Position numbers and translations under genes: made by a program. A stretch of DNA of 64,000 bases. Origin: Eutreptiella sp. 'Long Island Sound 2002'. Lineage: Eukaryota > Protista > Euglenida. Below, piece by piece: positions 1 to 64,000 of this stretch (position 1 is the first letter of the stretch; every line of letters starts with the position of its first letter). The stretch lies in assembly GCA_964036045.1 (NCBI GenBank), contig OZ038378.1:121334001-121398000 (forward strand), read 5' to 3'. The notes under the pieces were generated by a model that saw only the letters and a program-made list of their open reading frames with translations, was not told the origin of the DNA and ran no database searches.

Positions 1-3000
1 GACCGCCCCACCCCCGTGGTCCAAATTTGCGGGGCCTCGCTGCCTGGCAGGCGACCGCCTCCTGGACGGTGTGTCAGCTCGCGTGGCAACGGTTGTTTCC
101 ATGGCTCCAGGTGACGGTTTCCATGGTCCCTGATGCAGCCTGGCTGGGCTCAGACCAGGGGCCTTGGACTACCGCTTCTGCTACCAGCCCGGTGGGTCGG
201 CTGGGTCGCCCCAGTTCGTCCGACCCTTGGGGCGTGGGTTGTTGTGCCCTGACCCTCTGCTACCACGGGTGTGTACGTGTCCGCGGTATACCTGACCCCT
301 TAGCTTGCTTGTCCACCAATGTGCGCGTCCTGTGTGTTCTGTGCACGGTGTCTGTGGCCAAGTGGAGCTTGTTCACCGATGTGCGCGCTGTGTGCGCCTC
401 GCGCGTGGTGTTGGTTGCACCGTTGGGGTCCCCCCCCCTTTTATTTGCTTTTTTTTGTTGGTTGTTTGTTGCCTCTTGTTTTTTTTCCAGAGGAGGGGGA
501 AAGTTGAGGTGACGCGGGCACACTACAGGCACAGCCATGAACTGTTGGAGCAGCGGTGCGGCAGTGCTGCGTTCCTCTTGTGGTGTGCCTAGCTTGTGTA
601 TCCCCGGCGGCTGTGCCGTCTTGCGGCCGGTGATAACGCGTGTGGGTTGTGATGGGCGTTAGGAACGTGGGTTCTGGAGTCATATTTATGGGTCCGCTGC
701 CGGGTCTGGCGGTGATGGGGGTGGGCCGTGTTGGATGGCAGTGCTCCTGCAGTGCCCAGCAGGGCTGTGATTGGTGTTTGCGGCCGAGGGCTCTCGTTCG
801 GCCATCGGCTGTGGTGGCGGTGGGTAGGGGGGGGGGGTTGGACCACGGCTGTGGTTGTCCGGCTTGGAGCCCCGATCGTGCTGTCTGTGGTACGGTCCTG
901 CCGGGCGCTGGTTCGGGTGTGTAACGTGGCGATGGGTGTGGCCCTGGGCGGTTGGCGGCTGGGGTCTGGGTGTGTGTATCGGGGTCTGGCGTGATGGGTG
1001 GGCTGAATGCTGGACGTGTGGTGTGAATGCCCATGCTGGGTTGTTGGGTACGTGGGTGAGGTGGTGTTGTGGCGGTCGGCGTTTTGGCGGTTCCGGGTGT
1101 GTGCGGTGGTAGGCTTCTGAGTTTGGATCCTTGCAGGCGGTTGTAGGAAGTGTCGCTGGCGTGGGGCCCCCTAAGGCATCCTGCCGGATAAGGTGCGGGC
1201 GCCGCCGGACGGCGGGCGACGCGCGTCGTGCTGCCTGGCGCACGGAGGGCCTGGGCTGCTGTGCGTCAGATCTCCCGCAGGCGCTTCAGGACATGCGGGG
1301 CGTCCTGGGGTGCGGAGGGCTGGCAGGGCTGGATTTCCTGGGGATGGAGCGCATCGTCCAGCATGGCTTCCCATGCGTCCTGCGGCACCCATCACACCGC
1401 TGGCCTGAGCGCACGGTCCACCGTCAACTCCTTTCGGGGACGACCGAGCAGCCTCCGAGGGAAGACTCCGCGCGGGCCCATCTCTGCAGCTGCCATAGCT
1501 GCGTATGGGTCTAGTGCTGTCTGGCGCGGGGGTTGCCGGGGCTGCTCTGCGTCAGGATGGATGTGGTCCCTGAAAATGCTCATTGAAGCCACACAGTTGA
1601 CCCAGGAAATCCTTTCCAATGGCATGCTGTTGTCTGGGGGAGGTTCGCTGGGAGCTGGTCCATGTTGGCCTCTGGGTAGCAGCTGCGACCCGTGGAGGCT
1701 ACACGGTGCAGTACGGGGTCTACGACAAGGTGCCTGCCCCGTTCGACGGGGAGCACCCAGATGCGGTCTCCTGCGGGGGGAGCGGGCGTTCGCAGTTGAG
1801 CATGGCGAGTGGGGGTCGCTCCCGTAGGACGATGTGCAGGAAGGTGTGGAAGAGGAAACCTCGGACGCCTTGGCCCAGGATGGCCGCCTTGGTTGAGGCT
1901 GGCTGCCCGGACTGGCTGGCTGGTGCTTGAGGACCCGAGATGCAACACCCCCTGGGGCCCGTCCACAGCCTTGATGCGCTGCCGTACCGTGGGGAGGTTG
2001 TGGAGGGAAAAAGTGGCGGGAGCTTTCGGGTGAGGGGGTGTCCCTTGGTGGTCGCCGGAGAGGTGGTTGGCGGACGGATGCGTTTGTAGGAGGTGGGGGT
2101 GCTGGAGGCTGGTGAGTCTCCTCGTGCTGTGAGTCGTGCTGGAGACTTGGGTGCAGGGGGAGGGCGTGTGGGGGTGGCAATGCTTTGGCTGGGGGTTTGT
2201 TCTTGTGCGTGGTCTTCGTGTGCGTCACACAGGTCAGGCGTCCCCTGGCTGGCCGTGGTGTTTGGCAGGTAGATGCAGGCCTGGGATTCTTGGTGCAACT
2301 GCAGTTTGCGGCGGTGTGCGGTTGTAAATGCGCGGTGTCTGGGGGCAAGGACTACTGTTCGGGGGGTTGAAGGTGGTGGTGGGACGCGCCGTGTGCCCAG
2401 GGCGGTGGCATGTTCTGGCCTCTTTGTTGATACTGCGCGTGTATGGCCCCTTGTGAACCTATCGGGGCGCATGGCGGCCGGACTATCCTGGGCCCGTGCT
2501 CCGGGGGTGGCAAGTGGTGCTTGGTCGCGTGGTCGTGGTGGTGTGGGTGAGTTGATTGCTTGTGGCGCCACCGCACTGGCAGGTACGGTAGCATGGGCTG
2601 GTCGTGGTGGTAGGTGTCAGGGTGGTGCTGTGCGATGTGCTGGTTGCGTGGCCTGCAGACACTGATTGTGCTGGAGTGTGATGGTGACGGACCTGGTGGA
2701 CTGAGCTGTGGTATTGGGGCACCGGGATGCCGGGGTCTGGGGTTGCGGGGGTGTGTCGGTGCTACTGGTGGTGCCATGGTCCCTGGCCTTGCAAGAGCGG
2801 CGCTCCCTGTGCGGCATGGACTTGTGAATGCGGCCTTCCCTGTGCGGTGTGTACTGGGTGCTGTTGGTGCCGGGCCCGGGTGCTGTGGTACTGTGGTGGC
2901 GGTGGGCGCTGCAGAGGGTGTTGTTGGCTGCGTTCATGGGGGCCCTGGAAGTGTCATATTGCGATGTGGCTGGCGGCATGTCTCGGTTGGGGCCTGTTGG

Positions 3001-4340
3001 TGCATCCCTCGGCCTGTTTTTCCCATTTGGTCTTGCGCGCGTCAGGGGCCAGCTGGTCCGCCGTGGCCCCTTTGACAGTGACTGGGCGCTGCCGTGCCAG
3101 CAATGCGCCTCTCTGAGGCATGTCTCGAAGTCCCTGATGTAAATGCAGTGGTTCACGGGGCCCAACTGTCTGGTGGCCGCTTTGCTGGGGGCGGCTAGGG
3201 GCCTCAGCTGTGAAAAGGGGAAGGTGTGCCTGTAGTGGAGCTCTTTGAGGGGCTAGGGCTTTCCTCTCAGCCAGCAACAAGCAGGCGCGCCAGAGGTAGT
3301 GCGCCACCTCCTGCGGCACCGTCTCTGCCCAAGCATCCGGTCCCAGGGCCGCTATGTGGGGGGTTGGGGGCCGTGGGACAGGGAGATGGGGGCTGCGGTG
3401 GTGGAGTTGGGGGACAGACCGCCACATTCAGGCGACCTCCGCTGTGGCGTAGAGGCGGGCTGTGGGGGGGAACGGGTATTTTGCCAGTGGCCATGGCAAT
3501 GGCCGATGTTTCATCCACCGTGTGCGCCGCGTAATGTGCTCTTAGGTAGCCCTGCAGGTCGTCGGTGAGGAACCCGAAGAGGCTGGGTCGGCTGGCAGGG
3601 GGGGGAAACGGCTAGGGCTGCGGGCTGCGTGCTGTGGTAGGGGTGTAATTCCCCAAACTGGGGGCAGCGGGCCAGGCGCTGCGTGGCCCCGAGGCAGACC
3701 CAGTGGCTTCGGTTGCAAGGCAAGGCAGTTTGTGGCAGCCGTAAGCGTACACAGAGGGGGCATCTGGTGGCGGCGGTCCGGAGTGCTGTGGACGAATGGT
3801 GGCGTTGGGGCATGGGGACTTGCAGTGTGTGCATGCTGGCGGGCGCTCATGTGTGCCTCTGGTGCATGTGTGTGCTGCATCACCGTTGTATGTGGTGGAT
3901 GGGGCGCCAGCAGGGGGGGGGGGGTCCTTGCGACGGGCTTGAAGGGGCACTACGGTTGGTGGAAGAGGAGTTTGAGGAGCTGGACCTGGTCCGTCGGGTG
4001 TACGGTGGCCACATGTTGTAGGTACATGTGGGTGCCGTATATGATTTGCGTGGCCGCTTTAATGAAGGCCGTCCGTTTCATGTGTCCTGCTGTGGCTGGG
4101 GGGTCTTCGGCGTGGTTGCTCAACAGGGTATAGATGGCGGTCGAGACAAGCCCCCCCCAGACTGTCTCTAATACCTGTTTTTGCCGGCGGATGGGGGTGG
4201 GTTACCGAAAGGGGGGGACAAGGAGGGCGCAAAAAAAAAAGAGACAGAGAGGGCGGGGGGGGGCAAGCACAAAGGGCCGAGGCCAAGGGCACCCAGGGTC
4301 TGAAACAACGGAAGGGCGCGGATAAGGGGGGCGCGAAGGA
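1..4340 (-). mobile_element. Family A element, copy A1 (non-LTR-like, degenerate coding cargo, 3' end just outside window)
   Basis: 1-860 matches 15130-15968, 37600-38500 (opposite strand) and, over 1-about 600, 46260-46960. 1165-1510 matches 8345-8780 and 36900-37335. 1572-2140 matches 10553-11212. Orientation is taken from copy A4, which has a (CCTA)n tail and a 14-bp TSD. The 5' limit is approximate. Confidence 0.7.
3511..4135 (-). pseudogene. Degenerate N-terminal cargo ORF of family A with RING-finger-like motif
   Basis: 3650-3765 reads CPLC-x11-C-NRS-H-WV-C-LG-A-TQRLAR-C-PQ-F, a C3HC4-like spacing with two ligands substituted. Stops and frameshifts lie nearby. Confidence 0.4.
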
Positions 4341-4360
4341 AAAAAAAAAACAACAACAAG

Positions 4361-7300
4361 GTTTGAGGGTTGAGGTTTGACGTCTCGGGTACCAGGCGCT
4401 CTTCGGCCCCGGAGGTCAGCCTGGTCAGGCCAGGTTATTTCCTCCCCACCGGTACCTAGTGGTAGGCCCTTCATGACACACCTCCTGCCTGGGGGCGGAG
4501 TCCCCCGGGTTCACGAGTCTGGGAGCCCTGTCCCTCCCCGCTTCCCGATTTTGTCACTCCCCGGCCATTGCGTCACCGTCGTTGCAGGCGCTTAACTACT
4601 ACGCCGCCCCCCTGTGGCGTGGTTGTCCGGGCTGCGGGAGCCACCGTGCCCGTGCCACCAGCTTGTCGCCAGTGGGACCCCAAGTGGCTGGCGCGGAGGG
4701 TCCCTAGCCGCGTGGCCGGTGCGTAGCACTGTGTGCTACTACGCCTCGGCGGGTGCAGTGCCCTGGTCGTGTGTGCGCGGCGCTTGCGGCAGTTCTGGGG
4801 GGTCGGGGCCGGTGCCGGGTCTCGCTTCTCCCCTTGAACTCCTCCCTTCCCTGGTGTCCCTCTCGGTGCCTGTTGCGGGTGGTCCTGCCCGGGTGTCCCT
4901 TCCCTTCGCCTGCCGCTACGCAATTCCAATCGGTCTGTGCTTTCTGCGGGCTCGGTCAGGTTGCCCTTTGAGTCCGCGCCGTGTCTCCGCTGTGTGTGTG
5001 TGCGCTCGTGCTCCCGCGGCGTCTGCGCCCCCCCCCCCCCCACGGGTTGTTTCGGGGGCGCACTACGCGCGGCTCTGGTGCAGGGCACCTGTAGGATTAT
5101 TCCAGGCGGTTCATGCCCCTCCGCGTTTTCTGCCCCGGTTCCCTGCTCCGCCTATTTAGCTTGGGGTCGCTCTCCCCCCTGCGGGCGGGCCTGTTCTCGC
5201 ATGCTGGCTTTGCGCGCATTGGGGGCGGCACGAGGCCGCTTGGGCCCCTCTTGCCTTGCTGTTGGACGTCCGGGGTGGGGCGCTCTCCCACGCCCGACTG
5301 CCCGTCCTTGGGGCCTGCGGCCGGGGCCCGCTACCCACAGGCTGTGGGTTTGGGATGTGTGGGTCTGGGGACCCGTCACTAATCGCACAGCGCGCGCTCC
5401 TGCGAGCTGGCTTTGCACGCTGTGGGGCCAGCATGAGGGCGCCCGGGCAGGGGCACCTCTGGCCTCGGAGTGCGGCGTCCGGGGTTGGGCGCTCTCCCCC
5501 TGCCCGATCGCCCGTCCCCGGGGCGTGCAGCAGGGGCCCGCTACCCCAGGCTGTGGGTGCGGGCTTTGTGGGCGTGGAGAACTGTCACCAACCCCACAGC
5601 GCATGCTCTTGCGAGCTGGCTTTGCACGCTCTGGGGGCGGCAAGAGGCCACCCAGGGAGGGGGGGGCCTTGCCTGGGTGTGGGGCATCCGGGGTTCGGCG
5701 ATCTCCTACGCCCGGCCGCCCATCTTCGGGGCGTGCAGACGGGGCCCGCCACCCGATGGCTGTGGGTGCGGGGTGTGTGGCTGTGCGTACCCGTCACCAA
5801 CCCCACAGCCCGCGCTCGTACGAGCTGGCGTTGCGCGCTGTTGGGACGGCATGAGAGCGCCCGGCTGGGGCGCTTCTTGCCTGGGTGTGGGGCGTCCCGG
5901 GATGGGCGCTCTCCCACGCCCAACAGCCCGTCCTCGGGGCGTGCGGACGGGGTCCGCTATCCACTGGCTGTGGGTGCGGGGTGTGTGGGTGTGCGGACCT
6001 GTCACCAACCCCACAGCGCGCGCTCGTGCGAGCTGGCTTTGCGCGCTGTTGGGACGGCATGAGAGCGCCCGGTTGGGGCGCTTCTTGCCTGGGTGTGGGG
6101 CGTCCCGGGATGGGCGCTCTCCCACGCCCAACAGCCCGTCCTCGGGGCGTGCGGACGGGGTCCGCTATCCACTGGCTGTGGGTGCGGGGTGTGTGGGTGT
6201 GCGGACCTGTCACCAACCCCACAATGCGCGCTCGTGCGTGCTGGCTTTGCGCGCTGTAGGGGCTGCACAAGGGCGCCCGGGCAGGGGCGCCTCTGGCCTG
6301 GGTGTGGGGCGTTCGGGGATGCGCGCTCTCCCACGCCAGACAGCCCGTCCTCGGGGCGTGCAGTAGGGGCCCGCTACGCATCCGCTGTGCGTGCGGGGTG
6401 TGTGGGCGTGGGGACCCGTCACCAACCCCACAGCGCTCGCTCTTGTGGGCTGGCTTTGCGCGCTGTGGGGGCGGCAAGAGGCAAGCCAGGGAAGGGGCGC
6501 CTCTTGCCTGGGTGTGGGGCATGGGGGGTCGGGCGCTCTCCCACGCCCGACCGCCCGTCTTTGGGCCCGCTATCCACTGGCTGTGAGTGCGGGGTGTGTG
6601 GGTGTGCGGACCCGTCACCAAGCCCATAGCGCGCGCTCGTCCGAGCTGGCTTTGGGCGCCGTGGGGGCGGCAGGAGAGCGCCCGGGGGGGGGCGCCTCTT
6701 GCCTGGGTGTGGAGCGACCGGGGATGGGCGCTCTCCCACACCGACTACCCGTCCTCGGGGCGTGCGGCAGAGACCCACTGGCTGTGGATGCGTGGGGTGT
6801 GGGCGTGGGGACCCGTCACCAACCCCACAGCGTGCGCTCTTGCGAGCTTGCTTTGCGCGCTGTGGGGGCTGCACAAGGGCGCCCGGGTAGGGGCGGGTTT
6901 TTCTTCGGTGTGGGGATTCTGGGCCTGGGCGCTCTCCCACGCCCGACTGCCCGTCCTCGGGGCGTGCGAACGGGGCCGGCTACCCACTGGCTGTGGGTGC
7001 GGGGTGTGTGGGCGAGGGGACCTGTCACCAACCGCACAGCGCGCGCTCTTGCGAGCTGGCTTTGCGTGCTGTGGAGACGGCAAGAGGCCGCCAAGGGAGG
7101 GGCTCCCCTGGCCTGGGTGTTGGGGGTCCGGGGTTCGGCGCTCTCCCACCCCCGGCCACCCGTCCTCGGGGCGTGCGGACGGGGCCCGCTACCCAATGGC
7201 TTTGGGTGCAGGTTGTGTGGGCGTGCGGACCTGTCACTAACCCCACAGCACGCGCTCCTGCGAGCTGGCTTTGCGCGCTGGGAGGGCGGCACAAGGGAGC

Positions 7301-8345
7301 CCAGGCAGGGGTGCCTCTTGCCTTGGAGTGGGGCGTCCGAGGTTGGGTGATGTCCCACGCCCGACTGTCCGTCCCTGGGGCGTACAGCAGGGGCCTGCTA
7401 CGCATTGGCTGAGCGTGCGGGATGTGTCAACGTGGAGACCCGTCACCAACCCCACGGCACGCGATTTTGGGAGCTAGCTTTGAACGCTGTGGGGGCAGCA
7501 AGAGACCGCCCAGGGAAGAGCGCCCCTTCCCTGGGTGTGGGGCGTCCGGGGTAGGGCACTCTCCCCGCCCGGCGGCTCGTACTTGGGACGTGCAGACGGG
7601 GCCCGCTACCCACTGGCTGTAGGTGTGGTCCGTGTGGGCTTGCGGACCCGTCATCAGCCCCACAGCGCGCACTCTTGCGAGCAGGCTTTGCGCGCTGTGG
7701 CAGCGGCACGATAGCGCCCGGGGGGGGACGCCTCTTGCCTGGGTGTGCGGCGTCCGGGGATGGGCGCTCTCCCATACCCGACGGCCCGTCCTCGGGGCGT
7801 GCGGCAGGGGCCTGCTACCCACTGGCTGTGGATGTGTGGGGTGTGGGCGTGGGGACCCGTCATCCACCCCACAGCACGTGGTCTTGCGAGCCGGCTTTGC
7901 GCGCTGTGGTGGCGGCACAAGGGCGCCCCAGGGGGGCGCCTCTTGCCTGGGTGTGGGGCGTCCAGGGTTGGGCGCTCTCCCACGCCCGACCGCCCGTCCT
8001 TGAGGCGTGCAGCAGGGGTCCGCTACACACTGGCTGTGGGTGCTGAGGGTGTGGCCGTGGAGACACGTCACCAATCCCACAGCGCGCGCTCTTGCGAGCT
8101 GGCTTTGCGCGCTGTGGGGGCGGCAAGAGGCCGCCCAGGGAAGGTGGCCCCTTGCCTGGATGTGGGGCGTCCGGGGGTGGGCGCTCTCCCACGCCCAACC
8201 GCCCGTTTACGGGGCGCGTACACCGGGCCTGCTACCCACTGGCTGTGGATGCGTGGGGTGTGGGTATGGGGACCCGTCATCAACCCAACAGCGCGCACTC
8301 CTGCAAACTGGCTTTGCACGCTGTGGCAGCGGCACAAGGCGTGGC
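4361..8345 (-). mobile_element. Array-bearing non-autonomous element E (about 208-bp tandem array + about 700-bp unique region + TCAAACC-type tail)
   Basis: Minus strand ends in TCAAACC-TCAACCC-TCAAACC at 4361-4381. Architecture parallels element F at 23017-27120. No TSD found, so its status as one element is inferred. Confidence 0.4.
5065..8345. repeat. Tandem array, about 208-bp unit, about 16 diverged copies
   Basis: Anchor GCGCTCTCCCACGCC (with variants) recurs at about 5280, 5489, 5697, 5906, 6114, 6323, 6533, 6728, 6928, 7138, 7349, 7556, 7766, 7972 and 8181. Units at 5906 and 6114 are nearly identical. Confidence 0.95.
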
Positions 8346-11212
8346 CCCCTAAGGCATCCTGTGGGATAAGGTGGGGGCGCATCCTGACGGCGGGCGGCGC
8401 GCGTCGTGCTGTCTGGCGCACGGGGTGCCCGGGCTGCTGTACGTCAGGCAGTGCCGATGCAGCGGGTGTCTGTGCGGCGTGTTGGGGGGTGTCTGTGCGT
8501 GGGTGCGGGCTTCGAAAAAAATGACCCATAGGCGCTCTCTTTCCTTCCGCGCCGCCTGGAGGATCTCCTGCAGGCGCCTCAGGACATGCGGGTAGTCCTG
8601 GGGTGCAGAGAGCTGGCAGGGCTGGATTCCCTGTGGATGGAGAGCATTGTCCAGCATGGCTTCCCATGCATCCTGAGACACCTATCCCCCCGCTGGCCTG
8701 AGCGGACGATTGGCCGTCAACTGCCTGCGGGGACGACCGAGCAGCCCCTGGAGGGTAGGCTCCGTGCGGGCCCATCTCTGCAGCTCACACAGCTGCGTAT
8801 GGGTCCAGCACCGCCCCGACGGTCTATTGGCGGGTCGGTGGCCTTTGGCCTGGGTGTGGGTGTGGGTGCAGGTGCCAGTGTGCTTGGTGGTGTTGTAGGC
8901 ACCGGCGGCAGCGCCGGGCCTGGGGACTCCCCTAAACCCTGCGCCGCGGGGCTGTGCGGGAAGTGAGCGGGCTGTGGGCGCACGCGGACACACTGACATT
9001 TGTATAAGGTTATGAAGCAGCGGAGCTAGTCCCGCATCTGCTGGACATGAGCAGACATCGGGGGTTCATATGGGGGTGGGGGCACCACTGGCTGCCCTTT
9101 GTGTTGCCCCGGCCCGGGCGGGGGGGGGTGTGGCCTGTGGGTCCAGGGTTAGGTGTGGGGATGAGGCGCGTCGCAACTCTGCTGTGGCGTGTTGTACCAT
9201 AAAAATGGTGGCGGCGGCGTCACTGATGGCGAGGGGGGCATTGTGGCGGGCGCTGCTGCTGCCGGGCCCTTGGTCGCAGGGGCTGGTGGTCGTAGAGGAC
9301 GTCTGTTCGGGGTTCGACCTGGGATGCTGCGACATGGGCTCCGGAATGGGTTTGGCGGTGGGTTGTGGCTGCTGCTTGGTGGTGGGCTTCCGTGGCCGCG
9401 TCGCCTTGAGTTGTGGCTTAGCGGCAGGTCAGAGATTTGGCTGGGGTGCGGGTGCAGGCTTCGCTGTGGTGAATTGCTGCCGCGCTTTGCCGGTAGCAGG
9501 TCGCGGGGCTGCGGGGGTAATGGCGTTTCTGGGGGCGCTGGAACGGGGTTCGACTTCGTGGTTTTTGTGAGCCGTGTTTCTGTGGTGAGGGGTCTGTTCT
9601 GCTGGGCGGGGTTGTGGTTGTGGAGGTGAAAGAGGTGGTTGTGGTGGCGGACAGTCCAGGCGGGGGAAGGGAGGCTGGTGGAAGAGGTGAAAGGGGTGGA
9701 CGGGAAGGATGCAGAGACGGAGGAGATTGATGTTGGGGACGCGGGTGCTGGCTTTGGCTGCAGCGCCGCAATCCGGGTCCTATAGGCAAGGTGGGTGAGG
9801 GTGTGGGTTCGGCCATCCGGTGTGTGCGTGCACTTTCCCCGTTGTTCTATGTGCGTGCAGTTGCTGGTGCTGTGGGCCGTGTCATGTGTTGTGCGTGGTG
9901 GTGTCGTTGGGGCGTTTTGGATGCACAGGTTGGTGAGCTACTCGCAGGGGGTCCACATTAGCTGCAGGACGTGTGGGGCCAGTCGCTGCAGGCAGTAGAA
10001 AAATCCGGAAAGGGCCGCCGGATGCTGGGCATCTCCTCCTCCGTGAGCTGGGAGTATTGTTCGGTGGAGGTGTCCTCGTGCCACAGCAGGATTCTGAGGG
10101 GGGTCGCCACCATGAACAGGCAAAGCTGCAGGCACATGAGGCTTGGAGGGGTTGGTTCCCCTGCAGTTCGCGGGGGGGCTCCTTCTGCTGGGGCCGGATG
10201 GTGACCTTCGACTTCCAGCGGTGGGCCGGGATCTGCCGGGACCGTTATGTCCCTTTGGCGAGGAAGTAGAGCGGCCTGCCAAGGCCCTGGTTGCCGCTGC
10301 GGATGGTCTTGAGTGACTTGTGCTCCCACGTGCCCTGGATGTGGGGGCCGTCAGGCTGGTCAACCCTGGTGTATGTTCCGGGGCTTTGGTGGTGTGTGGG
10401 GGCGTATACTCTGCAGGGAGGAGGGAGTCCACGGCGTGGAGCATCCAAAGATCAGATGGCGCGTGCTAGCGAGTGTCAGAGAGGGTAGTGGCGGTTGTAC
10501 ATGAGGGTCAGGTACGTCCAGGGGTCCGGCTGGCGGTTCGTTGGGATGGGGAAAATGCTCAGCGAAGCCACGCAGTTTACCCAGGACATCCTTCCCAATG
10601 ACATGGTGTTCGCTGGGGGATGTTGGCTGGGCGTTGGGCCATGTTTGGCTCTGGGTAGCGGGTGCGGCCCGTGGAGGCTACATGCTGCAGTACGGGGTCT
10701 ACGGCAAGGTGCCTGCCGCGTTCGGCGGGGAGCACCCAGATGCGGTCTCCCCAGGGGGGGGGCGGGCGCTCGCAGTTGGGCATGGCGAGTCGGTGTCGCT
10801 CGTGTAGGGCAACGTGGAGGAAGGTGTGGAAGAGGAAACTTCGGACGCCTTGGCCCAGGGTGGCCATTTTGACCGAGGGTGGCCGCCCGGGCTGGCTGGC
10901 TGGTGCCCGAGGTGCCGAGACGCAGTACCCCCTTGGGCCCGTGCACAGCCTTGAGGCGCTGCCGTACTGCGGGGAGGTCTTGGAGGGAAAAAGTGGCGGG
11001 AGCTTTGGCCAGTGCGGCGGCTGGTGGTGAGGTGTGTGGCAAGAGCGGGGGTGTGGGGGGGGCAGGTTGTTGCTGCTGCTGTGTCCAGAGTCCGGTGATT
11101 AGGTGTTCCTTGGTGCTCGTCGGAGAGGTTGTTTGCGGACCGATGCGTTGGTAGGAGGCGGGGGTGTTGGAGGCTGGTGAGTGTCTCCGTCCGGTGAGTC
11201 GTCCTCGAGACA
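8346..11212 (-). mobile_element. Family A element, copy A2 (internal fragment, contains about 1.75 kb absent from A1)
   Basis: Homologous to A1 on both sides of 8790-10550. Part of the extra segment (8790-9600) is also in copy A5 (28575-29216 and 36739-36900). Degenerate frames include QDAWEAMLDNALH...LRRLQEILQ. Confidence 0.75.
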
Positions 11213-11479
11213 ACGGCGGGCAACATCAGAAGCCAGCTGATGAGGGTATGCACTGACCACCATTTGTTGCAGCCCTGGGTAAGGAAGCATGTCCACACGC
11301 CGTCAGGACCTGCCGCTTGCCAGGCCATTCCGCACCAGACACTTGAGACTTCGACCTTACGGTGGTTTATGTGCCGGGCCGGCTAAGAAGAGTGTCAGAT
11401 TGCTTGAGCAGGTCGGCATACCTCGCCTGCAACGACTGGTCTGATATCTCTATACATAGAGACGCAGCCAAGACAGCTG

Positions 11480-12618
11480 CGGCAGTTAAACTGCTTGGCC
11501 CCCCCCGGACCTCCCCCATGATCCCCCTCCCCGTTACATGGGGTGCCAAACACTCCCTGCGAGGTGCCTCTGAAGTCACAACTGCCTCCGGCCTTACCGC
11601 CTATGTCCTACAGGGACCAGACAGCCACCCTGTTTGTACATACACTGACAGCAGCCGCATCGGGTCACCCCCTGCCTCAGGCGCATATGCCCTCCTCCCT
11701 GACGGACACATTGTTGTATGTGGTGTACCCGCCCCCCCCAACTCGTATAAAGCAGAGGTCATTGACATACTCCTGGGGTCCGGATTTCCCCCCCCCCATT
11801 CTACAATCAAAGTAGATTGCAAGGGTGCCATTGCCTCGACCACCAGGGACAAGCGGCCTGTACGCCATGCCCGGTATGTCCAGATGGCCAGGCGTGCCAT
11901 CCAGGACAAGGGTCACCAGTTGGAGTGGATTGAGGGTCACAAAGGACAGCTCTTTCAGAAGAGGTCCGATGAGTATGCGAAATACGGTTCCTCACTCCCA
12001 CCCCCACCACCTGCAGTTGCCACAACCCCCTGGGACGTCATCCGCCACGGTGAACTCGTGCACCCGCCACACAAGGTCTGGACACACAACCTTACCCCTT
12101 CGCACACCCATGATCATTACCACTCCACCTCGTGGGAACTGCTCAAAACGCGCCGGCTGGCGTGGTATAAATGGCTTTTCGGGCTACAGACACGATTGGG
12201 GTATAGCCACTATGCTACCTACTGGAACGACAACGTCCCTCCTGTCCCCTGTCCCCACTGCGGCCACAGACACAACCTCAGTGTGCATGGCTACCTCACC
12301 CATTGCTCCCCAACCCACCCCCTTGTCCAGGCATGGTTCACTGCGTGGCCCGACCAGTACGTCCCCCACACCTGGCGTGCCACAGCCATCAGGCGTGAAC
12401 TCCGCATCGTAGGAAGGCTTGCTGTCCCCGTCTGGCTTTTTCGCGCCCTGTGTTCCAGCCATGGAGGGCCCAGAGCAGTCAGGAAAATCGTACACAAGTG
12501 GCAGCAGGCAGTACTGGACAGCGTCACCGCTGTTTTGTCTGGATCCATCCCAGCTTCATCGTCCAAGCCCAACCCCTTCATGCCATCTGACTGGCACATG
12601 TCCTCTCGCCCAGTCTGA
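11480..12618 (+). CDS. 3' part of LINE ORF2: RNase H domain + CCHC zinc finger (open, 5'-truncated)
   Basis: RNase H motifs YTDSS, NSYKAEV, VDCKGAI, LEWIEGHKG...RSDEYAK, then CPHCGHRHNLSVHGYLTHC. The tracked ORF 11362..12618 is an in-frame chimera with gypsy RNase H. Confidence 0.85.
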
Positions 12619-13515
12619 ACCCCCACACTAGTGCCCTGAACGACCCACGCCCCCACGCCACTGTTTTGTACCTGCCACGCCCACCACATCTCTGCAGAGG
12701 GCAGCCGAGCACGCGAGGCACGGATCGATTCAATCTCGTCAGCATGCCTCCGTCTACAACTAACACATGGCATGCGCGCATTGCCATCAGGGCATCACAG
12801 AATTTTCTGTACCGGAACTTATACACCATTTCGACATTCTTCTGGTGTTTCTGATTTGCCCGTGCCCCTGCATGACGCCCCACAGCCCCAGCACCCCCAC
12901 ACAGGACCCTGCTTCAGCCCCCTGGGACACTGAGCAAGACATCCGTTTGTTGTGTTGTTGTACCTCTGCCCTGCCTAGCCTCCCCCCTGGCGACCACATA
13001 CAGCCTGATCAGCCTGAGCCTGTCCCCCATGCGCCGTCTCAGTTTTTCTGCCTACAAGGTCTCTATTTTTGCACCAACCATTGGCAGGTTGGCCCTCACA
13101 TGGCCCTTCCACGCCCACATCACTGTCGTGTGAATGGAATACCACTCTCTGCCCCCCCGCCACGCCCGTACCACTGCATGGATCCGCTGTATGTCCACAC
13201 CCTGCCCGATCTCCCTCCCTCCCCCACCATTACCCTCCTCATTCCCTGGGACTCACAGCACTGGCCACTGCCCGAATGCATGGTACCCCCACTGGCTGCC
13301 TTGGCCTCAGGGCCCACAGCACGGGGCGATCAGCCGCATTATGCCACCCTGTTTATTTACGCTTTTCTCAGCATGTACCTCCTCTGCATGGCCCCCTCAT
13401 ACACTGACCCCTGAACCTCGGGGATGTGGGTGATTGACTGTATGATGGGCTCGCCCTTTCCTGATTGGAACTTTGCACTAAGGACTCAAGGCATGTGTTT
13501 TCAAAGAAAAAAAAA
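11480..13515 (+). mobile_element. 5'-truncated non-LTR retrotransposon (LINE L) with RNase H and C-terminal CCHC finger
   Basis: Poly(A) at 13507-13515. TSD AGACAGCTG (11471-11479) / AGACGGCTG (13516-13524). The empty site GAGACAGCTGAGGCCAAG is present in copy B2 near 40190-40200. Confidence 0.9.
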
Positions 13516-14862
13516 AGACGGCTGAGGCCAAGCGCTTCATTGAAATGGAGGAGCGCTTGGATCGTTGGGACACTTGTTAATTCTTCGTCATGGCTCAGCG
13601 AACAGAGGGCCCCCCGAGCAAGCGGGCAATCCCCCTCGCCAGATGAAAAGCGAGGAAGAAGCAAGCCGCCAGGGAAGCATGGCCCCCCAACACCAAAGCA
13701 ACCCGCCTGAGGACGTGTATGGCTGAGGGTTGGAGCAACGACAATGCCAAGTTGGATCTGGGCCACCCACTCCGAAGCCAGCCCAAAGCCTGAGTCTGAG
13801 GCGGCGTGGCAAGCAGGTCTTTGTCTTGAAGACGAGAAGCGTTTTGCTTATGACAGAATGCTGTTCGCAGAGACACACATTGACCAGATCCTACAGCTCC
13901 CACAATCCAAACTGAAGAAGATGTGCCTGGGCATGAAGCGGCGCTTCCGGCTTCCTCTCGGATTCCGCAAGACACTCAAGGGACTCTGTGACAGATGCCA
14001 AGTATGCCAGGCCGTCAATGAGCCAAACGGTTCACAGGCCGCCAACACCGATTAGATCCCCCTGCCGGGCATCCTATAGAGAATGTGCCCATGGACATGC
14101 TGTCCTTGCTCCCGTGAATAAGGGAAGGAGCTAGACGACTGTGTCATCCCCTGCATCGACCGCCACAGAGGGGACGAAATCGCGTTGCCCGCGCTGAACA
14201 AGGGCCCCATGCCAAAATCAGTTGCCCTCCAGATGATTAGTCACTGGTTCATAGTGTTTGCACGTCTATGGCCATCAACAGCGACAACGGGAGTAACCTT
14301 ACTGCCGCATGGATCCGTACAATGTGTCGACTGATGGGCATACACCACACCAGGACTGTGGGCTACCATATTCAGTCCTATGGGTGTGCCAAAGTAGCCG
14401 GACGCCAGCTCTTCGAGCAACCGAAGACGCTTCACCTTGAGTGTCCCGGTTTTTATTGGCTGATGCGCATGTGGCCTGTCATCCAGGCGTACCACAACCT
14501 GCGACTCTGTCCGGATACTCTTTCCACCAGATCCTATTTGGGAGGGATGTTTTTGAGCACAGTCTGCCGTGGGCAACCCCAGAGAAGGGACAGTCCTGTG
14601 AGGCGCTCAGGAAGGAGCAAAAGAAGCGTACCAAGCGTGCCAGTAACAGAAGATGGCGCCGGTTGCCAAGCACAAGGTCGGTAATGCCGTGTTGTTGGAG
14701 CGTGCATGGAAGCTCCTTGAGCACCGCCAGGCAAAGTATTAAGTCCCCGCCGAGCTTAAGAAGGGATTCGGCGAGGATATATATGGAGGTCAAGGTCAGG
14801 GGGCACCCATTCCGACAGCGGATTCCCTCCCAGATGAAACGGCACGTTTCGGAACGAGGTGG

Positions 14863-15968
14863 GTACGTAGGTATCTTTGGGAGCTCAGAATGCCTCCTTC
14901 GACAAGACAGGAGAAAGGTCTTACCAAGGAGACGTCCTGTCCCTGCCACTGCCCTACGTCAGGTGCCTGTTGGGCAGCTCCTGCAGGTACTTGGGAAGGC
15001 AGTGTTGCGGGCACCCAGGTGTCCCCACATGTGTGTGTGAGTAGGGCCACATTTCCCCTCCCTTGGGCGCGAGCTCTGGAAGGCTTCCCAGCCGTTTGGA
15101 GTAACTCTCACTGGAGGGGATATTGCTCCCGCGCCTCACCCCCGTGGTCCAAATTTTCGGGGCCTCGCTGCCTGGCAGGCAACCGCCTCCTGGACTGTGT
15201 GTCAGCTCGCCTGTCACTGGTTGTTTCCATGGCTCCAGATGACGTGTGCCATGGTCCCTGATGCAGCCTGGCTGGGCTCGGACCAGGGGCCTTGGACTAC
15301 CGCTTCCGCTACCAGCCCCATTGGTTGGCTTGGTCGCCCCAGTTCGTCCGACCCTTGGGGCGTGGTTTGTCGTGCCCTGACCCTCTGCTACCCTCGGTGT
15401 GTACGTGTCCGCGGTATCCCTGTCCCCTTGGCTCGCTTGTCCACCAGTGTGTGCATCCTGTGTGTTCTGTGCACGGTGTCCGTGGCCATGTCGCGCTTGT
15501 TCACCGATGTGCGCGCTGTGTGCGCCTTGCGCGTGGTGTTGGTTGCATTGCCGGGGTCCCCCCCCTTTTATTTGCGTTTTTTTGTTGTTTCTTCGTTGCT
15601 TCTTGTTGTTTTTCAATAGAGAGGAAAAGGTGAGAGGACGCGCGCACACTACAGGCACAGGCATGGGCTGTTGGAGCAGCGGTGCAGCAGTGCTGAGTTC
15701 CTCTTGCGGTGTGCCTACCTTGTGTATCCCCGGCGGCCGTACTGTCTTGCGGCCGGTGATAACGCATGTGGGTTGTGATGGGCGTTGGGAACGTGGGCCC
15801 TGGAGTCGAATTTTTGGGTCCGCTGCCGGGCTTGGTGGTAGTGGGGTTGGGCCGTGTTGGATGGCAGTGCTCTTGCAGTGCCCAGGATGGCTGTGGTTGG
15901 TGTTTGTGGCCGGGGGCCCTCGATCGGCCACTGGCTGTGGTGGCGGTTGGTAGGGGGGGGGAGTTGGA
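14863..15968 (-). mobile_element. Family A, copy A3 (3' end) joined to B1 integrase
   Basis: Begins GTACGTAGGTATCT, homologous to the GTAGGTAGGTAGGTATCT tail of A4. Matches 1-860 and 37600-38779. Confidence 0.75.
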
Positions 15969-16700
15969 GTAGGGGCCGACAGCTCCTGGTAGGTCATTCA
16001 GACCCCAGAGCGCCATTGGCAGCGCCTCAAACCAATTACCCGGGCGCTCCTCCAGAAAACGCCTAAGGGCATTGACCACCGCCTTTACCGCCACATCTGC
16101 CCTCCCCCTGCTCTGTGGCCTATAGATCACCCGCTGATGCTGCTCGATTCCGCTTTGGGCACAGAAAGTTTTGGAAAACTCGGAGGTAACCAAGTGATCA
16201 TTGTCCGAAAGAATCTCACGCAGGATCCCCATGAAAGAAACAAAGCGCTCCAGAAAAATGCGCGCCGAATTGGCGGCATCCAGCCCCTTCTTCCGGGTTG
16301 GGATGACTATAATATAGCCACTCAGCCTACACACAACAATCAGAGCGGAATGAAAATTCTGTCTGTCCACCTTGACAGAATCTAACTCCACAAAATCCAT
16401 GGAAACACTTGAGAAAGGGGTGGAAGTAATTGGAAAGTGCTCCAGTGAATCAGTGCCGGACCTGTTCGGCGCTTTGCATGAGTGGCACACTCTACATTGG
16501 GCAAAGGCTTCCGCAATCAGCTTTCTCGGAGAGAAGGGGAATAAAAAGCGGCGGCAACACAACACATCCAGCTTGCGCTCGCCCGGATGGCTGTACGCAT
16601 GCATGGCAGCAAGGACAGCTCTTACCAAGCACTCGGGCACCAGCAGCTTTCCTGGAAACCTAATCTTCCCTTTATACAAGGCGAAGCTTCGTACTTACTC
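15969..16700 (-). pseudogene. pol: Lineage C integrase (HHCC + DDE core), truncated at junction with A3
   Basis: HAYSH...CRVC, SMDF, LSDND, QSRGRADVA, WFEALPMAL in ORF 15501..16679. Integrase sequence stops at GPYS near 15969. Confidence 0.9.
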
Positions 16701-17170
16701 GCCTTTTTGCAACTGCTTATATACAGAAGACCACTGAGGGTGCTGACTGTATGCATCTGCCCAACTGTCGAAAAGAACAGAAACAGGAGGAGTGGAAACA
16801 TCATCATACTTCGCAGCACAATTGCCGGCGCGATCCGATGGCTGTCGACCGCGAGTAGTCTTCCGGCGGTGAACGCGAATCGGCATCTGTGTGAGCGCAG
16901 AAATGGAAGCATCAGACTCAGGGGCAGCAGGAAATTCGGCCAAAACACTGGGGTCTGGGGCCGACATATCCTGTAGCTGAAAAAGGGCCTCGTAGCTCCA
17001 ACATTGATGTCGCAGCTTGCTACACACAGACTGCATCCCCACATCCCCACCTGCCTGAAGCTGTGCTATAGTTGTTGAATCGGATGCCCCTGGATCACCG
17101 GGTCCTAAAAGGCGATCAGTCCTGAGATATGCGAAAGGCAAGGATAAAGAGTCCTGCTGATCATCAGCTG

Positions 17171-18614
17171 CTAACTCCCTCCCCACCAATATTCCCCGCG
17201 CCCGATCAGCATGCTCCTGGGCCACAAGGCAGGATATTTGATTAGCCAGGTGTGGTCCTCTGACCACTTTTCATCGTGAACGTCGCGTTCGACCCCAGCC
17301 AAATCCTCCTCGCTCCCATGCATGCAGGCGTCAGGGGCATGCTCGCAAGCTTGATAGGCCCAGCGGCTCATGGTGTCCGCCCCCACATTATCCTCTCCCT
17401 TCCTATATTCCACCTCGAAGTGAAATTGGAAGAGGAACTCATGCCATCGCCCTCTGCGGCGGACAGGGCCGCTGATGGACCCAGGGTCCTCGCGAAACCA
17501 ATGGACCCGAGCCTGATGGTCTGTGCTGGCCCTGACAGTCACCCCAGACTGAATCAAGCTGCAGAGTTTGTCGAGCGCAGCCACAAGGGCATACGTCTCC
17601 TTCTCCCGTACCCCAATCTTATGCCGCTTACCACTCCTATCCCCCTTTTTCTTATTACTCTCCAGACCCGTCAGTGCCTCAGAGAGTATTGCTGCATGCA
17701 TAGCATAGTTTTTCATGTACATCGCATACCATTGCGTCAGCCCGAGGAATGCTTTGAGATGAGTGGGCGTCACGATATGCTTGTGATCCCAGCGCTGAAT
17801 GGCCGCGCGTTTATCCGTCGCGGAAAAGGGAATGCCATGCTGCAAGATATGGACACAGAATTTTTTTCGCGTTTTGAACAGGAACATTTTCTCACGTTTC
17901 ACAGTGAGTTTATAACGACTAAGAATGTCACAAAAACGCCGCAAATCAATATATTGCGCTAGCAGCACGTCAACCGCCACTTCAGTTACCTTTCTCGACA
18001 GTTCTGGGGGTCCCGGGGTACCTCCTGCACTGTCAGAGGGGGGGGGGCTGGCGTCCCTGCCAGCATATTGTCGATATACGGCTTCACACTGTTCCAAACA
18101 CCACTGTACCATACGCTGGTACTGGGGTTGGGCTGTTTTCAGCCCCAGGGGGAGCACGTGCCATTCATAGACTCACCATGGGGTCATTAATGGACTAGGC
18201 TAACAGCATTTGATGAAAACCGTCTTCAAGGTCAAAAATTGAGCAGATGAAGTTTTTGCCTTCCTCTAAAGTTTTGTCCTCTATATACGGCAAGGGGAAA
18301 GTAAAGTCTTTGATTTGGGAGTTTAGGTGGCGGTAGTCTATCACTAACCGCCACTTCCCTCCCGGCTTGGGGACCACAAAGGCCCGGCTAATCCATTGTG
18401 GATTTACCGCATCTTGTAGCATGCCCCGGGACTGAAATTTGTCCAAAAGCGCTTTAAATGCTGCAGCCCGCAACCCAACACAGCAGTACGGTACCGCTTT
18501 CTGTGGCTGTGCATCTGGTTTTTGGATTATCGTCCCGACACCATCAGGACCACGATACGGGGCCTCCGTGTGTGGCTTAAACATCAACACTTCCCCATAT
18601 TCCTGCTGAATCAT
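17171..18614 (-). pseudogene. pol: Lineage C reverse transcriptase + RNase H (frameshifted)
   Basis: AFVVPKPGGKWRLVIDYRHLN, DLEDGFHQ, MLPLGLKTA, YIDL (YIDD site), LKAFLGL, EKETYALV, TDHQ, EYRKGEDNVGADTMSRW. Confidence 0.92.
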
Positions 18615-18759
18615 CTCTCAAAAAACCCGGCAACGATGGTCCTCCTGATCTGCCGCAACTACTGACGTGATGTCGCGGTTAAATCGCGAATCATTCCATG
18701 CTCGCATGGACCGACGATGGCGTCTGGGGGCTTGGTGATGTGGCTCGGGCTCCTGTGCA

Positions 18760-19130
18760 TGAAAAAGCAGCAAGTGCCAACCATCAGACCTGTGTACCGG
18801 GGGGCCTTTTGACGATTCAAATTTTTTTTTAGGTTGGTATATCCCACTAATCCAGAGACACCCCGCCCAAGGCCCAGAACCAGGCCTGCTCCCTCTTTAC
18901 CGGCAAATGGATGGCCCCAACTGCCCCATCGAGGAGGACTTTATCCACTGTGTGCTTGTAACAGTGCTGCGGTGGGCATAAGAACATCATATTCGTGCCC
19001 CAACACTGTTTGAAGCCATCCTGCTGACACCCCCAAGAGGTTACACGTGGGCCAGGCACAGGACGTCGTCCCGCTGCGAATGGGTCGATGTATCTCCTTC
19101 TCTCAGGCTCACCTGACCATTCTTTGACGT
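18760..19130 (-). pseudogene. Dam-like (N6-adenine DNA methyltransferase-like) domain inside lineage C pol
   Basis: YIDPFA...DGFKQCW-GTNMMFLCPP...VDKVLLDGAVGAIHLPV...AWFWAL, resembling the DLFA...W...YxxPP...KI...W pattern of DIRS/phage Dam domains. Lies between PR and RT. Confidence 0.6.
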
Positions 19131-20329
19131 CATTCAAAAAATCGGAAGACACAGACAGGCCCTTGGAGTTCTCCCTGAGGCTCTTTCGGACTCCAGCTAT
19201 CTTACGTGCTGGACGCAATGGGACCTGACACCAGGAGGCATCAGGGGACATCTCAGGTTTGCCCAATCCCAGCGCATCATCGAGGTCCTCTGACGTGGCC
19301 TCCGTCGAGGAACCTGATGCGTGCCCTCGAGAAAAACCTCACCCCCCACATAACTGGTCAGGGGCTCCCCAAAAAACATCAGAGTGCACCGACTCCGCGT
19401 CAGAGATCCCCTCAGATTTTCCATCACTATCCGTCATGCTGCAGGCCTCACATGCCCGTAATTTAACCCCCATAGGGTGAGCCGCGTCTGCAAAAAATTG
19501 GCTGACCAACTCAGGACGTCTGTCTATCTCACTTGCAGTCAAGGCGCATAATTCGGCGCAGCCACACTGGAGCCTGGTAAGCGGAGGCTCCTGCTCAGTA
19601 AGTCCTGTGGAGCGGACCTGTGCACTCTGATCCGTTTCCCCTGACATGCAAAAATCACAGATATGCTTGTCACAGGTGAAGAACCCCTGCCCTGCAAGGG
19701 TAGCAATTTTTCTCTCCTCAGATTTCTGCGGTGACTCAAAAGCCTGTCGTAACTGCGGCTGCAGGCTCTGCATCATGGGCTTCATGGCTGCACGCACAGG
19801 GCTGCCCCCCCCCTGGCTGTGAAGCCCCGACTCCGGGCCTCAGAGGTGGATTCCATGCGTCCGTACGACCTGCCCGCAGACATTGATGCTTACATGCACA
19901 CCTGGTGGCACATTGACAGTGAAACGCTCTGCCATTATTCAAACCCAGTTGCCGTTCTCACCTGAAGGCAGGCATGCAGTTCCCATAGTGACACACCAAG
20001 GTAGCAAAAACACAGCAAAAACAGAATGCAGAGCAAGGCAGCCAGTTTGAAAAAATTGCAAAGGGGAGGAAGGCACACTAATGCCCCCCCCCCCAAAAAA
20101 AACCTGCCAGTGTCATAGTCAGGACTTGTGGGATTCCGCAAGGGCACAACATGTACCCGTCCCACAAGTCCTGAACTGCTCTCTGTCACTCCGAAGTCTG
20201 TTCATGTCAATAGTGATGCTCTTCCGTGTCAATATACAAGACACCAGGGGACACAGCACCAACTAATAAGCAATCAGGAATGGCCATTGCCAAATGAGGT
20301 CGTTTGCCAATCCTCCTTCTTAAACAAAT

Positions 20330-20530
20330 GCCGCAGGGCAGTGACACAAGAGTCCCCCAAGGCTGTCACAGATAGGCAGCGACACTGTCACCAATGTTCC
20401 AAGTTTGCCCCCTGTCACTCCCCTGAGTTGACCGTCTCCCTGGTCCCCTGCGAAAAACACTTACGACGGGCAACAGCAAGAATGGAACACCCTGTGTCAA
20501 TCAGCGCCAAGACTTGGTGCGCAGAGCCGC
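20330..20530 (-). pseudogene. pol: Lineage C aspartic protease
   Basis: Reverse complement of 20461-20520 reads HQVLALIDTGCSILAVARRK (DTG motif). Confidence 0.85.
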
Positions 20531-20699
20531 CAGAAAATCTGACAGTGACTCACACTATGAGCTTCGACCTTAACAAATACGACCATCCTGGCCCCCGTCG
20601 GCCTCAGCCGCCACACCCGTGCCCTACTCAGGACACGACGCGGCTCAAGCGTGCAACAGCACGGGACTTGGCTTTTGGGCGGGGACGCCACAGTTACTC

Positions 20700-23016
20700 C
20701 CTGACACCCTTAGTTCTTGCTACCAGCCCTCCCAGACTGATCCTTGCCTGAAGGGTCCAGTTTCTTCTTAGAGGGGCAATCCTCTTGTAGGTGTCCCTTC
20801 TGACCACAGTTGTGGCATCCACGTCCCTCCCCCAAAGAAACCGCACGAGCCCCCTACTCCCTCACCCCGGGGTGTTCGCGCGGGTCCCGTGAGCATCAGG
20901 TGCCCTTGGGATGTCTATGCTTACCGCAACGGATGCAATCGCGTTGCTTCCACCTGTCAAGCATTTGCTTTTTTCGTTGCGGGAACTGCTGCAACACCTT
21001 CTGGAGCCAATCGCACTTCTCAGGATATTTCAAATAGCAATTATCACTGGAGTGTTGTCCCTGACAGTGTGTGCATTGAGGCCGGTCTTGCTGGTCGCCC
21101 TTTGTGTTGCGGTACCCCGGTGCTGACCTGGTTCGGCGAGGTCTGCCACCCTTACCACCTTCAAGCCTGTTTACAGAAGAGGTCCCCTGGCGGTACCCGT
21201 GAATGGCATCAACCCGCCGAGTGGTCAGCAACTTAGGAAAGATGAAATTATGGGCTTCCATGTACGTGTACTCACGCCCTCGGGGCTCCTCTTCTTCGAC
21301 CAAGTCTCTCAGGGGTTCTTCATACTGGCCCCCTGCCCCGCTAAGTTCTCGTCTGTATCGCCTTTTGGCGTCGCTATGGTGAGCTCGCCCAACCTAGCCG
21401 CCTTGACACACCAGGAAGTGAACCACCTCCTATAGGAAAGGACATCATCCCCATCAGGAGTACTATCCTCCCAATCGTCTCCAACCACATCCGGATTAAC
21501 AAGGTCCTCCCCTTCTGCACTCAGGATACCCCAGACGTCCTTGTATGACCACCCGAGGTAGATCATGCATTCCAGGAAACAGTGGGCCTCTTTCTCAGGA
21601 ATGGCCGACAAAAGAAGAATAGCTTGGACATCCGAATCGAGGGGACTACCAAGAAGATCTAACCATTGACTGCATTCAACGGAAAAATTTGCCAATAGAG
21701 CATAGTCTCCATTCCAAGTCGGCCGTTTCATGAACCTGTGCATATTTTTACGAGCCTCCTCGTCAAGAGACTTGAACTCCTTATCATCTCCCGTCCCCGC
21801 AAAAAGTTGCCGAATGGTGGCACTTACTCGCCCCCTCACAGCGTCATCATCAGAGGAGTCCTCCAGGGACTCTAAGAAAGGGAAAAGTGCACGTGTTTGT
21901 TGGACCTTGTCCTTTTGGGCTTCAAAGGCCATCGTATGTGTCCGGCCTGGTACCGGCAGTGGGTGGATGGGTGCCGCCGATCCGCGCAGAGAGGGGGGAC
22001 GCAGTTACCGTCGCCAAACCTGTGACAGGTCTAACCCGTGGCTCACGGAACGCAGCGTCCCTGCCCCTCAGTAACTCCAAGCGCCCTGCGCCGGTCAACA
22101 GAGACTTGAGGACGCTGTCAACTGCCGCTGTTGAAGCGACCGCGGTTGTGGTTTCCTCACACCCAACCTCGTCATCAGCAAGGGAAATTTCTTTTTATAC
22201 ACTGTCATGTCAGCATGCACCGACCTTGGTTGTTTCATGCATACCATGGTCCTCATCGTCCACAGATGGTCCCCGCGACTCCAAGTCTACGGAAAGGCAG
22301 GATTTGTTAACCTGGCACCTGAGTGTGCGCACGCTCTCACCCAACGCATCCACATCCTCCACCAGTTCGGGCAAATCAATGTCCACCCATTCATCTTGCA
22401 AGGCCTCAATTTGTTTTTCACACTCAGCAACCCGTTCTTCCCGTGAAAGCACTCTCGCGCACACGTCACCATACCAAGTCCCAGACAATTGAAGGAGCAA
22501 CAATTGCTGTGCACACGTACGGAGTTTTGCTTCCATGGTGACGCCTATCATCTCCTAGGAGGGCACCAATTGTTCAATGAAATGCGTCGAGAATTCGCGA
22601 TTTTTTTCAAAGGCCAAACAACATCATGGAGTTTGGCATCAATGCATGGACGCCATTTTGTGTCGAGCGACGTCAAATCGCTCGTGACCGAAAGTTAATG
22701 TGCCTCAAACTTTTTTAGCAACTCATGCATCGCGAACCGCTCATCTGCACCAACCGTGGGTAGTGAGCTACTCGTAGAGCTCGTTCGTTCGACCGTAGCC
22801 GCCTCGACCTTAATTCATCTTATTTTCAGAACATCCACGTACACAACAACACGTTGCAAATCTTTTCTTACCTCATGCACCATGTCATGCATTTCCTCAT
22901 TGCGAGTGCAAACCTTGTGGATTCCCTCAAATACGCGGGTAATGGTTCCGAACTTCTCTCCATTCTGTTTTGCACCCGCTTCGATGGCTAAATGACATGA
23001 TGCAACGTCGTACGAA
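20700..23016 (-). pseudogene. gag: Lineage C gag (coiled-coil N-part, capsid-like region, zinc knuckles)
   Basis: Canonical CHNCGQKGHLQEDC at about 20770-20815, plus CTHCQGQHSSDNC and CIRCGKH in ORF 20896..21303. Capsid-like ORF 21309..21932. Upstream helical segments contain stops. Confidence 0.8.
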
Positions 23017-23779
23017 GTAAGTAAGTAAGTAAGTTAAGTAAGGGCGGCGGCATCCGGAGCCTCATCTGACATCTCCTTGTTTGTTTTACATGGTGGCCGC
23101 CTCTGGCGGGAAGGAGAGCTCTCCACCATCAGTTCCCCTGGCGACCCCTGTCTCACCTCACGGCCGAGAACTCCAACCAGGTTCCCTTGGGGCATGACCG
23201 GCGGTAGGCTCCCTTCAGTCACTGCCCTCACGGTTCCAGCTCCTTCCGGTCACCCTTTGAAGGATCCCCCGGCCTTCCCCCCCTAGCACAGCCTATTGGG
23301 CGCCTGCAGGCGGGTTCCCTGTGGATAGCCCCCGCCAACAGCGGAGCATTTCTCTCTGTCAACCACATTCCACCACTCCCCATCCCTCACGGGTTCGAGT
23401 AACCACTCGTCTCCCGGATGCACTTGGGTGTCGTCCATCCACGGCTGGAGGCCAGGGGGCGACCCTTTCCACGTTCCCCCTCGTCCCGCTCACGCGTGAA
23501 CCTACGTGTACTCAGGCCATTGACCCGGGGATCTCAAGGTCAACCCTCACCCCTGCGGACACCTCACGGCCGTCCCGGAGTTCAGGGCATTTTCCTGACT
23601 TCCCGTGGTCAGGTTCCCCATGGTTGGCCCATGGTTCACCACTCCATGGCGACTCGTTTCCCAATCCCATGGGGCTGTTGCTTGGCGCTTTCGCTCTCCC
23701 TGCCCATCCCATGTCCCTTTCCCCCTTGCCTCATCCCGGCACCGGCCTGTTCCCAGCGTCCCATGGACTCCCTACCCCG

Positions 23780-24330
23780 TCGGGCCGTTGTGCGGCCCTA
23801 GCCACACGCCCTTCCCTGCCCCGTCCCCTTGTCCGATCTTCCCGTGTTTATACCCCACCGGGTCGCCAGCAACCCTGTGGCGCGGGCCCACTGGATCCCC
23901 TTCCATCTGGGGACCGCTTCGTGCGCCTAGCACGGGTCGCTCCCTCCCCGCCCCCGTCCCTTTCCCCAGTGCTGCGACCCAGCATAATTTCCTGGGCTGT
24001 AGTGCGGCCCCATCCCATCCCTCATCCCGTGTTTATTCCCCACCGGGCCGCCAGCAACCCTGTGGCGGGGGCCCACTGGATCCTCATCCATTGGGGGACG
24101 GTTTCGTGCGCCTAGCACGGGTCGCTCCCTTCCCGCCCTTTTCCCCTTTACTGCGGCCCCGGCCTAATCCCCTGGGCTGTTGTGCGGCCCCATCCTATCC
24201 CTCATCCCGTGTTTTTACCCCACTGGGCCGCCAGCAACCCTGTGACGCGGGCCCACTGGATTCTCATCCATCCGGGGACCATTTTGTGCGCCTAGCACAG
24301 GTCGCTCCCCTCCCGCCCCCGCCCCTCTCT
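23780..24330. repeat. Three tandem copies of a 180-185-bp unit
   Basis: GCCAGCAACCCTGTG at 23865, 24050 and 24230. Confidence 0.9.
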
Positions 24331-24399
24331 CCTGTGCCGCCTCCCATGCTGTCCTAGTCCCCTGGGGCCATCCCCTGGCCCTAGCCACACGGGTCCGGG

Positions 24400-25900
24400 T
24401 TCTATGTGCCCATCTGCCTCTCATTCTTCTCAGTCTCCTCTCGCTTCCCGCCTCTTGCTCTTCTTGTCCTCGTTCTCCCCCTTCCCCGGTTCTTGTACTT
24501 GCTCTCATTGCTGTTTCTTGCCGCCGCCGCTTCCCCTTCCTCCTGGAGCCCAAGACGCTCTTATCCAGGGCCGCCCGGCCCCCTGGATGCTCCGGTCCGG
24601 GTGCGTTGCTTCCCTAGTTGTTCCTGTCCGGGTTCCACGTGTTTGGCCGCTTTTCCATCTGCTCCTTCCCCTCCCGCTTCCTGACTCTCTTTCGTCGTAT
24701 CCTTCCTCATCTGGTCCTTGCCCTTGTTCATGTGCTCCTCGCCGTTGTTCTCCGCTACCGTATCCCCCTCCTCTCGCAGCCCAGGACATTCCAATCCCAG
24801 GCCGCTGCTTCCCCGGACGCTCCAGTCCCGGGCCTCCGCCCCCCGGATGTTCGAGTCCAGGGGTTGTGCTTCCCCGGATGTTGCAGTCCGGGCTTCACGT
24901 GTTTGCATCTCCCTCTCCTCCCCCTTCCCTTCTCTTGCTCTTCTCGTCCTCTCTCTCCACCGACCCTGACTCTCGTGCACGCAGCCCTTACCCCTTGTCG
25001 ATTCTTGCCGCCGCCGCTTCTTCTTCCTCCTGGAGCTCCGGAGGCTCCTTTCCATGGCCGCCTCGCCCCCGGATGTACCTGCCCTGGTGCGCTGCTCCCC
25101 CGGTTGTCCCCGTCCGGGTTCCACTTGGCTGACCGCTCTTCCTTTTGCTCCTTCTCCTCCCACTTCCCTTCTCTCGTCCGTCTTGTCCTTCCCCATCTGG
25201 TCCATGCTGGTCCATGCTGTTCACGTGCTCCTCGTCGCTTCTCCCCGCGGCCATTTCCTCCTCCTTCTGAGGTCCCGGACGTTCCACTCCCGGGCCGTTG
25301 CCTCCCCGGACGTTCCAGTCCAGGGCTTCCGCCCCCGGATGTTCCAGGCTGGGCGCATTGTTTCCCCGGACGTTCCAGTCCAGGGCTTCCGCCCCCGGAT
25401 GTTCCAGTCCGGGCGCATTGTTTCCCCGGATGTTCCAGTCCGGGTTCCGTGCGCCTGCCTCCCCTTCTCCTCCCCCTTCCCGTCTCTCGTTTTTCTCGTC
25501 CTCTCTCTCCACCTTTCCTGACTCCTGTTCATGCACTCCTTTTCGGTTCTTGCTGCCGCCGCTGCTCCTTCCTCTCGGAGCCTCGGCCGCTCTCGCTTGA
25601 CGATCTCCTGTGCCGCCCCGCTCCCAGTTGTTCCTGACTGGTTGCGTTGCTTCCCCGGTTGTTCCCTTGAGGGCTCCATGTGTTTGGCTGCTTCACATTC
25701 TTCTCTTTCTCCTCCCGCTTCGCATCTTCTCTCCTTCTTGTCCTCCCCCATCCGTTCCTTGCTCTTGTTCTTCTTCTCCTCTCCGTGTCTCTCCGCCGCC
25801 GTCTCCTTCTCCTTGTTTGTTGCCCCGGACATTCCATTCCCGGGCCGCCTCGTCCCCGGACGTTCCAGTCCGGGTGCGTTGCGTCCCCGGATGTTCCAGT
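24400..25900. repeat. Degenerate higher-order repeats: CT-rich spacers with clusters of CCGGA(C/T)G(T/C)TCCAGTCCGG motifs
   Basis: Motif clusters at about 24580, 24785-24895, 25270-25445 and 25820-25915, separated by pyrimidine-rich homologous blocks. Confidence 0.8.
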
Positions 25901-27120
25901 CCGCGGCACTGGGTGCACCTCCGGACAATCCAGTCCGGGGGTTTGGGCCTTGCTCCTGTCCGCCCCGGATGCCCCAATCCGGGGCGTCTTTTTGCCGTAT
26001 TCACTCCGTTGCCTCGGATGCTCCAGCCCGTGGCCCCGGGTTCCCCCCAGACAATCCAGTCCGGGGGCCTCTGCCGTGCTCCACTCCGCCCCGGATGCTC
26101 CAATCCGGGGCGTCTTTTTATCGTATTCTCTCCGTTGCGTCGGACGCTCCAGTCCGTGGCTCCGGGTTCTCCCCCGGACGATCCAATCTGGGGGCTTGGG
26201 CCGTGCTCCACTCCGCCCCAGATGCCCCAATCTGGGGCGTCTTTTTGTTGTATTCTCTCCGTTGCCTCGGACGCTCCAGTCCGTGGCACTGGGTTCACTC
26301 CCGGACGATCCAGTCCGGGGGCTAGTGCCGTGCTTCATTCCGCCCCGGATGCTACAATCCGGGGCGTCTTTTTATCTTATTCTCTCCGTTGCCTCGGATG
26401 CTCCAGTCCGTGGCACCCGGTTCACCCCCGGACGATCCAGTCCGGGGGCTAGTGCCGTGCTTCATTCCGCCCCGGATGCTCCAATCCGGGGCGTCCTTTT
26501 ATCGTATTCTCTCTGTTGCCTCGGACGCTCCAGTCCGTGGCACCGGGTTCTCCCCCAGACGATCCAGTCCGGGGGCTTGGGCCGTGCTCCACTCCGCCCC
26601 GGATGCTCCAATCCATGGCACCTTTTTGTCGTATTCTCTCCGTTGCCTCGGACGCTCCAGTCCGTGGCACCGGGTTCACCCTCAGACGATCCAGTCCGGG
26701 GGCTAGTGGCGTGCTTCATTCCGCCCCGGATGCTCCAATTCAGGGCGTCCTTTTATCCAATTCTCTCCGTTACGTCGGATGCTCCTGTCCGTGGCACCCG
26801 GTTCACCCCCGGACGATCCAGTCCGGGGGCTAGTGCCGTGCTTCATTCCGCCCCGGATGCTCCAATCCGGGGCGTCATTATATCGCTTTCTCTCCGTTGC
26901 CTCGGATGCTCCGGTCCGTGGCACCGGGTTCTCCCCCGGACGATCAAGTCCGGGGGCTTGGGCCGTGCTCCACTCCGCCCCGGATGCTCCAATCCGGGGC
27001 GTCTTTTTGACGTATTCTCTTCGTTGCCTCAGACGCTCCAGTCCGTGGCACCGGGTTTACCCCTGGACGATCCAGTCCGGGGGCTCGGGCCGAGCTCCAC
27101 TCCGCCCCGGATGCTCCATC
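25900..27120. repeat. Tandem array, 127-bp unit, about 9.5 copies
   Basis: Unit anchor (GGATGCT or variant) at 25967, 26093, 26220, 26347, 26474, 26601, 26728, 26855, 26982 and 27109. The period is 127 from 26093 onward, and each unit holds three related hairpin motifs. Confidence 0.97.
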
Positions 27121-27124
27121 CATC

Positions 27125-28242
27125 GCCGATCATTGTTTTCACTCGTGAGTCAAAATCATCCATTGCGGCACGTCACATCATGCAATAAACTTGACTCTTT
27201 TGTTGCAAAAGGCTCACATACCGTGACAACGGGCCTACGAGCTGTCTCGATCGCCTTACATTCGATATTTTCACATGACTGATGTACAAATGTCTTAACA
27301 AACGAAGTTAACTCATGCACACTTGAATCAATTCGTTTAATGCACACACGCCTGAAATCATTCATGCAAGAATCAAAATGTCGGCGTTGTTCATGCGATA
27401 AGGGCTCAACAATATCATGAATTAAAGATGCATGTGATTGAAGATGATTCTCCACAGGTTGTGGAATTTGCGAAGCAAGCACGGGAACATTTGTTTCACA
27501 ATATTGTCCCGTTGCCTTAATTCGTGCCTTCAAAACATCGTTACCCGCCAAATGTTGTTGCATGTGCTTATGTTGTTGGCCAAATTGGCCATGCAATTGG
27601 ATCACTTGGCCACGGACGCTCCCTATGATTTGCGTTGCTGACCTGCACATTTGTTCTACTCCTTGCACGGATGCGGCTTGAACCTCCTTGTGAACAAAAT
27701 ATTGTTGTGGGTAATCTTGATGCTGTTCGAGGTGTTGCTCAAGACCCTCAATACGTTGCAAACGCTCCTCATGTCCTTGCAACCCTCGACTAATGTGCCC
27801 TTGGAGTCCCTCACATTTGTTGCTGGCATCGATATTTCTATTGATATCCCCATGGCGTCTTGCAAATACCCATGCACTTGTGTCAATTGTGCAATGAGTG
27901 TATCTACCTTGTTGTTGAGCTCCTCCTTAATTTGGTGAGGAGCTTGTGGCTCGCGTGTGAGCGTGCGCCACCTTTAGAATATGCGACCGCCGTCTTCAAT
28001 CCTAATCTGTTCATGGCGAGCCTCACCAAACCCACACTCCATGTCTGCACTACTGCTTTCTGACTGTTGGAAGGGGCGTTCGGGTTCACGGACGGAAAAT
28101 TCCCCATGTCCACGATGATCCCATGGACTAACCATGCTCTGTCCTCGTGCCCATAACCTTTGAATGGTGTTTGGTGTCGAATTACTTGTCGAAACCAACG
28201 ACATCTTGATACTCGCAAAAAGAATTGAAATCGTTCAATCAA
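27125..28242 (-). pseudogene. Degenerate coiled-coil ORF, probable 5' part of lineage C gag
   Basis: ORFs 27156..27782, 27656..27886 and 27904..28242 are Q/E/H/L-rich and helical, with the same strand and composition as 22210-23016. Confidence 0.45.
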
Positions 28243-29329
28243 TAATCAAATCAAATTGAATTGTTCAGAGTGGGCTCATAAAACTCTCGCAGAACTTCAA
28301 AAAGACGATGCTACCCTAAGGCAGAGATAACAGCGGCAACTGGGCGATCACAAATCCGGCAGAGCAACAAAGCCACGTCGGGAAATTAAATCCAAACCCC
28401 AGAGGGGACTGTGATGGAGGGGACAGTACAGACCCATAGAACAAACAAACGCGCATCAGCCTGCATTCTAAAATCCAACGATTTGCAAATGAATCCGAAC
28501 TACAATCTCTAGGTCCACGTCAGCCCTATCTAGTGCCATAGGCAAATTCTAGGGTCCAATTTGGTCAGGTCCTGCTGGTCTGCTGGCCTCTTACCGCGGG
28601 CAACACGGCCCACAAAAACCCTGAAGCCGAATCCCGCCCCCACCGCCCCGAGAAACGCCATTACCCCGCAGCCCTGCAACCTGCTACCGATAAAGTCTGG
28701 CAGCAATGCACCACAGCAAAGCCTGCACCCGCAGCCCAGCCGAAGCTTTAACCTGCCCACTACCAAGCAGCAGCCAAAACCCACAACCAAACCCATTCCC
28801 AAGCTCAAGCCTGGCACTGAGCCGGCATCCCAGGTCGAACCCTAAACAGACCTCCTCTACGACCGCCAGCCCCTGCGTCCAAGCGCCCAGCAGCAGCAGC
28901 GCCCGCCACGATTCCCCTCTCGCCATCAGTGACGCCGCCGCCACCAGTTGTATGGTACAACACGCCACGGCAGAGGTGCGACGCGCCTCATCCCCATACA
29001 AGAAAAAACCGGGATATCGGACCCGCAGGCCAGGCCCCCCCCGCCCGGGCCGGAGCAACACCAAGGGCTGCCAGTGGTGCCCCAACCCCCATACGAACCC
29101 CCAATGTCTGCCCATGTCCAGTACATGCGCGACTAGTGCCGCTACCTCAGGACCCACAATAACCCCGAGGCAGAGTGCTTATACACGTGTCAGTGTGTTT
29201 CCGTGCGCTCACACCCCATGGTGATAGAAGTGACCGCTTCTCACATAGCCCCCTGGTCCAAACTGATTCAAATGAGTTTCAAAGGCGGTGTTTGAATCGA
29301 CCTGAACTACGTTTGAAGCATGTTTGAAT

Positions 29330-32300
29330 CAGGAGCCCGGTGGTATGGACAAAGGCATGATTTTTGTTCCTCTTGTGGGCCAGTCTGCAGCCTTTGTGGC
29401 TTATTGCACTCTCCGTCTGTTTTCATCATCAAAAACAATGCCTTTCAAAACCATCCTGCACGGCTTTCAACCAGAAAGTAACAGTTTCGGTGTGCCGCCG
29501 CCGCCGGCGCTGATTCAAGTTGTGATTCACACACCCCTGTGTGGCGAAGTGTCCTTTCGTAACATTGTGCAGCCCGTAGGTGTCTGACATAACTGCAGAG
29601 CCATTGTGCAACCTGCATACTAGATACTGTTCACCCTTGTTGTGGTGTAGGACTGAGGAACCCCCCCCTTCGTGCCCATTGGTATAGCCGGCGGAGCCTC
29701 CGTGATTCAAATCTCAATTCAAGTGTGGTATTTGAATCACTTGAATCGACCTGGTCCCCGTGTTACTACTACAGTGCTGTTTTCTACTTGATTTGGCCCT
29801 CTCCACGCTTCCTCCCCCAACAGCAAAGCATCGGCACAGCGCATAAAGGGTGCAATGACGTGCCCAGGTGCATTGTGCTTTCAGTCCCGTGCATGTGGAA
29901 CAAGACCGTACGGTAAGACAGGCGGCACAGCACTATCGTACAACACCATAACGCCACACTGACGCCACCAGCGCTCCAACAAAGGACACAGCCGGCACCA
30001 ACCTTTGCCGCCCAGCACCACCCACCGAAAGGGGCAGTGTGCAACAACGTACGGAAAAAGGACCCAATACCGTTGCAAACACCTCGTCCCAGGAACTTCT
30101 CGGCACCACCACGCACACCACACATCCTACTCAACCGCATCCCGGAACATTCCCAGAACTGAAAACATGACCGCTGGGGGCCTTGGAGATTGGGTTGCAG
30201 TATCTCGAATAGGGTCAGAGAGCGTGTAAACAGCCGGAACGCACTAAATCTCACAAACACCCGACACGCTTCATACACAATTCAAACGCCCACCCAGTGA
30301 TTCAAATGCCCTGTTTGAATCGCCCACTACCCGTTTGAATGAATGCAAGTGCTGAAATGTATCGACACCCGTTTTTTCACCGAAAGAGATGTAAAACACG
30401 GAAACCACAGAGTATTTTGCCGTTGCCGGTCGTTTTTCTCGGGTTGGGTGGTCGGTTAGGAACGGTTGGTCGGCCCAATGCTCGTTGCATGAGTGGTGTG
30501 GATCAGTTTCAACGGAAACGTTGCCTGACTCCCACCCCCTTACTCTCGTTGACGCACTCAAGCTCACTCATGTGGCTCATCTGCGGTCATCTGGTATCGG
30601 TTAGCGTGGGAATGCGGTTGCCTCCAGCGGGCAGGCAACCTCTCGGGTGGTGTTGGTCCACCCCACCATCGAAAATAAGACCACAACGCAGCGCTCGCCC
30701 GTCCAGCGCATCGGGCAGTGCGGCCTGTATGCATTGAAGGCGACCCCTTTGCGCGGTGAGATGGTGACTCCATACAGCCGGTCCCCGTCCCACTGCATCC
30801 ATGACGGCCGCAAACGGGCGCCATAGCCGTCCAACAAACCGCTGGTCCAGAGTTCGCCACCGACGTGTGCGCCAAGCGAAACCTTGCACGAGAGAGGCAC
30901 ATCGTTACGTGGGTGCACGTGCAGCAGCATGGGTTGGCCTTCTTCGAGGAAACGGAATACCCCGATCGCCGTCCAGGAGAACGTGGGAAACAGGACGCGT
31001 CCAAACTGGTTGAGGCGGGTGGTCAGGCTGCGGTTTGCTTGCATCGCCGCACTCAACGTTATGACGGAGCACCTGCGCATGGCCGCCAAGTACAGCGAAC
31101 GCATTCTGGCATTGTGCTTCACCCCGAGTCGCCAACCGGATGCAGTCTGCAGCTCTCGCAGAAGGGGCACACCTTTTGTTCTTGCGAGTCATCGGCGGAC
31201 CTCAGCCGCATCCTGGTCCGCCACACTCTGCCACAGCACCTGCGTCTCCTGCGTCACCGCACTGTCCGCAGGCACCGCACTGCCCTGTGCCACCGCACTG
31301 TCTTGTGCCACAGGGCTGTCTTCCGGCACCACCTTAATCTTGATGTCTCCAAGGTTGTCCTCTGGCTCCGGTATTACCACCACATTGCGCGCTCCCGCCA
31401 CACCTTCCGCACTCTTCACACCCTCCACACCCTGCACGCCACCACCACCGCCCACCTGCACAATTTCATCACCATCCTCGTGTGTCACCGCCGCTGGTGC
31501 CACAGCTGATGTGTCCGGTACTGCAGCCTGCGCCCCCGGTCCGCCAGTCGTTGTGTCTGGTGCCCATGCACCCTGCGCCTGCGGTGCAGGCGCCACAGCT
31601 CTGTCCTCAGCGCTCGCGGTTTCCGGCTGCCGCGCTGCAAGGTCCGTGCGCAGAGCTGCTGCCGCCTCTTCGGCCTTTCCCTTGTTGGTGAAGCTCGCTG
31701 TCTTTTTGTCCACCTTCACCGTCCAGTGACTTTTGGCTCTGCCTCCCCGTATGATCTCCTGGACCTGGACGTGGTCCGTTTTCTTCGTCGAGGACTTGGC
31801 TCGGATTCCCGGCATGACACGGATCTCGCCGTGGTCCTCAAACACCGCTCATCGCAGAGCACTTTCCGGCGGGAGTCCATACTCTTCCCTGGCCCGTTCA
31901 TTAGCGTCGTCAGGGTCCTCATCATGCAGTACGAAAAGGGCAAATGTGCTGGCGGTCGGACTGGGTTCAAACAGAGTTCAAACCCCATTCGAGTTGCTCA
32001 GTTGGATGTTTGAAGTGGTTGAATTAGGTCGACCGTAGTTCAAATGCAATTCAAATGGGCGCACCTGCGCAGGCTCCTCAGGCTGCTCTTCAGGCTTGTC
32101 CTCGTTGGCCTCCTGCTGTTTGGCGGCCTCATTCTTGGCAGCAACCCAATCAGCAACGAACCGCGCTGTCAGATCCGGTTTATTGCCACCCTCGACGGTG
32201 GCGGCCTGCAGCTTGAGGGCCTGCCCCTTGGCAGTCTGCCCCTTGGCAACCTGATCCTTTGCCGCTTTCTCCGTGCCGGCCTGCGGCTTGGCGGCTTCCC

Positions 32301-34370
32301 CTGTGGCGGTCTGTTTCTTGGCGACCTGCTCCTTGGCCGCTTGCTCCGGGCCGGCCTGCGGCTTGGCGGATACGTCCTTCGCCTACCTCACCACTCTCTT
32401 GGCCTCAACCACCGCCGCAGCCTTCACCTTCTTCGTCTGTGCCTGCACCTTCACAGCCTCGCTGAGCTACTGCTTGCCGCTCACCCAGCGGCCACTCGGC
32501 TTGGCTAGCAGGCGGGATTTGTGAGCCAGTGGTGGCTCAAATTCGCTGCTTGAAGTTGTGGTCGAGGAGTCGTGTGCCGCGCGCGCTTCTGCCGCTGCCT
32601 CCCGCACTTGATCCCGCATCCGGACTTTCGCCATAGCAGCGGCCACCGTGGCTCGCTTGAGGCTGACCCTTGGCGCGAACTTCGCCAGTCTTTCTTCTGC
32701 TTGTCCGATCAGCTGTTCTTGTTCTTCTTCTTCTTGGCGGATCTCTGTGGGGGGGCTTCGTTACTACAAAATCCGCAGAAATTTTGCCAGTGGAGCATGT
32801 GCCGTGATGCCCTTGGGTGCAGCTGTCTTATCAGACGGGACGGCAGGTGCGGTGATACCCTTGAGTGCAGCTGTCCTATCAGACGGAGCTGCAGTCGGGA
32901 CGGCAGTCGTTGGTGTCGTACCAGACGGGGGCAGCGGTGGCTGGGGCATTGTTGCCCTTGGCCGGAGAAACCCTCTCAGCTTGGGCTGGCCTGCGGGCGG
33001 GGTGGCGTCAGCGAAGTCCGTCCGGGCTTGGTTCATGGACCTCGTCCATCGTCCGACCAGCCTGTCCAGCGCCTCCGGATCGTTGCTGCGGTGCATGTAG
33101 TTGCTGATGCTGATGACCTTGCTGCTGCCGCTGAGAAGAACGCCTGGGCCCCGCTCATCTAGCACCAAGACGTCGTGCTCGAACACGGCGCCAAACACCT
33201 GTTGAAGACGATGACCAAAAATTCAACGGTGATTCAAACGTCCTAGCGCTAGTTCAAACGCAGTTCAAATGCCGGGCTTGAATCACGCTTGAACCACACA
33301 GGACGCATTTGAATTGCGTTTGAAGCACGCCAGACAGGTTTGAACCCACAGGGCATCACACACCGGGACAGCGGGCGGTGCGGCAGTGGGGACCATCATC
33401 TCATCCAGCGACTCCTGCTTCACCACCGACTCGTCGACCACGGCCTCCATGCCCATGGACTTGGCTGCGGGTGCTGCGGGTGCGGCAGGCAGGGCAACGG
33501 CGGCGGATGCCGCTTCGAATGCTGATGCCATCGTACTGCGCTGCTTTTTCTCCGGCTGCTCACTCTCGTCTACCTCGAGCTCACCAATCACGCCCTGCAG
33601 CCGCTTCTTGTTCCCGCCAGTCGAAATGGAACCCCCCACCTTGCGCACCGAGGCCGGTGCGAGCTGCGCTCCCTCCACTGGATGCCAGTCAGGGTCGATC
33701 TCATCTTGGTTTTTTTACCAGATTTTAGGCCGATATGATTGGCCGTGGGTATTGATCCCGCCAGGAGCCACAGTTCCCAGTCCCTGGTGACTCCACATCT
33801 CAAAGAGACGCTGAACTTGGTCCGCATCAAACGTCATTCTTCCATTGCTGCCCAATCCGATGCTGGCAACGTTCCAATCCTGCCAGTTGGAAAATGACAG
33901 CTGAGTTGTCTCCCACAGAAACACAGTCTGACCCGTCGACGTGGCACCGGCCCGCTTCTGTTTCCAGATGTAGAGCGTTCGTTTGAAGAGGTATCTCGCG
34001 GTAATGTCGGTCAGCCACCGACCCCCGGGCTCGGGCCGTGCGAGCGCGGAGTCTGGGTGGGGGAAGCGCCCGTCCGACAACATGGGAAAGACGGGTGGAA
34101 AGAGAATCTTGGTGTCGTGAACGGCAACATCATTGGCTGCTGAAGCGGACGTCGAGCCTGTTGCCGGAACTGGTTGCTGTTTGGATTGCGCTGCCACCAC
34201 GATCGCCTGCAGCTGACCTGAGGCCAGGCACGACAGGGCCTGGTTCTGGCCCCCCATGACAACGGGCCCTTCAATGTACACCGGAATCCGCCATGACAAC
34301 AGGCCCTTTCATGTACACCCAAATATTGAAGGAGGAAGCCCAACGAGAACACCACGATGCAGCAGACAGG
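29330..34370 (-). pseudogene. Multi-exon cargo gene of transposon T (low-complexity linkers, 2OG-Fe(II) domain, possible Ulp1-like domain)
   Basis: Same frame runs 34299-33364. An in-frame phase-0 GT-AG intron at 33199-33363 joins it to exon 33198-32065. GT-AG intron 31961-32064 is one base out of frame. Further candidate introns at about 30250-30370 and 29655-29750. Scattered stops. Confidence 0.6.
30601..31050 (-). pseudogene. 2OG-Fe(II) dioxygenase domain, TET/JBP-like
   Basis: FSWTAIGV...LHVHPRN...SLGAHVGGELW...FNAYRPH-CPMRWTGE-R-CVVVLF fits HxD...H...R, with HVH (CAC GTG CAC) one base away from HVD. Confidence 0.7.
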
Positions 34371-34529
34371 TCAAAACACGTAAAATACACGAAGTTTGAA
34401 AGACACTTGAACAGCCCTACGTGATTCAAATGTCCTACTTGAAGCACTTGAATTGATTCAAACGGATTCAAACGGACCAAAATACTATGCGCAGTAGCAA
34501 ACTATTCCACGCCTCGTGGTCCCATGGGA

Positions 34530-36415
34530 ATACAACACCGACTCTCCACATTTCCCCCAAATACTCCCTAGCAACGTCTGCACAATGTTGGATTTGCAGA
34601 GCACCCAGGCCCTCCACCTCCCTCCAACGTGGCATTTCCTTGTACAAAAAACCACGGCTCATTGCTTGGAAGAGCAACTCAATGAGTTGCTCATCCGGTG
34701 TGCTCTTTTCCCCTCCCTAAGACGTGGCAGTCAAAAAAATGTCCTTCAAAAATGCATTCAGAGACTCCACAACATCCCCCGAAGACATCGCACATCCCCA
34801 AGGGCGAATGGCATCCAATACCCTGGGTGCATCACGGCGAAGCCATAACAGATAAGTCGAGCGAAGCCGCGGGCAAATTTCCTCCTGAAACCTACGCGCT
34901 ACTTTGGCACACTTAAGTCTGGAGGGCTTATGATATGTAGAGTACAGAGCTGCGCACAGCTTTCCCATTGCAACAACGGCCTTTTGTGCATGACGGGGCA
35001 CATGCAACAAATGAGCAATCGCCGGCCACACAATCAACAGACGCAATGTTTCCTCACCCTTTGCGCTGGCCTTCCCTTGGACCGAGATTTTTGTATTCGC
35101 CTCGGTCCAAATTCCTTGGACCTCAACACGCACAGCCAGTGCCACCTTCTTAGCGTAGCGGCGCATGTAAATCGTTGTTTGCTTGCCCACAGAAATTGAA
35201 CAGTGCAAAATGCACATGACAACTGAAAAATATTGGTCGTGCACCTTCAAAAGAGGAAGGCGGATGCACCCATAAACATCGGACACGGTAGCCTTCGGCC
35301 GACCCCGGTGAAAAATTTCCAGAAATTTCCTACGCCCCTTTCAGGAACGGACCGTGGTAGTGTGTTCCCCTTGGTTGCTGGCCGCATTCCACATCACATA
35401 TGTGTAAAGAGACCCCAGCCCCCACCATACACTCAACCCGAATACATTGCGAAGCCAAGGTGAAACCCCCCGACGATGCATCCACAATCAACCCTATAAC
35501 CACACAACACAATGTAACCATTGTCTAGAACATGTTGGATGCATTCCAGGTTGTGTGCCATTAAATCCCGATGAGCCTCTACATTGTGCTCGGAGCAAAG
35601 TGACAAATCCAAGTTCCAGGTGTAGTTAATGATCCGAGCACACTCCCTGTGGTTGGCAAACGACACGGTGAGTTGACACCATGGGCGGGCACCGCATGGA
35701 AACTCATCCCCTCGGACGATGAGTACATAGCAGTAGTCCGGCTCGTGAAATTGCATACCAGCCGGATCCATTCGATCCGGTTGGGAGGTGAAATACTCCA
35801 AAAGGTCCTCAAAAGGCCACAACACACTGACAAACGTTTCCGCTGCTGGATCTTGACCTGCCGAAGGGTCATGAATCTTGGCATCCAGCTGTTGAACGGA
35901 GGCAAGGCATTCCCACATAGCGTCCATTCTTTCATACGATGGAAAGCATTTGCACCACGTTTTGAGCGCGGGCACTTCGGCCGCCACTGCCTTTTCGTGG
36001 ACCCAAATGAGGAAATCTTTGTACCTGAGGTGCGACATCCGTGTGTGAATCACTTGAAGTGTTCAAACAAGTTCAAACGACACGTCTGAAGCACTTGCAA
36101 CCATTCAAACATGGATTCACACGCACACCTCGATTTGTGCATTTGCAATTTTAAAATCAACCAAACGGCCTCAGTTGGGGTCAACACCTCCTCCATTTTT
36201 TTTCTGATGCTCCTCTTCATCCGACGGGAAACACCGACTTTCTTTGACACCCGGCGTAATAAGGCACGGCCAGACGGGTGTCTAAAAAATGTCAGCAAAT
36301 TGGCCTCCAGATTGTCGTTCCGGTATGGGCGGCGCCCGTAAACCAGTTCTAACGTGTTTCTTAGCGTTTGGGACATGCCAAAAGGCGCTGCATTTGCAAC
36401 AAGGGAATTAGCCAA
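34530..36415 (-). pseudogene. Transib/RAG1-like DDE transposase, two exons, frameshifted
   Basis: In-frame GT-AG intron 36025-36128. Motifs LIVRGD (about 35707), GG.. PWLRNVFGL (about 35430-35475, second Asp lost at a frameshift), CILHCSI (about 35200-35220; cf. RAG1 DALHCDI) and STYLLWL...SSGDVVESLN (about 34755-34900; cf. RAG1 TNYFHK...ASEGNESGN). Confidence 0.65.
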
Positions 36416-38779
36416 AGGAAAATGGTGAAGAGGAACGTGGAAAACAAAAAAATGAGGATCCCAGAAAAACTGGTGCTAAAGCGGTCCTGATTGCATGTCA
36501 ATATCGCGTGCAAATCGTCTGCGGTCGCCTGAAAAATTGCAAAACTTGCGAAAAGTGCAAAATTTGCAACAGAATGCGACAGGCTCCTGGCGGCGCACGG
36601 CGGCGGCGGCGACGGCGCTCCGCGTTTGAATCAATTTAAATAAATTCAACTGCCCCATTTGAATTTTTTCGATGGTTCAAATCATACAAATGCGGTTCAA
36701 ACAGGGTCCCGTAGCATGCGGTCAAGTCAGTCATGATGCCACCCCGCTGACTTCCGGCACAGCCCCGGGGCGCTGCCGCCAGTGCCCGCCACACCACCAC
36801 GCACACTGGTACCTGCACTCACACCCAGGCACAGGCCAAAGGCCAACGACCCGCCAATAGACCGTCAGGGGGGCGCTGTACCCATACGCAGCTGTTGGAG
36901 CTGCGGAGATAGGCCCGCACGGAGCCTTCCCTCGTGGGGCTGCTCGGTCGTCCCCGCAGGGAGTTGACGGTGAATCGTCCGCTCAGGCCAGCGGGGGAAT
37001 AGGTGCTGCAAGAAGCATTGGAAGCCATGCTTGACAATGCGCCCCATCAACAAAGAATCCAGCCCTGCCAGCTCTCTGCACCCCAGGACAACCCGCATGT
37101 CCTGAAGCGCCTGCAGGAGATCCTCCAGGCGGCGCGGAAGGGACGAGAGTGCCTATAGTACATATTTCCAAGCCCGCACCCAGTCACAGACACCTCCCAA
37201 CACGCTGCACAGACACGGGCTGCACCGGCACCGCGGTGACACACAGCAGCCCGGGCGCCCCGGGCGCCAAACAGCACGATGCGCACAGCCCGCCGTCTGG
37301 CGGCGCCCACACCCTATCCAACAGGATGCCTTAGGGGGCCACGTGCCAGCGACACTCCCTGCAACCGCCTGCAAAGAGCCTACCACACGACGAGCACGGC
37401 CCAAACACCAACAACCGCAACACGACCAGGAACACCATCCCACCCACATACCCAACCACCCAGCATGGGCATTCACACCACATTCCCAGCATTCAGCCCA
37501 CCTATCACGCCAGACCCCGATACACACGGCCAGACCCAAGCCGCCACCCGCCCAGGGCCACACCCATCGACACGGTCCACAGCCCAACCAGCGCCCGGCA
37601 GGACCTTAGCACAGACACCACGATCGGGGCTCCAGGCGGGACAACCACAGCTGTGGTCCAAACACCGCCCCGAACCCACTGCCACCACAGGCGGTGGCCG
37701 ATCCAGAGCCCTCGGCCGCAAACACCAACCACACCCATGCTGGGGACTGCAGGAGAACTGCCATCCAACACAGCCCACCCCCACTACCGCAAAGCCCGGC
37801 AGCGGACCCGAAAATTCGACCCCAGGGCCCACTTTCCCAACACCCATCACAACCCACAGGCGATATCACCGGCCGCAAGACGGCACAGCTGCCGGGGATA
37901 CACAAGCTAGGCACACCACAAGAGGAAGGCAACACTGCTGCACCGCTGCTCCAACAGCGGAGGCCTGTGCCTGTAGTGTGCGCACGTCCTCTCCCCTTTT
38001 CCTCTCTTTAAAACAAAACAAGAAGCAACAAAGAGACAACAGAACAAGGCAAATAAAAGGGGGGGGACCCCAACAATGCAACCAACACCAGGCGCCAGCA
38101 GCACAATGCGCGCACATCGGTAAACAAGCGCCAAGTGGCCACGGACATCGTGCACAGAACAAACAGGACGTGCACAGTGGTGGACAAGCAAGCCAAGGGG
38201 CCAGGGAAACTACAGACACGTACACACCCAGGGTAGCAGAGGGTCAGGGCACAACAAACCACGCCCCAAGGGTTGGACGAACTGGGGCGACCCAGCCAAC
38301 CCACCGGGCTGATAGCAGAAGCAGTAGTACAAAGACCCTGGTCCGAGGCCGGCCAGGCTGCATCAGGGACGATGGCAAATGTCACCCGGAGACATGAAAA
38401 CAACCGTTGACAGGCGAGCTGACACACGGTTCAGGAGGCGGTCGCCTGCCAAGCAGCGAGGCCCCGCACATTTGGACCACCGGGGTGAGGCGGTCGTACC
38501 ATAGACGCGCAGGGGCAATATCCCCTCCAGTGAGAGTTACGCCGAACGGCTTGGAAGCCTCCCAGAGCTGCCGCTCCAAGGAGGGGAAATGTGGCCCTAC
38601 TCACACACACATGTGGGGATACCTCGGTGCCCGCAACACTGCCTTTCCAAGCACCTGCAGGAGCTGCTCAACAGGCACCTGACCTAGGGCAGTGGCAGGG
38701 ACAGGACATCCCCTTGGTAAGACCTTCATCCTGCCTTATCAAAGGAGGCATCCTGAGCTCCCAAAGATACATAGCTACC

Positions 38780-41700
38780 CACCTCGGTCCGAAACGCGCC
38801 GCTTCATCTGGCAGTGATGCCGGTGTCGGAATAGGTGCTCCCCGACCTTGACCGTATATATATCCTCACCCACTCCCTTCTCACGCTCGGCGGGGACTTG
38901 ATACTTTGCCTGGCGGTGCTCAGAGAGCTTGAATGCACGCTCCAACCACACGGCATCACCGAATTTTTGCTTGGCAACCAGCGCCTTCTCTTGGTACTGG
39001 CACGCTTGGTACGCTTCTGTTGCCCCTTCCTTAGCGCCTCAGTGACCTTCGCTGTGCATTGACCATGAAGATCCTGAGAGTCACGTACGCATTGGCTATG
39101 AGCTCCTCACAGGACCCCCCCTCCCCCAGGGTCTCCCGCGGCAGACCGTGCTCAATAAAATGCCTCCCAAATAGGATCTGTTGAAAAGAATTTCTGGACG
39201 GAACCCGCAGGTTGTGGTACGCCTGGATGACACGCCACATGCGCGTCAGGGGATGGAGACCGGGACACTCAAGGTGAAGCGTCTTCAGTTGCGCGAAGAG
39301 CTGGCGTCGGGCAACTTCGGCGAAGCCATAGGACTGAATGTGGTAGCCCACAGTCCTAGTGTGGTGTATGCCCATCAGTCGACACATGGTACGAATCCTT
39401 GCGCCAGTAAACTTACCCCCGTTGTCACTGTTGATGGCCATAGGCGTGCCAACACTATGGATCAGTGACTAATCATCTGCAGGGCAACTGCTTTTGGCAT
39501 GGGGCCCTTGTGCAGCGCGGGCACCGCTATGCCGTCCCGAATGTGGCGGTCGATGCAGAGGATGACACAGTTCTCTAGCTCTTCTCCTCGTTCACGGGAG
39601 CAAGGACAGCTTGTCCATGGCCACACTCTCCATAGGATGCCCGGCACGGGGATCTAATGGGTGTTGGCGACCTGTGAACCGTTTGGCGCCTTGCTGGCCT
39701 GGCATACTTGGCATCAGTCACAGAGTCCCTTGAGTGTCTTGCGGAATTCGGGAGGAAGCCCGAAGCGCCGCCTTGTGCCCAGGCACATCTTCTTCAGTTC
39801 GGGATGTGGGAACTGTAGGATGTTGCCAATGCGTGTTTCTTGTCTCCTGTCATAAACGAAACACTTCTCGTCTTCAACACAAACACCTGCTTGCCACACC
39901 GGCTCAGACTCGGGCTTTGGGCTGGCTTCCAAATGGCTGGCCCAGACCTCCAACTTGGCGTCGTCTTTGCTCCAATCCTCAGCCATAAACGTCCTCAGGG
40001 GGGTTGCTCTCGTGTTTGCGGGGCCATACTTCGGTGGCGGCTTGCTTCTTGGTTGGCGTTTTGTCTGGCGAGGGGGGCTGCTCGCTTGCTCTGGGGGCCC
40101 TCTGTTCGCTGAGCCATGACGAAGAAGTAACCAGTGTCCCCACACTCCAAGCGCTCCTCCGTTTCAATGAAGCGCTTGGCCTCAGCTGTCTCGGCTGTGT
40201 CTTCATGTATAGAGATGTCAGACAGGTCCTTGCAGGCAAGGTATGCCTACCTGCTCCAGCAATCTGACACTCTCTTTAGCCGGCCCGGCACATACACCAC
40301 CGTAAGGTTGAAGTCTCAAGTGTGTTGTGCGACCGAGCCTGGCAAGCGGTCCCGACGGCGTGTCAGCATGCTCTTTCAGCCAGGGCTGCAACAACTGGTG
40401 GTCATTGCATACCCTCATCGGCCGGCTTCCGATGTTGCCCGCCAGGTTTCACAACGTGCAGAGAATAGTGTATGCCTCCTTCTCCGATGCGTCCACATTC
40501 CTTACTGACCAGCAGCCAGGAAATGGCTCCAAAACGCCACAGGGACATCGCTTCCATCATGCTCGACCTGTTCCAGGACTACCCCGACTGTATGGTCTGA
40601 GGCCTCAGACCTGAGCACGAGCCCGTTATCCGGTTCCAGGAGGTGCAGGCTGAGGGGCTTGAGCAGGATGGCCTTCATGTCATAAAAGGCATTCTCTGGC
40701 TCTGGCGTCCAGGCTAAGTCCTTCTTGCCCCCCTCTTTGCCACTCTCTTGGCCCACTTGCAACAGCTTGCTCAGGGGGGCCGCATGCGGCGGAACAGCAG
40801 TTGTGAAGCCCCAGGCACGCCCTCATCCTAGTGATGTTCTAGAGCCCTCCCGAGTTGAGGACGGACATCGGCTTTCCGGAAACTGAATCCATTGGCCTCG
40901 GACCTGCCTGGCAACTCCACCTCTCTCAGAAAGAGAAGTGCCTTTGCACCGTTGCACCACAGCGGATGCCTGCCGAGGATGATCAGGACACGGCGGAGAT
41001 CAATGAAGTGGGCCCTGATGAGCTCATCACCTGGCATCTCTGGCGTCGCGCTGCAGACAATGATGTCCTCCACCAACGCATTTCGGGTCTCAGGGAATAT
41101 CCTCTGTCATATGCTGGAATTTGGTGTTGCTGTTTCGCACCCCCATCGGCATCATGTTGCAGCGCATGAGCCCAAGGAGGTTCGACATGGCGGTGGCGTC
41201 CTAGGAGCCTTCACAAGGAGCATCGAAACCACCCGTGGTTGTGGTCGACGACACCAAAGATCCGCTTGCGTTGCGGCTTCTGCAGCCGGTTGTCGAAGAG
41301 ATGCACGGAATAGCCCTGGTGTTTGCACTACAAATTCAGATCACGGTAGTCCACAATCAGCCTCCACTCACCCGTCACCTTCTTTGGGATGACAAAGCGG
41401 GGTGGAGCCCACTGCATGGAGCACGGCTCAGTCCACACTCGCTCAATGAGCTCGGTCAGGATCTTTACCATGGCCTGCTGGCGCTCCCCCTTCATGTGGA
41501 GGTCCAGGTGACGTTGGCGCCGGTATCCCTGATTCAGGGGTATGGTGGCCCTTTCGAATGCCCCCCTCACGGGCAGTTTCTTGCAAGTCTTGCCACTGAG
41601 AATGTCTTCGTAGATCTTGAAGATCGCATCCATCTTGGCCTGGTACTTGGGATGATCCGTCAATGACTTGGCCTCCTTTGGCACGTTGACAACCAATCTT

Positions 41701-42660
41701 GCCACCCCCTGCTTGAACTCTGGCGTCTCTAAGCCGGGCACCCACGTCCTGTGGCCGTCGCCCTCGAGGGTCCTGACTCCGACATGAAAAACTTGGCGAC
41801 CGTTGGCTGCGGGTTGACGTTCATGATTGTGTAGTGTGGGACAATATAGGTCGCCCCATGTCAATGGATTGGATCCCAGTGGTTCATCCTGGTCTTCCAA
41901 GTGCTCAAACACAGATGCCAGGAACTCATTCCTCGTGAAGTGTCCCGTAAGGAGAGCAGGGTCTTCCAAACAGGGCTTGGCAGGTGTTCCCTTAGACGGC
42001 ATCGCCACAGGCATGGGGTTGGATATATTCACACACCATACCGTGCCCATCCGGCGACAGGGCGTCGCGCACCATGTTTAGGGGACAATACAAGCCATCA
42101 GCTGACTTCGCCCCAGACAATGCTGGCACGGGCATGATCTGAGTGATGCTGCGGTCCAGGTGATCCAAAATTGTACATCCCTCTGGGTGCATTGCTGCCA
42201 TAATGCAGGCCATAGCCATGTCCCGATCTGGGTGAGCAAGGAACCCATCCATGTATGCAACAGTTGCGGTGCAACCTTTTTTTTGGACTCTGCATCCCGG
42301 CGTTACCACTGGGTTGCTAGGGGGCTCTGGCTGTGGTGGCTTATAATCTCCAAGTGTGGTCCAACAGGTGGCAGGCGGTAGTAGCGGGCTCCCCCTGGTG
42401 TCCACCAAGACATCCATGGTCGTGGGGAGTTGGGTGTCTTTCGGGGTCATACAGCTAAGATCCTCCATCCACGGGTCGTCCTGGGCGTCCTCAATCCCAC
42501 AAAGGGGGATGGTCATAACAGCCCGGGCGCAGTCGCGGGCAATCTTCGCTGCAATGCGCCCCAAAGATCCAAGTGGAGCATGGATATACAGCGTATCCCA
42601 GGAATCGCTGCTTGCACCACGCTTCCATCCATTGCGGTTTCCCGAAAATGAACGTATTCT
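38780..42660 (-). mobile_element. pol: Ty3/gypsy lineage B, copy B2 (MTase-like-RT-RH-INT), 5'-truncated
   Basis: RT FVIPKKVTGEWRLIVDYRDLN and VEDIIV; RNase H SEASDHTVGVVLEQ...PVAFWS; integrase INSDNG (39031..39441). Many stops and frameshifts. Confidence 0.88.
42355..42655 (-). pseudogene. C-terminal half of Dam-like domain in lineage B pol
   Basis: NGW...SWDTLYIHAPLGSLGRIAAKIARDCARAVMTIP...DPWMEDL...QLP...G...W in ORF 41992..42672, the same pattern as in C and D. Confidence 0.55.
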
Positions 42661-42667
42661 TATAATA

Positions 42668-42772
42668 TGCATATCCTGCCGTATCTTGTTGTATCCTGCC
42701 TACTGCTGTCGTATCCTGCCGTATACTGCTGTATCCTGCCGTATCCTGCTTTCCCTGCCGTATCCTGCCATA
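42668..42772. repeat. About ten degenerate copies of the 10-mer GTATCCTGCC
   Basis: Directly visible. Sits at the point where lineage B homology ends. Confidence 0.9.
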
Positions 42773-42829
42773 AGCTTTGACCATGGGACGCAAATGACCC
42801 TAAACTGGCCCGCCGGAAAATTTCCATTA

Positions 42830-44310
42830 GTTCCACTTATTATCAGCACCTGACACTATTGTCACCTGTCCTTCTCCGCAGGCAATTGCACTGCGGAGCT
42901 GAACCCAACAGCCTCCGAAGGTAGACCTCAACAGTCTCCTCTTCCGCATGATCCGGTGGCAGGTCCTGTGTCTCTGGTGCTCTTGCTGAGATAGTCTGCG
43001 ACTGAGCAAGTGGATCCTAAGCAATCACAACACCTGAGTCACTGTCCTGATTTGCATCCTCCTCAATCTGCGCGACGTGCCTCCAGCGTGGCTCATCCAA
43101 ATGACGCTGCCAGTCCCCGATCCAAAGTGCCAGCTCCCCTGCATCAGTGGCATGTCGTTGGTGCCTGCTTTGAACACCAGACCTTTTGCATGGCGTACGA
43201 ATTCCAAAACCCTGTGCATACGCAATTTTGAAGCTGAGGCAGTGCGGTGTGCACCTTCCCTTGCTGCAGTTCTTTACCACTGATACGTAGCATGTGCTGC
43301 CCGGCGCCTTGCAGCGCCGCTGAGGTGCACGACCACTGGTGGCGTGCCATGTCCCTGTGCTCGGCTGCCAGCCCGCTGCACTTTGACGCATGAGGTACCT
43401 GGCCAGTGTGTGCTTCTGCCCCTCCAATGAACTGGGGCCAAGGCCAAGAGCTGGCCCAATGGCAGACTCCTCCTTCCCAGTTGCACGCTCAGCCTTCTCC
43501 AATTGCTCTTGTTCTCGCCGGGCAGGCGCATCCTGCAAAGTGGTGACAAGGACATCAAACTTTATTTGATCTGCAGTGGATGATGTGGCCCCTCTCTGAG
43601 AGAATATGGCCAGCCACAGCGATCTCGCAATTTGTTTCCAGGTGTCCAACTACAGATCACTGTGGTCCCAATACACAGCGTACCAAGCATAATCGCAAAG
43701 AAAAGTGCCATGTCCATGCGGCCCAATGCGCGCAGCTATCCACTGAGGCGTTTAGTCCTTGGGCAGCACGTTGCAAATGCGTGTGAAGTTTCTTCCAGGG
43801 CGGCAGAGCAACAACCTTTTGAATGAATCCGTAGTTCTCTGCCCACGCACCCGCCTCATGTTGGACGCCCTGCACAGAGGAGTAGAAGTGTGTACCATAG
43901 GTGAGCCCTTGTAGCAGGGTCGCTGCATTCACGTGCTCTCGGGTTGTCTGCCATGCTCTGGCATTGTTCGCCGGCACCCGTCTCATGTTGGACGGACTGC
44001 ATAGAGGGGTAGAAGCGTGTAACACAAGTTCCAAGGAGCCCTTGTAGCGGTGTTGCCGCTTTCAAGTGCTCTCGCATTGTGCGCCAGCACTCCGCACACC
44101 GAAACTTGTTAAGAGTGGAGTACCATTAAGCACCTGTCCCGTCACTTGGCTCTTTTCGCAAGACCCATGGATTGCAGCGCTCTCAGCGCTGCCGTCACTG
44201 TTGTATTCATGGACAGCACATATCTGAGAGAAGGAAAGGGGGATGTTATTAGCATTCTTAGCATTATTATTACGCTATTGCTTTCTTGCTTCTACGCTGT
44301 GTAATTGTTC
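42830..44310 (-). pseudogene. Decayed gene remnant, possibly a hAT-like transposase
   Basis: Weak similarity to the hAT dimerisation region (HWP...ATYQW*RT...R...LEFVRH, 43170-43400). Internal duplication of about 120 nt (43850-44090). GT-AG intron candidate at about 44225-44273. Confidence 0.3.
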
Positions 44311-44829
44311 AAGTCTAGGAGGATCTCTCTCCTAAGCGGCGCCTGTACGCCATGCCGCTCCTCTCTCAGCAATGCCGCTCCTGAATGACACCGGGTACAG
44401 AATGGGATTTCTACTGTTCCCTGTAGCGAATTCTTTTTTCGCATTGGAGGAGTTCGTAATTACAATATCTCTCCTACTTTGACATAAGTCGCCGATGTTT
44501 CCCGTAACGAAAACTTTCGAAACGCGCTTCCATAGCCAAGCCCAATAACAAGGGATTCACGCATAGTAAGAAAACATGTATTTCCCTGCCAAAAGGTAAG
44601 CTTTGGTTGTGTTAGAGATGCCTAAAGGCATACTACATTTTCATCTTAGTCTTGGCCAATCCGAAAAGGAGTGATAAGGCCTTTTGACCTATAAAAGCAA
44701 GCATTGAACTGTGGATGTTATGTGGACCCCTGGACCCCCAGCTGATTGGACTTAAGCACCATTTCCTGGACTGACTGAGGTGCTGACATTAATCCAGAGC
44801 CTATACATGTTTGTATCTTTTTTCATGAA

Positions 44830-44912
44830 GGCTTAGCTATCCTAGTGGTCTGCACCCTAGGGAGCTGGGGCACCTCTTTTTGAGAGGTTCTGGGTTCAAT
44901 TCCCAGTCAGCC
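44830..44912 (+). pseudogene. tRNA-derived remnant (pseudo-tRNA or SINE head)
   Basis: Perfect T-arm CTGGG-TTCAATT-CCCAG, 5/6 acceptor pairing GGCTTA/TCAGCC and an A-box-like CTAGTGG. Anticodon arm not intact. Confidence 0.4.
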
Positions 44913-45416
44913 TAGCTAAGTAGGAAGATCTCATGTGACATGGCAGTGACCTCAGCGCCACAAGCCATGCCACCTCAGCAGCTATGTGACCCCAAACAGA
45001 GAGTGCAAGTCTCCAGATGGCACTAGAAAAGAGAGAGTGCCCATGTGGGCAGTTTTCCCATGATTGTAGGGGATTTTCCAAATATCTTGTCCTAAATATG
45101 TAGTTATGGTAGTTTCCCTTGTTGATACACTATCTCCTTTGACTGCAGCCCTTGATGTTGTACATTTGATCCCGTGTTTCCTCTCTTGCACTGTGGGTAC
45201 TTGGAGGTGTTGTTTATTTCAACAAAACATTTATACTTTGGAAAGCCTGAGCTACATCAAGAAGCAGCAGGAGCAGGCAGAGGCACAACAAAACAATATC
45301 ATCAAAACAATCAACAGTGGAAGCCTGTTTTAACTTTCTGATAGCAGACATTTTGAGCCTTTGCGTACCCGCAACCCCGTGCAGTATAACCAGTACTTAG
45401 AGACTGACAACAAGTC

Positions 45417-48400
45417 TGAAGGGCGGAAGAAAACCTTATGGATACCAAGGACACTGCCCAGAAGACAGCGCCCGCAGTGGCACCAGCAAAACCAGCACTG
45501 AAGCCCCGACCTGGTGAACCTGAACCCGAGGAGCCTGTACCTTCAGTGCCCTCAAGTGGGCTTGTCGACGATTCCCTGGAGGGCTTGGGAGCGGCGTTCA
45601 GGGGACTTTCCGTTGGAGGACCTGAAGGCAAAGGGAAGGAGAGGGAGCAGGAAGCAGTGTATATGGGAGTCGAAGAGGAAGAATTTTGGAATGAACAGGA
45701 ACCATCCGATGAGGTACCCTTCGATGACAGACCTGTTGAGAGCGCGCCGAGCGCCACTGATCACCCTGCAGTACCCTCTCCAACAACCAATACACTCTCA
45801 GCCACACATCCAGTGACATCCTCAACCACAACCACTCCTCCTATGATTGAGGGTCTAGGGTTTACTGGTATGCCCCACCGCACCTATGGTGTGACTCCAG
45901 CCGCGACTGTGCGACCTATGGCGACTGAAGTCAGCGAACCAGTGGCATCCAGGTAGGTAGGTAGGTATCTTCGGGAGCTCTGGATGCCTCCTTTGACATT
46001 GCAGGAAGAAGGTCTTACCAAGGGGACGTCCTGTCCCTCCCACTGCCCTATGTCAGGTGCCTCTTGAGCCGCTCCCGCATGTGCTTGGGAAGGCATTGTC
46101 GCGGCCACCCGGTCCATGTGTCCCAGGTGGGAGGGTGTCCCCACATGTGTCCATGGGTAGGGCCACATGCCCCCTCCTTTGGGCGGCAGCTCTGGGGGGC
46201 TGCCCAGCCGTGTGGAGAATCTCTCACCACGAGGGGTATTGCTCCCGCTTGTCTACGGTACGACCGCCTCACCCTTGTGGCTTGAGTTGCGGGGCCACTC
46301 TGCTTGGCAGGTGACCCCCTCCTGGACTGTGTACCGGCTCGCCTGTCACCGGTTGCTTCCATGGCTCCAGGTGACGTTTGCCATGGTCCTCGATGCAGCC
46401 TGGCCGGGCTCGGACCAGTGGCTTTGGAGTACCGCTCCTGCCACTGGCCCGGTGGGTCGGCTGGGTCGCCCCAGTGAGTCCGACCCATGGGGTATTGGTT
46501 CTTTCCTGTCCCTCGGCTGCCCTACGTGTGTGCAGCGTCCTGGGCCGTTGGGCTCCTGTTCACCGGTGTGCCCGCGCGGTTTGCTGTGGTGCGTCTGCGG
46601 TGTCCTGGGCCAGCTGGCTCCTGTTCACCGGTGTGCCCGCTCGGTGTGTTGTGTCGCATGTGCGGTGTCCTGGGCCCCTGGGCTCCTGTTTACCGGTGTG
46701 CGTGCTGTGTGCGGTGCGCGTGTGCCATGGGTGGATGTGTCCCTCTTCCTCCCCCCCTAATGTTCGTTTTTTTTTTTTGTTTTTTTTTTTTTTTCCTGTT
46801 TTCTTTTTTTTTTTGAAAAAAGAAAAAGAAAAAACAAAAAAGAGGAAAACAGAGGCGCGCGTACACTGCAGGCACAGGCATGGGCAGCTGGTGCGGCGGT
46901 GCTATAGCGTTGTGTCCTCTGGCGTGTGTCGCCGGTGCTGTGGCGGCGGTCGCGCCCCAGGGGTGCGGCTCGCGTGTCCTGATGTACATGGGTATGGGTC
47001 AGGGTGGGTTTGGTTAGGTGTCTCTTTGCTTCTGGTGCTGGCTGGTTAGGCGGCTGTGTGGGCTGTGGCTGTGGGCTGTGTCTACGCATTTCCCTCAGCG
47101 GGCCTGGTTTGGAGTCAAGGGTTGACGGTTTCGGGATGTGGCTCGGGTTTGATTTGTGTTGGGGCTTCGGCCCGGTTTGGCTTGGGTCAGGGTGGGTTTG
47201 GTGAGGTGTCTCTTTGCTTCTGGAGCTGGCTGGTTAGGCGGCTGTGTGGGCTGTGGGTGTGGGCTGTGGTTGCGTTGTTCCCTCGGCGGGTTTGGTTAGG
47301 AGTCAAGGGCTAGCGGTTTCGGGGTGTGGCTCGGGTTTGATTTGTGCTTGAGTTCTGGCTCGGTTAGGCGGTTGCGCGGGGCCGGGCGTGTGGGTAGCGG
47401 CGTCCACAGAGTCGTGCGCCCGAGGCGGGTGCGGGGTGGTGCGTGCGGGCCGGCCGTTGGCCGGTGGCCTCACTGGGAGTCCCACACGGAGGGGTCGACG
47501 GGCGTGCCGGGGGAGTACGCAGCGTGCAGGTTGGGCAGCAGCGGGCGCACGTGCAGGGCGTCGGCGTGCCCGATGGGGACCTCACTGAGGACCGAGGGGT
47601 TGGCGGCAAGTAGTATGCGATGCCCGGGAGGGGTGGTGGCGGGGAGCGGGAGGATGTCCGCGGCCCGCGACGTGGGGGCGAACACGGCGTGGGTCGGGTG
47701 CGGCCCCGGGAGTGGTGCTGGGGGGAGCGGGACCACAGGACGGCGGTCTACTGTGAGGTGCCAAGTGCCGCGATGGTGGAGGAGCCGGACTAGGGCGATG
47801 CTGTGGCGCAGTGTGTGGGGCTGGGTGCTGGGCGGCGTGGGGACGTGCGGCGGGAGGGGGGGGGGGGCGGGGCGGTGGCGTGGGAGGGGGCACGGCGGAG
47901 GAGTGACGTCAGTGACGTGTGTGTCGTGCTGAGGGTGGAGAGGAGCCCACGGTATCGGGCCCGGGTCCAGTGGCATCCAGCTCCCCCTACACCGGTATTT
48001 GTTAGTCTATAACGCTGTCGCTACGATGATGGCTATCACGAACCCGCTACGGGTGTGTACATGACCGGTATACCTGGCTATGCAGCGCCTGAGACTGGCT
48101 ATACCATGCCAGCACCTGGCTTCATCTCTCTGAGTGGTCTACGTGGCCCTGAGGTGTCTGGCGGAAGGAGCAGAGGATCAGGAAGATCCTGAAACAAGTC
48201 CCTGAAGCGGTCGGAGATACGAGAAGCTCTTCAAGGATCCACTGCAGGCCTAGTTGGCGCTCTGACTCAAGAAATTGAGGCCAAATTGGAGCCCCTGATT
48301 CCTCCCCAGGGGTCACCTACCGCCATTGGAGCTTTACCACATCCTCCACAAGCCAACCATCTGGTGGCGGGACTAACTCGCACCCTGGGAGGCGAAAGGA

Positions 48401-49700
48401 GCTGACCTATGCCAATCTCTGCTGTAATACCAAGGAGTCCCTTTGTACCAAGAACGGCCAGGCCGCCCTACAGCCATGTGGAGAACTCCATCCGAGCCGA
48501 GCTGGACCAGTTGGGACTGACAGCCCTAAGGGCTATGTTGGATGTTGAGCCCTGCGGCTCCAGTCACTTGGGCGGTGATTCTTCTGATGATGAGCCGCCA
48601 TGTCTGATGTCTGCTTCAGCCTCTGAGGACGATGACCCTGATGACCCCGAGAACCCGAGTGGCAAGAACAAAAAGAAAAAGATGAACAACAAGCGCCACG
48701 AGAGACGCAGGTCCGAGGAGGCTAAGGCCATCGCCACCTCCAAGATTGTGGTGAACTTGCCTGAGTTCACCGGGAAGAAGCTCAGCGAGTTCCCCCAGAA
48801 CTTTGGTCCGGTTTCTGAGGATGACCGGCAGACCCACGCTAGTGGTTGGGTGAAGTGCGATCTGCTCCTGCAGTGTTGCAAGACCAAGTACCCGGAGAAG
48901 CAGGTGAAGCAGATCGTGACGAAGTCCGCTACCTTCGCCGAGGTGTTGGTTGCACTACAGATGCAGTACCCTTCCCATGAGACCGACCTCTTCATCGTGA
49001 CCGAGATCAAGAACCTCGCTGTGTTGCCCAACAACCCAAAGGCGGCCCGGATTTCCGAGTTGCTGACAGACTTGGACCACTGAGCAGGGCGATTGACGCA
49101 CAAATTTATGGCAGCAACGAGCTGCTATTCTGCTTGGTGACCAAGATCCCACGAGATGTGTGGGATGAATTTTGGGCAACGGCAGAGCGCAAGGCAAAAC
49201 CCCCAAGCTATGAGGACTTGTCTGTGCTGCTTTTGGAGCTGGCGTCTGCGAAAGAAAGTGACCAGCACCTGAATGCATACCGCCCTGGAGGAGGCGTCTC
49301 TGGGAGCCATGGCCGGGGGTACGGGGGACCCCGACCTGGACAGGGGACTACCACCAAAAATTCTCGCATCATGAGAGGGGTCCAGGAACTTCTCTGGTGT
49401 GATGCCGGAGATGAGCAGGGTTGCCTGCTTCATGCCCCTGATTGCGACCATCAGAACCGTTTCCTGTTCCAGGGGAAGAAGCAGGAGACCAGCACCGGCG
49501 GCAAAGCCAAGCCGCAGGACTACTACAGGTGCACTATCACCTGTGTGTTCTGTGGTAAGAGGAAGCACTCCGAGGACGAGTGCTACCGCAAGCAACCCCT
49601 CTCGAGCGAGAACAGCTGCGGCAAGGGGTGTGGCAAGGGCAACTCCGCCCAGTAGAGTGGCAAGGGCAAGTCCAAGGGCTGTGACAAAGGCCACGAGAAG
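45417..49700 (+). pseudogene. gag: Lineage D gag (split by A4)
   Basis: KIVVNLPEFTGK capsid-like block (48409..49083) and zinc knuckle CVFCGKRKHSEDEC (about 49540-49585). Homologous to 61830-63900. Confidence 0.85.
45953..47966 (-). mobile_element. Family A-related insertion A4 with (CCTA)n tail and 14-bp TSD
   Basis: TSD CCAGTGGCATCCAG at 45939-45952 and 47967-47980. GTAGGTAGGTAGGTA at 45953-45967. About 1 kb of 3' end shared with A1/A3/A5, with a different body upstream. Internal repeats of about 62 bp x3 and about 180 bp x2. Confidence 0.88.
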
Positions 49701-50039
49701 GGCAAAAGTGGACTAGCAGGCTCTGACCACAAGCCTGACAAGCACGAGAACGCTGACAAGTCCGGAGGGAACCCCAATCCTACACCAGCGGGTAATCTGA
49801 GTTCTCTGGTTGGCAGTCGAATCCGGGGCCTACAGCCTGTTCCCAGACGCAAGCCCACCAAGAACAAGGGACTAAGCGTGCCAACGAAGATGAGGTCCAG
49901 TCTAACGCCCGCAAACCTTCCCGCTTCATGCGTATTGCGCGAAAACTCCGGAAGCCAAGGGGTTTGAAGTGACCTGTTCCGCGGATTTCTGACAGTGACG
50001 CCCTGGGGGATCTACAGACCTGTTGTTTTGGGTACGTAT

Positions 50040-53000
50040 CCGTGTTGGGTGACGAGAATACCTGGGAGTACTGGGGACTGTGGCCACTATATCTATTGTA
50101 GCCAAGAAGGTCTTACCTTGTGGGGACCTGAAGAACATCATACCTACTGCAGCCATTCGCATGGGAACTGGTCATGTGGTGCACAGTTGTTGGGACTGCG
50201 GGGTCAACATACCTATAGGATCAAGGAGCATTGCCCATCGGTTCTACGCGATCAACATCGAAGCCATCAACTTCCTACAGGGGACTGACTTCTTCGTCGA
50301 GCACTCCCAGATTCTATCCCTCACGCTGCAAGCACCCTACGTCCTCTAAGTGGACCATGGTGATGGAGGGGAATCTGTACCACTGGTGCAGTCTGAGACT
50401 CGTCAAGCTACCTGACTGTATGCAAGAAAGAGCCCTCTACCATGACGGTCGCCTCCAATTCTGAGGACTTTCAGCTCCATGGGGATGTCCTAGACCAAGG
50501 CCTGAAGGAGTTGCGCACCTCGGGTCAAGACCTTAACGTGGAGCTATTCGCCAGCGACAAGCAACATGTCTTGGACCTCTACTGCAGCAAGGGGAGAAAT
50601 TGCTGCTACAAATCTTACTGGCCCCCTTTCAGGATGGCTTACGGGACCCAAGGTTCAGTAAACTGGGGAGCGTCTTCACCATGGTGGCCCTGGAACGTTC
50701 CCGCATGGACCTGTGTTCCCCTGATTGGGGAGCCCATGGGGGACATGAGTGCTGGCGTACTCTGTTGGATAAGCTGACGCTCACCTCCGTCCAGTTACCT
50801 GATGACGCCATCTACGTGCCTCTGGGCCGGAAGACGCCCATTGGGAAGCCCGGATGGGGGAGTATGCTTAGTGTGGTGGACAGGGGTCTGACCCCTGTGC
50901 CCTGGGAACATCTGGACCCAGCTATTGTCCAAGAAATTCAACGTGAGAGCGACGGCTACACCCTGAGTGTCCTGAAAGATGGACTACGGCTACGGAAGCC
51001 GACTACGGATGCTGTGGAGACTACTCTAGGGGGGAACAAATACGTCGTCTCTGACACCACTGCCCCAAGATCCCCCTGCCATGTACCTAATTTTGATGTA
51101 GCTTCAGATTAGTGGCCATCTCAGCTGCCCAGCTTAATACACTCTGATGACAAAACCGAGCACGACGACTTCTTCGTGCTGACATGCGTGGAGGAAGTGA
51201 AGAATGCTGGGTACGCTGCCCCACAGAAGTTCGTAATCTCCATGAGGGGAGGGGAGCCTTTGGGCGGGGGGTTGGACCCCTGATCCCGGCTGAGGCAGTA
51301 CGTGGATTCGAAGAGGAGATTGGTGGCGAAAAAGCTATGCTACGCTAAGCCTAGCCCGTTGTTCATGGCCGTTGAAACCAGGGTCTGTGGGAGATATCTC
51401 CCAACCGAAGGAGGACCTAGAACGGAAGATCATTACCTGGCAAAGGGAAGTGAAACTTGAGCTCATGAAGAGTGTATGGGGTTCCCATGGGAGGACCCCA
51501 GAGGAAGATGAACTCTGAGAGGAATGCGTATGCCAACCCCCTCGAGCGTGCCTCTGCTGCCAGGGGCCACCTGAGATTGTGGAACGAGCCTTCTATACGC
51601 CTTTCAAGGTTTGAAGGATAGTACCAAGGAAGCTGGGCCAGTTGAAGATCACATCCCTGCTTCTTTACACCAAGGGGCAAGCAATCTACCCTCTGAAGAG
51701 GATCTGGAGGACAAGATCAAGCTCTTGGACCACGGAGTACAGAAGCTGATCAGGACCTACCTGGAGGTGTTCTAAGAACTACCCCCTCGAGCTTCCTGTG
51801 ACAAGCTAGTACAGATGGACCTGAAGCTGTAGCCCGGCTTCTTGGGTCACAAGATACGTAAGACACCCTACCCGGTGCCTAAAGAGCGGGCCGATGAGGT
51901 TGAGCGACAGATCCAAGGGTGTATCGACGCTGGCCTGGTTCTTGACTACAAGGATGGGGACTATCTCCAGGATTGCAGCTGCCGTTTCCTGTTGGCTAAG
52001 CCGGGGTCCACAGCCAAACCGCTGGTGATGGACTACGGAGAGCTGAAGAAGAAGACGCTGAACCACTCAGGGTCCATTCCTAGCATTGAACCAACTGTCG
52101 AGAAGATAGCCTCCTGCCGCTACAAGATGAAGATGGACAAGCGGAGTGGATTCTGGCAAGTGGACCTGACGCCAAATGCTCAGGAGCTCCTAGCCTTCGT
52201 CACCCCTCAGGAGAGGGTGTTCAAGTCGAAGGTCACGCCTTTTGGCGTGGCGAACGCAACCACTCAGTTTCAAGAGCTGATGAACAAGATCCTGTCAAGC
52301 CTACCCCGGAGACCTCTGTTGTAAGAACTCATATTCTGAAGCGCCCAGATGGAAGCACACATCGACGATCTATGCCTCGGAACGAAAACTCAGAAGGACA
52401 ACCTAATCCTCTTGGGTGAGTTCTTTGCGGTCTGCGAGGAGAACCACACCAGACTCAAGCTGGAGAAGTGTGAGTCAATGCAGGAGACTATGCAGTAGCT
52501 GGGGTGCAACATTGGCTACGGGTGGTGGACCCCTGCGGCCTCTAAGGCCAAACACCTGATGCATGCTAAGATACGACATGAGGACTCCAAGAAGGGACTC
52601 CATGATGTACGTACTTTCATTGGGGTCTGCAACTTCTACCGCCGCCACATCAGAATTTCACCTACACCAGCGCCATCTTGACAGACTTCATCAAGAAGAG
52701 TACTACCTGGCGCAGGGGCCCTCAGGAACAACAAGCGTTTGAGGAGCTCAAGGACAGAATGGCGACCGCTAAATACCTGGGAGTGCCTAGGGTACAGGTG
52801 AAAATTATCCTCGGAACGGACGCCAGCAATGCCCGCGGAGGTGGAATGTTGTTCCAGTGGCAAGCACTAGAGAAGGAGGAGTTCGACTCGGCCATTTCTC
52901 AATGGGGGACTGATTGACTGAACCGAGGCGGTACCCTCAAGCACAGCCACCCTCACATTAAAGGAGTCCTGGTTCCCCTGGGTCATTGGAACTGGAAATG

Positions 53001-53706
53001 GAACCAGGCCCGGGGTAACTACTCCACCTATGAGCAGCAACTGCTAGCGAGTATGCTGGTGCTATCCTCTCAGTATTGTTTGTTGGGGAGCAATGCAGTG
53101 GTTTGGCTGTGTGACCAAGAAGCCGTCCGCACCTTCCAGAAGGGACCCTTACCTGGGAAGGCTAAGCTCAGAGACTGGTAGACCTACCTGAGCCTGCCAC
53201 GCCTCTCAGGTCACCATATCCTCGGCGTCCAGAACGACCTTGCGGACTGCATCAATGATTGGTGTCACGTCTGAAGTGCTAGCCAAGGAGGCGTTCAGCC
53301 GTATGGATGTACACCTGGACCTCAACATGACCATGATCAGACCCCTAGATGGACTCATACAAGTCGAGTACCTGAAGGAGTTTGCAGACATCTACAAATG
53401 CCTTGAAAAGCGTCTGGAACCCGTCCTGGTCAACCAGGAACAGTGGAAGAGGGACAAGACCTATCTGTGGCATGAGGACTGGATAGTTGTGCCTAGTGAC
53501 CGTATCCTACCACTCCTCAAGTGGACCCATGAGTCTAGTGTTCATGTTGGAGCAGACTGTACCCTCAAGCTGTTCAAGCAGTGCTTCCGGTCTACGTGAA
53601 GTGACCATCAGCTGCGGAGAACCCTCCAGCCCATCGTGAACAATGCTCGTGTCGGTCCTGCAAACCTGGGGATATCAGGGACAGAGGTCTCTATTCGACA
53701 CTTCCT
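50040..53706 (+). pseudogene. pol: Lineage D pol: protease, Dam-like domain, RT, RNase H, integrase N-terminus
   Basis: PR GVLGTVATISIV (DTG intact in D2). RT LLAKPGS...VMDYGELKK, DKRSGFWQV, PFGVANA, HIDD. RNase H GTDASN...NYSTYEQQLL...CDQEA. Integrase THESSVHVG. Confidence 0.92.
50442..50900 (+). pseudogene. Dam-like domain in lineage D pol (copy D1)
   Basis: VELFAS...LYCSKGRNCCYKSYWPPFRMAYG(N)PRFSKLGSVFTMVAL...W...QLPDDAIY...PGW. A 1-nt deletion at about 50650 splits ORFs 50442..50777 and 50600..51112. Confidence 0.65.
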
Positions 53707-54282
53707 TGTAACTGCAGCGTCTCAATAGTCTTTTCCAGGAACCACCTTGAAGCCCCATGTAAAGGACAATGAACAAGCTCACAAACCCAAGTCCCGCTTC
53801 TTAGCAAATGCACAGCACAAACGAAGACGGAGGTGCTGATCTGAATCCACTCCAAGCATAAATCTTGGGGGAACATATAGTTTGAATCAAAAGTACATGG
53901 TCCTGACTGCCTAAAGGAAAGACAAAAATGCGCTATGTATATAACATGCAATCTGGACTGCGGGGAAAATCATGACGACACAGTAAAGTAATAGAAATAC
54001 AATGAACTCATCGAAATAGCAAAATCATGCTGTAGAAATTAAGAATAACTCCAATTGCAAAAATTACTGGCGGTGATCTGTGGGCGCGGGCGACCTGTCT
54101 GTCCTATCATTGGACTGTCAATCACTGCCCTTGCGTGTGGTGTCTTCCTTCTGGTTCCCTCGGTGGTTCTCTTGGCTCACCACTCCCACTCACCTTGCTT
54201 GTCCCTTGCCATGCTCGTCCCTTACATACTCGCTGTGCTTGTCCCTTGCCTTGCTTGTCCCTCGCCCTGCTCGTCCCTTACA
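53707..54282 (-). repeat. LTR of element G (left, putative 3' LTR)
   Basis: Direct repeat of 59382-59961, with about 9 differences in the first about 75 nt. Confidence 0.95.
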
Positions 54283-56882
54283 TTCCCCTACGCTGGGCGG
54301 CGGGGTTCACCGGATGGACGATGGGCAGACCGGACACGTGACGGGTGTGGTGTGGGAGCGGTGGTGTGTGTCTGTATGGTGTGGGCACTCCGCTATATGC
54401 CGGAGAGGATACCCGGAGGCATGTGGATCTGCACACGACCTCAGGTATACCATGCATGAAATGCGATCAGAAATCTGCAATATGAGATCTGGTGATGATA
54501 TGATCCTGATGACCTGAGCATGTGTCATGTGTCATTTGTCATGTCTCATGTCTCATGTAAAATGTCATTCTACATGATGACCTCAAATCCAGATGAAGTT
54601 CACTGTTGGAACTGAGTGTAGAAGTGAAAACGAAACACAACAAGTGACAACTTTGTTCAAAAAGCCACTGGTCGTCGTCAGGCTTGCGCCTCCGATCTGC
54701 CAGAGAATTTTGGAAGGTCAATTCAAGGTCAATCCTGGAAAACAAGGCCCAATTCAGGGTACGTTCCGGATGAACCTGGCAAATTGGCCTTAAATATACG
54801 TGAATGGAGCTTTCTCGAAAGGCTACAAAGCCCAAAACAGCTTGTAGTTGACAGGTACCAGCGTCGACGTACAACAACACGACGCTTCTCGTCCCTCGAA
54901 GTCGCCAACTCGCTCTGATGCACCCGAAAATTCCTTAAAAATGGCACCAAATGGTATGAAATTTGCCTCCATCTTGTACACTGATACGCACGAATCTCCA
55001 GACTGACCTGTCATCACCAACAAAGTCCAACACTAGCGTCGACAGGACTCCTGTCGCCACGTGTACGTGTTGTACAGGCTCGTCGAAGTGCGATGAAACA
55101 GTCTGCGAAAAGTAAATTACAGTCAAAATGGCCAATATGGGCACGGGACAATTCTGTGGTTATTTCTGGAAGGATGAAGCTGAAATGAGTGAAAATGTTG
55201 GTGCAACCAAAGCACAACATAACACAAACAGTGGTTGATACATGTTTGCAACAACTCTTCGTCACCCTCGAACTCATTCGCTGACCATCCCCTTCGAAAG
55301 GTCACAAATGTCAGGCAAAAGTCCAGAGAAAATGAGCAAAGCCCTGTAATGTGCAAAGCAAATGAAGTCAGTTCTAGCTCAGATGCTGGAGAATGTGTGA
55401 GGGGCCATGAGGAAGAATAGTGCAAGACACACTAACAAAGCTTCTGAAACAGCTGGCGCACAACAAAAAACTTACAAAATAGCTCTGGTTCAAAATTGTA
55501 ACCGGCACCCAATGAAGGATGTCATGACACTCAAACCTCCCACTAGAAAACTGGAGCACTCGAAGGGAATGAGACCTAAGTCTTCAACCATGGCTTTCCA
55601 CTGTGTACACCTCACTCAGTAGCTTGTGGAATGACAAACAAACGGTTAGAGAGAGGACTCATGTATCACCGTCGGTTTGAAGACAAAACATACAACCATT
55701 CTCAACTCTGCCGCAACCGAAAGGAATGCTTCTGGTTGTTTCTTCCACCTCCCTCTCGACAGAACTGAACCTAGTGCACTGTCCAACGACACAAAAAGCA
55801 CAGAGGACAACCTTTCAAGGACATCATTTTGTCATATAAAGTCAAACATCTCCTGGAGTCCAGTAAATCAAGACTTACCCAAGAGAGAAAACCCAATGCC
55901 AATAAGCACAGTAAAAGACGAGTGCAAAAGGGACGCATGTTAAGCAATCGTGACGCCTCGCGGACTGATAAACAAAAGTCCCATAAGGCCACACCTCCAT
56001 ACCTTCCAAACTCCCTTGGATGTTCCGGAATTTGTTTACAATTTTGGTCCTCTTAGAAGAGTTGACCAAGAGCTCAAGTAAAGGCAGAACTTCAAGTTCA
56101 AACAACCTCGCGTGAGCCTCTAACAGCAAAGTACGTACCTCACCCTCATATCGAAGCAACCAGAACCTATCGTCATAGGCCTCTATACGCCGATGCTTGC
56201 GTTCGCTTTGGGCCCACTCACACTCGAAACCATGGATCAAACAAAGAACCGCACGTCCTTGCACTATGGTTTTGCAAGGCACAATTCTTGTACCCACTGG
56301 CAGTGAGATGGGCTTACCCTGAAACCAGTCGGCTCCTGCTGGACGTAACGGTGAGGGTAAAGAGAGAGGAGAAAACACTGTGGGTTCCTCTTTCAGCACT
56401 GGAGGAGAATGCTCAGCCAACAATGTTTCATCAGTGACCAACTGTGGCCTGGGTGTATTTTGCTCTTGCTCTTGTTCAGACTCAGGGGAATTCGGCTGTT
56501 TTTGTGACTCCCACTAAGAATGTATCGCTTGGCGCAACGCTGAGTACGAGTCCTCAGGACAACCAGTGAAAAAACGGAAGCATTCTGGCGCAAAGTACCT
56601 GTAGTCAAGGGGATGTGAGCAGTCACCCCAACCTTCTTCCATAGAGTTGGAGCTTTCCCAGAAATCGCTGATCAAGCCTTTTCTAAATCTGTTCTGCCAC
56701 TGAAGTCTCCATTTCCGGAGTTTTTTCTCCTCAATGACACAGTAAACAAGGAGCAAAGAAGTTCTTCTGTGCTGAAAGAATGGCACTTCTGTTCGAAACT
56801 TCACTTGCAAAAATAACTTTTGTTGCACGTTCTACAAGCTCAAAGAGCGATTGTACAAACTTGGTTTACCCCAGGGTTAGTA

Positions 56883-58309
56883 CAATACAGTACGTGTAAT
56901 GTATTGTATCGTTCCGATACAGTACTGTAATGTAATGTATTGTATCTCAAAATCTTCTTGCAAAGTACTATTTGCTCACAGGAGTTATGTTCCTTTACTT
57001 TGCAGCTATTCTCCTTCAGTTTACACCCTGCAATTGCTTGCGATAAGCATGACTTGTCTTTCCTGTAACAATCCCATTCCTCTCAAACAGATCGCATCAA
57101 TACCTGAAGCTGCTTTTCCCAAAACTGCAAAGCAATTTTAGAACACTCTCCTCAAACAAGTTTGAAAAGCCTGCAAAATGTCTCTTAACCTAGGGGTGTG
57201 GCGTGCTTGTGCTTGTACTTGTGAATGAGTGGTGTGCTTGTGTGGAATGCAAGTGCACATGTAGTTAGCAATGTGCAACCCTGGTGATTGAAGTTCCACC
57301 TCAAAACTCAAAACCAAATTTTCCCAATAAACAAATATACACCAACAACAACGCCTTATAGGGACAGGCTCAACCCTGGCAAACTTTGCACAAAGAAAAC
57401 AGTTACACACTTGTATTTTCTGAAAACCAGTAAGTATCCGTGCCGGACCTCGCTCACCTTGGGCAAGTTCATCAACATTCCTTGGAGGGGTACAATTAAC
57501 CTCTGAAATGGGAAAGCAAAAGCAAGCTTGGACCTCAGCAGGTCAGTACAAAGCCCTGTTCAAATCTTCAGGGCTGGCTGAGGCACTGGCGTGAGAGCCA
57601 CAATTTCAGATTCAAACATTTAAAGAGCATCTTGGTCAGCAGCACGCGCGAACACTCAAATGACACCCACAGAACGCAGCGACACTCAAATGACACCCAC
57701 ATTACGCGCCAGCACTCAGATGACACCCACAGTACGCGCAAAAACTCAGGTGACACTCACAGCACACACCGACACTCACATGACACTCACAGCACGCGCG
57801 AACACTCAGATGACACTCACAGCACGCGCCGACACTCACATGACACTCACAGCATGCGCGAACACTCAAGTGACACTCACAGCACGCGCCGACACTCACG
57901 TGACACTCACAGCACGCGCAAACACTCAAGTGACACTCACAGCACCCGTCCACATTCAAATGACACTGACAGCAGGCGCCGACACGCAAATGACACTCAC
58001 AGCACACCTGAACACTCAGATGACACTGACAGTGACTCCTTCTTCTGTTCTTTCTCTGTGCATATTCTTCCCTCCTGTTCCTCTTCTCCTCCTGCTTCAC
58101 TTGCTTCTTGTGTCGCCCTGCACACGCAGAAGAAGCAGAAAAAGTCGACCACCAATCGTTGTCAAACGTATTTCAAATCAAATTCATTGCAAATTCTATA
58201 AAATACCTTACATTTGCACCGTTAATCCTTGGCAACATTTGTTTGTTTTGCTGCAGCACGCGCGTCTGGCGCCAGTCGGCGGCCACCCCAGAAGACACGT
58301 ACTGTATTG
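56883..58309. mobile_element. Candidate MITE (TA TSD, 15-bp TIR) inside element G
   Basis: TACAATACAGTACGTGT (56881-56897) is the exact reverse complement of ACACGTACTGTATTGTA (58295-58311), which parses as TA|CAATACAGTACGTGT...|TA. Confidence 0.5.
57640..58032. repeat. 30-bp minisatellite, about 13 copies
   Basis: Consensus-like CAGCACGCGCGAACACTCAAATGACACTCA with a 15-bp half-period. Open in several frames. Confidence 0.95.
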
Positions 58310-59381
58310 TATTCTCGCGATACAGTACGCATATTTATACGTTACGCGTATATATACGCCGTCTCTTCCAACCCTGGTCTGCCCAGAAAGCTGAAATGTC
58401 CTTCCTGGTGACCTGTTGCTGTTCAATGAGTGGCCACAATAGGCTCCTCAACTTTTTTCTTCTTTGTTCTTACTTACTGGTGCCACAAGTGGCTGAGATT
58501 GAGAAGAAGAATAAGAAGTGTCAAACAAACTGGAGTTCAAGCTATCCAAAACTGAGTCTTGAACCAACAATTCATCGTCGAACCTTTCTGAACCAACTGG
58601 TTCATCGCTGCACACCGACCCTTGGTCACCGTATTGCACTGGCGCTGGTATTCCTTAACCTGATCGGACTTCATCAAACCCAAATGTGCCACTTCTTGAA
58701 GAAACTTCAAAATTTGAAAGTTCCACTGGATGGACCTGGAATGTCCTGGAATGTGGCGAACGACCTTTACGAACGCGGTCAACGCGACGCGTCGGACAAC
58801 AGGAAACGTCATTGTTGTCGACATCTGGCGTCGGCGACTGACGAAGTGACGAATTGTCCAAAAATGAAATTGGGGATATATTGGCATCCTGACCTTTTTT
58901 GTGTGAAGGCCTTAAAATGAAAGTGGATGAGGGGCTAGTATCTGTAAAAAGAAAAGCAAAATCGTCAAGCAAGTCTCTGAGAGACTGAACAGAAACAGAT
59001 ACCCTACATATTCTGATAGAACATCCTTCAGAAATTGACTCACAGTCACTAGAAATTGCATAATTAGGCAATATATCAGCCTTTTTGAGACCTTTCCTAC
59101 CTTTTCGTGCAGATGTAAGGTCTAAGCCCCTATGCAAAACAATCTGATTCAAGCTGGCTGGTCGTTTTGGACTTGTCCCCAAAGGTCTCGACACGGATTC
59201 GTCACTAATTCGCGTCGAATCCGACTCTTCCTCAACGTTTTTGATATTAATCCACGCAATTTGAGCCTTCAAAAGCACCGCAACGAAGAGGGAAATAAGG
59301 AGAATTGTTGGGACCTTGCTTTGTTCCTCAAGGACTCTCGTAGCCTTCGAACGAACTGGCTGGTCGATGAATGTACTGTCA

Positions 59382-59961
59382 TCTAACTGCAGCGTGTCAA
59401 TATTCTCTTCCGGGAACTACCTTGAAGCCCCATGTAGAGGACAGTGAACAAGCTCACAAACCCAAGTCCCGCTTCTGAGCAAATGCACAGCAGAAACGAA
59501 GACGGAGATGATGATCTGAATCCACTCTAAGCATAAGTCTTGAGTCTGGGAACATATAGTTCAAATAGACAGTACATGGTGCTGACTCGATAAATGAGAT
59601 GCAATAATGCACTATGTATAAAACATACAATCTGGCCTGCGGGGAAAGTCATGGCGACACAGCAAAGTAATAGAAATACAATGAAGTCCTTGGAATAGCA
59701 ATATCATGCTGTAGAAATTAAGAATAACTCCAATTGCAAAAGTTACTGGCGGTGATCTGTGGGCGCAGGCGACCTGTCTGTCCTATCATTGGACTGTCCG
59801 CCACTGCCCTTGTGTGTGGTGTCTTTTTTCTGGTTCCTTCGGTGGTTCTCTTGGCTCACCACTCCCACTCACCTTGCCTGTCCCTCACCATGCTCGTCCC
59901 TCACATACTTGCCGTGCTTGTCCCTCGCCTTGCTTGTCCCTCGCCCTACTTGTCCCTTACA
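59382..59961 (-). repeat. LTR of element G (right, putative 5' LTR)
   Basis: Direct repeat of 53707-54282. Starts TCTAAC versus TGTAAC and ends TTACA. Confidence 0.95.
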
Positions 59962-60461
59962 TTCCTATCCCACGCTGTGCCAACAGTGTACTCTATGTGG
60001 ACTCCACGGAGATGCCTAAGTTCAAGGGCTATGACTTCGGCCTACTCGTAACCTGTGGGCTGACCAGGTTCACCAGGGTGTTCCCATGCACTAAACACTT
60101 CACCGGCGAGGAGACCATCAAGAAACTCCTGGAACAGTTGTTTTGTGTCAATGGGGCACCCAAAGAAATTAACTCCGGCGAGGATGTCCGAGTACACTCT
60201 GACACTGGCTGGTACAAAAGAGTCGTGAGGTCCCAACATGTCCACGTGTCAACGGGGATTCCCTACACTCATACGAGTAACTCCCTATGGGAGCGACAGA
60301 TTCGAGTTCTCAAAGAGAACATAAGGATATGGTGCAAGACTGAGGGCACCAACGACTGGGTGAGACTGCTCCCCGTCGAATCCCTGATGATGAACTCCCA
60401 AGAGAGTCCGGCTACTGGCTATTCGCCCCATGAGCTGTTCATGGGACGCATGGCGTGGTAG
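59962..60461 (+). pseudogene. pol: Lineage D integrase core (continuation after G)
   Basis: IPRCANSVLYVDSTEMP...LTRFTRVFPC...PKEINSGED...SNSLWERQIRVLK...GYSPHELFMG. Confidence 0.9.
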
Positions 60462-60465
60462 AAAG

Positions 60466-60709
60466 TGTTATAGTGTTTTCAGCACTGTGTTTTTGTTGTG
60501 CCTATCCTGCTGCTCACTGCTGCCGTAGGGTTCCTGCGGCTTGTTCTTGATGAGCCAAATGTGTTATTGTTGGAATACAACCGATCCCGGATAACCCAAG
60601 CCAGAGATAAGCAAGTAGAAGATAAACAGGATCAAAGCATGAAGGGCTGCAGTCACAAAGAGTTAGATAAAGACAACTATCAACAATAGACTACAGCAAT
60701 TAACATACA
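60466..60709 (-). repeat. LTR-like fragment of lineage D at the D1/D2 junction
   Basis: Minus strand TGTA...TAACA, with patchy similarity to 45099-45316 (TGACTGCAGCCCTT, GGCACAACAAAA). No TSD. Confidence 0.45.
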
Positions 60710-63700
60710 TTGGAACACAGGACCATGCAGGAACGTTCCAAGGCCACCTGGGTGAAGACCTTCCCCAGTTCACCGAACCTGGGGTTCCCGTAGGCCATCC
60801 TGAAAGAGGGCCAGTAAAATTTGTAGCTGCAGTTTTTCCCCTTGCTGCAGTAAAGGTCAAAGACATGTTGCTTGTCGCTGGCGAGCAGCTGCACACTTAG
60901 GTCTTCTCTGGAGTAACCCAACTCCTTCAGACCTTGGTCTAGGACCTCCCCGAATAGTTGATAGTCCCCAGCTTTGGAGGCCGCCATCATGTTCGAGGGC
61001 TTCTCCTTCGATACCCTTAGGTAGCTCGAGGTATACTCTGACTGCTCCAGTGGCACGGACTCTTTGCCATTGCCGTGGTCCACGTAGAGGAAGTAGGCGC
61101 TTGTAAGGTCAGGGATTGTATCTGGAAGTGCTGCACGAAGAAGTCAGTCCCGAAGACAAAGTCGAAGGCCTAAGTGTCCATCACATAGAACCGATGGGCA
61201 ATAGTTCCGGAGCCCATTGGTTCCTTTACTTCACAGTCCCGGCAGCTGTGCACCACATGTCCATCCCCCATTCGTATATCCGCGCTGGTCATGGTGTTCT
61301 TCAGGCTCCCACAAGGTAAACTTTCCTTGACCACTATAGATATGGTGGCTCCAGTATCCAATACCCCCAGGGTATTCACGTCCGCCTAGTCCGATGCGTA
61401 CCCAGAACACCAGGTCCAGGGCCCCACCAAAGCGTTGCTGTCAGAACTCCGCGGGACAGGTCACCTCAAACCCCTTGTTCCGCAATTTGCGGGCAATCCT
61501 CATGAAACGGCATCTCTTTTTGGTATTGCCGTCATCGCCACCTTCATGCTCACGCTTGGCCCCTTGCTCTCACTGGCCCTGAGTCTCCGAGCCTGTGGTA
61601 GGACCAGACTGCCCTCCAGAGGGGTCGGAGCTCCCCCCTGGATTAGGGTTGGGATTGCCTCTGTTCCTGTCCAGGTTCTTGTTGTCCTTGTCTGGCTGGC
61701 GGTTAGCACCTCCTCCTCGTCCACCTTGACTCTTGTCTTGCCCTTTTCCACGTCCTTTCGACATGCCCTTGCCGGATTTGTTGCCGTTGCCCTTGCCACC
61801 GCCCTTGCCGGAGCCTTTGCCAGGACCCTTGCCCTACAGCTTCGCCGACAGGCGCTGCTTGTGGTAGCACTCATCCTCGTAGTGCTTCCTCTTCCCACAG
61901 AAGGCACAGGTGATAGTACACCTGTAGTGATCCGGCATCTTAGCCTTGGCGCCGGTGTTGGTCTCCCGCTTCTTCCCTCCGACTACGAAGCAATCTCGCT
62001 GCTCGCATTCAGGGGCCTGCTGCAGGTGGCCATGCTCATCTCTGGCATCACACCAGAAGAGCTCCTTGACATTGTCCATGATACGGGCGTGCTTGGAGGT
62101 AGTCCCCTGTCCAGGTCTCGGTCCTTGGTACCCTCTTACATGGCTTCCAGAGCCTCCCCCTCCAGGACGGTCAGCCTTCAAGTGCTGGTTGCTTTCTTTC
62201 TCCAGCGCCAGCTCCAAGAGTAGCACACATGACTCCTCGTAGTGCAGGGCTCTAGCCTTGCGCTCTGCCGTTGACCGGCACTCGTCCCACAGCTCCTGAG
62301 AGAGCTTCGCCAGCAACCAGAAAAGCAGGTCGTCGCTGCTGTAGGAACCAGGCGTCAATCGTCCAGCCCAGTGATCCGGGTCAGCCAGTAGCTCAGAGAC
62401 CCTGCCAGGTTTTCTGGTTGTTGGGCAGCACGGCCAGGTTCTGGATCTCCACCCTGATGGAGGGGTCGGTTTCATAGGTTGGGTACTGCCTCCCCAAGGC
62501 AACCAACACGTCGGCAAAGGTGGCAAATTTGGTCACGATATGCTTGACCTGCTTCTCTGGGTACTTGGTCTTGCAGCACTGCAGGAGCAGATCACACTTG
62601 ACTCGCCCACTAGCATGCATTTGGCTGGTCGTTCGGAGGAACCGGCCAAAATTCTCAGCGAACTCGCTGAGGTCCTTGCCTGTGAACTCAGGCAAGTTCA
62701 CCACGATTTTGGAGGTCGCAATAGCCTTAGCCCCTCCAGACCTGCGTCCCTCAGGGCGCCTGGTCTTCCTCTTCTTCTTCTTCCTCCGCCCACTCGGGTT
62801 CTCAGGGTCCCCAGGGTCATTGTCCTCCGAGGGCGAAGCAGAAGTCATGGACGGCGGCTCATCATCAGAGGGGTCTCCGCCTAGGTCACTAGAGCCATAG
62901 GGCTCCACGTCAATCATTGCCCTCAGGGCTGTAGGCCCCAGCCGGTTTAGCTCGGCTCTCGTGGAATTCCCCACGTGGCTGTAGGGAGGCTCGGCTGTTC
63001 TTGGTATGAAAGGGCTTCTCCGTATCACTGCAGGGGTCGGCATCGGTGGGCTCCTCAGGCTCCCCAGGGTGTTTGTCAACCCCACCACCAGATGGTTGGC
63101 TTGTACTCCGTGGGGTGAATCTCCCAGGACGTTAGGCAACACTTGGGGAGGAATCAGGGGCCCCAGTTTAGCCCGAATCTCTTGAGTGAGATCCCCAACA
63201 ATTTTAGAAGTGGCTCCCCGGATTGCCTCATTGATCTCCGACCGCGTCAGGGACCTGTTGGAGGATCTCCCTGATCCTATACTCCTGCTCCCGCATGACT
63301 CAGGGCCTCTCTCCAGCCCACTCAGGGTTGCATACCCAGGAACATCCACATAGGCTCCCGTAACGGGTAGAGGATGGTGATAGTCAGCCGCATCCCATCG
63401 CGGCGCAGAACTTGAGGCCACTGGCTCACTGGCAGTAGTTGCCTCTGGAAACGCAGTGGTAGATGGGTCCACACCATAGGCAGGGTAGGTAGGCATACCA
63501 GTAAAGCCTGTGCCCTCAGCCATAGGCGGGGTGGTTATGGGTGTGGATGTTGCAGCGGCTGGGTCCGGAGTTGGGAGTGTGGTGGTTGTAGGAGAGGGTG
63601 ATGCGTGGAGGCCGGAGGCGCTTGGCGCCCTCGAAGGTCGACTCACTCGTCGGGTCGTGCTCATGGTCTACTGTTTTGTCTGCCATGCTTTCTCCTGCAT

Positions 63701-64000
63701 CCCTCTCTCTCTCCCTCTTTCTCTTCACAGGGTTGGTTTCCACCTCCTCGACTGGTAAGGCCCGGAAGGCCGACTGAAGTCCCTCCAGCGAGTCATCAAC
63801 CACGTCCACTGGCCCATGTAAGGGCACAAAAGGTACAGCGCTAGGTCCAGGTCCAGGTTCACGAGGTGCTGGCATTGCTGGTGCATCACGCACCGTCCTC
63901 ACATCGGTGTCCTCCTACTTTGTGTCCATATTCGCCCTTCTTGCTTATGACAGTTCTTGGCGCACTGGTTGTACGGCACTGGTTGCTGTTGGTACGCAGA
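60710..64000 (-). mobile_element. Ty3/gypsy lineage D, copy D2 (gag-PR-MTase-like), truncated within the Dam-like domain
   Basis: gag ORFs 62393..63664 and 61834..62526 (CAFCGKRKHYEDEC). PR VLDTGATISIV (61170..61379). Dam-like VQLLAS...YKFYWPSFRMAYGNPRF (60710-60960). Confidence 0.9.

Follow-up and report, generated by a model that had tools for sequence, protein, structure and literature searches.

The 64,000-nucleotide stretch of Eutreptiella sp. DNA analysed here (the window) contains a copy of a gypsy-type retrotransposon, lineage C, for which a preliminary description proposed a domain resembling DNA N6-adenine methyltransferase (Dam) between protease and reverse transcriptase (RT), with the same domain in two other gypsy lineages of the window, B and D. 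The locus therefore raises the question of whether this domain derives from Dam, whether it could still methylate adenine, and how it came to be kept. DAM-LTR retrotransposons, including a Euglena gracilis DAM-LTR/DIRS group, were described in May 2026 (Fernandez-Moreno et al., bioRxiv 10.64898/2026.05.21.726589). In general terms the phenomenon is therefore already in print; what lineage C would add is a cryptic Dam-derived domain that lacks the motif and is under selection. We consider it probable that the Dam-derived domain of this dead Ty3/gypsy copy has lost catalysis, has been retained under selection for a non-catalytic role and has been inherited vertically together with the RT.

The element in the window and its intact relatives

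The lineage C element lies on the minus strand in the order gag, protease, Cys-rich linker, Dam-like domain, RT, RNase H and integrase (Table 1). Aligned to an intact relative, the window element is a 3'-truncated Ty3/gypsy copy, about 10% diverged. Between window 28585 and 15966 it is colinear with the intact copy on C12 (89-92% nucleotide identity). It carries at least 11 in-frame stop codons from the protease through the Dam-like domain, and ends inside the integrase, with the 3' end and 3' LTR absent. No LTR pair was found flanking the window copy; the 3' LTR was lost by this truncation. The foreign insertion, the deletion in RNase H, the truncated integrase and the many stops together establish that the copy is dead.

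Table 1. Features of the lineage C copy in the window, with landmarks of the Dam-like domain
Feature	Position	Strand	Basis
5' LTR	28314..28585	-	blastn vs 268-bp LTR of reference copy (C12), 89% identity
5' leader and gag start	27122..28313	-	reference 2660-4121 vs window 28585-27122, 91.4%
4.1-kb foreign insertion, tandem-repeat-rich, interrupting the element	23017..27121	.	gap in colinear reference alignment; 127-nt and other repeat families
Remaining gag with CCHC zinc knuckles (ORFs 21309-21932, 20896-21303)	20696..23016	-	colinear with reference gag ORF; zf-CCHC in reference gag
Aspartic protease, active-site LIDTGCS (DTG 20490-20498), frame broken	20250..20560	-	translation; weak Asp_protease_2 match in intact relative, aa 48-147
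Linker with Cys-rich stretch	19270..20249	-	no Pfam match; stops at 20119, 20113, 19939, 19840, 19339
Predicted Dam-derived (PF05869-type) domain, ~120 aa	18850..19221	-	profile comparisons, fold model
IDPFA	19075-19089	-	translation
Motif-I-like IDPFAAG	19069-19089	-	translation
FKQCW	19000-19014	-	translation
MFLCPPQ (holds degenerate motif IV, CPPQ)	18967-18987	-	translation
VDKVLLDGAVG	18916-18948	-	translation
AWFWAL	18868-18885	-	translation
TAG stop, after ...GVSLD	18847-18849	-	translation
Reverse transcriptase core	17833..18374	-	RVT_1 match; mapped from intact relative aa 787-973
RNase H remnant; ~233 bp of reference deleted at 17612-17615	17425..17612	-	RT_RNaseH match, reference alignment
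Integrase (H2C2 zinc finger and rve core), ends at reference aa 1678/1891	15966..16634	-	rve match; alignment stops at 15966

The peptide quoted in the preliminary description is present exactly as given, with all of its landmarks on the minus strand in ORF 18847-19266; the C-terminal WWDIP part of the window domain is broken by the TAG stop and a frameshift. Its placement between the DTG protease and RT also holds, since ORF 18195-18614 matches RVT_1 and the later ORFs match RT_RNaseH and rve. Likewise, the claim that C has no nucleotide similarity to B or D was borne out by blastn and megablast within the window, neither of which gave a match, and tblastn of the C domain inside the window found no similarity to the B or D elements.

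Three further features of this part of the window were recorded. The insertion that interrupts gag consists mostly of tandem repeats, among them seven copies of the 127-nt period (25908-26969) and GC-rich 60-nt units. The Cys-rich stretch between the protease and the Dam-like domain (19339-19797, minus strand) is kept in the intact family, has no Pfam match and may be a zinc-binding module. Past the 3' truncation, the sequence at 15501-15965 recurs at 37600-38120 (plus strand) and 376-860 (minus strand) with 60-70% identity and a proline-rich frame, and appears to be another repeat family.

When the 139-aa ORF 18847-19266 was used to search the 2.28-Gb genome from which the window comes, it identified a family about 80% identical to it at the protein level. 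Many copies form part of open frames of about 1,890 aa (at least 8 in the C family). In the reference copy (C12), a 1,891-aa pol ORF (L017:1941-7616) shows RVT_1, RT_RNaseH, Integrase_H2C2 and rve, in this order, together with a weak aspartic protease match, and a CCHC knuckle lies in a separate gag ORF of 1,127 aa. Its Dam-like domain occupies aa ~525-641, between the protease (aa 48-147) and RT (aa 787-973) of a single polyprotein ORF. The two 268-bp LTRs of this copy are 100% identical and lie about 10.2 kb apart, so that the insertion is young, and the C family itself is young. The intact relative thus has LTRs, gag, protease, RT, RNase H and a DDE integrase in Ty3/gypsy order, and the window copy is colinear with it but broken.

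Ancestry and inheritance of the domain

Direct searches with lineage C alone returned nothing. A Pfam scan found nothing at E<=1 or E<=10 for the window ORF or the intact C-family domain, neither of which reaches the PF05869 gathering cut-off of 28.1 bits; tblastn of the C domain or the intact relative against phages was likewise empty at E<=10, as was a search of PDB sequences with a profile of the clade alignment (E<=10). Public proteins contained only one relative of the C domain carried on a polyprotein of comparable length, a cluster 98% identical to it that has no Dam among its precomputed Pfam families.

The connection to Dam runs through related lineages. Sister lineages score 12.7-22.3 bits against PF05869, and a single family, named here after its motif IV (NAPF), passes the cut-off with 40-45 bits (40.2 bits for the polyprotein). 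PF05869 is the top Pfam family for 6 of 12 clade members, and no other Pfam family recurs. The C query itself matches places in its own genome, at E about 1e-7, that coincide with PF05869 matches above the curated cut-off (for example C2:68830470-68830847 and C20:16009745-16010062). With hhalign, a C-clade profile of 7 sequences aligns to the NAPF domain over 114 columns (99.4%, E 9e-22). The NAPF domain in turn matches phage T1 Dam by tblastn (E 6e-4) and hits 752 phage records at E<=1; of the 15 listed, most are annotated as adenine or DNA methyltransferases. Broad-clade profiles match T1 Dam with 12 sequences (93.9%, E 1.5e-7) and with 26 (93.5%, E 2.3e-7), and both alignments place CPPQ of lineage C on NPPY of T1 Dam. 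The Dam link of C is transitive, because the C-clade profile alone does not match T1 Dam significantly (E 0.03).

The predicted structure points in the same direction. An AlphaFold2 model built from 26 sequences (pLDDT 82, pTM 0.75) places a beta-strand (MMFL), the CPPQ loop and then a helix in the canonical geometry of beta4 and motif IV. In an exhaustive structural comparison with VIA, the best 50 rows are all class-I SAM methyltransferases, with Z values of 7.8 for T4 Dam (rmsd 3.1 over 106 residues), 7.1 for E. coli Dam, 6.9 for PCIF1 and 6.5 for DpnM; values up to 8 are middling by the tool's own note, and the match list is homogeneous. The model is thus consistent with a class-I SAM-methyltransferase fold. 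Foldseek with the same model returned nothing at E<=0.001. An earlier model from 12 sequences (pLDDT 55), for which the Foldseek list was meaningless, was discarded in favour of the 26-sequence model. In the ESM Atlas, the neighbours of both C and D include one and the same PF05869-bearing cluster as well as unannotated eukaryotic clusters of about 150 aa, an agreement at the level of a lead.

From these comparisons, the C domain is homologous to PF05869 members, transitively and at the level of profile and fold, beyond what chance would give, and descends from the phage T1-type family of DNA N6-adenine methyltransferases. The absence of any direct Pfam, PDB-sequence or phage match for the C sequence or the C-clade profile alone is what would be expected if the stretch were a conserved, lineage-specific linker with a chance resemblance to Dam motifs. 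Given the strong E-values along the transitive chain and a structural match list made up of methyltransferases throughout, we regard such a linker as extremely improbable.

The preliminary description went further and proposed that C, B and D carry the same domain through an old, retained acquisition that defines a whole clade. We compared an RT plus RNase H tree and a Dam tree of seven intact representatives. The RT tree reads (D,(B,((L019,L016),(NAPF,(C,L018))))), with supports of 100/99, 95/95 and 99/98, and puts C in a strongly supported clade of lineages bearing Dam-like domains, with B outside. All seven representatives (C, L018, L019/L016, NAPF, B and D) hold the Dam-like domain in the slot between protease and RT. 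In the Dam tree no internal branch is supported, and there is no conflict with RT: L019 and L016 pair, B and D lie outside, and forcing the clade {C, L018, NAPF} on the Dam data costs a delta lnL of 0.13 (AU p 0.46, not rejected). The Dam data are therefore compatible with the RT topology, but the lack of resolution gives this congruence low power. L019:2275-9825 and L016:3642-9464 belong to two related gypsy lineages with polyproteins of 1,941-2,516 aa, in which a dUTPase (PF00692, E 1e-31 to 1e-37) precedes the Dam-like domain.

Lineage D is weakly linked. It has no Pfam Dam match, forms a very long branch in both the RT and Dam trees (about 2.3-2.9) and is not matched significantly by the C-clade profile (E 0.19). 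Broad profiles align to it in register over 64-87 columns (E 2.6e-4 to 4.4e-4, 34-42% probability), and D matches T1 Dam pairwise with E 0.008, so that a domain shared by D and C is plausible at the profile level.

Could C, B and D have captured their domains independently, from DIRS-like elements or from one another by recombination? The two strongly supported DAM clades of Euglena, in which DIRS and LTR members are mixed, suggest ongoing exchange of the domain (bioRxiv 10.64898/2026.05.21.726589); the extreme distance of D in both RT and Dam, its weak alignment to the C-type profile and the unsupported Dam tree would also allow separate captures. Nevertheless, the common slot in C, L018, NAPF, L019/L016 and B, the fit of the Dam data to the RT topology, and the recurrence in both trees of the L019-L016 pair and of B and D as outsiders all speak against it, and we judge independent capture rather unlikely. 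The evidence favours vertical co-inheritance of RT and Dam domain for C, its relatives and B, and the domain would have passed with the RT through a radiation of gypsy lineages in this genome. An old, retained acquisition thus fits the C clade well, with purifying selection on the domain described below, whereas its extension to the weakly linked, long-branched D is less secure.

Motif IV, selection and the question of activity

The catalytic tetrad of the family, (D/N)PP(Y/F/W), is replaced by CPPQ in all 12 C-family copies read. A wider sample, which included 20 small loci of the same genome (L047-L066), contained the canonical NPP[YFW] tetrad in 0 of about 19 gypsy lineages with a Dam-like domain, and His is the commonest residue at the Asn position (Table 2).

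Table 2. Motif IV in gypsy lineages with a Dam-like domain, beside CPPQ of lineage C
Lineage	Motif IV
C-related L041	SPGQ
C-related L042-L044	LPPE / LPQE
C-related L047 (broken copy)	FQQR
L018 family	HPPF
L053 / L055	HPQY
L048 / L056 / L063	HPPQ
L049 / L061	HAPK
L051	HPPP
L054	FPPT
L057 / L058	RPSR / HPSP
L059	HPPE
L019 / L016	HPPA / HPPD
L062	(H)NPPH
L065	CPQK
Pfam-positive family (L040)	NAPF
B (L039)	HAPR
D (L038)	NPRF

Around this variable motif, the rest of the domain is well conserved. In the alignment of 26 sequences F46, K92 and P105 never vary and W33, W72, G100, W112, G117 and D122 scarcely do, forming a scaffold of a motif-I-like DxF, a Lys, P105, W112 and WFWALGE..DWWD. Invariant scaffold residues beside a variable tetrad indicate that the scaffold is constrained while the catalytic positions drift; the alternation of CPPQ, SPGQ and LPPE among the sublineages likewise implies that the catalytic position varies freely. 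In lineage D, the copies at window 50442-51112 (plus strand) and at two other loci (L033, L034) have a common frameshift exactly at NPRF, a site that the D subfamily with a 1,642-aa ORF (L038) reads through; perhaps the lesion is peculiar to one subfamily and has propagated.

Selection was assessed by pairwise NG86 estimates of omega over about 105-114 codons, to be read with saturated dS and partly decayed copies in mind. Between C sublineages, including L041 versus L042, omega is about 0.2 (dN 0.26-0.47, dS about 2.2 or not computable), and for the reference (L017) or window copy versus L041 it is about 0.17-0.2 (dN 0.26-0.37, dS saturated at about 2.2). Between L017 and the window copy, the domain has an omega of 0.36-0.48, compared with 0.57 for RT, 0.51 for integrase and 0.58 overall. 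The near-identical L042-L044 copies give 0.4-1.2, as expected for decay after insertion. The domain is thus clearly non-neutral at the lineage level and under purifying selection between C sublineages, as the proposal of a retained domain had implied. It evolves faster than RT: the terminal branch of C is about 3.4 times as long in the Dam tree (1.05) as in the RT tree (0.31).

An omega of about 0.2 between sublineages despite the loss of the tetrad argues that the domain is probably a retained pseudo-methyltransferase. With the change of (D/N)PP(Y/F/W) to CPPQ, we infer, adenine methylation would have been lost in lineage C, and the polyprotein would keep the domain for a non-catalytic role; candidate roles are binding of nucleic acid or cofactor, targeting to chromatin or host factors, and a structural part in folding or processing of the polyprotein. 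The loss of the tetrad had escaped the preliminary description, and its term Dam-like therefore probably holds for ancestry and fold and not for activity.

The competing reading is that the domain remains an active adenine methyltransferase, works with a motif IV other than the canonical one (CPPQ; HPPx in relatives) and places 6mA on the element's own cDNA or integrated copies. Purifying selection and an intact predicted methyltransferase fold would suit an enzyme equally well. So would the motif-I-like loop, where D44 is nearly as constant as F46: the conserved DxF is compatible with retained cofactor binding and to that extent counts against a loss of function. The first Pro of the tetrad is also conserved in the C clade, and 6mA is enriched on E. 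gracilis DAM-LTRs (bioRxiv 10.64898/2026.05.21.726589). However, both the hydrogen-bonding Asn/Asp and the stacking aromatic residue are replaced. Within the C clade the Asn site is occupied by C, S or L (F in the broken copy) and the aromatic site by Q or E, a pattern typical of a relaxed catalytic site, and the lengthened C branch of the Dam tree adds to this. Canonical DAMs of transposable elements were themselves inactive in E. coli assays (bioRxiv 10.64898/2026.05.21.726589), a result that weighs against activity here and also means that the state of the motif may not be its sole determinant. On balance, we find continued methylation by the C domain distinctly unlikely, and retention without catalysis remains our preferred account.

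Whether the same applies beyond lineage C is a more tentative matter. Most of the domain-bearing gypsy radiation (C, HPPx, HAPx, FPPT, RPSR and others, many with ORFs >1,000 aa) might keep a Dam-derived domain that is unable to methylate, although we would not yet put this generalization on an even footing with its opposite. If true, the selected function of Dam domains borne by transposable elements in this host would be non-catalytic; it might lie in reading or binding chromatin or nucleic acid, or in bringing in host factors, AMT1 for instance. It would also challenge the proposal that Dam-bearing retrotransposons write 6mA on themselves and thereby mimic active chromatin (bioRxiv 10.64898/2026.05.21.726589), and would mean that screens based on HMM thresholds greatly under-count such elements.

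Comparison with known systems

The domain of lineage C resembles phage T1-type Dam over 86-95 aligned columns, which include the DxxA loop, the W-x6-beta4-motif IV segment, a Lys and the P...W helix, and a class-I methyltransferase fold is predicted for it. It differs from the phage enzyme in that only the central ~100 residues are common to both (63-163 of 237 in T1), NPPY has become CPPQ, and the C domain lies inside a retrotransposon polyprotein.

A methyltransferase-like domain in DIRS1-group retrotransposons was reportedly noted by Goodwin and Poulter, whose work the DAM-LTR study cites. Lineage C shares with this group a Dam-like domain carried on a retroelement. The DIRS elements use a tyrosine recombinase and have the domain after RT and RNase H, whereas lineage C has a DDE integrase (rve) and the domain before RT.

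For a domain retained without catalysis, we propose METTL14 as an analogy. METTL14, with EPPL in place of DPPW, is a pseudo-methyltransferase that stands beside METTL3. It too combines a methyltransferase fold under selection with a degenerate motif IV, but it belongs to an unrelated family, and lineage C offers no evidence of a catalytic partner.

The closest comparison is with the DAM-LTR elements, which also have a Ty3/gypsy-type polyprotein with a prokaryote-derived Dam (PF05869-type) domain, shortened relative to bacterial and phage Dam. In contrast to those, lineage C has no Pfam Dam match even at E<=10. The Asn-Pro-Pro triplet is conserved in almost all DAMs described there (bioRxiv 10.64898/2026.05.21.726589); lineage C has CPPQ, and the canonical NPP[YFW] occurs in none of the roughly 19 lineages sampled here. 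The screen of that study used hmmsearch with E<1e-5 (bioRxiv 10.64898/2026.05.21.726589), a threshold below which lineage C and most of our sampled lineages would fall. Screens with family models thus miss whole lineages, and both the reported distribution and the conclusion of a conserved catalytic pocket are possibly biased toward canonical members. That a young, successful lineage without the catalytic tetrad still conserves the domain suggests that the benefit to the element need not be methylation. The NAPF, NPRF, HPPF and CPPQ lineages of this one genome form a natural comparison set for the function of the domain.
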